Shown here: positions 1 through 64,000 of the stretch, one piece after another
Layout: each line of letters begins with the position of its first letter
Numbering within the stretch: the first letter of the stretch is position 1
Assembly: GCA_045837725.1 (NCBI GenBank)
Contig: JBEWZL010000239.1
Coordinates: 558,001 to 622,000, forward strand
Origin: Vermamoeba vermiformis
Taxonomy: Eukaryota
Length of the DNA stretch: 64,000 nucleotides
Direction of reading: 5' to 3'
Program-made: the position numbers and the translations under genes
Notes under the pieces: generated by a model
Told to the model about the DNA's origin: nothing
The model's input: only the letters and a program-made list of their open reading frames with translations
Databases searched by the model: none

Positions 1-1537
1 TGGCTTGCACATTATTCGTGTCTATCAGACGGAACAGACGCATTGAATTGTCGTTGGCACTGATGAGCACTGCAGGCCATTCAGCACTCGACATGGCTGT
101 GTGGAACTCTCTGAAGGCAATCGAGTTGATCGACTTGCCTTTTGTTTCAATAATCTTCTTTTGTCCTCGCCAATGGAACTCGACGAGGTCGTATTCGTAC
201 CAGCGAACAAAGCCTTCAGAGTCACCCAAGAACATGAGATCGCCGTGTGTGTTGAATGTAATGCACTTGACTACTGCGCCAATGGAGATTGTTTGCAGTA
301 ATTTGCCTGTGCTCGAGTTGTACACTTTCACCACTCCACGTCCATTGCCAGTGACAATGGCATTATTGTTTTCAGGGTGAAATCTGCAACAGTGAATCGG
401 TGCGTCATCAGTTATCGTGCGAATTAATTTGCCGGTCTTTGTGTCCCAAATGCGCAGTGTTTTGTCGGTCGAGACTGACGCGATCGAGTCATTCAATTGC
501 GACCAGTCAATGTCTGAGAGGTGTTAGTACTCGGTATTAACCCTGCACATTAAGTGCGTACCTAGCACTGCTTCAGAGTGACCAAACAAGGTCAACAGGA
601 CGCGTGGCGGGTCTGACATGAGTGACGCAATTGAGACTGTGTGGTCTTGTGAGGCCATGGCAAACAGATCTTTGCTCTTGTTGGCGAATTTGACAGTGGT
701 GACTGATTGACACGTGTCAGTGTGATTGGTGCGGTCGAATGGACAGTTACTCACCTGCATTGGTGTGGTGCGCGAAGATGTGGTGCATGCCCGCAAAAGC
801 ATATGCCTCGTTGACTTTTTGCGTGCCAGTGACCGGATCTAACTTCATCGGAGACTTGGGTGTGTCTGACTTCTTTTCTTTCTGTTATATAACACCAATT
901 CAGTTTACGGTTTTACAGGCGAATTTCTGTGCGGTACACATCCGAGGTTTATTTCACTTACCTTCAATTTGTCTGCGTTCCTGCAATTAAAAAATTAGAA
1001 TATTGCATAAAGGTGAACGATGGTCATATTTAACATCAAATATTAGCTTCGTTCATTAATTTTGTGTGGATTAACTTACTCCAGGTTCAGTGTTTTGTTT
1101 CGTTGCGGGTAATATGCATTTAATATTTTTTCTCTCAGTAATAGATAATCTCCTCGGCGGTCATTTGGTTTCTAATGCGTATAATACGTTAATAATATTT
1201 AAAATGGAATTGAATTAATTTCACGAGTGGATCTTATAGCACCCCAATTTAATATTGCAAAAGTAAGCGTGATAATTACCCGAGCAATTAATTCTTTGGC
1301 CTTCACTTTGTTGGTTAATAATAATTTGCGACACTTGACGTAGTGACTTTCACCGCCTGGCTTATCTTCCGCTTTAATAGGTGGTCTGTAAATAGCAAAT
1401 GAATCGTCCATAGTAACAATTTCTCGATATAATTCTGGCGCCACTTCAGCAGTGACCCTTGTACTCGAATCCGACGCCTGCACGTTAGTCGTTAATTAGC
1501 TTTGTACCGAGTAAACCGCTCAATGTGTACATACCAT
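1..1537 (-). CDS. WDR13: WD40-repeat protein, WDR13-like (multi-exon; 3' end runs off the window)
   Basis: Spliced translation gives EAYAFAGMHHIFAHHTNA-VTTVKFANKSKDLFAMASQD...GHSEAV...DWS...DKTLRIWD, which resembles the WDR13 'NYAFAGMYHVF...VRFAND' segment. The ATG at 1537 is followed by a GT intron. Confidence 0.75.
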
Positions 1538-1647
1538 TGTGTTGTTTGTATAATAGGTGATATTCAATGTCAGCCAAAATGCTGTCGAAATTTATTTGAA
1601 AAACTTCACCAGAACAATTCGGGATCAGTAGACGATTTATTGAGGAC

Positions 1648-3224
1648 CTAGTCAAACAATGAGGCACTCTCTTGACTACGTGAAGCTACACCTAACAAGA
1701 AGTGGTAGAACATGAAAGTGACTAATTTGGCAGTGCGATAACCTTCAATTTGTGGGTTGAATTCGCTCATATCGAACAGTTTAACCTAATAAGCAAATAA
1801 TATTAATATTTACGCCGCTCTATGTTTGGGGTATATAGTGGTACATACTTGTGGTGTCTTGCCGGCAATGTAACAGATGTCAAAGGCTTCTTGTGCTGTC
1901 AGTCCCACATTGGCTGGTGCGCTAACTCCCTACATGTGACACGTGTCAAACAAGGACCTGTACAAAGCGAGCCGGTGATTAGATTCAAGTACTTACCGGG
2001 CAGTCTGCGCTGCTGATCGAGTCGATGTCAAACGAGACAAAGATGTGATCACCGAGCTTGCTCAAACACTCTTTGAACTTCTCAACTGCTACACTTGTAG
2101 AGCCGTTCTAGCAACGCAGTTAGTAATCTATTAAGAATATTAGCAGGGCCAGTCATGCATACCCTTAGCTTAGAGAGTGGCACGATGAAGTTCTGTGGCC
2201 GCATCAGCACGTAGTTCCAATGTTCCGCGCTGCACTGACTGCCTTGCACAGCAAATTCACAGAACACACCTTCTTTGAATCGATCTGCACGGAGTGAGCA
2301 TACATTTGATGCACGATATGTGATTACTGACCGTCTTCTAGTAACAGTCTGAACGGTGAGCCACTGTGCACACGACCTTCTTTCTTGGGTCTGACATCGA
2401 GGTGCGCGTCAATGTTGATCACACCGACCTTGCCACTGCAAAGAGTTAACAATCGCTGGATGTCAATCGCGTGGTCTACTCACCCGACACTCGACTGCAC
2501 GTGGGCGAGTAGTGCTGAGGCGTTGGGATAGGACTGGTCATTGCCTCCTCCGACCACGAAGGGAATGCCACCATCTGATGACACGTGTCAGTCGGTGTGT
2601 CAATGATCCAACACAATAAGTTATTGCACTGATTGGTCACACTACTTACTGTTGAGAATTTCAAATACTTTCTTTGTCAAGTTCTCGTGTGCTTCTTCGA
2701 GTGCGGATTCAGACGAGGCAGTCACGTCACCTGCATCAGATATGCGCAGTTTTCTACACAAGGCGCAAATTTAAGATGTGTTCGTGTTTGAATGGTGATC
2801 TAATGCTACCTGAGGTCAAGGAAGTCATATTCTGGATTCACTACAGTGCCCATTCGTTGAACAAAGCTAAAGTGTACATAATGAGCCCAATAGCTTGAAA
2901 ATTAAACTGCATTTCATACCTTCGCATCGTGCTGGGTCCTAATTGAGCTCCGACGCGGCCTCCATTTCTTCTGACACCTTCGTCAAAAGGAAATCCGAGC
3001 AACACGACGTCTCCGTCCGTGCCTTTTAATTAAAATATATTCATTATTAATAAAGAAATACATTGACAATTTTAGAATTTATTTGAAGATTTTTGGGCTT
3101 GTCTAAGTCAGTTTGCAATTTCATATGATGTTTTGCCACGTTAACACAGCGTACCTTTAGTAATGATATGGCCAAGCTTAGGATCATCGGTTTTGTACTC
3201 TTCAATAAAATTGAATGCGCTCAT
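1648..3224 (-). CDS. Arginase/ureohydrolase family protein, probably formiminoglutamase (HutG-type), multi-exon
   Basis: Motifs [57 protein letters not shown] and DMSEFNP are present. The stop is at 1648-1650. Confidence 0.85.
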
Positions 3225-3306
3225 GGTTGCCTGTTGCTTGTGTGTAGGTAACTGAATTTATTCTCTGAACGGAACTCAAAGAAACAACACAACAAATTAA
3301 TTTCTA

Positions 3307-4117
3307 ATGGGCCAAAAGAACTCTGGATTGAGCAAAGAAGAGATTACTCAAGTTGAGAAGGAGGCTAAGACAAGTAATGACGAATAATAAATTCTAATTT
3401 CACATTTTCATTATATTGGAATTAACCATTGCACTTATAGCAACGGGAGATACCTCAAAATTAGCGAAGCAGTTTAAGTCGTTCAGCGATAAAGACGGCA
3501 AAGTACCAAGATCAGCATTTAAAGACATCATCACGAAGCATTATGGCGGCGAAGATAACACTTTAGTGCGAATTATATTCAATATTTTCGACAAAGATGG
3601 TGATCAGTAAGTCTGTTTAACGTTCTTAATTTATTTTGTGTCAATTCAGCTAATATGCTATCAGAAATATCGATTATCGCGAGTTTTTGTTGACCATGTC
3701 TGCTCTTGGCAACTCTAATCTTGAAGAGACTATTGAAGTGGCATTCAGAAGTTTTGATTTGAACAATGACGGTACCATTAGCCGAGGTGAGGCAGATCAA
3801 GTCAATTTCAGTTATAGTGCTAACCTTAGTTTGATTTAGAGGAGCTAAGAGCTGTAGCCGTCACTCAGACCAAGTTGCGCAAGTACGTTGGAGTATATAA
3901 GCGCGCTAAGCCCATCACACAAATCGTGTTGGATCCGAAAGACACCGTGGACTGCTATCACAAAGCCGACACAGTGTTCGATGCGCTCGATGTCAACAAG
4001 GACCGCAGCATTACCAAAGACGAGTTCATTCAGGGCTGTGCTGCCAATCCTGAGGTCAAAAAGCTCGTGTCTGAATTGTTCTTAGTGCAAGTGCCTAAAG
4101 AGCTATTTGCTCAGTAA
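3307..4117 (+). CDS. Myristoylated EF-hand calcium sensor (NCS-1/frequenin/calcineurin-B-like)
   Basis: The N-terminus MGQKNS fits a myristoylation pattern. EF loops DKDGDQ, DLNNDGTIS and DVNKDRSITKDEF are present. Confidence 0.85.
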
Positions 4118-4178
4118 AGAAGAGTTCATTAAATAAGGCTTGCTTTACTATTTTACATTAATTGGGCGGTGCGTTGTA

Positions 4179-6227
4179 TCAGCTGCTCGAGTGACTGTTG
4201 GACGGTGAGTCAGACTGTGACCCTGACTGCTGTTCGGAACTTGAACTCGTGTCAAGCACCATGCTGGTGGTGTCAGTGAGCTTGGGCCGAATGGAGTCCG
4301 TCATATTGGAGGGCGAAGAGACTTTGAGCGGACTCGCCTGACTGACTGGTGACTGCGTCTCTTCTGTGGCACTGCGATGTGACACGACTTGCGCCTGTTG
4401 CGTGTGGTTGTCAACACTGCTGCGAGTGCTGCGCTTGTTTGACGTGTTCAACGATTGAATAGGCGTGCCTAATAAGGAGTCAGACTTTGAACGCGGATGT
4501 ACTGTTATTACGAGACTAAGAATTTCTCCGCGTGATGGGTTGACACGCAGCGGAACAAAATCACAGCAGTAAATTAGCGGACTTACCTCCCGCACGAATG
4601 GCTATGAGCAGTGTAGCCGAGCAAATATCAAAGCCTACGACAGTAAGGGATGTAGTAACGAGCCAACTAGTTGCTGAGCCGAATGCAACAATCGAACCGA
4701 GAGTGCCGAGCAATGAGAGCACGAGACCACTGCCACCAACGATCATAAGTACCGTAGCCTATTGTTTTTGTTAGTATATGAATTATTACAATTCTGTTCG
4801 ACTTGCCTTCTTTCGTCTCGCCCAGATTTTGCCCATTTTCTCGCTCTTTTTCATGTAAGCCAAGAGGCGCGAGGCTGTTAGTGAGTAGAAAATGATGACA
4901 CCCGTCAAGATGAACATGTAGTATGAGTAGACGACGATGAATGCCGTGCCGAACAAGTTCTTCACCACAATGCGCACTACAATCGCACTGGCTTCGAGTG
5001 CAAGTGCGAGGAACACAATCACGATGAAGGGCCAGAACATCTTGCGCAAGAACGGATTGATCTTCAGCGAGTAGAGCTGCAGACTCTCGTGCCAGTACAG
5101 CGTGACGAGCAGTGCAGATGACAGTGAGAATGGTACGTGAAGAGTGCCCACTGCATTCTGCACCTCCCACGTGTAGATGCGAAAGCCGAGCGGATCCACC
5201 AGCATTAACAAACGGACTGTGTTGAGGTCAATACGAGGTGCTGAATGGTTTCGAGTACTTACGGATGTTGGCGATAATCTCGATCCAGATCAAGAGATGA
5301 GTAATGCTCAATTTACAACCGTTGAACCATCGTAACACTGCCTGGAACTTGATGCCCCCGAAGATAATGAGGCCCAGAGAGATGACGCCGAGCACTATTT
5401 GCATGACATACAGCCCTGGACTTGAGAACGTGGCGACCCACTGGTTCTGTTGTGGATCAATGATGACATTCTGCACCGTGATGTTGGCGTCAAGATTAGC
5501 GGCTATTTTGTCGTAGTCCTCGCCGTGCACTTCAAATGCGGGCAAGACGAGCGGCACTGTCTTGCCTTGACGCAGAAAATTGGTGAACCCCAATATCGCT
5601 GCCAATGGGTTAGTGTACTGTTGCTTTGTTGATTGACATTGACACGCGTCAGTATTTTTCTGAAAGATAAAAATAGAATTCAAATTTAAAAAAGTTGCGT
5701 GACCTCAAACGGAGTATCTTATTTGTAGCCCGTGGATTGAAGTTTAAAACTCGGCTTAAAGTTCTAGAACCACTTGAATTCAAGTTTAAGGAGCAGTACT
5801 TACAACTAACACTTCGGAATATGACTGCGCGTGCTCCGTTGTCAGCGAGGCCTTGTACCTGCGTCTCTAATGGGAGGTTTAACACGCACAAGACCACCGC
5901 ATCCGTAATGTTTTCAGCATCGCATGGCACGAGTCTATCAAAGGTCATGACTATGGTCGTATTAGGCACTACTGGCACCGCCGTCAGTATTTCAACGACC
6001 AATATCAATAAACAAATGGTGACTTACTTGTTGGCACCACTTCAAAGGTGAGTGTTTGTGTCTCGTCGTTAGACAACAGCAGATCTAGTTGTAACTGTCC
6101 CTGGGCTAACGCAGCAAAAACTATAGGAATTTCATTAGTGTTTGAATGAGGATTCAATTCATGTGGTTATATTAATATACGTACTGATTAGAATGGCCCA
6201 AGTAAAAAGTTGGATCTGTTTTTTCAT
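4179..6227 (-). CDS. Membrane protein with signal peptide, PA (protease-associated)-like ectodomain, about 7 TM helices and a Ser-rich tail
   Basis: The N-terminus is hydrophobic and is followed by PA-like 'C..ENITDAVVL...LADNGARAVIF...LPAFEV'. Seven hydrophobic segments lie in ORFs 5228-5683, 4786-5211 and 4561-4746, followed by a Ser-rich ORF at 4179-4595. Confidence 0.65.
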
Positions 6228-7108
6228 GATTGGTCGTGTGGGTTCCTTCACATTTACAAGAATATAATAAATGATATGATGAATTTACCGCTTAAATAGG
6301 CCGCGTCGGAACAAGGACCTTAAATTGTGTGTCCTCGAGGCAAAGATCAGCGTGAAATTTAGCTTCGTTCCAAATTTAGCACGTAAGTAGATTTACATTT
6401 TAAAGAAATATGGACCGTTGATAGATGCAACAACACGTCAGTCATATTATAATACGAGCGTAGTTCACTGCGTTATTTGTATTCGCGAAAGAGTTATTAA
6501 ACATCATGCAATTAAATTAAGTTAGGCATGTTCCTATAATTGCTAGTTGATTACTATGGCATCATCGAAAATTTATAACAGTAGATTGCAGCAATTATTA
6601 TTGAGTTAAATTAATTGAAACTGCGAGATCTAAAGTTTTTGAATTCAGTATTTCCTACGCATACATCACGCGGTATATTCATATAGCCTTATTTGAATTT
6701 ATAATATTGGTGGCAGCAAGCATATTTTAGTAGGTATTGTAGTCAATAAATTATGTCATTATTGTAAACCTTTACCTGCGTCAATATCCGAAATCAATTC
6801 GTATGTATGCAAGGTAATGAGCAAGCCATTATCTCGGCTGTTGCTAGTTAGATTATATTGATGTTATGCGCAATGTGTGATATTGATTTGGCGCTGTATT
6901 TGATAAACAAATCAGAAATATCGAACAACCTTTTCAAATCATTAAAAAGAATCGAAAACAACAAAATCAAGCTACTGATTACTCAGTTTAGTCATTAGCT
7001 TGTTGTATATATTGTAAATTTTATATAGAGTAGTAGCCAGGCCATAACGCGCAGAAGAAAGCAGATCTGTATTGGAATTTAGTCGTTCAGTCGTAAAAGG
7101 TTATTAAA

Positions 7109-8016
7109 ATGGAAGGAACATGGGTATTTGGATATGGATCGATTATTTGGAAGCCTGCATTCTGCTACGAGACCAAGTAAGTAATTTCAGACCGGATCTT
7201 TTGTTGAAAAATATTAAGGAAATTTTGAAATAGAATCTGCGGCTTCATTAAAGGATATAAGCGAAGGTTTTGGCAAGGTTCGAACGACCACCGCGGTACC
7301 GTGGTAAGTGATTTGTTCGGCAGATATTTAAAATTATTGGTTTTAATGATAATACCAGATCTTTAACCGTTGTGCATCGATTGTGAATATTAAAATTCAT
7401 TTGTTTCATTAGGAGCAACCTGGTCGCGTGGTGACATTGGTCCCCTCAAAGAACGTAAGTCTCCACGGAATCCGTGCCCGGGTTTTCGAACTAAAATTTA
7501 TTCCTTATTTAGTCTGAAAAAGCGTGTTATGGTGTCTGCTACAAAATTCCTGCTGGACGTGAGGCTGAAGTCATCGAAAACCTGGATTTCCGCGAGCGTG
7601 TAAGTGAATCGGAGCAAATCTAGTCTGCGCGTAAGCTAACTTCAATTTCGCAGGGCGGCTACACTAGAACAGCAGTGCATATGTACACTGATGCTAGTCC
7701 CACTGAACCCGTTATTCTCAATGCAGTTATCTACATTGGAGTCTGCAATAACGAGCAGTGGCTTGGTCCTGCTCCGCTCGATGAAATCTCGCAGCAGATC
7801 GCCATTGCTGTAGGCCCCTCTGGCAAGAACATCGACTATTTATTCAATTTAGCTGCTAGTCTCCGCGAACTTAATGTAAATGACGCACACATCTTCGAAT
7901 TGGAGCGACGAGTCAAGTTGTCGATCTCATCGCCCACACTGCGCTCGTTGAGTGTTGAGCGTGTTGAATTACCACCTGCGAGTCAAGTTGATAGCGCGCA
8001 GGTTATTGTAAATTAA
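7109..8016 (+). CDS. CHAC: ChaC-family glutathione-specific gamma-glutamylcyclotransferase
   Basis: Motifs WVFGYGSIIWKP, RRFWQGSNDHRGT, PGRVVTL, LDFRE.GGY and GPSGKNIDYL are present. Confidence 0.93.
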
Positions 8017-8297
8017 TATCAACAATTGTTAATAAAATAATGTCAAATTCACTCTGGATCGGGATGAAGTTTTATTTCGTTTCGTTTGCATGCAAAACAT
8101 ATTTGTTCGCTCGCCAAAAATGATTCTAACACTACTAATAATAACAACGGTGAAGTTACTCGCTGCAAGGCTTTTTGACCTAACAGCGAGGTGTTTGTAC
8201 AAATGAAAAAGAATACAAAATTACGCTAGATTATGTGCCTAGCATTCTATGAGGATTAAAGGCATATACAAAATTATCCTAGAGAGCGTACCAGCGA

Positions 8298-11173
8298 TTA
8301 GGCCTTAGTCTCAGCAGCATTGACGCTGATCCGCTCCTCAGGATTCGTGTCTTGTGAAGTGCTGTCTGACCGATCAGTGAGTGGTCCTTCCATCATCGTG
8401 AAGTCTTTGAACGACTCCATCAACTTCTCTGTTGTAGGGGTCATGCGTCGTTCACCCTCCAAGTCCTCTTCAGTGGCTGTACGATGAACAGTGAGTGACA
8501 AGATCCAATTAAGAAAACTACTTGAAAACGCTTACCCTTCTTGTAGTCATTGATTTCAGCCGCCAACAGCGGGTCTTTGTTGTCTTGGGCAATTTTCTCA
8601 ACATCCTAAGCAAGCTTGTTAGTCTCTATGACAGTTTTGACACGTGTCAAACTACGTACGGGAATGACAGGCACGTATGGCGGTAAAATGAGTCGTTTTT
8701 CAAGCTTGGGCCAGTCAAGTCCTTCAAAGAACGCGTGTTGTTTCAGTTCATTCACGCCATCAGGACCTGAGCCAAGTCGTTCTTCAGGACGACGTTTCAA
8801 CAACTTTTGAATCAAGTCCATTGCGGCCTTGGAAACAAAGCTCGGGAACTCGACGTGCCCTTTGATGGCATTCAAATAGAGCTCGTTGCGATTGGCTGAG
8901 ACGAATGGACTGCGCCCAGTCAACATCTCGTACAACAAAATGCCCACGCTCCACCAATCGACTGCCTTGCCGTGACCAATGCCCGTGATGATTTCAGGCG
9001 CCAAGTACTCAGGAGTGCCGCAGAATGTGCGCGTTGTCTGACCCTCGCCCTTGCCACCAACACTGGTGATGCCTTTCTTGGACAGACCAAAGTCAGTCAA
9101 CTTAATGTGACCTTCGCTGTCCAGCAACAAGTTCTCGGGCTTCAAGTCCTATGAATGTAACTTAGATAAAAAGATTCCCCAGCGTTCACTATGCAAGTGC
9201 TTACTCGATAAATAATGTCGTGGCTGTGCAAGAAGTCGAGTGCGAGAATGACCTCTGAGATGTAAAAGCGACACAAATCTTCGGGGAAGCGACCGGCACT
9301 GTCAGTAGCGTTAGTATTATAATGCATGGTTATACTCGAGTTGATGGTACTTACTTCCTCAAGTGATAGAACAGCTCTCCTCCGCGACAGAATTCAATCA
9401 CAAGGTACAGCTTTGATCGTGTTTGGAATGTGGCGTATAATCGCACCATGAATGGGTGTTTGAACTGCGACAACACTTCGCGCTCAGTGTTCGTGTGGTC
9501 AATCTGATTCTTCTTGTACAACTCTTCTTTCTTCAAAATTTTCAACGCGTACAGTTTGCCGTTGTCCAATTTGCGCACCAAAATTACTTTGCCAAAACTG
9601 CCAACACCCAGAACTTTGAGCATCTGGAAGTCGTGTAAAGTAATGCGCTTGTTGGGACTAAACGGCTTGATTTTAGGGACGCGAAGGTAATTCGGTGACA
9701 TGTTGTTTGTGTTGTTTGGATTGGGGATTGAAATGGCCGAAGAGGCGAGATTGTTATTATTGGCATTAGGACTCGTGTGATTCGAGTTATTGGTATTGGC
9801 ATAGCCACCACTGCCATTGAGGCCTGGCACGGGCTGTTCTGGACTCATTGAAATCGGTGTGGTGCCGTTGGGACTGTTAGCGGGACTAGGACTGGTGCTG
9901 CTGGCATTAGAACTGCCGCCAGTGACACCAATCTTGATCGGATTGGTCGTAGGACTGCCCACTGACATGCTCAGTCTGTGGCCACCTGACGACAGGAGTG
10001 GCGGCTTTTCAACCGTAATTCTAAGTGCAATGTTAGTACTCGGCGCTCAAGTGTCACAATGTGCACGACACTTACTTGGTGTTGGAGAAGGCGTGGCTGC
10101 CAGGGCCAGGGCTGCGATCACGGTCCACGCGCTCAGGACTGCCAGGGGCAAAGAAATCATCGACGTCATCGGGCTCATCGTCCGTGTCAATAAAACTCTT
10201 TTGAATTGGTGGTGTGGTAGCAGTGGTGTCTTTAGGCTCAAAATCTTCGGGCATCACTCGCTGTCTGTTTACAACTTGCGCAACTTTAAATTTCCTGAAC
10301 GCTTCGACGACTTTTGTTGCCTATTTGCCAGAGTTGGTCAGATCCGCAATTAAAATAAATAAACAATCTGTCAATGACGAAGGGCCAATTTTGAATAATA
10401 TTTGAGCAGATTTCTCCGCACACAAATTGATCAGGAGGAAGTATCCGGATTTACCTGTTCTTCGGAGTCTGCTTCGAAACTATACCGATGGAAGAATGTC
10501 AACTGAAATTTGTGTGGTTCATTAGGATCCTTGTCAATTCTAAAAACAAGGTCGGTTACCAAATCCGTCGTTGATAAAATTGGAATTAATTGCTTACGAA
10601 TAGACATCAGAGGCTTTAGCAAACCATTGGCAATTCTTGCCGTTCAAATTGCTTACTCCAGAATCAGATACTGCAAGCGTTCTAATTAAAATGAATCAGT
10701 GTTTGACACGAAATGATCTAAATTTCGTGAGTGTCACGGGTTTAATTAAAAAGCGGTTTGGTAACTAACGAATGCAAATTAATATATAATTTTGACACTA
10801 GAAACCGTATATAAAACGATGCTGCGTTAGTTGTTTGCCGGATATGATAAGGTTTACCTTCGTTGGCGCTTGCCATAGGCATTTATCTTTATGACTGGGA
10901 ATAATAAACATGGGTCTGAATGTTCAATCAATTCATCTCCTCGTCTACGTAATATATTGAATGTATTTTTTCTGCGGATTGGAAAGCTCTCTCGTTGGAT
11001 CTTTTCTTGTTTCCTCTTTTCTCGTCTCTCTTCCCGTGCCTTCTGAGGATTTGTACCGTTTTTATCGTTATTATCTGTAATAGAATTAATCATAAATTAG
11101 CAGCTCCAATGGAGATAATTGGATGTTGATCAACTAAAAAATATTTTGACGTTTAATCACCTGTCGGCTCCAT
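8298..11173 (-). CDS. AGC-family Ser/Thr kinase (PKB/SGK/S6K-like) with an N-terminal PH-like domain and an Asn/Ser-rich linker
   Basis: Kinase motifs [36 protein letters not shown] and DWWS, plus the hydrophobic motif FKDFT. Upstream exons ([13 protein letters not shown]...[10 protein letters not shown]) splice in frame. Confidence 0.88.
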
Positions 11174-11455
11174 TCAATTAATTTATCCAAAATTGAATTA
11201 CAGGTCAACAAATAAGATCCTAATCTCTTAATTGCTGCTTTTCTGTGGCTCTTTCGATTAGAAAATAAGAAAATTTGTTCGTTTCAAATCGCCTGTCAAA
11301 ACGTCAGAAAAAATGTCAACGCAGGAACAAATGAGGTACTCGCCGAACTGCTGTATTAACATCGCGGCTATCACATTATGCTATTATACAGCTACATACG
11401 TGCTGGGGAGTATTAAACGAGAGGTCGATTGAAGGCATAAAGCGGATGCAACATC

Positions 11456-13561
11456 TCACCTTTTATTGTTTGCGTTGTTCGCTGGTTCATCCATTATATG
11501 CATCTCATCGCTGTTATCGTCGTTGTCTTCGCCAAAAATATTGTAAGGCTCCCAAGTCGTGCCCGCAGTATCACCTTCATTGCCCATCTCTTGGATCAAG
11601 CTCTCCAAGAAGCCCATGTTGTCTCCACCACCAAAATGACTCATATCTGTGTGTGCCGTGTCATTTAGTGGCTCAATGTCGCTCAATTCATCGTCGCTGT
11701 CTTCGCTGTCGTGTTGATCTGCAGGCAACAATGGTTATAAAGAGTTGTCGACCGAAATGTGATATATTGATTTACCTTCTTTGTCATTGCCCTCTTTAGC
11801 GCTAAATTCATCTTCGTCTTCATCTTCATCCACATTCGTCTCACTAGTGCGTGTTGGGCCTTCTTTTGCCTGTTCAACCATCTTCTTCAACTTTGTCTTC
11901 ATTGTTTTGCGTACTGTTCGCAATTGAGTGTTTGAAAGCCAGCCATTTAGTTTCTAATCAAAGGTTATTATAACTATAAACAGTGTAGTCTTGCATCACT
12001 TACGTCGCAATCTTTTTTGTCTGACACGAGCAGTTTTTGAATGTCTCGGTCGTCAATATCTACAAATTGATACAATGTTTGACGTTGTGTTGGCGGAGCT
12101 GCGAATGTGTGTTGTGCATCGACCTGTGTCACGTCCCTATATGACGCGTTAGCCTTCCTGACGGGCATTAAATTACGTACTTTTCCTTTTCAGTTTTCTC
12201 TACTACTTCACCCGTGGCCAATTCTTGCATGTCGATATTTAGCGGCAGTTTGGTACGTCGTGGCCGTTTAGTGACTTCAGGATCTCGTTTGTAAATTGTT
12301 AGTCCTTCCATTTCTTCGGGCTTGACACGGAAGTCAATCACTTGATAGCTGTTGATACGACATCAGTATGAATATGAGAAGTGTATTGAGCACGCACATC
12401 TTGCTTTCAGGATGTTTGCGCGGATCATAGCCATATTTGACCCAAGTATGTCGCCAGGGTCCATTTCTGAAGAAATAAGCCACGGTCGGCAACACAGCCT
12501 TGAATCGTTTGACATCTTGTGGCGGCACGTTCATTTCTAAAGCTTGTCGCGTCCAGATTGGCCGTTCATCGAACTTCTCAATCAATCTGCTTCGACATTG
12601 CAACTCGAGCTCGGTCAATTGGTCTGTTTTCATCGGTGACTCTTTGGGAATTTCTTGTGACTCGTAGTCGAGAATAAATGCACCGACTCTCTTGCCACGT
12701 GCTCGTTTGGGGACCAATCGTCGCACCACCTGACATGATTAGCAAGAGGTACATTGCAAGCGTAGATTATTTGAACGTACTTTGTTGCCTTCGATGACCT
12801 CTTCTACTTTGAACAATGGATTGGGTGCATAGCTATATACATCAGTTAGATGTTACTAATGAAGTTGTATAGTCAGAACGACGTACTTATAATTGAAAGG
12901 CACGTCCATGCGCGAGAACATTGGCGGGGGCAAATGAATGGGCTCGTTCTTGTCCTCTGCTGGCAACTCATCGCTTTGTTCTAATGATGCGTCAGTAACA
13001 GTGTGCTAGCTGATATGATGAACTTACTATTAGGCTCTATCTTCTCTTCAGTGAAGACATAGCGCGGTACCATGTATTGAAAGTCAGCCATGCCGCGGAA
13101 TCGAAAAGTTGTTGGGATCAGACCGACTATCTCGGTATCAAACTGCTTTGTCGTTTTATCGCGTGTTACTTTCAATAATAAATTGCTCGATGTAATTTTA
13201 TCACCAAATATTGGGTGGCTGTATGGATCGTCTGGCCTAAAATTGAGCGGCAAAAAGTCAACTTTGTCATTGCTCGCCGCAACCTGTTAAAAAAATTGTA
13301 AATAATATTACAAAAATTAGGAAAGCGATTTGGCGCGGTTTGCACGTTAGATCCAGTTTTCGTTCGCAAGCAATCCATACTTACTCGTTGAATTGAACCC
13401 ATGCCACCAAGGGTATCTACTGCTTTATCTACATTTTTCACATTGCCTGGATATTCTACGCAAACGAACTTCTTTGTAGGCAGGGATTTGACTTCTGCTT
13501 TTTCGTACTGCGGCAGATCAGCCGACTGATCAATTTGCATGCTCTCAACCTCGTTGGACAT
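11456..13561 (-). CDS. GTF3C5: TFIIIC subunit 5 (Tau95/TFIIIC63)
   Basis: Motifs CVEYPGNVKNVDKAVDTLGG, FRPDDPYSHP, FRFRGMADFQY, FDERPIWTR and GPWR..WVKYGYDPR, with an acidic tail. Confidence 0.93.
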
Positions 13562-13701
13562 CTTGAATGATTGACTTGAGGTCCACGGTGGTCCGTTTAA
13601 GAAGGAAATACATTTTGGCCAAAACTTCAGCCTCCATTCTCAAAATAAGCGAACACAACTAAATATATACCTGTAATTATATTGATATACTTATTAATCA
13701 T

Positions 13702-14978
13702 ATGGAGAGGTCATCGAGAAGAATTGGTGTCATTACATCGCATTTAATCGCTGCAAGTGAAGAGCGCGGTGTATTTATTGCTCCCACGTCTAATTACAAT
13801 GGTAATTTCTTATAGCTATGATCATGGAGCTAAATTTATTGGCTATGCTGAATTTACTGCCTGAACGATAGCATTTTTTAATAAATGACACTTTCTATGA
13901 GCACATCCGTGCCGCTTCTTGCCCTTCTTTGTAATAATTACCTTCTAATTATAGACTACAAAAATATTATAATTCAAGTTCGTGACAAAGTTGCGCTCGT
14001 GACACTGAATAGACCCAAGGCACTCAATGCCCTGTGCAAAGAACTGGCTGATGAATTGATGGCAGCGCTCAATTTGCTCGACAGAGATGATAACGTGCAC
14101 GTCATAGTTATCACCGGCAGCAAGAAGGCTTTTGCTGGTACGTGGCTGTAAATGTGATCTGGATCTGTCAGAAAATCTAATTTGTTATCGCAGCTGGTGC
14201 AGATATTAAAGAAATGTCCGATAAGAGTATTGTAGAGATGCGTCACCCTGATCAGACACTGCAAGTACTCGATGGCGTTACTAAGATCCAAAAGCCTATT
14301 ATTGCCGGTATGTTGCGGTGATTGAAATTAAATTTCTAACTCATCACAGCGGTCAATGGCTTTGCACTCGGTGGTGGTTGTGAACTTGCAATGATGTGTG
14401 GTAAGTGATGCCAAATACTAGTAATAGGACTCATTATCGCAATAGATATCATTCTCGCTGGCAACAATGCCAAATTTGGTCAACCAGAAGTCAAAATCGG
14501 AACTATTCCGGGCCTCGGTGGCTCGCAGAGACTTGTGCGCGCTATCGGCAAGTCACGTGCGATGGAGATGGTGTTGACAGGTGCCACCATCCCCGTGCAA
14601 GACTTGCAACACAGCGGACTCATTGCGCGCATTGTGCCTGAAGATCAACTCGTGGACGAGGCCTTGAAAATGGCGAAACAAATTGCATCGCTGTCACGGC
14701 CAGTCAGTAAGTCTAGTCCTATAGTCACGACTTAAAGTGCTTTAATTTAACATCCTTGCTAGTCTCGCTGGCCAAAGAGTGCGTGAACAAGGCATTTGAT
14801 CTGAATTTGACTGAAGGCAACAACTTTGAACGTCGCGTGTTCCACGGCACATTCGGCTTGGTAAGTTCAATGCCAAGATAACTTCATAGCGCTTGTTATT
14901 AATGCATCGCAGCACGATCAAAAAGAAGGAATGCGCGCCTTCGTGGAGAAACGACCAGCCAATTGGCAACACAATTAA
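13702..14978 (+). CDS. ECHS1: Enoyl-CoA hydratase (mitochondrial ECHS1-like)
   Basis: Motifs [49 protein letters not shown] and [10 protein letters not shown]. Confidence 0.92.
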
Positions 14979-15032
14979 GAGGTTTATATACTACATCACT
15001 ATGTACACTTGCTGCAAATAACACTCATCCGA

Positions 15033-16197
15033 TCAACTCTCGAGCAGTCCATTGGCCTTGTTAATAGCGCGCAGCACTTCATCGATCTCTGCCATCACTT
15101 CGTGATTTTCCATCTTTTCTTTGTGCAGTTCGCTGTTAATATGCTACAGATACAGTATGTTAGTAAGGGCCGACGAGTCAGTGCACACAACTCACCGAAA
15201 GAAAATCGTTGAATTTGCTGTCACAACACTCGCAGAATCCTTCGCGAGGACGATAGCTGTCAGTCGAGTCCTCAATCAGTGCGGTGCTCTTCTGTTGGCC
15301 CAGGGACGTGCGACGGACTTTGTTGGCGTCTGATTGGGCGCGACGGAAATCAGACGGTGTTGGTGCAGCCCAAATACCTGCCCCGCGCGGTGCTTCTAAG
15401 TGCAGCGAAGGCAATGTGGACTGACCATTGCTGTCCACTGCGAACTCTCGTTTGACAGTACGCACTTCACCGCGCACATCTTCAATGGCAATGAACGGCA
15501 CGGCATTGACTGGCGGTGTGATCACTGCTGCAGTGCCTTGTTCGTTCAACCACGTGACAAAAGCTGCGAGAGGTATTAGTGCTGGGCACCTTATATAAGA
15601 TACAATACGTACTGGACAAGTGCAGCACTTTAATGTTGAATTTGCGTGCAATGTCAATGAGGTTGTTGTTTGATTGCACCGCTTGAATCATCGATGCGAC
15701 TCGCTTGTTCGGCGACTGGACTCAATTAGCTAACTGTGATCATAAAGAACCCACTTACATCAGTGCTGCGCGCTATATGTGCAGGAATAGCCTTCGGTCT
15801 GTGGTCGATTAGCTCAGGTTTGATTGGTAGCTAATCAATTTGAACTTACTTGGCTGCGGCTTTGTTTAATTCCTCAGATCCAAGAGAGCTCGTAATATTC
15901 GACGTAAATACACTTGTATCCGCTCCTTGAGGTAGCTTTTTGCCCGTTATCAAGTGTGTAACGACTTTGGCATCGAAAGACAGCGACACATCCTACATAG
16001 ATCGAATCAATCGCTGATAAATCTTTCGATGTTTTACTACAAATATGTATTAATGTTTTACGTACACCTCCGTATTGTAATATTTGTTTCTTTAATTTCT
16101 CTGCATTGCTCTCACTTAAATCCAAATAAAATACTTTGCCGCTGAGAAGTTCCTCCTTTGCAATACGCCTCCTCTTTGTTGGCCGACTACTGCTCAT
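15033..16197 (-). CDS. DBF4: Dbf4/ASK-like Cdc7 kinase regulatory subunit
   Basis: N-terminal BRCT-like GKVFYLDL...ILQYGG, motif-M-like PFIAIED and C-terminal zinc finger EGFCECCDSKFNDFLS-HINSELH. Confidence 0.75.
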
Positions 16198-16441
16198 TGT
16201 GTATTATTGTGCTATAGACCTGAAGAGATTTTGAATATTTGGCGGCAGAAAGGGCGGCAAAAAAATATCACGTGGAGAAAGCACGTGTCGATTAGTTCTG
16301 CATACGTCGCTGATTTAAAAGAAAATTGAAGACCAAGTCAGCACACAACCTCTGCTGTATTTGAAAATTGATGATCGGACGAGTGTAGAACTTTCTCATT
16401 AGTATTCAAGTGCATCCAGAGGTGTTTGTTTTTCGTTCAGG

Positions 16442-19400
16442 ATGGACGTCAAAATCAACGATATAAAAATGAATGAGGTAGATATTATTATCGGTGAGAT
16501 ACAGAGCGTCCTCACCGCGATGCGCATGAACACGCGGTGGTCCTCAAAAAATAGATTGGTAAGCAAAGCAATTTTATTTTTATGCTACAATTTTATTTTA
16601 TTTATTCATATCACACATATGAATAATATCGATAATAATTAACGTTTAAATACGTCGTAATAAATTCTCACATTTATTTGAAAAATAGAAACTGGGCATT
16701 GAAAGCCCATTATTGACCAATCTGTTGACGCTCAGAACTCGATTGGAATCTCTACCTACAAAGGGTAATGATAAACTCGTCGTGGTTGACAAGAATTAAC
16801 AGTTTTATTACAGATCTCTTTCGGATTGAACCTTTGGACTACTTGAAACCCTTCCTTGATATTATTTTATCCACTGAGACTACAGGGCCAATAACAGGCG
16901 TGGCACTATCAGCCGTCAACAAGTTTTTAAAGCTCAATTTTTTGAGTACGTTGCGTAGATCCAAGCGACTATTTGATTATTAGTTTCTAATCAGTATTCA
17001 TATAGAAAAGGACTCTTATCGTGTTGATGAAGCTATACGAGCTATTGCTGATTCAGTAGCGCACTGCAAGTAAGTTGTGTTAAGACAGCAAATATCAAAA
17101 CTAATTCGCGTGGCAGGTTTGAAGGCACAGATCCAGAAACAGATGAAGTCGTGTTATTGAGAATACAACGCACATTATTAGCATGCTTAGAGTGTCCGCT
17201 TGGATATTTGTTAAGCGATCAAAACATTACAGAGATGGTACAGACTTGCTTCAAAATGAGCATTCAAGTTCGTCTCAGTGGTAAGTTCTCACCCTCACAA
17301 ATCGCTTAATAGCATATACTAATCATCATATCAGTATTGTTGCGTAAATCCGCGGAGATGACACTAGTAGACATGATTCGCTTCATTTTTGCGAACTATG
17401 ATCCGAAGAACGATCACAAGCCTTCACCGCCCACAACGCAGCCTGTCTCAGCGACACAAACAGCCACAATCTCACTCTCGACTGAAGGCATCACTAACGC
17501 GCTTGACATTGCTCCCTCACAGCCCTCTGATGCCGCAGAGTCAAGTGCTGTAGCCAATCGTTTCATCAACCGACAAGGCGTAGCTTTTCAAGTCCCTGAA
17601 GACAGCAATCCGCAGAGTATGTATTAGTCCTGTTATTAGTGTTCTCTTGCTTACTCTTTGCAGTTATATACAAGCCGTACGACGTGACTGGCCTCGCGAA
17701 CTTGATGAACTTTTTGTGTTCTATTATCAACCCCAAAGACGTGAACAACACAGACTCGATGCAGTTCTTGGGCCTCACACTGATCAACACCATCATTGAA
17801 GTCATGGGCTCCACGCTGCAGAACAGTCCTCGTCTGCTCCAGATTGTCACTGAAGATTTGACGCGCTATCTCTTGCAGAACTTGCAGACAGACAACGTCT
17901 CCATCCTCGCACTCAACATTCGTGTCTTCTTCAATGCATTCTTTGCCCTGCGCTCTAACGTCAAATATCAGCTCGAATTGTTCTTCAATGACATGTTGAC
18001 ACTGCTCACCAACAAACAAGTCGCGTTTGAACTCAAAGAAGTGGTGCTCGAAATACTCGTGCAGCTGTGCAAGGACACGACGTTCTTGGTGGATTTGTAC
18101 ATCAACTTTGATTGTAACTTGCAATGCAACAATTTGTTCGAGAAACTGTTGGAGTTCTTGTACAAGGTACGTGGTATTTGTGTGGATTCATTGCTGTAGC
18201 TAACATATTGCAGAACTCGTGCCCGGTCAATGGCGCATTGTTGCCTGTCAACTTGTCATCCTTGGAGGGTCTGTTAGCAATCATCAACAACATTGGCGAG
18301 AGAATGCGCACAGTGTCATCGCCCGTCAATGTATGTTATAATAATTGACTTTAGATGACTTTGATTATAACCTATTCTCCCTAGCCTCCTGTCCCAATTG
18401 AAACCTTGCAAGAGCAAAAACAACTCAAGACAATTTTGATGGCAGGTGCTGAAGCATTCAACAAAGAGCCAAAAGACGGCTTTCAATATTTGCAAGAAAA
18501 GAAGATTTTGTCCACGCCACTTGAGCCTGAATCTGTGGCTGAATTCTTACGTCGCACGACATTTGTGAACAAGAAGGTGATTGGTGAATATTTTGGCAAA
18601 GACAAAGAGTTCAATCAGCTCGTCGTGAAGTACTACTGCAAGACATTTGACTGGAGGGGCCTCGATGTTGAAACAGCTATGAGACAACTGTTGGAGTCGT
18701 TCAGATTGCCCGGCGAGGCACAACAGATCAGTCGTATCGTGACTGCATTCAGCCACGAGTTCATGGCGCAAGGACTCACCACGGACCTCGCTGACATCGA
18801 TGCCTTGGAGCTCTTGGCATTCTCTATTATTATGCTGAACGTCGATCAGCACTCGACGAAGATCAAGGACGCCGACCGCATGACACTCGATCAATACATC
18901 AGGAACGTGCGCGGTCAAAATGGTGGCAAAGACTTCCCTCAAGAGTTGGTGATGAACATTTACAATCGCATCAAAGAGAACGAAGTCAAAATCCCCGAAG
19001 AACACTTGGCTGAAGGTGTGCTCGATCACGCTGTTTGGTCGCATTTAGTCCGCAAATACAGCACGCAAAAGGACTACGCCGAGTTCTTGGAGACAGGTGT
19101 CACAGCCAAGTGCTACGATGGCATGGTTTATAATGTCGTTTGGCGCGTGGCACATGCCGCACTCAAAGCAGTCATCACCGTCACTGCTGACCCTGAACTG
19201 ATCATCAAAGTCAACGACGCGTTTGCCACGTGTGCAGAGATCTCCAACAAGCTGCAACTGACGAGTGCATTTGACAACTTGATCATTACACTCTGCGACC
19301 TCTCAACCATTCTCACGAGCAGTTCTGATCGCTTCTTGGCTGACTTCAGCAACGACAAGAAAGCGCAACTGCTCACCATCACGCTGTTCGCCAGTGCGCG

Positions 19401-21341
19401 CAAGTACGGTGACAATTTGCGCGAGGGCTGGCGCAACATCTTAGTGTGCCTGATCCGCTTGAATGCTCTCGAACTGTTGCCCCCACTCACTGACATAGAG
19501 GACGTGTTCCCTGTCAAGATTGATCCCAAAGGTACGTAGCGAGGCCTATTGTGCACTATTGAGTGCTTACTTTATTCTCAGAAAAATCACGTGGCGAGTC
19601 CCCAGTGCTCGGTCGACTGCTGACTGAAGGCTACAACTTGTTGTCCTTCTCGTTCTTCGGCTCTGACTCGAAACAAGAACAAAAGGAAAATCAGCCTGAA
19701 AACAAGCTCAAGGTCAAAGTGCGCACAGATCTGCTCGAGTGTGGCTTCAAAGAGCTCATTGTCAGCTCCAAGTACGTGCACAATCAGGTCACCATAGCCC
19801 TTATTAACCTTCATGCAGGTTCTTAAAACAAGACTCCCTCTCGTTCTTGATGAAAGCACTCATCTTGGGCTGCAGTCCACGCAAGTCCTCGAAAAAATTC
19901 GACGAGTCCACCGCAACACTGTGCTTAGACCTGCTCATGTTCGTGTGCCTATTGAATGACTATCGCATTGCTGAGCTGTGGCCGTTAGTCAGCGACCATC
20001 TCGGTCAGCTGGTCAATTCATTCTCACAACAGAGCACGCAGCTGTTGATCACGCGCACAGTGGTCAACATGCTCTACTTGGCCCTCAAACTCGTCAAGGA
20101 CCCTCAAGTATCCGAACAAGTGCTCGCGACGATGCTCTACTTGACCAAGTAAGTGACGCGCTTCCTGTCCGCATCTTTTCTCACCTCTTCAGAATGCACC
20201 CTTACGCCGACAAGATGATGGCACGCAAGATTTCAGTTGGCTTTAAAAAGATTGTCAAAGAGAATGCAGCAGTGTTAGGGTAAGCCACTTAACATTATAA
20301 TCGCATCACTAGTACTCATGCCACAACAGTCCTCGCTCGACTTGGGAGCTCGTGTTCCATCTCCTCAAGTACACATTGGGATCACCCGCCACAAGTCTCC
20401 AAGGCCTCAAAGCGATCAGCTACGTGATCAACAATCACCACGTGTCCAGCGAGAACTTTGGTGCGTGTGTTGAGTTTGTAGGTGCCATAGCTCGTGTCGA
20501 CGGCGTTCCACAAGAAGCTGTCATCAAGTGCTGTGAACTCCTCGCCGTGCTCAGCTCGCAAGTGAATCGTGTCAAGCGACTTGAAGGCGAGATCAGCCCT
20601 GACGACGAGAAAGATGCCCTCATGTTCTATTGGATACCTGTGCTGCAACGCCTGGCTACCCTGAGCCGTGACAAGCGTTGGGATGTGCGCAACAAAGCAA
20701 TCACCATGATGCAGCGCGCACTGTTGTTAGATCACATGACAGCAATCAGCGCGGATGGCTGGCACATTCTCTTCGATCAAGTCATCTTCCCACTCGTCGA
20801 CGAAGTGTTGAAGGCTGAGGACGCTAATCTGCCGAAAGACAACATTGAAGAGCTTCGAATTCGTGCCTCCACCATCTTGTGCAAGACATTCTTGCAGTAT
20901 TTGCCGAAGATAGTGCAATCGGGCGACTTCAACACGTTGTGGCTCAAGATTCTGCGCTACATCGAGCTGTACATGAAAGAAAAGAAGGGCGTCTTGGCTG
21001 AAGCTACTGCCGAGTCCTTGAAGAACATTCTGCTCGTGATGATCACCTCTGAAATATTGCGCCCACTCGCACCGGGCCAAGAACAGCCGCAAGACCCCTC
21101 TCAGTCCTTGTGGGTGTTGACGTGGCAGACCATCGATCGATTCTGCCCAGGACTCGACAAAGAGATCGCTGTGAAGCGTCCTCAAGACAAGCCTGCTGAG
21201 CCTGCTCCAACCACCGCCGCGGCACCGACTGAACAAGAAACGCAAGCTAATGTCGCGAGTGAACTACCCGCGGAAGTTAAAGCGAGTGAAGCCAGCACTG
21301 TAAATACCACCACTGACGCTGAGTCCTCTTCGCTTGTATAA
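16442..21341 (+). CDS. GBF1: Large ARF-GEF, GBF1/GNOM type (DCB, HUS, Sec7 and HDS domains)
   Basis: Motifs TTGPITGVALSAV, LYINFDC (HUS box), Sec7 FRLPGEAQQISR and IIMLNVDQH, and EGWRNI. Confidence 0.93.
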
Positions 21342-21386
21342 ATTAAATGTCACCCACTGTTTTCATTCTAAATTATTTGTACAAGT

Positions 21387-23223
21387 TTATTTATCGTTAG
21401 ATACAAAGTCCTTCATTGGATCGTCAAACCGGACACGTTTGTTGCGATACTCCTCCATGTCCTTGTCCGACACATCAACATCGGCCATGGAATTGTACTT
21501 CCTCTTCTTGCTGTCCAACACACTGCCCTTGTCCTTCTTCGACTTCTTTTCTTTCTTTTTCTTCTTTTTCTTGTCGCTGCTCTCACTGTCACTGCTGTCA
21601 CTATCGCTGTCGTTGTTGGACTGCGATTTGTTCTTCTCTTCACTCTTCTCGTCATTCGCAGGCACTTCAGTGGCAGGGGGCACCTCTTTCTTCAGCACCA
21701 GACCAGTGCAGTAGCTGTTCTTCACAAATTGATGGCAGCACGCAAAGCCCCACTGACCATCGTGCCAATACGAGCCCCACACCTTGGTGTGATTGTTGAG
21801 GAACACGTCCTCTTCCCACTTACTGCGCACTACTCGCACTGGTTCATCGCCCTTGATGATCTTGCCGTCCGGTCCATATTCAAAGTACTGCTCGGTCTGT
21901 GCCACCACATCTTTGGGCGGGGCTGACAAGTGTTCTTTGCCACCGTACTGTTCGAGCAACTGTTCCATTTGTTTCTTCTTCTCTTCTGAGCTCTGCGTCT
22001 TGACTTTTTTGAACACTGTCTCAGCTTGTGACGGCACTGCCTGCAAATGTGTGTCGTTGCCTGATTCAAAGGCCTCCCACGCAAATTTTTGCATTTCATA
22101 GAACTTTTGTGCATCGCCCGTGAGTCGCACGAAATTGTCGCCAACAAATGTGCTCTCTTCAGCCTTCTGCGGGTCATTCTTGTACGGATTGTCGCGCATA
22201 CTGCGACTCTTCGGGTCGTAGAAAGCAGAATTGGGATCGAGATTGCGCAGATACTTGGCAATGTCTTCACGAATGCGCAGATCTCGCACGGTGTTCTTCG
22301 AGTCTTGCTTCGATGCGAATTTGTCTGCCGCAGTCTCAGCCTCTTTGAACTCATCGTCCTCGTTGTCCTCGTCCTCAGTCTTCTTGTCGCTCAGATATTT
22401 CAGTGCTTGTTCTTCTGCTTTGCGGCGCATGCGCTCTTCTTCAACGGCCTCGTACTCTGTGGCGTCATTAGTCTCGCTGCACACGATGAATTCAGTCCTG
22501 CGAGTACTTACGCTCCATGACTTGTTTGTAGCTCTCGGGATCGTAGCCGTTCCATCGATCGTGTTTGCCGGCATAATCGAGCTGCAAATTGGTCACAAGT
22601 TCATCGGGCTTGATGTCCACGGCTTTGTACTTGGCACCAATCTTGCGCGGTCGTTCAGTGCACTCCTTGGCCTTGTGTGTCATTGCGCCGCAGTTGGTGC
22701 ACGCGCCCTTGCGGTACTTGGTGGCAGCAGGACCAGCGACCTCCCCGCGCGGGTACCACGTGTTGATGCTCTCAGTGGCAGTGACATTCTCGGCAAAGTT
22801 CTTGAGCCGTTGATGCTTCAAACTGGCTTGGCCGCTGTTCAAGTACCCTGCGCAGTGTTAGCCGTGACATCGCGCATTCAAATAGGAGCTGGTACTTACA
22901 AGGTGCCTTGGAGATGTATTGGGGAATGTGCGGGTTAATGTCGCGTCCTTCTTCATCGACCTCAGGGGCTGCTGTGCCTGCCTTGCGCGCCTCTTCAAGT
23001 TGTTTTTCTTTGATGCGATCTTCGCGGGTCTTTCGTTGTGCTAATAACGCATTAATATACTGTAACTGTAGTGACAGAAAAAAGCAATTTCTACATTATC
23101 GTAAATTGAATAAAAAAATAATATAATTTCATCAATAATAATCCAAGGGCACCAAATGATTAGCGACACAATGTGCCAAAATATAATTTAGTATTTTAAT
23201 TAATTATCAAACTTACCTGACAT
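21387..23223 (-). CDS. SLU7: Pre-mRNA splicing factor SLU7
   Basis: Motifs [14 protein letters not shown], zinc knuckle [38 protein letters not shown] and [10 protein letters not shown]. Confidence 0.96.
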
Positions 23224-23436
23224 TGTGACGAAGATCCGATCCTTTGTTTTAATGTAAATATTGAACTGGTTGACTAATGGACAATATTGATCACCAGCAG
23301 TTGTTTTGTTCAATGTTTACGCTCACAAACAAAATAAGAGTTGTTTTGTGCTGTGCGATCGACAACGCAAAGAAAAAGCAAAGAATTCTTGTTGCTATTT
23401 GCACTTCCAGTTTTATAGGCATTATATATTATATAT

Positions 23437-25121
23437 TTACAGGTTGTGGTGCCAGGCCTTGATCTTAGCGCGCAATTCACTAGACACGGGGTCGTAGCTC
23501 TTGGGCACTTGTTTCCACTCGCGCGCCACTCGCTCGCGCACAGTGGAGAAGTCGTCCCACTTGAAGCCGCGCACAGGGCCCTTGTCATACACGACAGCGA
23601 GCATGTTGTTCGGATCTACCTCGTGCTCCTCTGCGGGGAATATTGTGGGCACGCCATTCACACGCACGACTTTCAAGCGACCCGGGAATGAGATTTTGTT
23701 CGCATCCGACTAGCACACTCGTTAGTTGATTGCGCGCATGTAACTCACAGTAGTGTCTTGACTCACCTTAGGTCTCTTCATGACATCAACTGCCTGACCA
23801 TTAGCATAGCGGATGAAGCTGAGCTTGGTGGCGAATGACATGGTGTCACGATTGACCTTCTGCAACAGACCACCGCCCATGCCAAATGCAACACTCTGCG
23901 GTGAATAGCCTGCTTTCTTGATCTCTTGGAGCAGTCTGGTACCGTGTGTTAGTCAGTGTTCATATGAGCCATGGTGGTGTTTGACTCACCTTTTGACCAC
24001 TTCGTAGTTGATGCCGTCACCTTGAATCACCCCCGAGTGATTGAGGACCTTGTAGCCCTTGCTGTTGACTGTGTGGCCGAAGCACGCATCAGCTGCGCGC
24101 AGTCCTGCGAGCACTACTTCAATGGGATCACCGCTGTCTGGACGCAAGATCATCGTGCCACCGCGCTGCTTCAAGAAGGGCGCTATTCGCGGCAGTACCT
24201 CATTCAGCGCAGCATCGTAGTCGTAGCTGTCCATCACCACTGAGAAGGTCTTGCCTTCACCGCCAAAGTGTTCGATCATGTTGCGAATAGCGGCCTCTTC
24301 CGTGGGCCACGAAGTCATGACACTGTGTTCAGTGGCGGGCAAAGACTGACCAATCGGCCGTCCGTTATTGAGCACAAACTGCGCGTAATAAGCCGCAGAC
24401 ATGGTGTCCGTGCCCACAAAGTTCAACAAGTGCGCGCAACCTCCAATGACTGCGAGCAGTTAGCGAATTGAAAACGTTCTGTGAAACAAATTAGATTGCA
24501 CAACATACCTGATTGCTCGACTGAAGTGCAGCCTCTAAAGCCAAAGTCGTGGAGGCGTGACTCGGCAATTCCTTGATCGGCTTCGTCAACGCATTCGCGG
24601 AAAGCTTCATCTATCAACTCGCGAGCCCGTCTGGAAAGAGTTGCCACACAGGTTGGGTACCATACTTGAGTTAAAATAGTCTCGAAGAAGGTGCATAATT
24701 TGGCGTATTCTTGTTCGGCCGTAATTTGAAATACCGGAACATGAGCGTTCGCAACTGTGCCTTCTAGAAGTGCTTCGACTTTAATTGGAAAGTATCCGTC
24801 ATTTTCAGCGATAAATTTTAAAAATAAATCGCGAGGGTATTGGAACTGTTGGTGGCCGTAGTTGTGGGTCTTGTAAAATGCATCCGCTAGTTCCACTTCT
24901 TCAACCGTCCATTTGTGGTTTAAATAATTTTCTACAATATATCTGATGCCATAAAATACAAATCTAGTGTCTTGCTTGTCTCCCTCAAAGCCTCGACGAA
25001 ATTCTCCATAAGCGGTTGTCTTTGTGGCATCTGGGTACTGTGCATAATGACCGGCCTTGTAAGAATCGGTCAAAATAGCAATGGGGATTGGTACGTTAAC
25101 GAGCGATTGCTGTGTCGCCAT
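23437..25121 (-). CDS. NAMPT: Nicotinamide phosphoribosyltransferase (NAMPT/NadV family)
   Basis: Motifs LTDSYKAGH, LHDFGFRG, GTDT, PATEHSVMT, VVMDSYD, LRPDSGDP, QGDGIN and FGMGGGLLQKVNRDT. Confidence 0.92.
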
Positions 25122-25520
25122 TGTTGTTCTTCGTGTCGTAAAATTTACAAGAATAAATTCACCTTTAATTTAATTTCCCTCGCAACCCGCGAACACGAAC
25201 GTTGATGGTTTATTTCTTTTTTTTATGATCGGCACCGCCGTGGTGAAGGCCATCGTGATGTTAGGTCAATACCACGAGGCAAACGCAGTACAGCCGTTAT
25301 CTCGGCCTCATAGAACACAATCGCGAGTTGAGGCGGGCCGACTTGTGAAAGCCGAGCGGAAATACTGCACACACCAGTTTCGCTGACTATTGTGAGCAGA
25401 AGTTGCTATTTTATGGGCACCAACCTGCAGACAAATTGTGGGAGACAGCTTGTAAAGTACGGACAACAGAACATTCGTTCTCCAACGCGTGTAAACAGCC
25501 AACACGTGTGGGTAAATAAT

Positions 25521-26585
25521 ATGAGCTTGTCCCAACTCTCTTTCGATCAGCTGCCGCGTGAGCTTCGTGTCGAGATTCTGCAGCACTGCTCAGTTCAAAC
25601 TCTCGGAAGGTTTATTCAGACAAGCTCTCAAAGTGAAGCATTGGTCGGCAAATCAATATGGCAAAGGAGAATCGAAGAGATCAATCCTTCCATCTGGAGA
25701 AAATTAAAAAAAAAAACTAGAAAAGGCGATTTAAAATTGCTTTGTGCAATTGTGGCAAGTTCGGTACGATTAATGTGGTATATTGTATTTAAATGCCTGA
25801 CCGCGTTTAGAGTACCACCTGCAGCTGTCATTGGAGCATGCCTGTCAAACTCCCCTTGAAGACAGACTTCCTACTCCACCTCGATGCACTATTTTCTGTC
25901 CCAGCGCAAAATGCTTTACTGTGCTATTTACTCTCTTACTCACGGCACGGTTCCTATGGAATTAACAATCTTAATAAAAGGTACAAGTAGCCTCCAAGTA
26001 CAACTGATTGCTTAAAGACAGTGCTCATATTTGTATCAATAGCATCGGAATGCGAACTGGCGATGTTTTACTGACTCATCGCAAGATAAAGCCGTGGATG
26101 GAGCAAAACTTGGGTGGAAATCGTTTCTCGCTTCGGTAAGTGCTGCTAATCAGCACAAATGCTCTCTAATCTCCTTCAGACTATTTTTGCACGGCTATTT
26201 TATGGTAACTTACTGTTTTGGAATGAGATGGAAGGTGGATCCATTATTCGTACGCAATCAACAAGTCTTCTCGAAACTTACCTTGCGTGATCCTGAGTCC
26301 AATGTCATTCCGTTCAATCCAAAAATGAAGGCAACAAAATCTGGAATGAAAATAGATACCGAGCACAAGTTCTATTCGATCGAAGCAATTAAAAGGCAAA
26401 AGTTGACCTGTCAACTCAACGGTCAATCAGTGTCACCCAACGATCTCTATTACCTGTTCGACTATGCACGTCTGTCAATTAGTAAAGACAGTCCGCACTC
26501 TTGCTTGAGCTTAAACAAGATACCTGCTGTAATACAAGAGTGGTTGATGAACGATGGCCTTAAAGTACGTGGATATTCTGATTGA
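25521..26585 (+). CDS. F-box domain protein with an unrecognised C-terminal region
   Basis: FDQLPRELRVEILQHCSVQTLGRF is an F-box. Downstream exons join through GT-AG introns to ORF 26094-26585. Confidence 0.6.
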
Positions 26586-26734
26586 TTGAATAAAGATTCT
26601 AAAATAGCAGGTCGGACGTTTACAATTATAAGACAGTAATCGCTTTATTGATATCAACAATTACGTCACTAAAAAAAACCTATCAATACAAAAAGGCAAG
26701 AAAAAATCGCGGTAAGTGCGTCGAACGATGAAAT

Positions 26735-27746
26735 TTAATCGTCATCATCGTCGTCATCATCACCGTCGTCATCGTCCTCTTCGTCCTCGCTCTCTTCCTT
26801 CTTCTTCTTCTTGGGAGCAGCCTTCTTCTTGGGAGCGGCCTTCTTCTTGCCAGCATCAGGGTTGTTTTTCTAAATTGGCGCGAAGTCAGTTTTAAATCGC
26901 AATGTAAAAGACGCTATGCAACAATTTACCTTGTACTCGGCCATCTCTTCTTCGTATCTTTCCTTGTCCTTGGCGGCCTTGTCGTTGAAGGGCTGAAAAA
27001 AAATTTCGAAGATGAGCCAACCAAACGAAAAAAACGTAACATTTAAATGCTCGCAAGAACCGAGAGAGCGGTCGCTTACCTTCTTATCAGCTTCAGAAAG
27101 GGAGCTCCACATCTTGGAGGCCTCCTTGGCGATGTCTCCGAAGGCGATGCCAGGATTGTTGGCCTTAATCTCCTCGCGCTTTTCAGTGGAGAAGATCAAA
27201 TAGGCAGACTTGGGTCTCTTGGGGGCATCATTGTCCTTCTTGGCCTTCTTGGTGGTCTTCGATTGCTTTTGGCTCTCGGCCTTTCGCTTAGTTCCCTTGC
27301 CTAGACGGAACGAAAAAAAGTTTGATTAATTATCTTGCCGTTAGCGACAGAAACACAAAGATCAAGCAATATTGAGTTGAATTATTATTGAAAACGAGAA
27401 AAAAGGACAATTTTCTTCGGTAATCCGATCTCGTAGATGACGGATTACCAAAAAGTAGAAAAACAATCAGGAAAGAGTCCGAACAAACAACTTACTATCA
27501 GACATTGTCTTGTTGCTGTTATGAGAGGTATGGAAATTAAAATGAAGCCCGTTACAAGCGCAGACAAAAAAACCTCGTAGGGCAAAAAAAATGTTAGCGC
27601 TGATTTTTTGCCTGGTCCTCTCTCCGCAGAAAAAAACGAGGTTGTAACGGATAAATAATTGAGCGGCAATCGAATTTTAAGCTTCGGTCTTGAATTTTGA
27701 CTCAGTAGATACTACGGAAGGGATAAGGATACTAATACGGACTCAT
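26735..27746 (-). CDS. Single HMG-box protein (Nhp6/HMGB-like) with basic and acidic tails
   Basis: DAPKRPKSAYLIFSTEKREEIKANNPGIAFGDIAKEASKMW...DKERYEEEM, followed by a D/E-rich tail. The first intron is about 440 bp. Confidence 0.9.
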
Positions 27747-27827
27747 GGTGACTAAATTCTTTTTTTTGCCGGATACGATCTCCTTCAACAATAAAGCTTA
27801 TTGCAGCTTCATAAAGAAAAAAAATCT

Positions 27828-29219
27828 TTATTTTTTCATTGATTTTAAAGCTTCCTCTCGTAACTTTGTTTCTAAGATCGAATCTGCGGGTACAGAAGAA
27901 CTCTTCTCTTTGTCGTCCTTTCTGCTATGTTCATCAGCTCTGCTTCTCTTTTTTCTTTCGTCACTTCTCGATTCTGAACTGCTGCTTCTGCTTCTTTTTC
28001 TTTTGTGCCTGCGTTCTTTGGATCGCGATCTGCTTCTGCTGCGACTTCGTCTTCGCTCCCTCTCGCGACGTCTGCGCTCACTGTCGCGCTCTCGCTCTCT
28101 GCTTCTGTCTCGACTTCTATCGCGTCTTCTGTCGCTGTCTCTGTCTCTGTCACTTCGTCCGCGGTGACCGTGGCGCTCTCTTCTGTCATCGTTATTGTCT
28201 TGCTCTCGTTTGACACGCGTATCTTCGGCCTGTATACATACGTTAAGTTGCTGCGCTGTCGTTTGCATAGTAGTTAAATATTGTACCTTCACTGAGCGCT
28301 GTTGACTCATTTCAATTCCCTTTTCAATTCTCGAGCTCTCTTCCTAATCAAGCAATTAATGGTATATTCTATGTAAAAATGCAGCGAATGAGTCGCCATA
28401 GCAACTAACGAATGACTAGCGTACAATTGTAGAGTAAATTTCAATTTGGTTGCAAATTTCTAAATGTGGCGTCAGAACTGCACGTTAATTGAGGATTTCT
28501 TCATTGCACAATTAAAGGAACAATTGGTCTAGGTGGATAAATATAGACGAGTTTAATATACCGAATTCGTAAAGTTTGGTACTTACTTTTCGTTTGCGCA
28601 GTTCCGCCTTAATCTCATCCATCATAACTGAAGGAACACCATTGTTTTGTTGTGCGTCTAGTAGCAGTCGCCACAAATCTGTTACGAATGCTGCGGTATC
28701 CTTCTCTAAAAACCCGGTAAGGTTCAGCTGCATTTTTTTAGGATCTACCTCCTGAATATTCAAATAATTATTAATAATTCCACAGTATATATTTTTTCGG
28801 ATATAGAATGTTTTACGAAAGAAAAACGCGAGAATAATAATTAAAATTATTACAACTAATAATTTAGTGAGTAACACGCAAAAAAATTACCTTGCTTTGC
28901 AAGTAACTAGTGACCATATTTATGACTACATCGTCCTCGAAACCTAATATTTCTGTCACTCTTTTAGTAACCCAAGCGGCAATTACATCTATTTTAATTT
29001 TACTGAAGTCCACCTGCACATTACAATTATTAGAACCCAACCGAATCATCTACTGATATTACCTTTTCATTAAATTCAGCAGGAAATTTCATCTTCTTGA
29101 GCTCTCTTTTTTCTTTGTCGCTGAATCGCACATCTTGATCGATGCTTGTACCCTACAAAGGGGATGAGTTAACCGATCGTGCCGAGTAGCTTAAAGGGTA
29201 CCTTAAAGCCGATGTTCAT
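27828..29219 (-). CDS. SRRM1: PWI-domain SR-related splicing protein (SRm160/SRRM1-like)
   Basis: GFKGTSIDQDVRFSDKEK...WVTKRVTEILGFEDDVV...DPKKMQLNLTGFL, followed by an RS/RD-rich tail. Confidence 0.9.
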
Positions 29220-29584
29220 TGTTGGTCTTCGTTGTAGTTCGATAACACAAGTCTGCTAGCTTGGTCAACGATTTTTCTTGGCCACTTTTCAGCCCGCGCA
29301 ATCGAATTCAAAAAAACTATCCGTTGGGCTGTGGTAAAAACTGGATTTTTGACCTCAGACTAACAAACACATTGTTAACTAACACCACAGGACCGTTCAC
29401 TCCAGGAAGTAGAAAAGGTAAGCACTAAATAATTGCAGCAGCTTTTATTTCTCACTGTAACCGGTTATTCAGTATGAATTAAACGTACGGATTCGTTGCA
29501 AAAGGACTATCTTTTGCCATTATTACCACATTTGTTACAGTTTTACAATTTAGTCGTGACTAATTTATGGTTGTTTAAAAATAG

Positions 29585-30466
29585 ATGAGCGCGAAGGCCA
29601 TTGTTACCAAACTCAAAACTTTGGCAGCTGATCCCGCCAACAGAACTTACATTGTCAAGGATCAAGGTTGCTTGCCTGGATTAGTTGTTTTTATGGACGA
29701 TCAAGATCAAGATGTAGTTTTGTTGGCTTTGGAAGTTATCTACTTTTTATCTCTCGAGACAACGAACAGAGAAGTCATGGCTCAACAAGCAGGTTTGTTG
29801 AAAGGAGTTCGCAAATTGATGGCCACCGGCAAGCTGAAGCAAAAGAAGGTTGCTATTGCTGCGTACACCAACTTGCAAGCCTACGCTGATAAGAGTGAAG
29901 AGTCTTCTGCCCCCAGCACACCCAACAGCGCTGCTCCTAGCACCACTTCAAGCGCTGCTGCTGCTCCCCAAACACCCACTTCAACACTGGCCGATCGAAA
30001 GATCCGACCTGGTGGCATTTTCTTCAGTGACAGCGTGCGAACTAGCATTTCACAAGCTCAAACATGCACAGTCTACGTTACTGGCTTGAAGGACGAGAAG
30101 GCAAAGAAGATTATCGGTGATTGCTTGCTGACAGTGAAGGGCGTGATTTCATTCATTATTGACACCAACGAACAGAAGATTGTCATCCGCACAGTCACCT
30201 CACCAGACGTCATCTGTCAAGCCGTGTTCTCCAACACTGGCATGCGTGCTTCAGTTGGCAAAGAAGAAGAAGAGGAAGAAGAGGATGACAAGGAGAATCA
30301 ACGACCAAACTATTTGCCCGAAGCCACTCAAGCTGGATCTAGCAACGGTCGTGGTTGGTTTGGTCTGCGAGGTGCTATTGTTACGATGAATGATGCCAAG
30401 AAAGAACAAAAGCAAGAAGGTGGTGGCTGGTTCTCCAAAATCGGCAAAGCACTCAGCTTCATTTAA
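29585..30466 (+). CDS. ARMC1: Armadillo repeat-containing protein 1 (ARM plus HMA-like domain)
   Basis: LAADPANRTYIVKDQGCLPGLVVFMD matches the ARMC1 N-terminus, and LLTVKGVISF is HMA-like. The ORF is a single exon of 293 aa. Confidence 0.88.
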   Translation: MSAKAIVTKLKTLAADPANRTYIVKDQGCLPGLVVFMDDQDQDVVLLALEVIYFLSLETTNREVMAQQAGLLKGVRKLMATGKLKQKKVAIAAYTNLQAYADKSEESSAPSTPNSAAPSTTSSAAAAPQTPTSTLADRKIRPGGIFFSDSVRTSISQAQTCTVYVTGLKDEKAKKIIGDCLLTVKGVISFIIDTNEQKIVIRTVTSPDVICQAVFSNTGMRASVGKEEEEEEEDDKENQRPNYLPEATQAGSSNGRGWFGLRGAIVTMNDAKKEQKQEGGGWFSKIGKALSFI

Positions 30467-30629
30467 ACTCGCAACGACTTCCATTTTTGTATAAACCCCG
30501 AATCATCTGTACAACATCTTTAAGGATTGCAACTGTGCTCCTAAGCGAGGCAGTAGCGATCTTTCTGTAATTAAATATACTTTATTTACATAGTTGTCAA
30601 GTTATCTTCGCTAATAATACAATGAATGC

Positions 30630-32536
30630 TCAGTTCTTGTCCGGATCATGCACACTTAACGCAGTTTCGATCTTCATCAGCTCATCTAATGACGCTCCAC
30701 TTGTTAGTGCTTGCACAACAACCAAGCGATGTTTGGCTAAGAATAGATCAGTTAGAACGCAAATAACACTCATCAAGTACGTACGATTGAGCGTGTTGAG
30801 ATTGTGCAGTGCTCGTGCGGCAATCAATCGCACTTCAGGAGCGACAGCGTGGATCACAAGTGACGACAGGGCCTTGATGGCATTGGCTTGCATTTCTCCG
30901 TTCTTGTCGTTCCAAAATCCCGCTAAATATCCAATTAGATTAACAGACGTGAGAGTTCTACGTACAATTCGTTGTGAGTTGCAGCAAGGTCCACGAGATT
31001 GACAGTTGCAAACTTTTGTAATAATTGTTGCGCTTGTTTTGTGACTCAATGTCATTGACACTCACTGAAGAACTACTACGCACCGCAGTGACGGTGTCGG
31101 ACTGCGAGTAGATCATGGTCTGTTCAAGCTTCGTCAACACTTTAAATATCTTCTTCACGCCCGAGTGTTCAGCGAATGCCCCGTGCACTTGATCGGACTC
31201 GAGCAGCAGACTGATAGTCCAAGCTGCATCGAGCACGACTGACTCTTGACCGCTGGACAACAGCGACAGCAGCACTGGGAACAGGTCTGAAAGTGTCTTA
31301 ATGCCACCGCGTGTCACAGCTGTCACTCCACCGAGTCGCTGCACCGCCTTGCGAATCAATGTCGCCACTTCTTGACGCGTGTCATCGTAACTCGAGCCAA
31401 TCAGTGTGGCCAAGAGCTGCACAAAAGCAGTGTTGCTGAGTACAGTGCTCGCAATGTCAGAGCTGCGTGCGCTGAGGTGTGCGAGGGCACGAAGAGCAGC
31501 GGGCACAAGGGGCTCAGAGACCACGACCTCCGTGTCTTCATCGCTGGGTAGTGTCGCTACCCCTTCATTGACCTCTTTGAGCAGTGTGTCGCACAGCGCT
31601 GTGACGTCGAGTGCGGGCAGCTCTGTCTTGAGCTCAGTCTCCGTGGGACCTGCATCGCGTGAGTAGAGTGCAGCAGACGCGCAGTGACACGTACCGAGTG
31701 CGAGATTGGCGAGTGTCCAGTAACACAGCTCTTTGATGCGATTGTGCATGTCTGTCTCGTCGCGTGTGCTGCCAGGCGTCACGTGCAGCAAGATGTCACT
31801 CAGCAGTGTCAGACCGTCACTCATCTCACTGCGACATTGCGCTGGCAAAGGGAGTCAGTATTACATGCGTGCAGCGAACACTGCGAGCAGACGTACCCAG
31901 CGAGGACAAGTAGCTGTACACGTGCAGCAAGTGGCGCAGTCGTTTCTTCTCGACGAGTGGATCAGCACTCTCACTGCTCTCGGTGTGCTCTACTGCTCGT
32001 ACATCACGCAGTGCACTAGTGACTTGACTCACCACTCCTTTCAGTAGTGAATGCGGCATCTCTGTTCAAAACATTGAGCTCCACGCCTTAAGCGCTTATA
32101 GGAAAATTACCATTATATATCGTCTTTTCTAATAATATGGCGGCTTTGATTTGCTTTTTAACGTCGCCTGATTTGAGTTTGCTGAATAATACCGAAATTT
32201 GTTTTAATTGCTCCGAATCTGGTTCACCCGCTCCTCGTGCTAACAAATATCAATAAGTGAGTAGATGTGCATGATTGCTGATTAGCGGCTAATTATTCAA
32301 TTTTGAAAATTAAATTTGTAATTCACAACGCGAATCTGTTTCTTACCCGACAATACAATAGGCAAGTTGTTTACTTGTCCCAATTGTCTCTTCAGTGACT
32401 TGGCTACTTCATAGAGTGTTTTTTCAGTGGTTTGCTTGCTTGATTGCTTGAGGAATTTGTACTCTTCTTGGATTTGGTTCAACCGCCGCTCCAACACGGT
32501 AGGTGTTCTGTGATCGTGCAAGTGTTGCAATAACAT
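30630..32536 (-). CDS. ARM/HEAT-repeat protein of unknown function (multi-exon)
   Basis: Helical repeats such as CYWTLANLA, ALRALAHLS, AAWTISLL and AARALHNL. Exons link through GT-AG introns. The start codon is uncertain. Confidence 0.6.
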
Positions 32537-32691
32537 GCCTGTAGTATTGATGGTGGCCTATACTACAGTGTTCGGAAGAATGATAAATTTTATCTTGTCG
32601 TAACCGCCAAACAAATTCCGTCGATCGGCGTCAAATCAGTTCGTTCGCGCAATTCACTGCAACAACACACAGTGATAGGTACACTTTTAAT

Positions 32692-33255
32692 ATGTCTATT
32701 CCGACCAAGCCCAAGGTGAAAGAGGCTCCACAAGAACTCGATCTCTACTTCTCGACAGGTGAAGCATCCAGCTTGGCTTCGCAGTGGCTCAATGCGATGC
32801 AAAAGACCAGTACAAATATCAAAGAGAAGAGTAATGGCGCTGACAAGAATAGCAGCAAAAAGAAAAATAGTGTTGATCCAGACGAAGAAATGATAAAAAA
32901 ATATTTCAAAGAGAGACCAAGCGGATTAGGTTAGTACCGCTGCCTGCAAAATATTTTTTATAATTACTTACAATTATTTTCAGGTCTGGGTGCAGAACAA
33001 CAAGGTGATCTGACAGAAGAGGATTTCAATCTGGATCCACTCGGCAAACAACTGAAGCGCAAGTTCTCGCAGATAAGCAAACAACGCGCAGAATCCAATG
33101 CGCAGGGCACTAAGACAATAGCTGACGACGACAGCGACGAGGAACCTCTCAGCAAGACAGCCCACATCCAGAGCTCGCACCGCGTGGTGGTGCACAAGAA
33201 GGGTGAAGTGCTGCTCAACAAGAAGCACAAGAAGAAGAAAGCGCGCTTGATGTGA
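32692..33255 (+). CDS. Small basic, Lys-rich protein of unknown function (2 exons)
   Basis: ORF 32692-32930 splices to a second exon, giving RPSGLGLGA...KKHKKKKARLM*. Confidence 0.6.
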
Positions 33256-33297
33256 GCCGTGCCCGCATTTATTATCGGTCATATATGTACAAGCAGT

Positions 33298-34173
33298 TCA
33301 ATCGTCCTCGTGCTCGCCAGGCTTCGCGACAATGTTCAAGTTCTCCGCGCCAGGGAACACGGCGTGCACCAAGATCTCCACCGTGCCCGTGCCATTCGTG
33401 TCCTGCTTGATCAGCTGATTCACGTCGCGGAACTTGGCGGGCTCAATCAACACTTCAAACAGCACCTTCTCGCCCTGCGTGCTCTCGCGCTCCAACTTGT
33501 GCACCACCTCGCTCAGCTTGCTCTTCACCGCACTGCTCTGCTGCTGCAACACACTCACTTGCAGCCGCATGCTCGCTCGTTCAATCGGCAGCACCTTCTT
33601 GTCCTTGAGCAGCTTGATGACCGCGAGGGCCTGTTGCTTGGCAGTCTTGGTCGGGTGCATGGACCAGTGCGCGTCTTTCATCGCCTTTTCAATCACTCCC
33701 ACCGTGAACGGCTTCTGCGTCTCGGTGTTGATGCACTTCTCGGCCACGATGGTGGCAATATCCTTCACGAGCTCTTCGCTTTGCACCTTGCGCTCGCCTT
33801 CACCGACTTGCAGCTCTCCTTTTTGCAGAATTTGACGACAGATCTCGATCTGGTTGTCAGAGCCGAAGACTTTTTGAAGATCTTTAATGGGTGCCAGAAC
33901 TCCTTTGGACACGTTTAAAAATACAGTTTGGGTTTGTAATACTTCATTAATATCAGTTTCGCTAATATTAGTGTCGTGTCAGTAAATAGTGATTTTTAAT
34001 AATTAATTTTTCAATCCGATCCTGGATCCGCGGACTTACATTTTATTTTTCCACTCTTGTACTTTGTTCGGATAGCACGCTATTTCAAAGCGTTGTCCTC
34101 CTTTTTTTAGTCTTACAATAGCGAGGTTTGTAAGTCTCTTTTGGTTCACTGGAGTTGTAATGCGTGCTGCCAT
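33298..34173 (-). CDS. SBDS: Ribosome maturation factor SBDS/Sdo1
   Basis: [40 protein letters not shown] and ILQKGELQV. Confidence 0.96.
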
Positions 34174-34481
34174 TTGCTTGGTATTGAATAACAAGTTGTT
34201 GAGTTAGTCACGCGTGTTGTGTTGTGTTTGAAAATAAATTAGTGAGTGAATGAATTCTGGTCGATGACTTTTGGTTCTCGCGTTCTCAGCATTTTATCAC
34301 ACGAGGCGCAGAATTTCTGTTTTTTTCCCACCGCCAAATTTGTCGCGCTCACGAAGCTAATTTATTTTATTGCTGTATATGGTTACCATAGTGTTATTGT
34401 AGTGTATTTTTATCGTTATTTATTGTATTTTAGCCATGTTTAATTGACAGATCCCGAACATTGTATTAAAACCATTCAATC

Positions 34482-37400
34482 ATGTCTTGGCTCTTCAAAA
34501 AGAAAGATAAAGACAAAAAAGACAATGAACAGAAAGACACTACGGGAGATATCAGTCCACGCGATGAAGCTACGAAATCAAAACCGAAAGCGTTGGATCC
34601 GAAGTACGTTTCAGTAATTCAACAATTAAATCAAAAATACAATTTAAAAAAAGAAATTTCCATTAATTGACGACGTATTGATCGCGATATAGACCAATCT
34701 GATTTTATTTCATCACAGAAAAATCGATCATTTAGTACAGAAGCTCAAAGCGGAGTGGGAGCATTATATTGAAGCTAAAACGGACAAAGACAGACGATCA
34801 CGGCTTATATCAGTAGCGTCGCAGTTCATACGACTGTACGATGTAAAGAAATTAGAATTTCGTCAAATCAAGCAAGGGTAAGTCCACTACGACTGCTAAG
34901 GTCTTACTCGCTCGATCCACCACTCACTCCGCTACACAGTCTCGTACCCACTGAATTCGTGGCTGCACTCGTTCCCAAATTGACGGCAGAGCTCAATGCC
35001 AATCGCTCAGGCTTGCCGCGAGTGTTGTGCAGTGCCCCCTCCCCCCTCGCGGTGGCGCTCAATCACGTGATCATCGAAGAGAACGATGCACTGCGCGGTG
35101 TACTGGGCCTCGGTGCACTCGCCGATGAGATCACAGTCGCGCTGCAGAGTGTGCTAGATCTCAGCACTGCCGCGAGCACACAGCGCGAGAAGGCACTAGA
35201 TCTGACAGGTCCGCACAGTGCCATCGATGTGCTGGTCAATCTGCTGCTCTCGCTGTGCAGTCACGAGGACGCCATGGACGAGTTTGTGCGCTACGACACC
35301 CTCGATCACGTGCTCTCACTGCCCTTTCACGCCCTGCACTCGTCACCGCACCTCACTGCTGCGTCTCTCAAACTGCTGCTCGTGTCACGTGATCGCTTGT
35401 TGTCGGGGGTCAACACGCTGTTCAAATATCTGCACGTCGATGCGGTCACTCATCTCGTTAAAAAGGTGCGGTACAAATATGCTCATGCAGCCGTGGTCTC
35501 ACCATTCATTCTCAGAAATGGCTCGCCACAGTGCTAGCGACACTGAGTGATCCGAGCACCATGCCCGCAGAACACATTGTCGATATGAGCAGCACGATAT
35601 TCAAGTGTCTCAAAGAGTCGACGCGGTGCAGTGCCGCGCTGTTAGATCAGTTCAAAGAGCTGCAGGGCTATGCTGTCACACTCAAGCTCTTGCTGCACTT
35701 TGATCACGCGCACATTTCCAAGCCCGTCATGGTACGTGTCACATTCCAGCCACTACGCGTGTTGTACTGACCCTCGTTGCGTGCACAGAAGCAGTTCTTG
35801 GACCAAGTGACGGACTTTGTGTTCGTGGGCACGCGTGTGTTGAGCAGCAAGCTGTCCAGTCCCAAACTGCAACTCACCCCCGTGCTGACCAAGAGCTTGA
35901 GTCGTCGCGACAGCAGCATGCTCATGACAGCCACGCGAGAGATCAAGAACATCGACGCCTTCAAGCTGTTTCACGACTACTTCCTCAAGTCCGTGCACGA
36001 CGAGTTCAAGCTCTACGCCCTCGAGTGTGTCACGCAGATCTATGCCTCGCACCCCAACAACTTCCGCATCGTGGAGGAGTTTCATCTGCTCTCGCACTTG
36101 TTGCAAGCAGCGGCCTCGTCCTCAGCGAGTGTGCGGGTACGTTGCGTGCAGCTGTAGTGTTGTGGTACTAATGACTCGCACAGGATGCTATCATGAATCT
36201 ACTCGTGTTCGTGGTGACCAGTGGCATCAATTGCGTGGCCTATCAAGAGCTCGTGGGACTCAGCTGTCTCTTGCAGGGTATGTGATTGCCTTATATGGAT
36301 ATGTGACTGAGTTACCAAATATAGAACACCCCGTGGTGGAGGTGTGTCGTGCAGTGCAGCAGACGGTGCAGCGACTGATCACCTTCGACGCGCAGTTCGC
36401 AGATGTAATGACCGATGCCGGCATGCTGCAAGTGCTGATCACCCTCATGACGCGCATGGACAAGCAGATCAAGTCACTCACCGCCAAGAGTGATCGCAAG
36501 CAAATGAAGCTCATCTCCAGTGAACGGCCCATGACCTACGATGAAATGAGCACCGTGCTGCACACCCTCGCCCTCGTGCTCGAACACTCGCCGCGCAACA
36601 GAGAGTTGTTCCGCCACTCGTAAGTCATCACGTGCTCCTGTGTCTCCGATTCTCACCGAGTTATTCCGCAGTCGATCGGTGGTGGAATTATTTTCGCTGC
36701 TGAACTTCACCGAGACACGCAATGGCAGTCTGGCAGTGAGTGCGGCACTGATCCGCGACGACAATCAGAATGCAGAGGGCGAGACCAAGGCCCTGATCGA
36801 GTACTTCAATCAGCTGCAGGAGATCGATGCGCGTCATCACGTCCTGGTGGCACTTCACACCATTCTGCGCAGCACGTACTGCACCAAGGACTGGTTCAGA
36901 GCCTACGGTGGCTTCAAGGGCATCGAAGTGTCACTCGCGCAACTGCAGGGCAAGCTGGCTGATGACACGTCACGTGGCAGCGAGGCCATGATGCAGTACT
37001 TGCTCGCGATACTGCAGTGCACGGGTGCGGCCATTCACAATCACCAAGAGAACATTCTCTATCTGCGCGAGGACGTCAAATACGACACGATTGAGCGCGC
37101 GATTGTGCAGTCTGGTGTGTTGACGAGCAGCGATCAGCACGCCCTCACGGCACTGCACGCTCTCATCACCCTGGCCTGTCACGGCCGTGCTGCGAGTGAT
37201 CAGCACAGCATGCTCGAACAGCCTGAAGTCATCGCCCTCGCACTGCGCTGTGCCTTCAAGTGTTCGCAGCACACGCGCGAGGCATTCATTGGCACCCTCA
37301 CACAACTCGCGCAACAGTCGCGTGTGAACAGCGCAGTCATGTCGCAGGCAGGGGTCATCTCCATGCTCCTCGCTCAGCACGGTGCCGCAGTGCCCGCAGC

Positions 37401-40400
37401 GGTGTTGGAGCTGATTGAGATCTTGGCCAAGGTGTCCATCTCCGTCACCGAACTGGCGCAGTTAGTGCGACTCATGTCCTTCGACAATCACGAGCACGCC
37501 CTCACACGCGCCCTCTTGCGCATCTGTCACACAGCGCGCAGTCCTTCGTGCGTGTCGTTGAGCAATGCCGTGGAGGGCTGGAGCTGCTTGGAGCTGTTGA
37601 TCACCGATCGCTCGTGGCCCGTGGCTACCTCTTCAGGCTACACACTCATGTTCTGGTTCTGCATTGAGGCGTATGCCAGTGCGGACAATCACCTCGATGC
37701 ATTGTTCCGCTTGATACCCGAGGACAAGAAGAACATCATCTGTCTCTCGCTCAAGCAGGGCAAGCTGTTCCTGCACACCACTGCCAAGGAGTTTGTCGAT
37801 GTGAAGAGCGTGCTGTTCACGCCCGGCCAGTGGTACCACCTCATTCTGGTGCACGAGAAGAACAGATTCGCGCCTGGCTCGAGCGAGATCAAATTCTACG
37901 TGGACGGTGTGCTGCGTGCCACCGAAACACTCTCCTATCCTGCAGCGGTGTCCAATCGATTCACCGTGGAGTTCGGTACCTCCAAGAGCAATGCACTCGG
38001 ACCCTCCAATCAGCTCTGGCTGCTCGGTCCTAGCTACATGCTCGATGGCACGGTGGATGCGCGCGAGGCTCACATGATTGCCGCGCTGGGTCCGAGCTAT
38101 CATGGCAACTTTCAGGGCCCACTCGACATGTACCAGACCTACAGCACCATCAATGCGAAGAGTCTCTCGCTCGTCAGTACGTAATTCATTCATGCGCGTG
38201 TAGGGAGTGCTGATCTTGTGTCGATAGATGAGCTGGCAGGTGGCACACGTCCGCAGACACCTCTGGGCCACTTAGATCTCAGCAAGTCTCGGCTGAACAT
38301 CACCGAGGACCGCATTGTGTTCATGTTGAGTGCCTTCAATGTCAAGTACCGTACGTATCGCACTGTCCTAGTGTCGCTGAATATCGTCGCTGACTCGCTG
38401 CCGCCAAAGTGATGCAGAACAGTGACGAGCTGTCCCTCTCCACCGAAGATCTCATGGAAGAGGACTACGTGGCGTGGACTGCACGTCGCGAGCGTTCAGA
38501 GCCCAACTACCAGCACTGGGCAGTCATTCGTGGTCCGCGGCACCGTGTCGTCACTTCACCGCAGTCCCTCAACAGCTCGCGCTCCAGCAGTGCCGTCACT
38601 TCACCCCGAGCCTCGCGCATGGGCAGTGTCATCAACAGCATCACTGCCCTCGGTGCCCTCGGTGCGCTGGAGGCAGGGGACGTGTTCGCCAATCAACTCG
38701 CCCTCGCCCTCGGTGGTGCGCGGCTGTTGCACTCGATGCCCGTGGTGTCACTGTTCGCGTGCGTGGCAGGACATCGCTTGTTGCTGCACTACCTCGAGTG
38801 CGTGGATCATCCGCAGAGTGGTGCGAGTGTGTCGAGTGCGGAGGAGTGCAGCGAACACTTGAACTTGTTGCTGGCACTGTTCGTGGAGCTGTTGAGCGGT
38901 CCTGCCAGCAGCGTGAACATCCTGCTGTTTGAGCGCGCCAAGGTGTATCCGCTGCTCGAGTACATTCTCAGCTACAAGGGCTATCTGTTCAATGCCGACA
39001 CCGTCGTGCTGCTGTTCGACTTGTTGTGTGCCACGCGCAGCACGGGTCCCAAGTACTTCACCGCGAGCAGCACGCCGAGCAACAAGACGGATCTCAATGC
39101 AGCCACCATCGCCAATCCGTTCATTCTGCGCACGGTGATGATGAACTACGACGTGTGGCGTGCGAGCAGAGTGGAGATACGCCTCAAGTGGCTCAAGCAC
39201 CTCACGGAACTGCTCTCGGGCAACTTCCACAAGGAGTTCAATCTGTGGCGCATGCGCAAGTCACACGCCCTCTCCTCGCTGCTGTACATGCTCAGCGACG
39301 ACACACTCGACGAGGCACTCTTGTCGGGCGTGGTAGATCTCATCTCACACCTCGTGCACGGTGCTGCAGGACTCGACGATCTGCGCGCCCTCTCAGCGTA
39401 CATTGTGGCCACACTGCCGCAGACTGGGCCTGGTGCCCCGGTCAAGCCCAAGCTCAAGCGTACGTAGCTGCAGTTGTGTCGTGTGATATCTAATCGCTGC
39501 TCTCAGCGCGTGCCACAACGGTGCGCAACATGCTGCTCTCCATCGTGCTGGACGTGCTGCTGGGTCAGAAGTGCTCCGAGTCACACGTCAAGGTATGTCA
39601 CGCAGCTGGTATGGTGGGCCCAGCACTCACCTCTTGTGCAGATCTTTGACCCGCAGTGGACATTCCTGTTCATCGACTTCAATCTCGATGTCACCACTGT
39701 CACCTTGGCGCTAAAAATAGCCTGCACGCTGTACATAGACTCGGCGCACTTTGCCACCAAGTTCCGAGCGATGCACGGCTTTGCAGTGCTGCAGCGCATT
39801 CTGCCCTCGTTCAGCTACTGCGTGGACTTGTACTACATTGCCTTCTGCTTCGTGTACAACAAGCCACTGCACGCACTGCCAGCACAGCCCAGCGACTTCT
39901 TGGCCCTGTTCGATCTGTTCAAGGACGCAGCTGCGAGTCAGTCCAAAGAGATGTTCAGCGTCATATTTGCCATGCTCAAGAAGAGCTTTGAGCGCAGTCT
40001 CTCCACTGAGCGCGTCAGCATCTCCGAGAGTGAGCTGCAGCTCGTCAACAAGCGTGCCAGCATGATTCGGACCAGCTCCGATCATCACGTGATCAAGCCC
40101 ACAGGCCCTGCGAGTTGGAAGGGCGGCAGCGGAGGCTCGCTGTTGACGCAATCCATCTTCGTGTCGTGCGGCTTGGTGGACATGCTGAGCGGTCGTCCTC
40201 ATCGCGTGACAGTGGTGTCGAACAACGCCATGGCCACCAAGACCAATCAGAAGACACTGGTGCTCTTCTTGCGCCATCTGTTCAACACGAACAAGAAAGA
40301 GCTGTTTGACATGTTGATGACACGCGATGACACGCTCAATGATCTCGTGGACATGTTGTTCCCGACCGGCGCACTCAACTTGCCGCAGCACCCCAGCAGC

Positions 40401-43400
40401 GAGGACGAGTGTGCGAGCGATCAGAATGTGCTGGAGAGTGATCAGCAGATTGAGAGCGGACACTTGGTGTTTGATCTCTTGAGCTACATTGTCACCACGG
40501 CACTGCTCGATCAGAATCTCGTGCTCCTGGAACGAGTCGTAGAGCTCGCACCCCCCGTGAACATCAGTGACCGCGACTACGTGCGCTACATCAGCAAGCT
40601 GCTCACTGACGCCCTCAAGCACTTCCTCGTCACCGTGCACAAGGCTGATGTCGCGGCCAACAAGTACGAGCTGTTCTCCATGCTCGCTCGATTCGCCAGC
40701 TATGTGGTGGATAAGATCGCCATGGATCTGTTCCCAAGCGGCACGTCACACGTGTTCGATCTGTTGGTGCACTTGTTGGAGCTGTTCAACGTCGACAAGG
40801 CCCCGACAATAGATCCGCGCTTTGAAGTCACCTCGCTGTTCAAGTCACTGAACCGCACCATTCTGCTGATGCTCAAGTCGAGTGATCAGCTCATCGATGC
40901 ACTCAACAAGCTGCTCTATCATCAGCGTGTCGTGTTGTCACCGCTCAACAATGACACGGAATTCTTTTTCAATTTTTCACAGCTCACTTACCGCATGATG
41001 TTGCACGACAGCGATGAACTCAAGCTGACTGTCATGAATGTGCGTACTGCCAATCAAGTGTGCATATTATATATATATACTCACGTTGTCTATTGTCAGA
41101 TATGGAAGCTGTTGATCTTCACCAAGCCCGAAGTGATGGACTCGCTGTTGCTGTACAAGACGAGCAAGGGCGAGGTGATTGATCTCAAGACCAAGGGCTT
41201 CATGCTGCTCCTCTCGGCTGACCCCGCTGAATTCCTCACGTGGCTCAATCACAACATCAAGACCGTCAATGTCATCTTCGAAGAATTGCTCGCCAAGACT
41301 AACACAGCACCGAGCAGCGAACTCAAAGTGCGCACTGACAAGTTGAAGGCCCTCAAATCGCGTCGCTCAGCCAAGGCCTCCAAGCAGCAGAAGAGCGAGA
41401 CCAGCAGCATGACCAAGTTCCAAAAAGTGCGTGTCAATCGTCGCACGATGATTGCGCGCGTGAGTGACGAAGAGAATCAACGCCTCAAAACGGTGAAGAA
41501 CAACCGCGCTGATCGTGAGCGCTGGATTGCCAAGATCTGGAATGACATGCGCCGACCCATGTACATGCCCAACAGCAACAAGGACGTGAGCCTGAACAAG
41601 CTGCACCACACTGACAAGCCGCGCGGCAGTGAGGACGAAGAGATCAAGCTGCAAGAACTGACGCAACAGATCACTGCCAAGGTGCTCGACAAGTGGCAGC
41701 TCGATTTCACTGAAGGACCGCGTCGCATGCGCCGCAAGCTCGAGGTGAATGCGCAGTTCTTCGAGAGCTATCCGTACAGTCCCGACTACGACCCCGATGT
41801 CAATCACCACCTCGCTACAGAACAGGAGCTGATTCTCTATCCGACCAAGAAGCCGCTCAGTCACGACAGCAAGGAGTACTTCTACAGCTACAAGGACGCC
41901 GTGGACAAGTCACTCGAGTACTTGCATCGCGTGCAAGAGGAGATGAGCAAGCGACGTGCTGCACCACCCCTCACTCTCGCCCTCACCACCGCCACTGCAC
42001 CCAGTGCTGAGCGCGATGGCGTGCCTGTCACTGCTCGCTCGCCCGAAGAACGCCGCGCCCTAGCACACGTGCACGAGGCTTTTGAGGGCCGTGGAGGCAA
42101 TGACGAGTCCGACACACCGCCGTCCTCCTCGCCGCTGAACATCAAGCCCGTGCGCAAGATATCTTCTGCGTCAGCGGACAGCGAGGACAGCGACGACACG
42201 AGCACCAGTGCCACGCCGAGCAGTGTGCCGCACTCGCCTGCCCTGCGCAGTGAAGTCACGCCCAACAGTCTGGCAGCGTATCTGCAGTCACTGCTGATCG
42301 GCGAGGACGTGGAGAGCGATGAGAGTGCGACGGACGAGCAGAGTGAGCTCACGGAGGGCTCCGACGAGGACTGGCCGTCAGAAGCAGATCCAGCGAGTGA
42401 AGTGGGCGAGGACGAGCTCGATCAAGATGTGTTCGGCGAGGACGAGGACGATGAAGACGCCAATCAGCTCATCTTGCGTCGTCACTTGGAGCTGGGCGAT
42501 GCAGCGGTGGCCATGTACAACTGCGGCCGCATTGAAGGGCTGGACAAGTACGACGGACTGCTCATCTTCGGCGAGATCAACGTCTACTTTATCGATCACT
42601 ATTCACTCACCGCAGAGGGCGACATTATCGACATTTCTGCGCAGTCCAAGCGCGCGACACCCTTCATCAACTACACGAGCACGTGGGCGCACGAAGACAT
42701 CAAAGCTGTGATGAAGCGGCGCTATCTGCTGCGACCAGTGGCCCTCGAACTATTCGCGAGTGATGGTCGCAATTGTCTGCTCGTGTTTGAACTCAAAGAC
42801 CGAGATCCGCTCTACGACCGCTTCCTGGCCCTGATCAAACAAGTGCGCGATGGACAGCAACAGTCACTGGCTGCCATGATTGGTCTCAACAACCCCACTG
42901 CAGCCACCACCGAGCTGCAAGAGCTGGAGCTGAGCTACACGCCCCTCGAGAACTTGCATCTGCCGCTCAAAGTGGTGACGCACAAGTGGGTGCAGGGCGA
43001 GATCAGCAACTTCCACTACCTCATCTACCTCAACACCATCGCTGGACGCAGCTACAACGACCTCACGCAGTACCCTGTGTTCCCCTGGGTGCTCAACACG
43101 TACGACACACCGAGCATTGATCTGCACGATGCAGCCGTGTACCGCGCACTCGACAAGCCGATGGGTGGCCTGGACGAGGAGCGCGCAGACAAGTTCCGTC
43201 AGAAGTACGAGGTGCTGGAACAGACGCTGCACGAGACTGCGAGTGAGAGCAGTGCTGATGACCCCGAGCACATGGCTCCCTATCACTACGGCAGTCACTA
43301 CAGCAGCAGTGGCACGGTGCTGCACTATCTCATTCGATTGGAGCCCTTCACGCGGCAGTTCATTCAGTTCCAGGGCGGCAGATTCGATCACCCCGATCGC

Positions 43401-45022
43401 CTCTTCCACTCGATCAGCGAGTCGTGGCAGAGTGCCAGCGCCAAGAACATGATGGACGTCAAAGAACTCATCCCTGAATTCTTTTACCTCTCGGACTTCT
43501 TGCTCAACTCCAATCGATTCATATTTGGCAAGCGACAGGACGGCTCGGTGGTCAATCACGTGGTGTTGCCTGCCTGGGCTAAAAATAGTCCGCGCTACTT
43601 TGTGCACTTGCATCGCCGCGCACTGGAGAGCGAGCACGTGTCCAATCAGCTGCACCTGTGGATCGATCTCATCTTTGGCGCCAAGCAGCGCGGCAGTGAG
43701 GCAGTGCAGGCCCTGAATGTGTTCCATCCCCTCACCTACGAGGGCACCGTCGATGTGGATCGCATCGATGACCCGATCAAGCGACGTGCCATCATCGATC
43801 AGATCAATCACTTCGGTCAGACCCCCGCTCAACTCTTCACCAAGGCACATCCCAAGCGCGCTGCACGCACTGAACAGCGCGGTCTGTTTGATGTGAGCAC
43901 GAGTGCTGTGGCCGTGAATGTGAAGACACTGACGCAAGCTGTCGGGGAGATGCGCGTGGTGCACGACAAGTTGATCGCGCTCGAGCTCAAAAAGGTAAAA
44001 CATCCATTGCCTAATTAGGACATTGACTGACACTGGACTAGCGCGTGTTGCAAGCCGTGAACAACAGCATCAAGTGGGTCACATGGGGATACGAGGACTA
44101 CACAGTGCGCGTGTGGGAGAACGACAAGCTGCTGCAGATCATTGATCGCGGGGCCTGGGATCAGATCCAACACGTCGCCACGTCCATCGATGGCAAGTAC
44201 TTGGCACTGGCTGGTGGCCGCGACTGCGTGCTGTCCATCTATCGCTTGCGAATGCGCAATGTGTGGCGCCAAGCTGAAGAGACCGCAGAGGAGTCGGCAC
44301 TGACACCGACCACCAAGAAAAAGAAGCGTGGTCTGGCCCTGGGACTGACAGCCCTCAAGTTGATTGCACAGCCGCAGCTTATGATGCACAAAGACAGCTT
44401 TGAGTGGTGGTCCAATCTGCTCGCCCATCAAGCCCCCATCACTGCCGTAGACATCTCGCGTCGCTGGTCCATCATCGCGTCAGGCGATCAGAACGGCAAG
44501 TTGTGCGTGTGGGACCTCAACAAGCGATTCAATGCCGTCGTGTGGCAACGCGACACCTCACTCGGCCCGCACTACTTGGGCGATGAACCGACCTCGCGCG
44601 GTGTCAATTTGATTGCTGTCAATGCTGTCACCGGCGACATTGTCACGTGTTTCAGCACGTGGTTCAATCTGTGGACGATCAACGGCGAGCTCATTCTCGC
44701 GCACAACACCTCCAATTCACCCGCGCAACAGATCACCAGTGTGAGTTGGATGCCAGGCGCGACACAGACCGATGAGATCTATGCTGTCGTCACGGGACAT
44801 CGCGATGGCACCATCAAGGTGTGGAAGTTCAATCACCTCGACAAGGAACTGCGCCCCAATCCCAATATGGTCATGCTCGCACAACTGCAACAACACCGCT
44901 CAGCCATCACCTCGCTGTGCGTCTCTGAACGGCGCATCATCTCAGGCGATCACGTGGGTCAGATCTACGCCTGGCTGACCAAAGACGATGCAGAAGAGTT
45001 CATCAAGAAGAAAAAATTCTAA
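34482..45022 (+). CDS. BEACH-domain protein (LvsA/WDFY3-like: ARM, ConA/LamG, PH-BEACH, WD40)
   Basis: LamG-like segment GYTLMFWF...WYHLILVH. PH-BEACH motifs RRYLLRPVALELF, GRSYNDLTQYPVFPW, HYGSHYSS, DVKELIPEFF and FGQTP. C-terminal WD40 repeats, with no FYVE domain seen. Confidence 0.93.
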
Positions 45023-45091
45023 ATTTTGCGAATATGTAAAGTACAATGTAAATACTGTAGAAATACGCTACATTTATGTAATTACAGTGCC

Positions 45092-47847
45092 CTATTTATT
45101 TACATGCCAGGCAGCGATGAGTTGTGGCCCCAAGCTGAGCGTGACGGGCAGCAGCGGCGAGTAGTGTTTGATGCCGCTCTTGTTCGCAGCACTCTGATAC
45201 TGCTCCACGCACTTCACTGCCACGCGCCACAGCTCTTCTTCGCTGTGTTGGGCCCAGTACTCGAGCCACTGTGCCACCGACTTGTTCAGCACACTCGGAG
45301 GTCTCTCCGCACCGAGTCGTGACAGCAAGTGGTGCCACACCAGCGAGGGGGGCAGTCGTGACACCTCTGGCAATGTGCCACTGATCTCCGCACTATCTCG
45401 GAACAGCAGCTGTTTGAACCACTTGATCCATTGCAGTTGTGCACACGGTTCACTGAACAGCGCCATGACACTCACTTCAAACTGCGCGATGTCACCTGTC
45501 AGTGTCAATTTGCCACTGCCTTCGAGGGGTGGCAACAGACTCACGTGACGCAAGAACAGTTCTGTCAACCTGCCCACACGTCAGTTGAGTGTTTGCAAGA
45601 ATTTTGTTGCCTTACCAAGCCTGTGTTGCGCGCACTTTGTCAATTATGTACGGTGTTTGCATTAATTTGTCGAGCAGTGCCTTGAACTGCTGCAATTGCC
45701 TTTTTAGGAGCTTCATGTAGGGCGACACGAAGCTATTATTAGCCACATCGCTGTCAGTGCTCGCGGTGAATTCAGTCTTCTGCATCATCTGCAGCGTCTT
45801 CTCACAGCTCTTCATGAATCGACCAAACAGTGGCTCGGTGACACTCTGATTGATCACGTGCTCGATCTGATCAATGGATTCGCGCAAAGGTTGCATGAGT
45901 GCCGCGGAATAAGTCGCCAACACAGTGTCACGTGTGTGCTGAATGAACTGCACGACACTGTTGTGCAAGATCACGTGATTGGAGTGCCACGTGACACCAT
46001 CGCTGCCCTGGTTGATGGATGTGTCACGTGCCACTGCCTCGCTCACTTTGGTGCTGAGTGGTCGCAGTGCACTGCACACCGTTTTGACCAATCGTTGACC
46101 GAGAGTGTCGGTGCCGTCGAGTGAAGTCGGGTACAACAGACACTTGTCGATGAGCTGTTTGATCACGTGACTGCACTGCAACAACTCTGCCAAATACGGA
46201 CATTTCTCCGCGTCCTCCACCACGACAGTCGCGGCAGTGTTGGGTGCAGCGAGTTTGGCGAGTTTGTTGAAGCAGAGCTCCACGCCGCGGAACACCGTGT
46301 TGCGCGTGCTGGTGTGGTACTCGCTCTCTGCGGCACTGAACACCTCGCGCAACTGTCGCGTCGCACTGTCACGTGACTGCTTCGAGGTCTTGGTGCGCAC
46401 TTGCACTTGATCAAATTGCGCGTCTATTTTTAGCGACAAGTCAGCGAGCAGTGCGTAGACACGTGGGTACTCGAGTGCGAGGGCCTCGTACTGCATGGGA
46501 CTGGCGTTGACTGATTTGACGCGAATCACGTGACTGATCATTTCACTGAAGTGCGTGCTGAAGGACTTCCAAAACGAGCGAATGAACAGCTCGTCGATCA
46601 CGTGAAGAGTGTCCAGTTCAAAGTCACGTGATTCGTGTCCGAGTTGTTCCGCAAGCAACGAGACAATATTTGCATTAATTCTATCAGGCACGTGCAATCT
46701 GACGACAGCACGCATGATGGTGATGAGTTCGCTCCACTTGTCTTCAATCTTGTCGCTGATCTTGCCCAGCACCGTCCAAATAGAGCCTGTCACGTGACTG
46801 GCAGCACGTGGCAGTGGAGAGCCAGTGAGGCTATTATTAGCGCGAGAATCGGTGCGCGCAGCTGCATTGTGACTCTGATAGCTCTTCATGAACAGTGCCT
46901 GCATCTCCGCGGAGATCGCATTGATCACGTGGTGGTGTTTGACTTTGTGTTGACCAGTGCCGAGAGCCAGCTGCGTGGCCGCAAAGGTGAGCAGATCTTG
47001 CACAATCACGTGCACACTGAGGTGCAACATGTCGAGCAGCATATTGAAGTGATAGAACACGAGCAGCGCGGTCGAGATCACGTGATGACTGCGCAGTTCG
47101 ATGCCCTTCATGAACGCGCTCACAGCCTGTTCCAGCACGCTGTTCTTGCGCGCACTGAGCTGCAGCTGCATTCGCTCGATCACGTGCACGCCCTGCAGCT
47201 CCGCACTGCTGCCGAGGAGATCGCACTGCACCAAGTACTGCGCGGCACGAATCAGCTGTTCACCGCTCTCACTCGATTGCAGCGCACTCAACTTCTTCCA
47301 CAGTGTCATGTACTGACCCACACGACGCAGCACGTGACTCGCTTCTTGCACACGTGGCAGTTGGCGCGTGCGTGTGGCGAGCAGTTGCGCGGGGCCAGTG
47401 AGCTGTGTGGCGACACGCGTGACTTGACTCTGCAGCTGTGTGACGGACTGCGACACCTCGCGCACTGATTGGTCGAGTCCTGCAGCTGTTTCGAGTGCCC
47501 CTGCCTCGCGTAACAGCGATTCTTTGCCACCTGCGATCTGTGAGACAGATTCAGTCGTCGAGCTAGACGTCACATTATTCAGCTGTGACTGACCTGCAAT
47601 TTTATCAATTGATCGAGTTGAAATAATGACGATGCTAAAAAGTCATTCTTCTTCGTCTCTGACAGAAAGTGCTGGATGTACTTGCCAACCTCGAAGTCCT
47701 CTGAGAAGAAGTCGCGATATCTCTCTATGAAAATTGTACATGAATATATGCCGAATTTCTACATCGTGTAATGAATTCATTACCATCTTGCTTGAACTGG
47801 ATCAGCGCTTGTTCAGGATCCAAAATTGGCTCTGCACCATTATCCAT
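45092..47847 (-). CDS. COG5: Conserved oligomeric Golgi complex subunit 5
   Basis: N-terminal FFSEDFEVGKY, coiled coil, and C-terminal FLRHVSLLPPLEGSGKLTLTGDIAQFE and WFKQLLF. Confidence 0.8.
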
Positions 47848-48022
47848 AATTGCGCTATTCTAGTCACCTCAAATTCATATAAATCAACGCACGACAATAA
47901 GTCCCTGTTGTAGTTGCGTGCGTTCAAAGGTTTGAAATAAAGAAATTTGCGACAAGGCGCAGAACAATCACACCCGCGTATTATATATAAGGGTCGTTTT
48001 TATGTTGATTACAAGAGCGTCT

Positions 48023-48568
48023 TTAATAACCGACGACGGCGTTCTTGGTCTTCTTGTCACCACCAATTTCGAATTTCTTGCATCTTCTGATGGGCTTGAA
48101 ACTCTTGAATCCGCAAACAGTGCATTCCAACTTCAACACAATCTTCTTGGTTGTTTTAGCCTTTATAATACGAGCTATTATTATTTCATTCCTCGGGTTA
48201 CAAAATTATCGAACAATAATAATTAATAAATAGCCTGTTATTGTAATAGTAATAAATCGTGTAATAATTACCTTCTTGTGGAAAATGGGTTTACCCTGAC
48301 CACCATAACCCTTTTGTTTGCGATCGTAACGTCTCTTACCTAGTATTGAAATAAATAATAATATTCAAAAATATAATGTTAGAAAATTAGTATTTATCAT
48401 ACCTTGAGCGTACAATCGGGCAGCACCAGTTTTGTATTGCGAAACCTTGTGCAAAGTGTGCTTCTTGCACTTCTTGGATCGGCAGTGAGTTTTGCGTTGT
48501 TTAGGAACGTTGACCTATAAATCTATCAATAACAGCCCTACGCAATGGAAGTTAAAATAACGCACCAT
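48023..48568 (-). CDS. RPL36A: 60S ribosomal protein eL42 (L36a/L44)
   Basis: [12 protein letters not shown]...[36 protein letters not shown], with 3 introns. Confidence 0.97.
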
Positions 48569-48908
48569 TTTGAAGACCTCTCTTATTCTATTGGATGCGG
48601 GGCAACTAAAGGGAACTACGAAGAACAAGATTGGACGGAAAGAAAAAAATTTGGCCTACCCTGAATTTTGACTGTCAAAAAATTGACCAATCAGGTAACA
48701 GCGAGCAAAATCAACGGACAAACAGAAATTACAGCAAGCACAAGATTTTTTCTGTTCTGATTGCACGGGGAGATTGCAAAGCTCAATTCGCGATAAACTC
48801 TACAACGAAAGATCATTCATTGACTTGTAGCAGACTTGCTCACCCCCTTCTGTCTAACTTGTTATTTATTTAAATTTTATTTTTAACGTCTCACGGAGGT
48901 TACTCGCT

Positions 48909-50665
48909 ATGGGTCAAGGCAGTGGCAAAGGAGACAAACCTATCACGATCGACATCGATCTTACTGAGACGACATTAGAGAAGTTTTTGCAAGAGGCGAA
49001 AAAAACAAACAGTCTCAAAAGCATCGAAAAACTCGATCTGTCACGAAGAGAGTTGAATGAACTACCACCACAAATCAGCAAAATAGTTAATTTGAAAGTA
49101 TTGAATATTTATGATAATGCTCTGAAGCAATTGCCTTCTGAAATTGGTAAGCAATAATATATTTTTTTTTAATTTGAATTGAACCGCTGTATTTCAAATT
49201 AAAAACGCATCAAATAATGTTACTATCAGTAAAAGCATGATATATACCCTTCATATTTACAATTTTTTAATCTCTATTAAAAGATTTATTTGCCCGCAGC
49301 TGACTGATTCAATTCAATTAAATTTAGGCAAATTGACTCAACTTACTGCGTTGGGTATTAACGAAAACTCATTGACCTCTGTACCAAATGAAATTGGTGA
49401 ATTGAAGGCCCTCACTTTGTTGGATTTGAGATACAACAAGCTCACCGAAGTGCCCAAAGAAATCGGCAATTTGAGCAAATTACAAAAGTTATACTTGCGT
49501 TTCAACAAATTGGAGGAGTTGCCTGAAGAGCTAGGTAAATAGCGCCGATACTATTCAATATTGAAACACTTGTTTGCGTCCCATCTGACTGTAATTTGTA
49601 CTCCTAGGCCAATTGAGCGAGTTGGAGATACTCAGTGTGCGCAATAACAAACTCGAGCACATACCCGAGAGTGTGAGCAAGCTAGTGGCGCTCAAGACGC
49701 TAGACATGCAGCACAATAACGTCGCCAAACTGCCCCCGATCCGCGATCTGCGACAGCTTGAAATTCTCGATGTGCAATACAACAAGATTGCAGAGCTGCC
49801 TGACGGTTTGGGCAACTTGAAGCAACTGAAGCACTTGCACCTCAAGTACAATCAGCTCAAAGAATTGCCGAGTGAAGTGGGTACACTGTCGAATCTGGAG
49901 GAGTTAGATCTGGAGGGCAATCGATTGACTGCCCTGCCCGACACACTCACCGCACTCAGCAGATTATTGAAGTTATATATCAATCGCAATCAGTTCGCAG
50001 AGCTGCCAGCTTGTTTAGCGAGTCTGGTGACGGTGGATGAGCTGTGGGTGAATGGCAATTACATCAGCAACTGCGATGTGGTGATTCATCTCACGAGACT
50101 GCGCACGTTGAATATGAGCAGCAATACGATAGGACAGCTGCCACCTCAGCTCGCTAATTTGAGTCTGTTGCGCGATCTGGACATTAGCGGCAACAACTTG
50201 ACCTCGATCGATTCACTCTCACCGTTCAGTGCGCTGGGGGCATTGCAAGTGCTCAACTTGTCTGGCAACGACCTCGCGCAGATCACTGGCGAGTTGGGTG
50301 ACTTGCCCTCGCTCGAGAAGCTGTACTTGAACGAGAACGAGCTGACCTCACTGCCCGCAGAGATTGGTCGCTTGACGAGCTTGTTGGAACTCAATTTGGA
50401 CGAGAACAAACTCACCTCATTGCCACGCGAGATTGGTCAGCTCTGCTCGCTCGAGATCCTCAACTTCAACCAGAATGATTTGAACGACTTGCCTGACGAG
50501 ATCTACTTGCTGCCACTCAAAATGTTTGGCATTGACGACAATCCACTCGAAAATATTCCTGCTGAAGTTGTTGAAGGCGGCAGTCAAGAAGTGTTTGATT
50601 ACTTGGGTCAACGACTTCAAGATCCAAATCTACGACGACAGAGCGGCGATCACAATTCAGAATGA
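48909..50665 (+). CDS. Leucine-rich repeat protein (SHOC2/RSU1-like repeats), possibly N-myristoylated
   Basis: Tandem LxxLxLxxNxLxxLPxEIG repeats and an MGQGSGK N-terminus. Confidence 0.88.
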
Positions 50666-50980
50666 GAGCTAATGCCTTAAATAGTGAGCGCGACCATCGC
50701 TCATTTGTATAAATCCAAACTAACGTCGAACCAAACCTTGTAATTTATGAATCGTTATGTAAAACACTCCCACCTATTTATGATTAAGAGTGATCCTCTA
50801 CTGTCTTCCGGGTGCTTGGGTCTCTAAAAGAACCAAACCAGAATACCGACGTTACTGCTTTTGCATCTCCCAGTAAATCGAAAACGCACTACAATATCCT
50901 CTGGTCATTGATGTCAGGGAAAAAAGGTTGTTCTACACATCATGCTTGGAAGCACCACTGATTTGACAGATGAGCTATTC

Positions 50981-51595
50981 TGCCAAGTAATTGGCCTGGG
51001 TGGCCGGTCTCCTGGGCCACAAAGGCTCAGCTGGCCACACTCCAAGTTGGCCTGTAACTTTTTGCCATACTTCAGTAAACAGAAAAACTGGCATTGCAAT
51101 GTATTTCACCGTATTGATAAGGCACTCCACAAAGTACGCAAACATTTCTCAAGGAGGTCGGCCAGGCCAAGTTGGCCAGTGTGGCCGGCCAAGCCTTTGT
51201 GGCCGGCCCGGCCAGTCCGGCCGGCCAGGTATGTAGGCATGGTACAAGGCACCAACTGGTGCGTCTGTACATATGAGGCATTAGTATACATATTACTGTA
51301 CCATTGGCTGATAACAAACCACTAGTAACTGACATCCAGAAAAATAAACAAATGGCAGACAGCAGGAATTGAACCTGGGACTGTATGGCTACGCAGATTT
51401 TTTGTAAGTCCAATAAATAAAAATCCATGCAGATACCAGGAATTGAACCCAGGGCAACCCCACCCCCATACAAACTTATCATAAAATTTTGCCTACAGCA
51501 GGAATTGAACCTGCTCCTGCATCCTTCCTGGAAAAATTACGAAGTCCTACCGGCCACCCTGACCAAACCGGCCACCCTGGCCAATTACTTGGGCA
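50981..51595. mobile_element. MITE-like element of about 615 bp with ~28-bp terminal inverted repeats and internal GGCC micro-repeats
   Basis: TGCCAAGTAATTGGCCTGGGTGGCCGGT (50981-51008) matches the reverse complement of 51567-51595, TGCCCAAGTAATTGGCCAGGGTGGCCGGT. No clear TSD and no credible ORF. Confidence 0.65.
51362..51514 (-). promoter_or_regulatory. Three tRNA T-arm/Pol III B-box-like cassettes
   Basis: Minus-strand GGTTCAATTCC lies inside T-arm-like stems at 51362-51378, 51436-51452 and 51498-51514. Confidence 0.65.
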
Positions 51596-51692
51596 AAGCG
51601 TTGGAGGCTGAAAATGGCAAAGTTCTGCAAAGAACTTATACACTGGAACTTTGTTCTTTATGCTGCCATACACTTAACTTTAGTATCAGCGT

Positions 51693-51890
51693 ATTAGCAC
51701 TATTGGCCGCTACAACTGGGTTATTAGCATTCTATTCCATGAGAACCAGGTGATTGCGGGTCTGGCGCCCTGTCCAAGTTTGACATCCTTCTGGAGGTCG
51801 TCTTGCTCAATTTGAGCAGGACGTCCGGATTTGGACAGGGCGTCCGCCGTCACTAGGTTCTCATGGAATAAAAGGCCAATAGCACCTAAT
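51693..51890. repeat. Imperfect palindrome (foldback/MITE-like) of about 200 bp
   Basis: Arms are TATTCCATGAGAACCAGGTG and CACTAGGTTCTCATGGAATA, with inner arms GCCCTGTCC/GGACAGGGC and centre CGTCTTGCTCAA-T-TTGAGCAGGACG. Confidence 0.7.
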
Positions 51891-52420
51891 TGTCGTGGAC
51901 ACCTATATTTTGGATGAGTTTGATGGTTTCCTTGCAAGCTGTAGGGATTGAGCTGAGGAAATTTCCTCAGTTTTTGAAATCAAGCTCCAAATGGCTCAAG
52001 TAACAAAGATTTTGATAACTACGGCTTGGCATGACATACGGAATCGTTTGCAACATAGTGGACAGTCAGAGTTCAAAAGAAAGAATCAACATTTGCACTT
52101 TGTTATGAGAAACTTCTCATTCACAACAATCCATTTCTGGCACAGTTCTATGCAGAACTACATATCTATAGGATGATGGAGGATGGCCAGTCCAGGCTGG
52201 CTCTCATATCCATGCAGTATCACATATCCGGCCCGGATAAGTCATCCGACCCGGATATGTTGTTTGTCCCGGACAAGTCATTTGTCCCGGCTAAGTGACA
52301 ACTTCCGGATAAGTACCTACAGTTGCAGATAAAAAGTTTATTTTAATGAATACACTATATCTATTATCTAAATATATATGAGTAATGAAATTGAGTAGGA
52401 TCTGCTAACAAGAAGATGAG

Positions 52421-54257
52421 TTAGGTGGACTTCTGCTTCTTTGCAGAACTTTGAGTAGGGCCAGAAGCATCTGAGCTGTCATCATCAGGAGCTGCTCGTT
52501 TTCTGCTAGGGGAGTGCGTTGGTGATGATGGAGGTGTTATTGGGGTACCTAGAAGACGAGAAACTTCATGGTAAACTTGTTCCACATCTTCAGCTGTCAA
52601 GTTTGCAAATTGGTTATTGCGTTCAGCTTCCTGCAATGATTTGGAGGCTTTCATCATGACGGAGAATGCCAACTGCCATTTCTTATCTGAAGTATGGTTC
52701 CCAAAGTTTCGTTGACGAGCCTCTTCAGTGATATCGCGCAGTTTTTTGCTTGCCTCAGCAAAGTTCAAGAACAATTGTCTATATAGCTGGAATTGCTCAC
52801 TTTTCTCTCTATCTGACAAAATTTCACGGATGATCTTGTCTCTTTGGTTTGCATTTGATGGGACAGGAGATGGGGGATCCATTTCTGGGATTTCATCAAA
52901 TTCATCATTTTCATACTCTCTGGAGTAAACAGAGTCATTGTGCTCTGCATCCTCAGAATCTTCGATAGATAAGCTTTCTGAGTTCTCTTCCCAATCTTCA
53001 TTGCCTTGTTCAGTTGCAGGAGGGGCTCTTTCAGCTACTTCACCATCTGTCTGCAAGGCAAGGAACTCTTCAAATGTGAGGTTGCAGTGCTCTGTTGCTT
53101 CAGTGTCCTGCTGTATGGCGGTTTGTGTTGGCTCATACCTGTAATAAATTAGACTTTGCTGAGTTCTGCACAGAACACATACACAAAAAGCTTGTGGTTG
53201 GCAGGGGGCTGGATCTTTCTTGATTGCTGAGGCAATCCTAGATTGTAGAGTGCTGCACAGATTCTGAATGCTACATTAAAGAGCTGATGATCCAGGCGCC
53301 AGATGAGCTTCAGAACTTTAAATGTTGACTTAAGTCTTCCAAACACTCTTTCAATTGCACTACGGATGTGCCTGTGGACTTTGTTGCTTGCTTTCTGGCG
53401 CAGAGACAATTGTCTGCCCTTGTATTTGATGATTGGAACTGTTCATGTAATCAGAATTCATAAATCCACTTCCTTCAGCAACATACCCCAAAAAGCATTC
53501 TTCTTAAAGTCCTTTACAAATGCACCATCAGCAATAGTGAAGTCTTCTCCAACAACAGCTTTGTAGTCTTTGATGTAGATGGACAAAAGTTTTTGGTCAT
53601 TGTGAGACCCAGCTGGATGCGACTCTTTTGAGACATAGATAATCTTGTCATTGAAATCTGTTGCTGCTAGAGTTGTTAAAGCCCCACGCTTTAGCTTGAA
53701 GCTGTGGTGAGAATCTTTTTGTGCACTGCTGGTCTCAGCTGGGCAATGAGTTCCATCTAACAATGCTCGTATTTTGGAGTATGGCTCCATCAGAACATTC
53801 TCTGCTGCATCTTTTCTTTCTGCTGCAGTTGAGGTGATGTGCTCAGATGGAAAATCTTTCAGCTTTGAATACATTAGTTCTATGTAGATCTTGACGTACA
53901 ATGCATACCAAATCAAGCATACAACGGATAAACTCAGACATGGTTGAGCTAGGAATGCCATAATCATCATAGAAGGACATAATTGGACTATAACAAAGCC
54001 AATGGATGAAGATCAAACATGCATCACTAATTGATAGATAGGATCTATCGAATATTAGACAAACATAATGCAATGTAATGCACTTACGGTACTAGTTTTG
54101 GCGGATGCTTCTTGCCCTCAGGCACAGTATTCAAAACTCACTTCAAATACTTGTACAAAGTGTACTGAGCAGCCTTGTGCACTTTGGCAACCTTTGCCAC
54201 CAGTTGCTTGAAATGGCGCTTAGAGGGGCGCCTTAGCTTCTTGGGAGATCTCTCCAT
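52421..54257 (-). CDS. Harbinger/ISL2EU-type DDE transposase (HTH + DDE_Tnp_4) with an acidic, NLS-like C-terminal extension; 4 introns
   Basis: HTH-like LSISDACLIFIHWL...YGIPSSTMSEFI, catalytic motifs LLDGTH, GSHND and IADGAF, and RSAIERVFGRLKSTFKVL. GT-AG introns keep the frame by eye. Confidence 0.85.
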
Positions 54258-54886
54258 TACTATACAATAAGATTAAGTCACTATTTTTGCATCATGTTTG
54301 CAGATCTACTATGACTTTACTAATGCACCAAAAAACTTGAATTAAATATATAAGATAGTACCCCCCATATACATTATATATGTATAATAAGAGCCCTTAT
54401 ATAGAGGGTGTGTCCTATGGCGGTCCTGCACAAGATCCAGATCTAAAAAAATTCAAAACTCTTACAAATATTTTCTGGAATCTCAGGACAGTGCCAAAAT
54501 TTCGAAAATCAATTATAATAACATATTGTAATTATATTGGGCCTTCTAAGTAGGGTACAACTTACCTCTAAGTTTTCTCTCAGTCTTTGGCTTAGATCTG
54601 ACTTTAATTAATGATGTAATTGAAATTTAATATATTTCTAACAGGTATTTATTAGTGTTACAATTATAACCCTGTTAGTGGGTGATGATACTGCAATAAA
54701 AAAAAAAATAAAAAAGTGGGTTACCAGGATTTGAACCTGGGACTTCTGTGTGATTGCCAACCATCGGAAGGTATTGTAAAAACCCATTTGGGTGTATTTC
54801 ATTTATTCTTTGTGTGTAAAGTTTTCTTTTGCTTTTCTATTGTTCTTCAGTTTATTAGGCAGAATTAGCTAACACCAGAATAAATA

Positions 54887-56327
54887 TCAAAGTTTGTTTG
54901 CAAGTAAGAAGGCAGTACGGAATGAGCTGTCTGCCTCTGCTTGCTGCTGTTGTTGTAGAATTGTCATGAACTGGGCCTGTTGCTGTGCCATAGAGTGTCT
55001 GTGCTGCATTTGCTGCAACTCCAGTATACTTTGGAGATATTGGTTGCTTGCATTGTTTGCAGTATTCAACACAGAAGTGGGAACTGGGCTGGGTGTCAAT
55101 CCTGTAGTTTGAGGACTCAAGTGGACAGCTGGAACTCCAACTAATTCAGTTGTGTTAGTGGCAGCAGTGGGTGCAGCTTGCGGTGGTGGGAGCTTTGGTA
55201 ATGTTGGCTTGTGAATGGACTTTGTCTTGTTCTTAAGTGGGATAACTTCATCTTCTGACTCTGATGGAGAAAAACTTTGCAATTGTCGTCGTTTGACCAA
55301 AGAAGGCTCTACTACAGCAATAGGTCTCTTCTGATCTTTAGCAACAAGTCCCTTGCTTGCTCCTGTAAACGTCTTTGTCAAAACCTATCGGTAATAGAAT
55401 TTGCTACCTTTTTTGCTTGGCGCAGCTGGCTTTACCAGTGTTCTTGAGGCATGTACTGGCTGGGTCCTAGAAGCCTTTTTTGCTGGCTCTGTTTTCACAG
55501 TAGGTTTTGGAGAGACTTTTCTAGTCTGGACAACGTAAATAAATAGGGTTATTTTGTTTCTGACATACCTTTGCTGCATAATAAGCCTTAAACAATTCAT
55601 CCAGGCACTCCTTTTGACTATTGCTAGCTTTGCCTTCAACTGACTTGACATCACTGAACTTGACTTCAATTACAGATTTAAGGGAAGGATCTGCAAGGAG
55701 AACCTTGTTGAATTGCTTATTGCGAATGATGAATAGCACTGTATGCAAGCCAATGACATTTTTTACAACCACTGTATCTCCAACTTCGACAGCAAAGTCA
55801 TCCATCCGCCGAGTCACTTTATAATAATAATTGCCATTCCAAGGCTCTCCATGGTACTTGTAGAACTCAGTATATACCTCTAAATCAGCAACAAGTCAGA
55901 GTTGATCCAACAATGCCTTATTACTTACCTTTGTCATCGGCAGAGTTCAGCCCGCGGAAGGAAGATTTTTCTTCTTGGACAGTGTCATTGCTTACTATAA
56001 TTGATTTATGTATGAGTAACACTTACAATAATAAATTAATATGTACCTTCATTATTGGAGTTACCAATAGGAATTTTGGTTTGCCGATCAGGATCGAGGG
56101 ACTCAATTTTTTCTTCTAGCCATTAAAAATTAGTTTCCTTATAAATAAAGAGACATCATAATGTTGGGAAAATTATAGAATAATTAAGAGAGTTAATTAC
56201 CAGCTATTAATGATTCCCGAGTGGATTTTGGACTGGGCGGGGGATTTTGCTTTGGCTGCTGGGCTTCACTGTCAACTGATGCAGCAGTAGGGTTGTCAAT
56301 TAATACCTTGTCAGTATCCTCACTCAT
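54887..56327 (-). CDS. Transposon accessory protein: acidic N-terminus, BAH/SH3-like beta-barrel, Pro/Gln-rich tail (multi-exon)
   Basis: ATG at 56327 (MSEDTDKV...). Exons join through GT-AG introns to NYYKVTRRMDDFAVEVGDTVVVKNVIGLHTVLFII...IEVKFSDV and then to ORFs 55385-55669 and 54887-55381. Confidence 0.6.
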
Positions 56328-57174
56328 TGTGGTGTTCATGTAATGATTTCCGAGGACAATTGGATTTGGTTACCCATAAAAGGAAATTAACCAGGGCACT
56401 TGCTACGGAGAAGTTATTTGACCATTATTTCATTCCAATAATACCATTAAACAACACCTATAGTTCAAATCACCTATTATATACCTCATACAACACATCA
56501 TTATCAAGGCAACTCAATGGATTCAAAACTAATGTAAGTCAAGGTGGATTTAACTTTACATCTTGCTCGGAAATTATTACATATGAAGACATATATCAAT
56601 TTATAATTATATATGCATTACAATAATTTAAATATGCTAGTTTAATGGCTATTTTGAATTTTTGAGGAGAAAATTGATGGCATAATTTCATATCCAGCTC
56701 GGAAATTGTTAGGTATCAACATAATACATAATAATAACATATGTATGCTGCTTATATTATATATATCCCATATCTATCATTTTGGGGCTGATCATTGCAT
56801 ATTCAAAAAGCCTATTATCTGTTCTGTCTCGTGCACCAGTCAAATCCTTGCCGTAAGAGGGTTTTCAATCTATAGTATCATTACTAATTAACCAAATTGT
56901 TTCAAACATGGTGTATGCATTTGTACATATACAATGAGCAATACTAAAGCTTTGATATATATTTTAAAGATAGTTTTGCTAGTTCAGTTCTGCCGATCTA
57001 GATCAGACAAGATCCACTACTCATGAGTAAAAGAGAATTGAAGTAACTCCTATCCCTATTCATTGTGCTTACAATTATTTATGCTATTAGTAATGGCAGT
57101 AGCTGGACTATTGAGTTAATGCAAGTAAAGTTCTCTCAGGTCATCTTTGTTGACAATTTCTGTGCCTTACCCAG

Positions 57175-57470
57175 ACTTTGCCGAACTCTATTAAGTATAT
57201 ATATGGTATTACAATACCTCATGTAGTTTATGTATGCAATTGATTTTGGTAAGAAAAATCATGATTGCCCAACACTGGTGTAACGTAACTTTAACTTCAA
57301 CTTCGTGTGCAGCACGACTTTGCCGAACTCAACTAAATATAATGCTGGCAGTTATTCATTGCATCTAATATATATATAGCACTGTTATGGCTAGCTAAAA
57401 TCGTAGGGGTTCACAGTGGTGCGCATCAACCCTCTTGCTGCTGACGTAAAACAGCACTACTTTGCCGAAC
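57175..57470 (+). repeat. Degenerate 142-bp tandem repeat with a conserved ACTTTGCCGAAC core
   Basis: The exact 12-mer occurs at 57175, 57317 and 57459 (spacing 142, 142). Units 1 and 2 align weakly along their length. Confidence 0.75.
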
Positions 57471-57585
57471 GACTCTTACTATTCTATGCTATTGATCATC
57501 ATATAATGATACAAAATTGACCAACAATATAGATTTTAAAAATCACTATTCATGTGCAGTTCATTAATACTGTTACTTCAGGAAA

Positions 57586-60500
57586 ATGACATTCCAAGGC
57601 TTTCAATGGGGCTCTAACAGTAAGTTAAGCACTATTAATAGAATGACCTAACAATGGTAGATATGAATGACCTATGCACTATTGAGACAGTTGGCTTCGT
57701 TCTTCGGCTAGTGCTGCAAAAATTGCCAGGACACAAGTTTGAGAGTGACTTTTTTAAACTATTGACGGGTTGGATTAATAATGGACCACTATCCAATGAA
57801 AGGCTACACCAATTAAAATTGGATCTGATAGATGCCCTTGGTCCTGTTGTAGGCTGGGTGCCTTGCAAGACTTATGTCTCAATTGGTGCAATACTCACGG
57901 CAGCTTTCAAAACTCTGTCAATTGCCGAATCAGCATTATTTGTCTCTACTCTTAAAGTTGTTAGCCACTGCAAATGTCCTACAACAACAAAGCTATTTCA
58001 TCAAGTGGCAGTTTTTGTTGAAGAAAAACTGACTGACAGTACACTCTCACTCCAAGCTGCACTCAACCACTTAGCAGACTACAACTGCCAGCTACCCATC
58101 AACTGCTATGATTGTGGAATACAACCTGTTGAACATCGTAAGTTCAATTAGAAGAAATGAATTTGATATTAAACTGTGTAGGTACATTGGAGTTGCCACA
58201 AGTTTTGACTGTCGAGTTAGGAAGACTCAAAAGGCAATTTAGCAACCCAAATATAACCATCGAGCCAGTTTTAACTGTCAACAATTGTCAGTATTACCTA
58301 TTAGCTGTAATGATGTGCCCACACTACATGCTATTTTGTGCAACAGTCAGTCTTGTATTTCTATGATGGCATGCAAAATGAAGGAATTGCCACTCCAGTG
58401 GCAGAAACACTTGAAACAAGCAAATCTAAGATATATTATGACCACATTGTGTACTTAAAACGACAGGTAATTTAACCTGGTTTAGTTCTTCTAAGCATTA
58501 ACTCTTGGTAGAATTCTGCACCTGTTTCGAAAGCCATCAATGCAAAAGACCTATTTACTACCTTGCAAGTGCAGCCAGAAAGTACCCCAATTGCCTCGCA
58601 GAATCTGTTCCAAGTCCTAACAAAGAATATCATTCCATCTGAAAAACTCAAGTCATTAAAAAAACAAAAGTTACTTGGGGCTGATTCAATTAACAAAGGT
58701 ACTTATAACTTGCAAATTTTACATCTAACTAACATTTTCCAGTTGCAGCTACAAACTGTTGTAAGGCTAGATGTACTGAACTCTTCACTACCAGCCAGAT
58801 TCTGGAAAGCCGCAAGATGGTGGCTGAGCTCAATGACAGTCAGAAAACTAAGTGGCTGATGAAATTTTTTGAAACAAACATGAACATTGATAGCCCAGCT
58901 GTTGCTTTCCTGGTAGGAGGTGTATCAGTTTGTCAGCTTGCATTTTGCAGAGTTTATGGAGTGTCTGTCGACAAGGTTATTCAATGCAAGCAACAATACC
59001 TAAATGGAACAAAGGCTCATATGCATGGTAATTGCTTTCGGGTGTATGACTCCCCAAAGAGAGACTCAGTAGCCGCTTGGATCCAAAACTATTGCAATAC
59101 ATATGGTGATTATGTGCCAACTAAAGATGAAATTCACTTACCATCACACATGACGTAAGTTCTTGTTCTGATACTGTGATTGCTAACCAATGCAAGTGTG
59201 AAGGAATGGTACAATCTGTTTTCTGGTGAATTTGCCAATCTTCACCCAGGAGCTGACACACCAAGCTATGAAACTTTCAAGCAGGTCAAGCGCAAATGGT
59301 TTGCAGTAAGTTACTATGTGCATCTTTCAATTTTGCTAAAGATTTTAGAATGTTAAACGCCCGAAGGAGACTCGACTTGGCAAATGTTCAACCTGTTTAT
59401 TGATTAAACAACGGCGACTACAGTGCCCTTCAGAAGATAAGCTGTTGCAATTGAAACAGCAGATGAATGAACACATAGATTATATTACAAAGGACAGACA
59501 GATGTATCGGCAAAGAGCAGATATTGCCATTAAGCAACCCTTCTTGAAGATGAGCATCATTACAGACAAAAGTGGCAGTTTTCAACTTCCTCAGCACCAT
59601 CCAATGCCAAAAGAATGGGCGAATATTAACCTTTTGCAAGCAAGCTTTGTAGGCTTCATTAACCACGGGCTGAACAAGAAAGAGTTAGTGTTTTTCAAGG
59701 AGTCTGATTACATTGCAGATGCAGACTTTTACATCTCACTCCTGTTCCATCATTTGAAAGAATCTTTGCTATCAATTCAACCACAAAATAGACCGACAAC
59801 ACTGTATTTACAAGTAGATAACAGTGCAGCTGAAGGCAAAAATCAATATTTGCTTCAATTTGCAGCATTACTAGTGCACAATGAGTGGTTTGAAGAGGTT
59901 TTCATTCATTATTTACAACCTGGCCACACACATGAAGATATTGACCGACTATTTCAACCATTTCATACTTACTTCCAATGGAAAGTTATTGAAACTATGA
60001 ATGATGCTATTACATTTGCAAAGTCAATCTATCCCAAGGATGTGTATATTCATGAACTCCAATGGCCCATTCTTTCCTGGAAAAAGTGGTTTCTCACATT
60101 CTGCTCATCAATGAGTGGTCACAAAGACAAATATGCTTTTTGGCTAAAGAAAGGACTTGATGGCACTCCAACACTCCTGTTCAAACAAAAATCTCTCGAT
60201 GAAAATTGGATTGAAGTTGAAGAATCAGTGTTTAGTCATTCTCCGTCAGCCGAACCTGTAGCACTTCAACCAAACCCTGTGTCCAAGGAGTTGATAGCCA
60301 CAATAGTGACAAAGACCTCTAAATTTCTTTCTGAAAAGGTGAGGATTGTACTTTACTATTCAGTTACTAACATGTTGCAGGGCATCGAATATTACAAAGG
60401 TCTGGAGAGAACAGAAGAGGTGAAAGTTATGACAGAATTGTTCCAGATTGGCCAAGTTAAACGTGAAGGACCAGAGCTTGTGGTCTCATCAGAAAAAGAA

Positions 60501-60777
60501 CCAACAATGGTCAATTTAAAGAAGCGCAAACGGCAGGTTGAAGGTACCTTCAAATCATAGGTTTATTCTTAATTGTTACTCATTTTTGTTTGCAGATGAG
60601 GCAGAATGGGTAGTTAAAAGTATTATAGACCACCGAAAAGTTGGACGTAAGTTAGAGTGGCTGGTACTTTGGGACGGAGGACAACAGTCCTGGGAGCCAC
60701 GTAATTGCTTCATAGATGCAGACCAAAGCAAGAATGAAGTATGGGCTGACTATGAAAAGAAGAGATTGAGCAAATGA
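57586..60777 (+). CDS. Fusion of a USP-like cysteine protease, a Sola-type DDD transposase and a C-terminal chromodomain; apparent frameshift near 58327
   Basis: Protease part: GFQWGSN..C, CKC/CYDC, LPQVLTVEL, YYLLAV..HY/TCYF..FYDGM. Transposase part: CCKARC, VCQLAFCRVYGVS, HGN, GDYVP..IHLP, KCSTC, IITD, LQVDNS..EGKN, GHTHEDID. Chromodomain: EWVVKSIIDHR..LEWLVLWDG..SWEP. Confidence 0.8.
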
Positions 60778-61189
60778 TAGTCTAAAATAAATGAAATATA
60801 CCCAACTGGGTTTTTACAATACCTTTCGATAACCCCCATTTCCACTACCTGCTTCCGGATAGCCGAAACGCTCCGGATAGCCGAGCCGAGCCGGACCGGC
60901 CATCCCCCGATAGCTCAAATAGCACACAATTTTTGGATAGGATGTTAAACTGTTCTTTGTGCCCCAAACATGTCCTGGTTGCAAAAATACGTTATTTTCT
61001 TGATAAAGACGCTGAAATTACATCCATTAGCCACAATATCCAACTTTCCAATGTATGGTGATTACAATTCTTTCTCTATCTCCAGTGGCTGGAAGCTGAT
61101 GTGGATAGAAAGTTCATACCTAGTAGTATCCTATATATGCTCTGCCTACTGCAGCAAACAGAATTGAATTTCGTTAATTACTAACTTCA

Positions 61190-61500
61190 GCAGACGCCCT
61201 GTCGCCATGTCCCTGGATGGACACCCTGTCTATGGACGGACGTTCCGTCTAATTTGGGCAGGACGACCTCCTCTCAAATTGAGCAAGAAAACCCTAAGAC
61301 AGACAAGGCGACATAGGACAAGCTACAGATGGGACGTCCGCCCATAACAAAGTGCACTTGTGGATGCTTTCTATTTCGTCCATCTTTGACAGAGGGGACG
61401 TCCACCATTGACTATGACAGGTCCACTCAAACGATGGCCAAGCTGCATCTGTTGCTTTTTATTATGAGAACCTAGTGTGGCTAACGCCCTGTGGGTGTCT
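61190..61500. repeat. Degenerate repeat cluster related to the 51693-51890 palindrome
   Basis: Shares ACGCCCTGT, GGACGTCC, GCAGGACGACCTCC/AAATTGAGCAAG and ATGAGAACCTAGTG motifs with 51720-51880. Confidence 0.6.
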
Positions 61501-61765
61501 TCTTCCATGGACGTTGGGTGGGTGTAGGACTATGATCTTAGTGATCTTTTACTGTTCAATTTAGACCTGCTCCTGTCACGCCTCCTTTTGTAGACTGACA
61601 TTGGAGTCCTATTTTTCTTTCCAGACTCAACACTGAAAAAAAGAGTGGTAATGTTCACACAATGGTCAGCTATTGCCGGTTTCATCAGCCAGGCTATCCT
61701 CGAAAACACCCGGGAGTCCAATACAGATTTTGCGTTCAGTGAAAGAAAGATGTTACTTTCTCCCA

Positions 61766-63089
61766 CTATTTATTTGGCAATGGTAGTTCATAAACAGCCA
61801 ACTGATGCGCTTGAAATCGAGATTTCATTGCCAGGTACTGATTTTCAGTGGCTTGCGCCTCACTAAATATAAGGAGCTGTTCCATGTCAGTTGGTGTCTT
61901 GCTGGTCTCTCGTTCTTTTGGGTACTACAACGAGTTAATATTCATCAGTGCACCCCCTCAGAATATACCTTCAATGCAAGCTGAATGTACTGTACGCCAT
62001 CAATCAGGGCATTCCAGTTGATGTGAGTGTGTCCGAACACGTGACTGACAGATTTGATGCTCTAAAAATAACTCCTAGTTGGGTCGTACTCACCGAAAAT
62101 AAAGGCGTCAGTTACGTACGCGGATCTGCTCATCTAATTTTAGCGAGCCAACAACTTTAGGCAAGTACGGAATAAACAGCCTCTCACGTGCTAGCCAGAT
62201 TGTGAGTGGTGGCAATGTGACAGCTGGCTACTTACGCGGCAGACACTCTGGTCGCGGCAAGAAGTGCGAGAATGAAATGACAGGTGCGTCGTAACTGCGA
62301 TTGACACGTGTCAAATTGAGGTTCAGAAAGTATTGCTCGGGTGTATTCAGCACAGAATCATCGCCCTGGTTGAGGTGTTCTGGCAGCCATTTGCTGCATC
62401 TAAAATTAGATAGATTGACAGCTGGTGGCACATTACCAAAAGCGGTAATCATTCCAGCCTGCGAGAATTCGTTTCTCTTCGTCCTGCGCGAGGGGCACGG
62501 CATCGAATGAGCGGTGGTACCTGCAGTGTCACAGTGTTATATATATAGCGCTGCCTATACTCCTGCGCGTACCACGAGAACAGCGGCACGATCCAGATCG
62601 GATGTGCAGTGCCAATCTTGGTCGGTTCAGTGAGTACACCGTGCTTGCGACAGAGGAGCAGGATCTTGTTGAACTTGTCTACGGAGTGCTGTATTGAGGG
62701 GTCGTTGCGATCGTCCGTCAGCCACAGATCGTGATTGCCTAATTAGTATCGTCAGTCTCAACTCAGGACTGGCTTGACTGACCTGGCACATAGAAGACGT
62801 AGTGAAATTTGGAGGTGAGAGCGACGAAGAACTCTTCCAATAGCGCTAGTCGGTGCGTCACTGCGTCATAATAGTAAATTAAAGACTAATTAGTCTGCAA
62901 CTTTTCTGAATTAATGCGCGGTGCATTGAACCACTCATAATGCAACACTAGTGGTGCCGTACCATCACCTGCTACGATCAGTGCATCGTGGATGTATTCT
63001 GTGTTCGATAGATTGCGCACCCACTCCATGTTCGGTGCGTAGTCGATGTGCACATCTGAAGTGCAAAACACGCGCAAGGAGGGCTGCAT
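61766..63089 (-). CDS. Calcineurin-like metallophosphoesterase (multi-exon)
   Basis: Motifs SDVHID, LIVAGD, VPGNHDLW, SFSHFLP and HVFGHTH. The 3' exon is approximate. Confidence 0.85.
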
Positions 63090-63287
63090 GATGTGAGTAG
63101 CGATACTACTGCTACTGAGGGTATGTACTTGGTGCTCGGTGACCACTCGTGTCTCGTGTGTTTGTATCGATCAAAATAAAGCGAGTTTACAACGTCAGCA
63201 TTTATTTTTGTATACAACCGACCACGTGACTGCAGTCATTGATCACGTGACTGATATACCAGTTCCCACAACAGAAATCACGTGCCT

Positions 63288-64000
63288 CTACACGCCCAGT
63301 GCCTCCACGACCCCCTCGCCCGTGGTGCTGTCGTACAAGAAAGTGTTGCGCAGTGGCTCGTCGACACGTGTCAGCAGTTTGATGGCCTCCTGTGCCACCA
63401 CGCCACCAATCACCGCGCACACCGGAGACAGCTCCGCGCGGGCATTGACTGCCACATTTCTGCAAAGATTAGTCGTACAGTTCACTGAAAAAACACGTGA
63501 CTCACTTGAGATAACTGTCGCTGACCAGGGCTGTGTCAGCACCGCGTGACGTCAGCAAGCTATTTTTAGTCTCCACCAGGGCCTGCATCTCGTCCTCACT
63601 CCGCGGCAGTGGATGCGCATCCAAGTAGTGCAGCAGCGCTGTTGACAGGTGTCAATCAGTGACTCAGAGCGAGTGCACGACACGTACCTTGTGTGGCTAT
63701 AAATAGCTTGTGTGTCTGACGGTCCACTTTGCACTGCGACACGTGCTCGTAGCTCGGGAACACGATCTCGCGCTGCTCTTCAATTTCCTTATCGGGCAAT
63801 TTCCTAATTAGGGGCAAGTGAGTCACGTGTCCCACAACAGCCGTGGTGGCGTACCGTTTGTACTGGTGCGTGAGTAGATCTGAGAATGCATAGCCGTATC
63901 GACCCAACACTTGCGCGACAATGAGCGGTACTTGCGCTGCGCGCGTGCGTGCATTCAACGCTTGGATGTGCGCGTGGCTGAGTCCGATCGCGATGATGAG
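63288..64000 (-). CDS. SAE1: SUMO-activating enzyme subunit 1 (Aos1/SAE1, ThiF family), 3' part
   Basis: GRYGYAFSDL..HQY and AELSPVCAVIGGVVAQEAIKLL...PLRNTFLYD...GEGVVE. Confidence 0.8.

Follow-up and report, generated by a model that had tools for sequence, protein, structure and literature searches.

The window, i.e., the whole 64-kb stretch of DNA analysed, contains a TIR-bounded element of 6.1 kb (Table 1), which is a genuine TIR/TSD cut-and-paste DNA transposon. In all probability, this transposon belongs to the DUF7869 type, its transposase has gained USP-type and chromodomain modules, and a divergently oriented gene (ORF2) encodes a protein with a putative BAH-like barrel; the mechanism described below is one that we infer. 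The order of the modules on the plus strand is USP fold, DUF7869 core and chromodomain. The original prediction of a three-module transposase gene (USP fold, DDD core and chromodomain) was supported by fold searches, an invariant triad and chromodomain matches. The motifs quoted in it, namely LPQVL, YDG, D..DN..GHTHEDID and a chromodomain-like tail, were all located on this strand in exons joined by GT..AG introns. A single gene had been described there and the second gene, which is antisense and contains six exons, was overlooked.

Table 1. Features of the transposon and positions in the window.
Feature	Position	Strand	Basis or remark
Transposon	54763–60830
Left TSD copy, AACC	54759–54762	.	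identical tetranucleotide directly outside both TIRs
Left TIR, begins ATCG	54763–54807	+	45 nt; compared with right arm
Right TIR	60786–60830	-	45 nt; compared with left arm
Right TSD copy, AACC	60831–60834	.	adjoins right TIR
ORF2, intact antisense gene, 392 aa	54887–56339	-	GT..AG at 5/5 introns, open frame
ORF2 exons (six)	56339–56201, 56115–56047, 55994–55929, 55879–55569, 55525–55408, 55362–54887	-
BAH-like beta-barrel domain of ORF2 (predicted), 103 aa	55569–55877	-	AF2 model, VIA
ACTTTGCCGAAC, three copies	57175–57470; copies at 57175, 57317, 57459	+	exact 142-bp spacing
Transposase gene, nine exons, TGA stop	57586–60778	+	phase-compatible GT..AG introns
Transposase exons 1–5	57586–57619, 57661–58137, 58182–58466, 58512–58698, 58743–59154	+
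Transposase exons 6–9	59197–59305, 59349–60338, 60381–60543, 60596–60778	+
USP-fold (peptidase C19-like) module (predicted)	57586–58466	+	model of relative P0154, Foldseek, VIA, ESM Atlas
Candidate catalytic Cys codon	57675–57677	+	invariant Cys of DLC motif
Frameshift site, 8 nt missing	58317–58319	+	comparison with L001–L004, P0154, run X4
Candidate His codon	58320–58322	+	predicted hairpin geometry
Candidate Asp codon	58365–58367	+	predicted hairpin geometry
Transposase core exon	59349–60338	+	Pfam DUF7869 at ~59613–60194
CxxC of core exon	59385–59396	+	upstream of DUF7869 match
Invariant Asp codons	59565–59567, 59817–59819, 59943–59945	+	alignment of DUF7869 relatives
KKRKR basic patch between core and chromodomain	60516–60530	+	read from translation
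C-terminal divergent chromodomain (putative)	60596–60775	+	PDB phmmer, Pfam Chromo

Both the TIRs, identical at 42 of 45 positions, and the AACC TSD directly outside the two arms were found as originally predicted; neither the inverted repeat nor the duplication could be extended further. The 24-nt terminus occurs at two sites only within the window, and two matches were obtained in 0 of 100 shuffles. The window holds one copy of the element, the family of which is probably at home in a microbial or small eukaryote. Its TIR terminus is kept in the metagenome loci L004 and L005 with differing flanks: the right TIR was found in L004, and L005 contains a 1.09-kb TIR-bounded derivative flanked by ACTA/ACTT (3/4 match). 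An empty site and a second perfect TSD pair were not found among the loci examined. Run X4, obtained from another sample, matches the right flank of the window as far as 60908. The left flank is reminiscent of a SINE or of a tRNA 3' half; ARAGORN detected no tRNA in the window or in the reconstructed empty site, and Rfam gave nothing at E up to 1.

Six metagenome loci were found to have the same gene order, with a nucleotide identity of 65.5–77.4% over long stretches, and their short matches to the TIR ends reached an identity of 93%. In addition, metagenomes contain many diverged, paralogue-like copies.

The core exon of the transposase matched Pfam DUF7869 (PF25273) with 133.7 bits at a cut-off of 26, and 2233 relatives of the core were found at E ≤ 1e-3. 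In an alignment of 159 rows, the three Asp residues of the D..DN..D triad were present in 135/135, 151/151 and 146/147 of the non-gap rows. The transposase is thus a member of DUF7869, a widespread family with an RNase H-type D..DN..D triad. The search of PDB with the DUF7869 profile revealed no transposase and only a weak RFX5 row (E 0.026), and DUF7869/PF25273 was not mentioned in the literature searched. UCH and Chromo were found in none of the 133 DUF7869 relatives scanned, so the core appears to work without the extra modules elsewhere. The N-terminal module showed no match in the best 150 of the 2233 core relatives using phmmer or jackhmmer, and a search aimed at longer core-exon relatives of full length gave no scoring hit.

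The taxonomy of the element within known superfamilies was evaluated by features and descriptions. The Sola superfamily, to which the original prediction assigned the element as an undescribed lineage, reportedly includes Sola1–3, and the evidence leaves this assignment evenly balanced. The invariant DDD-type triad and the 4-bp TSD speak in favour of it; both occur outside Sola as well. However, the ATCG termini differ, according to the original prediction, from the usual termini of Sola2/3, and the USP and chromodomain modules are extra by description. Also, AACC in the window and ACTA/ACTT and ATTT in relatives, i.e., the three sites examined, do not correspond to the AWWT/AWDT target that is the hallmark of Sola1 according to PMC3845634, citing Bao 2009. 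On the other hand, a recent DUF family could represent the Sola core, as Sola cores had no Pfam model as of 2017 according to PMC5751038. Termini of Sola are not given in PMC4455052, and a search for Sola labels in the searchable part of the Majorek 2014 supplement gave species names only.

In order to characterize the N-terminal module (~270 aa), a structural model was built from the relative P0154, in which one intron was read through. The model was of medium quality (pLDDT 63, below 50 in the fingers region), with medium confidence around the active site. Foldseek gave E 7.8e-7 to USP18 and 72 matches at E ≤ 1e-3; among the matches listed, 43 of 44 rows were of the USP type. The VIA search resulted in Z scores of 14.5–16.7, with all 50 rows among the matches listed belonging to the USP family, and ESM Atlas returned USP/UCH clusters at 0.95–0.96. 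The USP/papain fold of the N-terminal part, which had been set as a check, is thus borne out by the Foldseek and VIA searches: as modelled, the module has a USP fold. At the same time, Pfam UCH (PF00443) gave no match for P0154, P0152 and P0153 at E up to 10 or for the exon translations of the window at E up to 1, and the profile of the module gave chance-level rows only when searched against PDB.

In the model, the invariant Cys of the DLC motif corresponds to residue 5, where the first helix begins. In five entries whose titles name the catalytic Cys (USP35 C450S, Ubp8 C146A, USP14 C114S, USP30 C77A and CYLD C596S), residue 1 of the model aligns with the residue four positions ahead of this Cys, as read from alignment ranges that were assumed to be gap-free; the invariant Cys thus falls on the catalytic position. 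It is present in 5/5 aligned sequences, and a conserved mini-exon contributes an Asn five residues ahead of it. The candidate His and Asp, which are separated by 15 residues, lie where a predicted beta hairpin opens and are kept in 5/5 covering relatives, were assigned by the predicted hairpin geometry and by the usual spacing of the triad, not by residue-level alignment. The module also contains the CxC and CxxC cysteines of a zinc ribbon and the LPQVL strand. On the basis of the model, a Cys/His/Asp triad is plausible. A catalytically dead module with a ubiquitin- or ubiquitin-like-binding (reader) function or another structural role in the transposase is possible, if somewhat unlikely. Such a loss of activity would agree with the absence of a Pfam UCH match, with the medium confidence of the active-site region and with the Cys that P0154 and L001–L004 carry at what is presumably the first His of the USP His box. 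Nevertheless, it is at odds with the invariance of the Cys at the structurally catalytic position, with the conserved His and Asp on either side of the beta hairpin, an arrangement typical of papain-fold enzymes, and with the Asn provided by the mini-exon.

In the window, the frame of exon 3 changes between positions 58318 and 58320. The 8 missing nucleotides belong to the USP His box, where their place is after a conserved Cys and just ahead of the candidate catalytic His. They are present in 4/4 related loci examined (L001–L004), which, like P0154, carry three in-frame codons at this site, and a copy from run X4 with an identity of more than 99% has 8 extra letters behind position 58316. A small intron (donor GTCAGT at ~58297, acceptor near 58350) was considered as the cause of the frame change and rejected because L001–L004 and P0154 read through in frame and X4 contains the 8 extra nucleotides. 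Since the deletion precedes the candidate catalytic His and shifts the frame, the window copy, as read from its letters, cannot encode the full-length transposase protein. Thus, of the complete element claimed originally, the TIRs and the TSD stand, whereas the completeness does not. Other copies are damaged too, with a frameshift in exon 2 of L003 and L004 and a stop in L003.

The C-terminal module is recognizable from sequence matches as a divergent chromodomain. The phmmer search of PDB revealed similarity to CBX1 (E 4.6e-4), and chromodomain proteins constituted 26 of the 30 hits; the Pfam Chromo match (16.8 bits, E 0.0065) was below the cut-off of 25.1. The identity of this module to that of L004 was 91.5%. 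When the three positions of the aromatic cage were placed on the alignment with CBX1, two of them were Trp and the third was apparently Gly. The KKRKR patch resembles a nuclear localisation signal and may function as one.

All eight transposase introns are phase-compatible, flanked by GT..AG and 41–52 nt long, and the sequence between the modules is stop-free apart from the 8-nt deletion. The order of the exons is common to L001, L003 and L004. Junctions projected onto diverged metagenome copies have GT..AG at 16 of 18 sites, and the intron lengths drift within 43–50 nt. The chromodomain exon begins in phase 1 and is devoid of its own start codon. In addition, every module is under purifying selection, with dN/dS values of 0.03–0.29 in comparison with L003, L004, L005 or L006; as dS was mostly >1, these ratios are rough. 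They amounted to 0.04–0.12 for the USP exons, 0.18–0.22 for the linker exon 4, 0.07–0.09 for the N-terminal transposase exons, 0.03–0.04 for the core, 0.29 for exon 8, 0.06 for the chromodomain (vs. L004) and 0.10 for the ORF2 domain (vs. L006).

Taken together, the compared sequences indicate that the three modules form one conserved exon chain. It is quite improbable that they are separate genes, i.e., a captured host USP gene followed by a transposase gene and a chromodomain gene, with separate transcription or splicing. RNA reads joining the modules were not found and UCH and Chromo are absent from the other DUF7869 proteins scanned, as expected for separate genes, but the compatible intron phases, the lack of stops between the modules other than the deletion, the constraint on the linker exon, the exon chain and junctions shared with L001, L003 and L004, and the start of the chromodomain exon argue against this. 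RNA-seq had been proposed as a check for a single mRNA. In three runs of the same species label (46–48% of each run was read), the depth over the transposase gene and ORF2 was essentially zero, and the 8–12 partial reads per run were all located at an A-rich stretch in 54686–54908. Because the RNA runs show no gene reads, the case for splicing and a single mRNA is a purely comparative one. Among the indexed runs, no RNA run carrying the element was listed. The indexed runs X5–X16 gave shares of 0.05–0.39.

A domesticated host gene pair instead of a mobile element, which would suit the strong purifying selection and the single copy in the window, is hardly credible in view of the TIRs with a TSD, the TIR ends kept in other contigs with different flanks, the TIR-bounded derivative in L005, the independent inactivating lesions in different copies and the many diverged paralogue-like metagenome copies.

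ORF2 is kept in L006, L005 and L003 and in P0169–P0176. Its product has a small predicted barrel and a long low-complexity tail. The AF2 model of the barrel had a pLDDT of 75.9. In the wide VIA search, the top 11 rows were all BAH-containing, with Z scores of 6.6–8.4, of which even 8.4 falls within the range reachable by unrelated models. Foldseek matches were weak (E 0.04–0.2), ESM Atlas provided a weak DUF3104 lead only (0.82), and the barrel had no Pfam or other sequence-level match. According to the model, the domain could be a BAH-like, histone-reader-like barrel. The ACTTTGCCGAAC copies are located in the 1.2-kb region between the divergent ORF2 and transposase genes. In L001, L003, L004 and L006, an 11-nt core of this repeat is kept at a similar distance from exon 2 (343–345 nt upstream), and L001 contains a second copy of the core 142 nt further upstream.

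These data allow us to propose the following as the most likely course of transposition for a DUF7869 transposon with gained modules. The DDD core would cut at the ATCG...CGAT termini and integrate the element via a 4-bp staggered cut. The chromodomain would tether the transposition complex to chromatin with particular histone marks, by analogy with chromovirus integrases, and the BAH-like protein of ORF2 perhaps helps in tethering to marked chromatin. On the target chromatin or on the transposase itself, the USP module may bind ubiquitin or a ubiquitin-like modifier or remove it. Histone-mark reading and the removal of ubiquitin or SUMO at the target are functions that we infer for the extra domains.

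It is doubtful, yet worth considering, that a DDD lineage possesses its own chromatin toolkit consisting of the transposase chromodomain, a BAH-like reader and an active USP-type deubiquitinase. If so, the element would direct its integration to chromatin in a particular state of histone marking, and a ubiquitin or ubiquitin-like mark would be erased at the target, e.g., on histones or on host factors for silencing or repair; alternatively, the element would shield its own transposase from degradation. Such a transposase would be the first of the cut-and-paste type to have a deubiquitinase built in. With the USP module and the chromodomain joined in a single chain and a BAH-like partner gene beside them, the element would constitute a compact system for two questions, namely how a DNA transposon reads chromatin to choose its targets and of what use a deubiquitinase is to a mobile element. 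Both questions are experimentally approachable, since a near-identical natural copy is free of the 8-nt deletion and all parts are under purifying selection. Moreover, DUF7869 gains a concrete context as the putative catalytic core in elements that are bounded by TIRs and have 4-bp TSDs.

A comparison with DUF7869 proteins indicated that the core shares with them the Q.DN...KN and GHTH.D.D motifs and the upstream CxxC. The named members, i.e., Thecamoeba transcripts, Mytilus, a sea urchin-type record and Branchiostoma, are all labelled 'uncharacterized'. In contrast to the transposase studied here, extra domains were sporadic in the 133 relatives scanned: one C48 fragment, MYND, kinase and MBT were found once each. 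The ORF2 barrel aligns over 74–91 residues with the BAH domains of EBS, AIPP3, Rsc2, ASH1L, ORC1, DNMT1 (BAH1) and TNRC18, at Z scores within the grey zone mentioned above, but it is far shorter than the single-domain BAH entries (157–242 aa).

The nearest cellular USPs of the N-terminal module are USPL1, USP35, USP30, USP18 and USP46, and the predicted thumb, fingers and palm are alike over 212–240 aligned residues. The likeness includes the Cys with which the first helix begins, two pairs of cysteines at the place of the zinc ribbon, the LP..L strand and the hairpin with the candidate His and Asp. However, the module is only ~270 aa long, its identity to the nearest structures is 10–18%, Pfam UCH is blind to it, and the first His of the His box is replaced by Cys.

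Proteases of ubiquitin-like systems (Ulp1 and OTU) recur in transposons, where their role is largely obscure: Ulp1/C48 proteases occur in Mutator-like, Ginger and Zisupton elements, and OTU in others. OTU and C48 are described as accessory domains of transposons in PMC5751038. In those elements, as here, a DNA transposon is accompanied by a cysteine protease of clan CA that acts in the system of ubiquitin or its relatives, but the protease is C48 or OTU there, while here it has a predicted USP (C19) fold and shares one reading frame with the transposase. No description of a USP–transposase fusion was found in the literature searches.

Targeting by chromodomains is established mainly for LTR retrotransposons. 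In chromoviruses (Ty3/Gypsy), the chromodomain is likewise located at the C-terminal end of a DNA-integrating enzyme and reportedly tethers the integrase to marked chromatin, and the same logic of tethering may apply, by analogy, to the transposon described here. However, a retroviral-type integrase is used by chromoviruses and a cut-and-paste DDD transposase here, and apparently only two of the three cage positions are aromatic in this chromodomain.

The terminal inverted repeats of the element were found where the original prediction had placed them (Table), and the AACC target site duplication claimed for it abuts the outer edge of both arms and cannot be extended. The terminal 24 nt of the repeat occur at two sites only within the window; two matches were obtained in 0 of 100 shuffles. 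Self-comparison of the 64-kb window revealed no further copies of any part of the element. The remainder of the window contains ordinary eukaryotic genes, e.g., those for Sec7/GBF1-like, Slu7, BEACH-domain, COG5 and LRR proteins. The G+C content is 35-43% in the element itself, 52-58% at 36000-48000 (a long BEACH-domain gene and its neighbours) and 35-48% elsewhere. The insertion site (54700-54762 and 60835-60900) resembles a tRNA-like 3′ half in reverse complement, with a GGTTCAAATCC-type box and then an A/T run, and may be a SINE-like repeat; neither ARAGORN nor Rfam gave a tRNA or RNA-family match for this flank. Within the window, 51340-51382 matches the flank weakly over 43 nt, and a tandem repeat of 18 nt is located to the right of the element at 60855-60895.

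The transposase gene was modelled as nine exons separated by GT..AG introns of 41-52 nt, with a single frame that opens with an ATG at 57586 and closes with a TGA (60776-60778) eight bases ahead of the right repeat. Six loci (L001-L006), obtained by scanning metagenome contigs with the N-terminal exon, are diverged copies of the element with 65.5-77.4% DNA identity across long stretches and up to 93% in short matches of the repeat ends. Comparison with these copies supports the predicted nine-exon model: exon content and order were matched in L001, L003 and L004, the last of which continues past the chromodomain exon into the right repeat, and intron starts and ends projected from the window onto these loci retained GT and AG at 16 of 18 junctions, while intron lengths vary (43-50 nt). 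The exceptions are a mutated acceptor in L004 and, in L001, a junction whose projection rests on a partial match. A main rival explanation is that the USP part, the core and the chromodomain are separate transcripts. For three RNA-seq runs sharing the species label of the best DNA holder, of which 46-48% each was read, only 8-12 partial reads per run matched the stretch, all within an A-rich segment (54686-54908), and depth was essentially zero over the transposase gene and the antisense gene ORF2; the sequenced strain may not carry the element.

The 34-nt first exon was retained in all six loci. An AG immediately 5′ of this exon (within 57576-57586) is likewise present in all six loci, and the exon has no ATG in L001 and L002; the gene may thus have an additional exon upstream or a 5′-UTR intron. 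In L005, a 1.09-kb segment (1243-2335) lies between TIRs of the family, is flanked by ACTA/ACTT and shows no similarity to the coding parts; located ~95 bp from a 5′-truncated copy of the element, it is probably a non-autonomous derivative.

Coordinates of the features of the element and of the motif core in its diverged copies
Feature	Position	Strand	Remark
Terminal inverted repeats	54763-54807 and 60786-60830		45 nt each, 42/45 identical
Transposase gene exons (predicted)	57586-57619, 57661-58137, 58182-58466, 58512-58698, 58743-59154, 59197-59305, 59349-60338, 60381-60543, 60596-60778	+	
ORF2	56339-54887	-	six exons, 392 aa
First ORF2 exon	56202-56339	-	
12-nt motif ACTTTGCCGAAC	57175-57186, 57317-57328, 57459-57470		spacing exactly 142 bp
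11-nt motif core	L001 935-945 and 1077-1087; L003 1111-1121; L004 673-683; L006 2612-2622		

The original prediction of a complete element did not hold for exon 3 of the window copy, whose frame changes between 58318 and 58320. L001, L002, L003, L004 and P0154, a protein relative covering the N-terminal module, have three in-frame codons at this point. Logan contigs of X4, an aquifer metagenome run from a different study, cover the stretch in 28 of its 30 bins (at least 99% alike to it in 13 of 19 compared contigs) and contain 8 additional letters behind 58316 at a depth of 8.5. Because the relatives read in frame and X4 has the extra letters, the window copy carries an 8-nt deletion, which ends its predicted protein after ~250 residues. 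X4 thus contains a near-identical copy that lacks the deletion; the gap in the window may alternatively be an assembly error. Exon 2 is frameshifted in L003 and L004, and L003 additionally contains a stop codon.

Pfam gave no match to the N-terminal module, either in exon pieces or in relatives, and its profile did not match PDB sequences. The first large exon has five relatives (57-79% identity); one of them, P0154, reads through an in-frame intron and therefore spans the entire module. In the ESM Atlas, P0154 adjoins clusters named USP or UCH (0.96 and 0.95; 189 and 187 common features). Its AlphaFold model, built from a seven-row alignment, had a pLDDT of 63 and a pTM of 0.68, with helical and beta-sheet parts at 70-85 and the middle below 50. 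Foldseek found 72 PDB matches at E<=1e-3; among the matches listed, 43 of 44 were USP-type catalytic domains, the remaining one being a yeast splicing factor, and the best was USP18 (E 7.8e-7, TM 0.52). VIA-align, which rescored Foldseek's own list, gave Z of 14.5-16.7 over 212-240 aligned residues with an rmsd of 3.5-5.5, and 50/50 matches listed were USP-family proteins (top: USPL1, USP35, USP30, USP18, USP46). The modelled fold of this module is that of USP, in line with the papain-fold, USP-like module of the original prediction.

In five structure entries whose titles name a mutated catalytic Cys (USP35 C450S, Ubp8 C146A, USP14 C114S, USP30 C77A, CYLD C596S), the residue aligned with model residue 1 precedes that Cys by four positions, assuming gap-free ranges. 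This places the invariant Cys of a DLC motif (model residue 5, codon 57675-57677) at the catalytic position; the originally predicted Cys region, around the PC.TYVS motif, is located downstream, within the thumb. An Asn five residues ahead of the candidate Cys is contributed by the spliced first exon. As read from the sequences, the CxC and CxxC pairs lie at the zinc ribbon of the fingers, as the zinc-finger assignment had it, and are followed by an LP..L strand. The open end of a hairpin bears a His, and the Asp of a YDG motif lies 15 residues further; both were retained in 5/5 relatives covering the hairpin. This spacing matches the 15-17 residues that separate the catalytic His from Asp/Asn in papain-fold and USP enzymes, which makes these residues candidate catalytic ones. 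A working Cys/His/Asp triad is thus plausible. The main rival here is a catalytically dead reader; in the His box typical of USPs, the first His is replaced by Cys in this module.

The 330-aa core exon matched Pfam DUF7869 (PF25273) at 133.7 bits (cut-off 26), and an exhaustive HMMER search revealed 2233 proteins at E<=1e-3, 19 of them at E<=1e-30. The predicted D..DN..GHTHEDID core was borne out by a 159-row alignment, where three Asp residues are invariant in the non-gap rows (135/135, 151/151 and 146/147). They lie within I.D, Q.DN...KN and GHTH.D.D, with spacings of 84 and 42 residues and a CxxC upstream. Named relatives, all labelled uncharacterized, come from Thecamoeba transcriptome assemblies, Mytilus, a sea-urchin-type record and Branchiostoma. 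Among the best 150 of the 2233, phmmer and jackhmmer found no match to the N-terminal module. A Pfam scan of these (32, then 101; 17 under 250 aa excluded) found DUF7869 in all but one 178-aa fragment and neither UCH nor Chromo in any; the sole extras were one C48 fragment, one MYND, one kinase and one MBT. The family profile has a weak match to the RFX5 DNA-binding domain (E 0.026) around 59050-59380 (exons 5-7, before the core), a hint of a winged-helix DNA-binding domain upstream of the core in DUF7869 transposases.

The predicted C-terminal chromodomain was recovered in the last exon (59 aa), preceded by a KKRKR patch: 26 of the 30 PDB matches listed were chromodomain proteins, including CBX1, CBX5, CBX3 and HP1 (best E 4.6e-4), with Pfam Chromo at 16.8 bits, under its cut-off of 25.1. 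In the alignment to CBX1, Trp occupies two of three aromatic cage positions, and the third appears to be Gly.

ORF2 is intact, with canonical introns. The encoded protein begins with an acidic, low-complexity part and ends in a long tail rich in Lys/Pro and Gln; the 103-aa domain between them is conserved, and eight relatives of it were found (66-98% identity). One of these probably shares a contig with a USP-exon relative, since both contigs are recorded at 7139 nt. The domain was modelled (pLDDT 75.9) as a beta barrel that carries a helix at its C-terminal end. Foldseek matches were weak (E 0.04-0.2), chiefly BAH and PWWP domains. When 48,161 chains were searched independently with VIA, the first 11 matches contained BAH (among them EBS, AIPP3, Rsc2, ASH1L, ORC1, DNMT1, TNRC18 and MET1), at Z of 6.6-8.4, a range that is not decisive.

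Selection was estimated against L003, L004, L005 or L006, comparisons with L001 and L002 being saturated. The dN/dS values, rough because dS was mostly >1, were 0.10-0.12, 0.11 and 0.04 for the USP exons, 0.18-0.22 for the linker exon, 0.07-0.09 for the N-terminal transposase exons, 0.03-0.04 for the core, 0.29 for exon 8, 0.06 for the chromodomain, 0.10 for the ORF2 domain and 0.18 for the ORF2 exon after it. The first ORF2 exon gave ~1.3-1.4 at a low dS (0.16-0.2 against L003, L005 and L006). Its DNA is conserved beyond coding need; the exon may overlap a cis element, or its frame or start may be wrong. Between the divergent genes, ACTTTGCCGAAC occurs three times. The position of its 11-nt core relative to exon 2 is maintained in L001, L003, L004 and L006 (copies ~66-77% identical), and L001 has another copy of the core 142 bp farther upstream. 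This array may represent a promoter or transposase-binding sites.

Anatomy, folds, conservation and constraint form the observed part of this account. As to mechanism, integration would be guided towards marked chromatin by the chromodomain and the BAH-like ORF2 protein, ubiquitin or a ubiquitin-like modifier, either at the target site or on the transposase, would be acted on by the USP module, and the DDD core would make a staggered cut leading to the 4-bp duplication. In the full-text literature searched (outside subscription papers and Repbase Reports), no description of a USP/chromodomain-transposase architecture was found, and the name DUF7869 was absent from the full texts searched. Sola elements are defined by TIRs, a DDD transposase and a 4-bp TSD, and the element, compared by described features and not by sequences, shares all three. 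However, its AACC target differs from the AWWT given for Sola1 in PMC3845634. Because of this difference and the comparison by features only, the core is filed here under DUF7869, and the odds of a further main rival reading, that the element is a plain member of Sola, are about even.

What the first reader, a model, noticed from the sequence alone, without database searches (positions are those of the whole stretch)
54887..56327. Divergent accessory gene in the Sola-like element with a BAH/SH3-like barrel: candidate anti-silencing or targeting factor
Seen in the sequence: a second multi-exon gene lies within the TIRs, head-to-head with the transposase. It has one globular beta-rich segment (YYKV...FAVEVGDTVVVK...HTVLFII...IEVKFSDV) between disordered acidic and Pro/Gln-rich tracts. 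Inference: the segment resembles a BAH/Tudor/KOW-type barrel, so this could be a second chromatin reader. Autonomous Sola elements are generally described with one transposase ORF. VANDAL VANC proteins are a precedent for transposon-encoded anti-silencing proteins.
Basis: partly seen in the sequence, partly recalled or inferred. Interest (0 to 1): 0.7.

Follow-up and report, generated by a model that had tools for sequence, protein, structure and literature searches.

The report
Orphan barrel gene inside DNA transposon
A cut-and-paste transposon carries, next to its transposase, an intact second gene for a small beta-barrel protein with almost no known relatives; the gene is real and looks conserved, but its proposed role as a chromatin reader remains only a weak lead.

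Summary
A six-exon, 388-codon gene on the minus strand (56327 to 54887) has five GT-AG introns and no internal stop. It lies inside a 6,068-bp element bounded by 45-nt terminal inverted repeats (TIRs) and a 4-bp AACC duplication. It is head-to-head with a DUF7869-type transposase that ends in an HP1-like chromodomain.

Exon 4 encodes a beta-rich module followed by a C-terminal helix. It matches no Pfam family and no PDB sequence. About ten relatives were found, all unnamed single-exon ORFs, 44-99% identical and gap-free. Similarity stops at the exon's donor site. GC3 (0.38) matches the transposase (0.36-0.39), not the host genes (0.62-0.74). So this is a transposon gene under constraint, not a fresh host capture.

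The BAH idea is only a lead. One AlphaFold model of ten was confident. Its best PDB matches were BAH domains, but at E 0.03-0.15 and TM 0.49-0.56. A second run failed (pLDDT 50).

Co-occurrence with the TIRs in other copies, dN/dS and expression could not be tested. The likeliest role is a chromatin- or DNA-binding transposition cofactor. Anti-silencing has no support. An opposite-strand accessory gene in a Sola element is already published (Ectocarpus).

The parts
54759..54762 (.). Left target-site duplication, AACC
   Evidence: Same 4 bases at 60831-60834
54763..54807 (+). Left terminal inverted repeat (45 nt)
   Evidence: 93% complementary to 60786-60830; blastn E 1.4e-12
54851..54856 (-). 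AATAAA, a candidate polyadenylation signal, starting 31 nt after the accessory gene's stop
54887..55362 (-). Accessory gene exon 6. Acidic Ser cluster, Pro-rich tract, Gln-rich C-terminus and the TGA stop at 54889-54887. Contains a PAVHL (PxVxL-like) motif at 55132-55118
   Evidence: No Pfam family above cut-off and no PDB match
55408..55525 (-). Accessory gene exon 5: Lys/Pro/Ala-rich basic linker (residues 196-236: K+R 10, D+E 1)
   Evidence: The 45-nt GT-AG intron after it removes an in-frame TAG
55569..55879 (-). Accessory gene exon 4: conserved beta-barrel plus C-terminal helix (P0001 = 55877-55569, 103 aa)
55929..55994 (-). Accessory gene exon 3 (acidic)
   Evidence: The DNA is conserved in the copy that encodes P0006
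56047..56115 (-). Accessory gene exon 2
56201..56327 (-). Accessory gene exon 1, with the ATG at 56327
56328..57653 (.). AT-rich (33% GC) divergent intergenic region, the presumed shared promoter. Holds three exact ACTTTGCCGAAC 12-mers at 57175, 57317 and 57459, spaced 142 bp
57654..58148 (+). First open frame of the transposase gene, starting at an ATG
   Evidence: No Pfam match
59349..60341 (+). Transposase catalytic core exon (DUF7869). Candidate acidic triad D73, D157, D197/D199. Ends at a donor site conserved after KFLSEK
   Evidence: Pfam PF25273, E 7.9e-39; alignment A4
60589..60777 (+). Transposase C-terminal chromodomain-like exon, with the stop at 60775-60777
   Evidence: PDB phmmer CBX5 E 2.4e-4; Pfam Chromo E 0.012, below cut-off
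60786..60830 (-). Right terminal inverted repeat
60831..60834 (.). Right target-site duplication, AACC

Best explanation
The region is an intact second gene that belongs to a 6.07-kb cut-and-paste DNA transposon. It is not host DNA. It is transcribed divergently from the transposase, out of a shared 1.3-kb AT-rich central region.

It encodes a 388-aa protein with four parts:
- an acidic N-terminal tail;
- a conserved module of about 100 aa, a beta-barrel plus a helix, with no recognised family;
- a Lys/Pro-rich basic linker;
- a Pro/Gln-rich C-terminus.

Shown: the gene is intact; it sits inside the TIRs; its codon composition is transposon-like; and the barrel exon is conserved far better than the adjoining non-coding DNA.

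Inferred: the protein is nuclear and binds chromatin or DNA through the barrel and the basic linker. It would serve as a non-catalytic transposition cofactor that brings the chromodomain-bearing transposase, or the element's ends, to their substrate. That is the role the Myb-like second protein plays in PIF/Harbinger elements.
For: - Gene model: six exons, 0 internal stops, all GT-AG, AATAAA after the stop.
- Position: between the TIRs and the 4-bp duplication. Its stop lies 80 bp from the left TIR, and the transposase stop lies 9 bp from the right TIR.
- Composition: GC3 is 0.38, against 0.36-0.39 for three transposase frames and 0.62-0.74 for five host frames. The codon-usage correlation is 0.68 with the transposase core and 0.21-0.44 with four host frames.
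- Relatives: 3 true hits among 1.84 billion representatives, and 9 proteins at E <= 0.01 among the 10 candidates scored in the near-length search. Together that is 10 different sequences.
- Conservation: all 10 align to exon 4 without a gap at 44-99% identity. All 9 that reach the end keep K|V at the donor site.
- Contrast with flanking DNA: outside the 99% copy, identity past the boundary is 1-2 of 2-14 residues. In P0006 the exon is 82/103 identical, against 15/35 for the upstream out-of-frame stretch.
- No longer protein carries the domain.
- The barrel has K+R 17 against D+E 12, and the linker 10 against 1.
- Transposase relatives are similarly few: 5, at 30-88% identity.
- Precedent for an opposite-strand accessory gene in a Sola element: PMC12477816.
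Against: - No DNA of any other copy could be fetched. Co-occurrence of the two genes inside shared TIRs is therefore unshown, and dN/dS was not computed.
- The relatives were found as predicted ORFs. That favours open copies and inflates the apparent constraint.
- The 99% copy (P0009) sits on a 10,133-bp contig, yet no comparably close transposase core was returned. The best was 88%.
- None of the 8 distant DUF7869 loci carries a relative of the gene, so it is not a general partner of that transposase family.
- No DNA- or chromatin-binding family is matched by sequence.
- The fold prediction is unstable.
- Expression and splicing are untested.
Confidence: 0.5

Rival explanations
1. One reading: the barrel is a BAH-type histone-mark reader. 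Together with the transposase chromodomain it steers integration into, or retention in, particular chromatin such as heterochromatin.
For: - BAH-bearing chains (DNMT1, MET1, BAHCC1, TNRC18, ORC1) are the first 9 rows and 21 of the 41 rows shown in the PDB fold search, with TMq 0.49-0.56.
- Several are methyl-lysine readers by their entry titles.
- Aromatic residues Y8, W13, Y17 and Y18 of P0001 are kept in the 44% homologue.
- The transposase has an HP1-like chromodomain.
Against: - No fold match reaches E <= 0.001; the best is 0.028.
- Only 1 of 5 models was confident, and the repeat run gave pLDDT 50.
- None of the 11 members matches Pfam BAH at E <= 10.
- The viral fold library and the Atlas point instead to generic small barrels, DUF7246 and DUF3104.
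- The module is about 100 aa, against 152-157 aa for the isolated BAH chains matched.
- The geometry of any aromatic cage could not be inspected.
Confidence: 0.17
2. A passenger gene. It was captured from some host, past or present, rides in this transposon subfamily and has no role in transposition.
For: - It is absent from all 8 distant DUF7869 loci.
- Accessory genes of unknown function are common in DNA transposons (PMC12477816).
- Its relatives could not be placed in any genomic context.
Against: - No protein longer than a single-exon ORF carries the domain among 1.84 billion representatives or in the 'longer' search.
- GC3 and codon usage match the transposase, not the host genes.
- The gene is complete, with its own start, stop and AATAAA, and fits tightly between the TIR and the central region.
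- It is conserved down to 44% identity.
Confidence: 0.15
3. An anti-silencing factor in the manner of VANDAL VANC. It would bind the element's own DNA, for instance the three 12-mers in the central region, and relieve repression.
For: Only circumstantial: a non-transposase protein encoded by the element, and three exact ACTTTGCCGAAC copies spaced 142 bp in the shared promoter region (expected 0.37; 1 of 100 shuffles reached 3).
Against: No similarity to any anti-silencing protein was tested or found. No result bears on methylation or silencing. VANC biology is recalled here, not read.
Confidence: 0.05
4. A recently dead or never-expressed open frame. The splice model would be fortuitous, and the conservation would reflect young copies only.
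For: Expression is untested. Most relatives are 69-99% identical. The ORF-based searches favour open copies.
Against: - Five consecutive GT-AG junctions keep the frame open for 388 codons.
- The 44% homologue aligns gap-free over 110 residues at E 1.9e-27.
- Similarity collapses exactly at the donor site.
- Exons are 44% GC and introns 28.5%.
Confidence: 0.08

Closest known systems
PIF/Harbinger two-gene transposons (DDE_Tnp_4 transposase plus a Myb/SANT-like DNA-binding protein)
   Same: There are two genes inside one pair of TIRs, and the second protein is non-catalytic. In Harbinger it binds the transposase and the element's ends; that statement is established knowledge, recalled here. This is the working model for function.
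   Different: The transposase here is DUF7869-type, not DDE_Tnp_4. The duplication is 4 bp, not 3 bp. The second protein is a beta-barrel with no Myb/SANT match.
Sola1-1_Ec32 of Ectocarpus (PMC12477816, passages read)
   Same: A Sola-superfamily element with an accessory gene transcribed from the strand opposite the transposase.
   Different: That element is 21.5 kb. [quoted passage not shown] This element is 6.07 kb, and its accessory protein is 388 aa with an orphan barrel. Whether this element is Sola at all could not be tested here.
BAH domains of DNMT1, MET1, BAHCC1, TNRC18 and ORC1
   Same: They are the best structural matches to the one confident model. Both are beta-rich, distorted barrels.
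   Different: There is no sequence-level match. E-values are 0.028-0.15. The module is shorter. The model is not reproducible.
Chromodomain-bearing integrases of LTR retrotransposons (Gao et al. 2008; seen only as a reference-list entry in PMC12477816)
   Same: A mobile-element enzyme ends in a chromodomain, a precedent for chromatin-directed integration. This applies to the neighbouring transposase.
   Different: Here it is a cut-and-paste transposase. In the CBX5 alignment the third aromatic cage position reads G (which positions form the cage is recalled).
VANDAL VANC anti-silencing proteins (recalled)
   Same: A transposon-encoded protein that is not a transposase.
   Different: VANDALs are Mutator-like elements of plants. 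No similarity was tested and no supporting result was obtained.

Membership tests
BAH domain (Pfam PF01426) | Match to the family profile at or above its gathering score | tested here: not met
   No BAH hit for the exon-4 frame at E <= 1, nor for any of the 11 family members at E <= 10
BAH domain (Pfam PF01426) | Fold superimposable on solved BAH domains | tested here: inconclusive
   The best PDB matches are BAH-bearing chains, but at E 0.028-0.15 and TMq 0.49-0.56, none <= 0.001. The model is 1 of 5 confident, and the repeat run gave pLDDT 50
BAH domain (Pfam PF01426) | Aromatic pocket for methyl-lysine (reader subclass) | not testable with these tools
   Model coordinates are not exposed. 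The only evidence is conserved Y8, W13, Y17 and Y18 in the alignment
Sola superfamily of DNA transposons | Transposase similarity to reference Sola1, Sola2 or Sola3 transposases | not testable with these tools
   No Repbase or Sola profile is on hand. Pfam had no Sola family as of the 2017 paper PMC5751038. The defining papers are not held
Sola superfamily of DNA transposons | 4-bp target-site duplication (criterion recalled) | tested here: met
   AACC at 54759-54762 and at 60831-60834
Sola superfamily of DNA transposons | Acidic catalytic triad in an RNase H-like core | tested here: inconclusive
   D73, D157, D197 and D199 are invariant in 6 sequences down to 31% identity. Their catalytic role is assigned by pattern only
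DUF7869 (Pfam PF25273) proteins (the transposase) | Profile match above the gathering score | tested here: met
   133.7 bits against a cut-off of 26, E 7.9e-39, profile positions 2-190 of 192. All 5 relatives carry PF25273
PIF/Harbinger two-gene elements | DDE_Tnp_4 transposase and a Myb/SANT-like second protein | tested here: not met
   The transposase frames of this element match DUF7869, not DDE_Tnp_4. The accessory exons match no Myb/SANT family. A separate DDE_Tnp_4 remnant lies outside the element, at 53149-54012
Chromodomain (Pfam PF00385), transposase C-terminus | Sequence match to chromodomains | tested here: inconclusive
   Pfam gives 15.9 bits, below the 25.1 cut-off. PDB phmmer gives CBX5 at E 2.4e-4, and 26 of 30 listed sequences are chromodomain proteins: 22 CBX/HP1/CDY and 4 cpSRP43
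VANC-type anti-silencing proteins | Homology to VANC | not tested
   No VANC sequence or profile was available from a tool

The most novel reading that the evidence does not exclude
The barrel founds a new, transposon-restricted family of BAH-like histone or nucleosome readers. Paired with the transposase's own HP1-like chromodomain, it would give a cut-and-paste DNA transposon a two-reader system for choosing or hiding in particular chromatin. That mode of targeting is so far known mainly from LTR retrotransposon integrases.
Probability: 0.12. Interest if true: 0.75.

Novelty: new variant of a known kind. Interest (0 to 1): 0.4.

Why it matters
Two-gene DNA transposons show how mobile elements delegate DNA binding, nuclear import or targeting to a second protein. 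Here the second protein has no recognised family. Its partner is a transposase with a chromodomain, which is unusual for cut-and-paste elements.

If the barrel binds chromatin or the element's ends, it would define a new cofactor class. It would also give a compact 6-kb system for studying chromatin-directed DNA transposition.

If it is merely a passenger, it is one more orphan accessory gene, of which many are known.

Tried and rejected
Sequence and family searches on the barrel
- Pfam sub-threshold hits were judged to be noise: VRR_NUC (E 0.031), Tea_helical, and LpqV (17.7-17.9 bits against a cut-off of 25).
- P0005 (803 aa; five repeats matching query residues 63-89) is a repetitive chance match.
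- PDB sequence searches of the barrel, as a single sequence and as a profile, gave nothing relevant. The same holds for exon 6.
- PHROGs: 1 of 11 members matched, at E 0.018.
- ESM Atlas: nearest clusters are DUF3104 and DUF7246 at 0.79-0.85, below the level the tool treats as evidence. It holds no stored structure.
- Viral fold library: DUF7246 at E 6.4e-3, with no match <= 0.001.

Structure
- The second AlphaFold run, with P0003 as query, gave pLDDT 50. It was therefore not sent to a fold search.

Other copies and context
- There is no second copy of exon 4 or exon 6 in the window.
- The scan of bacterial and archaeal genome contigs found no relative of the barrel.
- The same scan with the transposase found 8 distant loci (25-35% identity). 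None has a relative of the accessory protein at E <= 0.05.
- The weak L005 hit (E 0.4) is not a homologue on inspection.
- Matching 'longest contig' lengths between the accessory and transposase hits gave no shared contig.

Other checks
- ARAGORN found no tRNA next to the element.
- Tandem Repeats Finder found no array in the central region.

Unavailable
- Bao et al. 2009 and Yuan and Wessler 2011 are not held.

Literature searches that found no description of this gene or of a BAH-bearing transposon protein.

Full report
THE OBSERVATION

The finding's coordinates match a real gene. On the minus strand an ATG begins at 56327 and a TGA ends at 54887. I fixed the junctions.

- Exons: 56327-56201, 56115-56047, 55994-55929, 55879-55569, 55525-55408 and 55362-54887.
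- Introns: 85, 52, 49, 43 and 45 nt, all GT-AG.
- The splice phases agree, and the spliced frame has 388 codons with no internal stop.
- The 45-nt intron removes an in-frame TAG.
- AATAAA follows the stop at 54856-54851.

This is not chance. Stops occur at 0.062 per codon on this strand, so open frames of 124 and 165 codons have P of about 4e-4 and 3e-5. Exons are 44% GC and introns 28.5%.

THE ELEMENT

- A 45-nt inverted repeat, 93% complementary, has arms at 54763-54807 and 60786-60830. It is the longest of the 17 inverted pairs found in 44000-64000; blastn gives E 1.4e-12.
- AACC flanks both ends. The element is therefore 6,068 bp with a 4-bp target-site duplication.
- The accessory gene's stop lies 80 bp inside the left repeat. 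The transposase's stop (60775-60777) lies 9 bp before the right repeat.
- The two genes diverge from a 1.3-kb central region with 33% GC.
- The transposase core (59349-60341) matches Pfam DUF7869 at E 7.9e-39. D73, D157, D197 and D199 are invariant in six sequences.
- Its last exon resembles HP1-type chromodomains. CBX5 scores E 2.4e-4, and 26 of the 30 listed PDB sequences are chromodomain proteins. Pfam Chromo stays under its cut-off.
- Whether the element is Sola could not be tested. No Sola profile is on hand, and the defining papers are not held. The 4-bp duplication agrees with my recollection of Sola.

THE PROTEIN

By composition:

- residues 1-92 are acidic (D+E 20, K+R 10);
- residues 93-195 are the Val/Lys/Tyr-rich module;
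- residues 196-236 are a Lys/Pro/Ala-rich basic linker (K+R 10, D+E 1);
- the remainder is Pro-rich, then Gln-rich.

No exon matches a Pfam family above its cut-off.

RELATIVES OF THE BARREL

- An exhaustive HMMER scan of 1.84 billion representatives gave 4 hits at E <= 0.001. Three are real (82%, 44% and a fragment at 86% identity). One is a repetitive chance match.
- The 90%-cluster database gave 9 proteins of 59-156 aa, 69-99% identical. All are unnamed, from jgi, ncbi, lgn and ena sources.
- The search among longer proteins gave none.
- Together that is 10 different relatives. All are single-exon frames that run into the flanking introns.
- All 10 align to exon 4 without a gap. All 9 that reach its end keep K|V at the donor site.
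- Outside the 99% copy, identity past that boundary falls to 1-2 of 2-14 residues.
- In P0006 the upstream stretch, which is exon 3 plus intron 3 read out of frame, is 15/35 identical. The exon itself is 82/103 identical.
- The 44% homologue aligns over 110 residues at E 1.9e-27.

This pattern indicates purifying selection on exon 4 and a conserved exon structure. One caveat applies: ORF-based databases favour open copies.

TRANSPOSON GENE OR HOST CAPTURE

- GC3 of the accessory coding sequence is 0.38. Three transposase frames have 0.36-0.39, and five host frames in the window have 0.62-0.74.
- The codon-usage correlation is 0.68 with the transposase core and 0.21-0.44 with four host frames.
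- No cellular protein with the domain was found.
- Relatives of the transposase core are similarly few: 5, at 30-88% identity.

I could not show that the two genes travel together elsewhere:

- no nucleotide context was obtainable;
- contig lengths of the two hit sets do not coincide;
- the 99% copy has no equally close transposase hit;
- 8 distant DUF7869 loci on contigs labelled as bacterial MAGs carry no relative of the gene.

THE FOLD

- With the 11-sequence alignment, one AlphaFold model reached pLDDT 89.4 and pTM 0.81. The other four reached 36-43.
- That model has eight strands and a helix at residues 86-102.
- Its best PDB matches are BAH-bearing chains: DNMT1 including isolated BAH1, MET1, BAHCC1, TNRC18 and ORC1. 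These are the first 9 rows and 21 of the 41 rows shown.
- Ribosomal chains (which I take, from recall, to be KOW/SH3-like barrel proteins) and a PWWP domain follow.
- E-values are 0.028-0.15, TMq is 0.49-0.56, and no match reaches 0.001.
- The viral fold library gives DUF7246 at E 6.4e-3. The Atlas gives DUF3104 and DUF7246 at 0.79-0.85.
- A repeat run with the 44% homologue as query gave pLDDT 50, with a similar strand-then-helix pattern.

The module is therefore a small beta-barrel with a C-terminal helix. BAH is the best lead for its fold, but it is not established.

FUNCTION

What is shown is an intact, conserved gene that belongs compositionally to the transposon. What I infer is a nuclear cofactor that binds chromatin or DNA and assists the chromodomain-bearing transposase, as the second protein of PIF/Harbinger elements does.

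- A specific histone-reader role is possible (about 0.17).
- A passenger gene is about 0.15.
- A dead frame is about 0.08.
- Anti-silencing is about 0.05, with no supporting result.

An opposite-strand accessory gene in a Sola1 element is already in print (PMC12477816, passages read). Eight literature searches found no description of this gene or of a BAH-bearing transposon protein.

WHAT STAYED UNCHECKED

- Cluster names were unavailable.
- Supplements were not consulted.
- Expression, dN/dS and the superfamily assignment remain open.

VERDICT

This is a new variant of a known kind, a two-gene DNA transposon. Interest is 0.4.

Noticed in passing
window 57175-57186, 57317-57328, 57459-57470: Three exact copies of ACTTTGCCGAAC, spaced exactly 142 bp, all in the divergent intergenic region. 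The expected count is 0.37, and 1 of 100 shuffles reached 3. The surrounding 142-bp units are only loosely alike. This is a possible binding site or a promoter repeat.
   Followed up: partly
window 60589-60777 (+): The transposase ends in an HP1-like chromodomain (CBX5 E 2.4e-4). In that alignment the position of the third aromatic cage residue reads G; which positions form the cage is recalled.
   Followed up: partly
window 53149-54012 (-): Two adjacent frames match PIF/Harbinger DDE_Tnp_4 (E 6.4e-10 and 0.0047). They are the remnant of a different transposon, about 750 bp to the left of this element.
   Followed up: no
window 54704-54762 and 51340-51382: The element is inserted in a short repeat that by eye resembles the 3' part of a tRNA, possibly a SINE. 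A 43-nt copy at 81% identity lies 3.4 kb away. ARAGORN finds no tRNA.
   Followed up: partly
window 18385-47642 versus 52000-61000: There is a strong composition contrast. Host frames (BEACH, Sec7, Slu7, COG5, LRR) have GC3 of 0.62-0.74 and very long exons (one frame of 1516 aa). The transposon frames have GC3 of 0.36-0.39 (0.41 for exon 4 on its own), and the accessory gene has many 43-85-nt introns.
   Followed up: partly
loci L001-L008, especially L006 10001-10562: Distant DUF7869 relatives (25-35% identity) sit on contigs labelled as bacterial MAGs, one of them inside a 732-kb Nitrospirales contig. Whether this is eukaryotic contamination or a true prokaryotic relative was not examined.
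   Followed up: no
window 55118-55132 (-): PAVHL in exon 6 fits the PxVxL pattern that HP1 chromoshadow domains bind (pattern recalled). It is the only such match in the protein. By rough estimate it could well be chance, and its conservation could not be checked.
   Followed up: no
window 60339-60345 (+): All five transposase relatives lose similarity right after KFLSEK|V. This marks a conserved donor site, even though the window's frame stays open for 72 more codons.
   Followed up: partly
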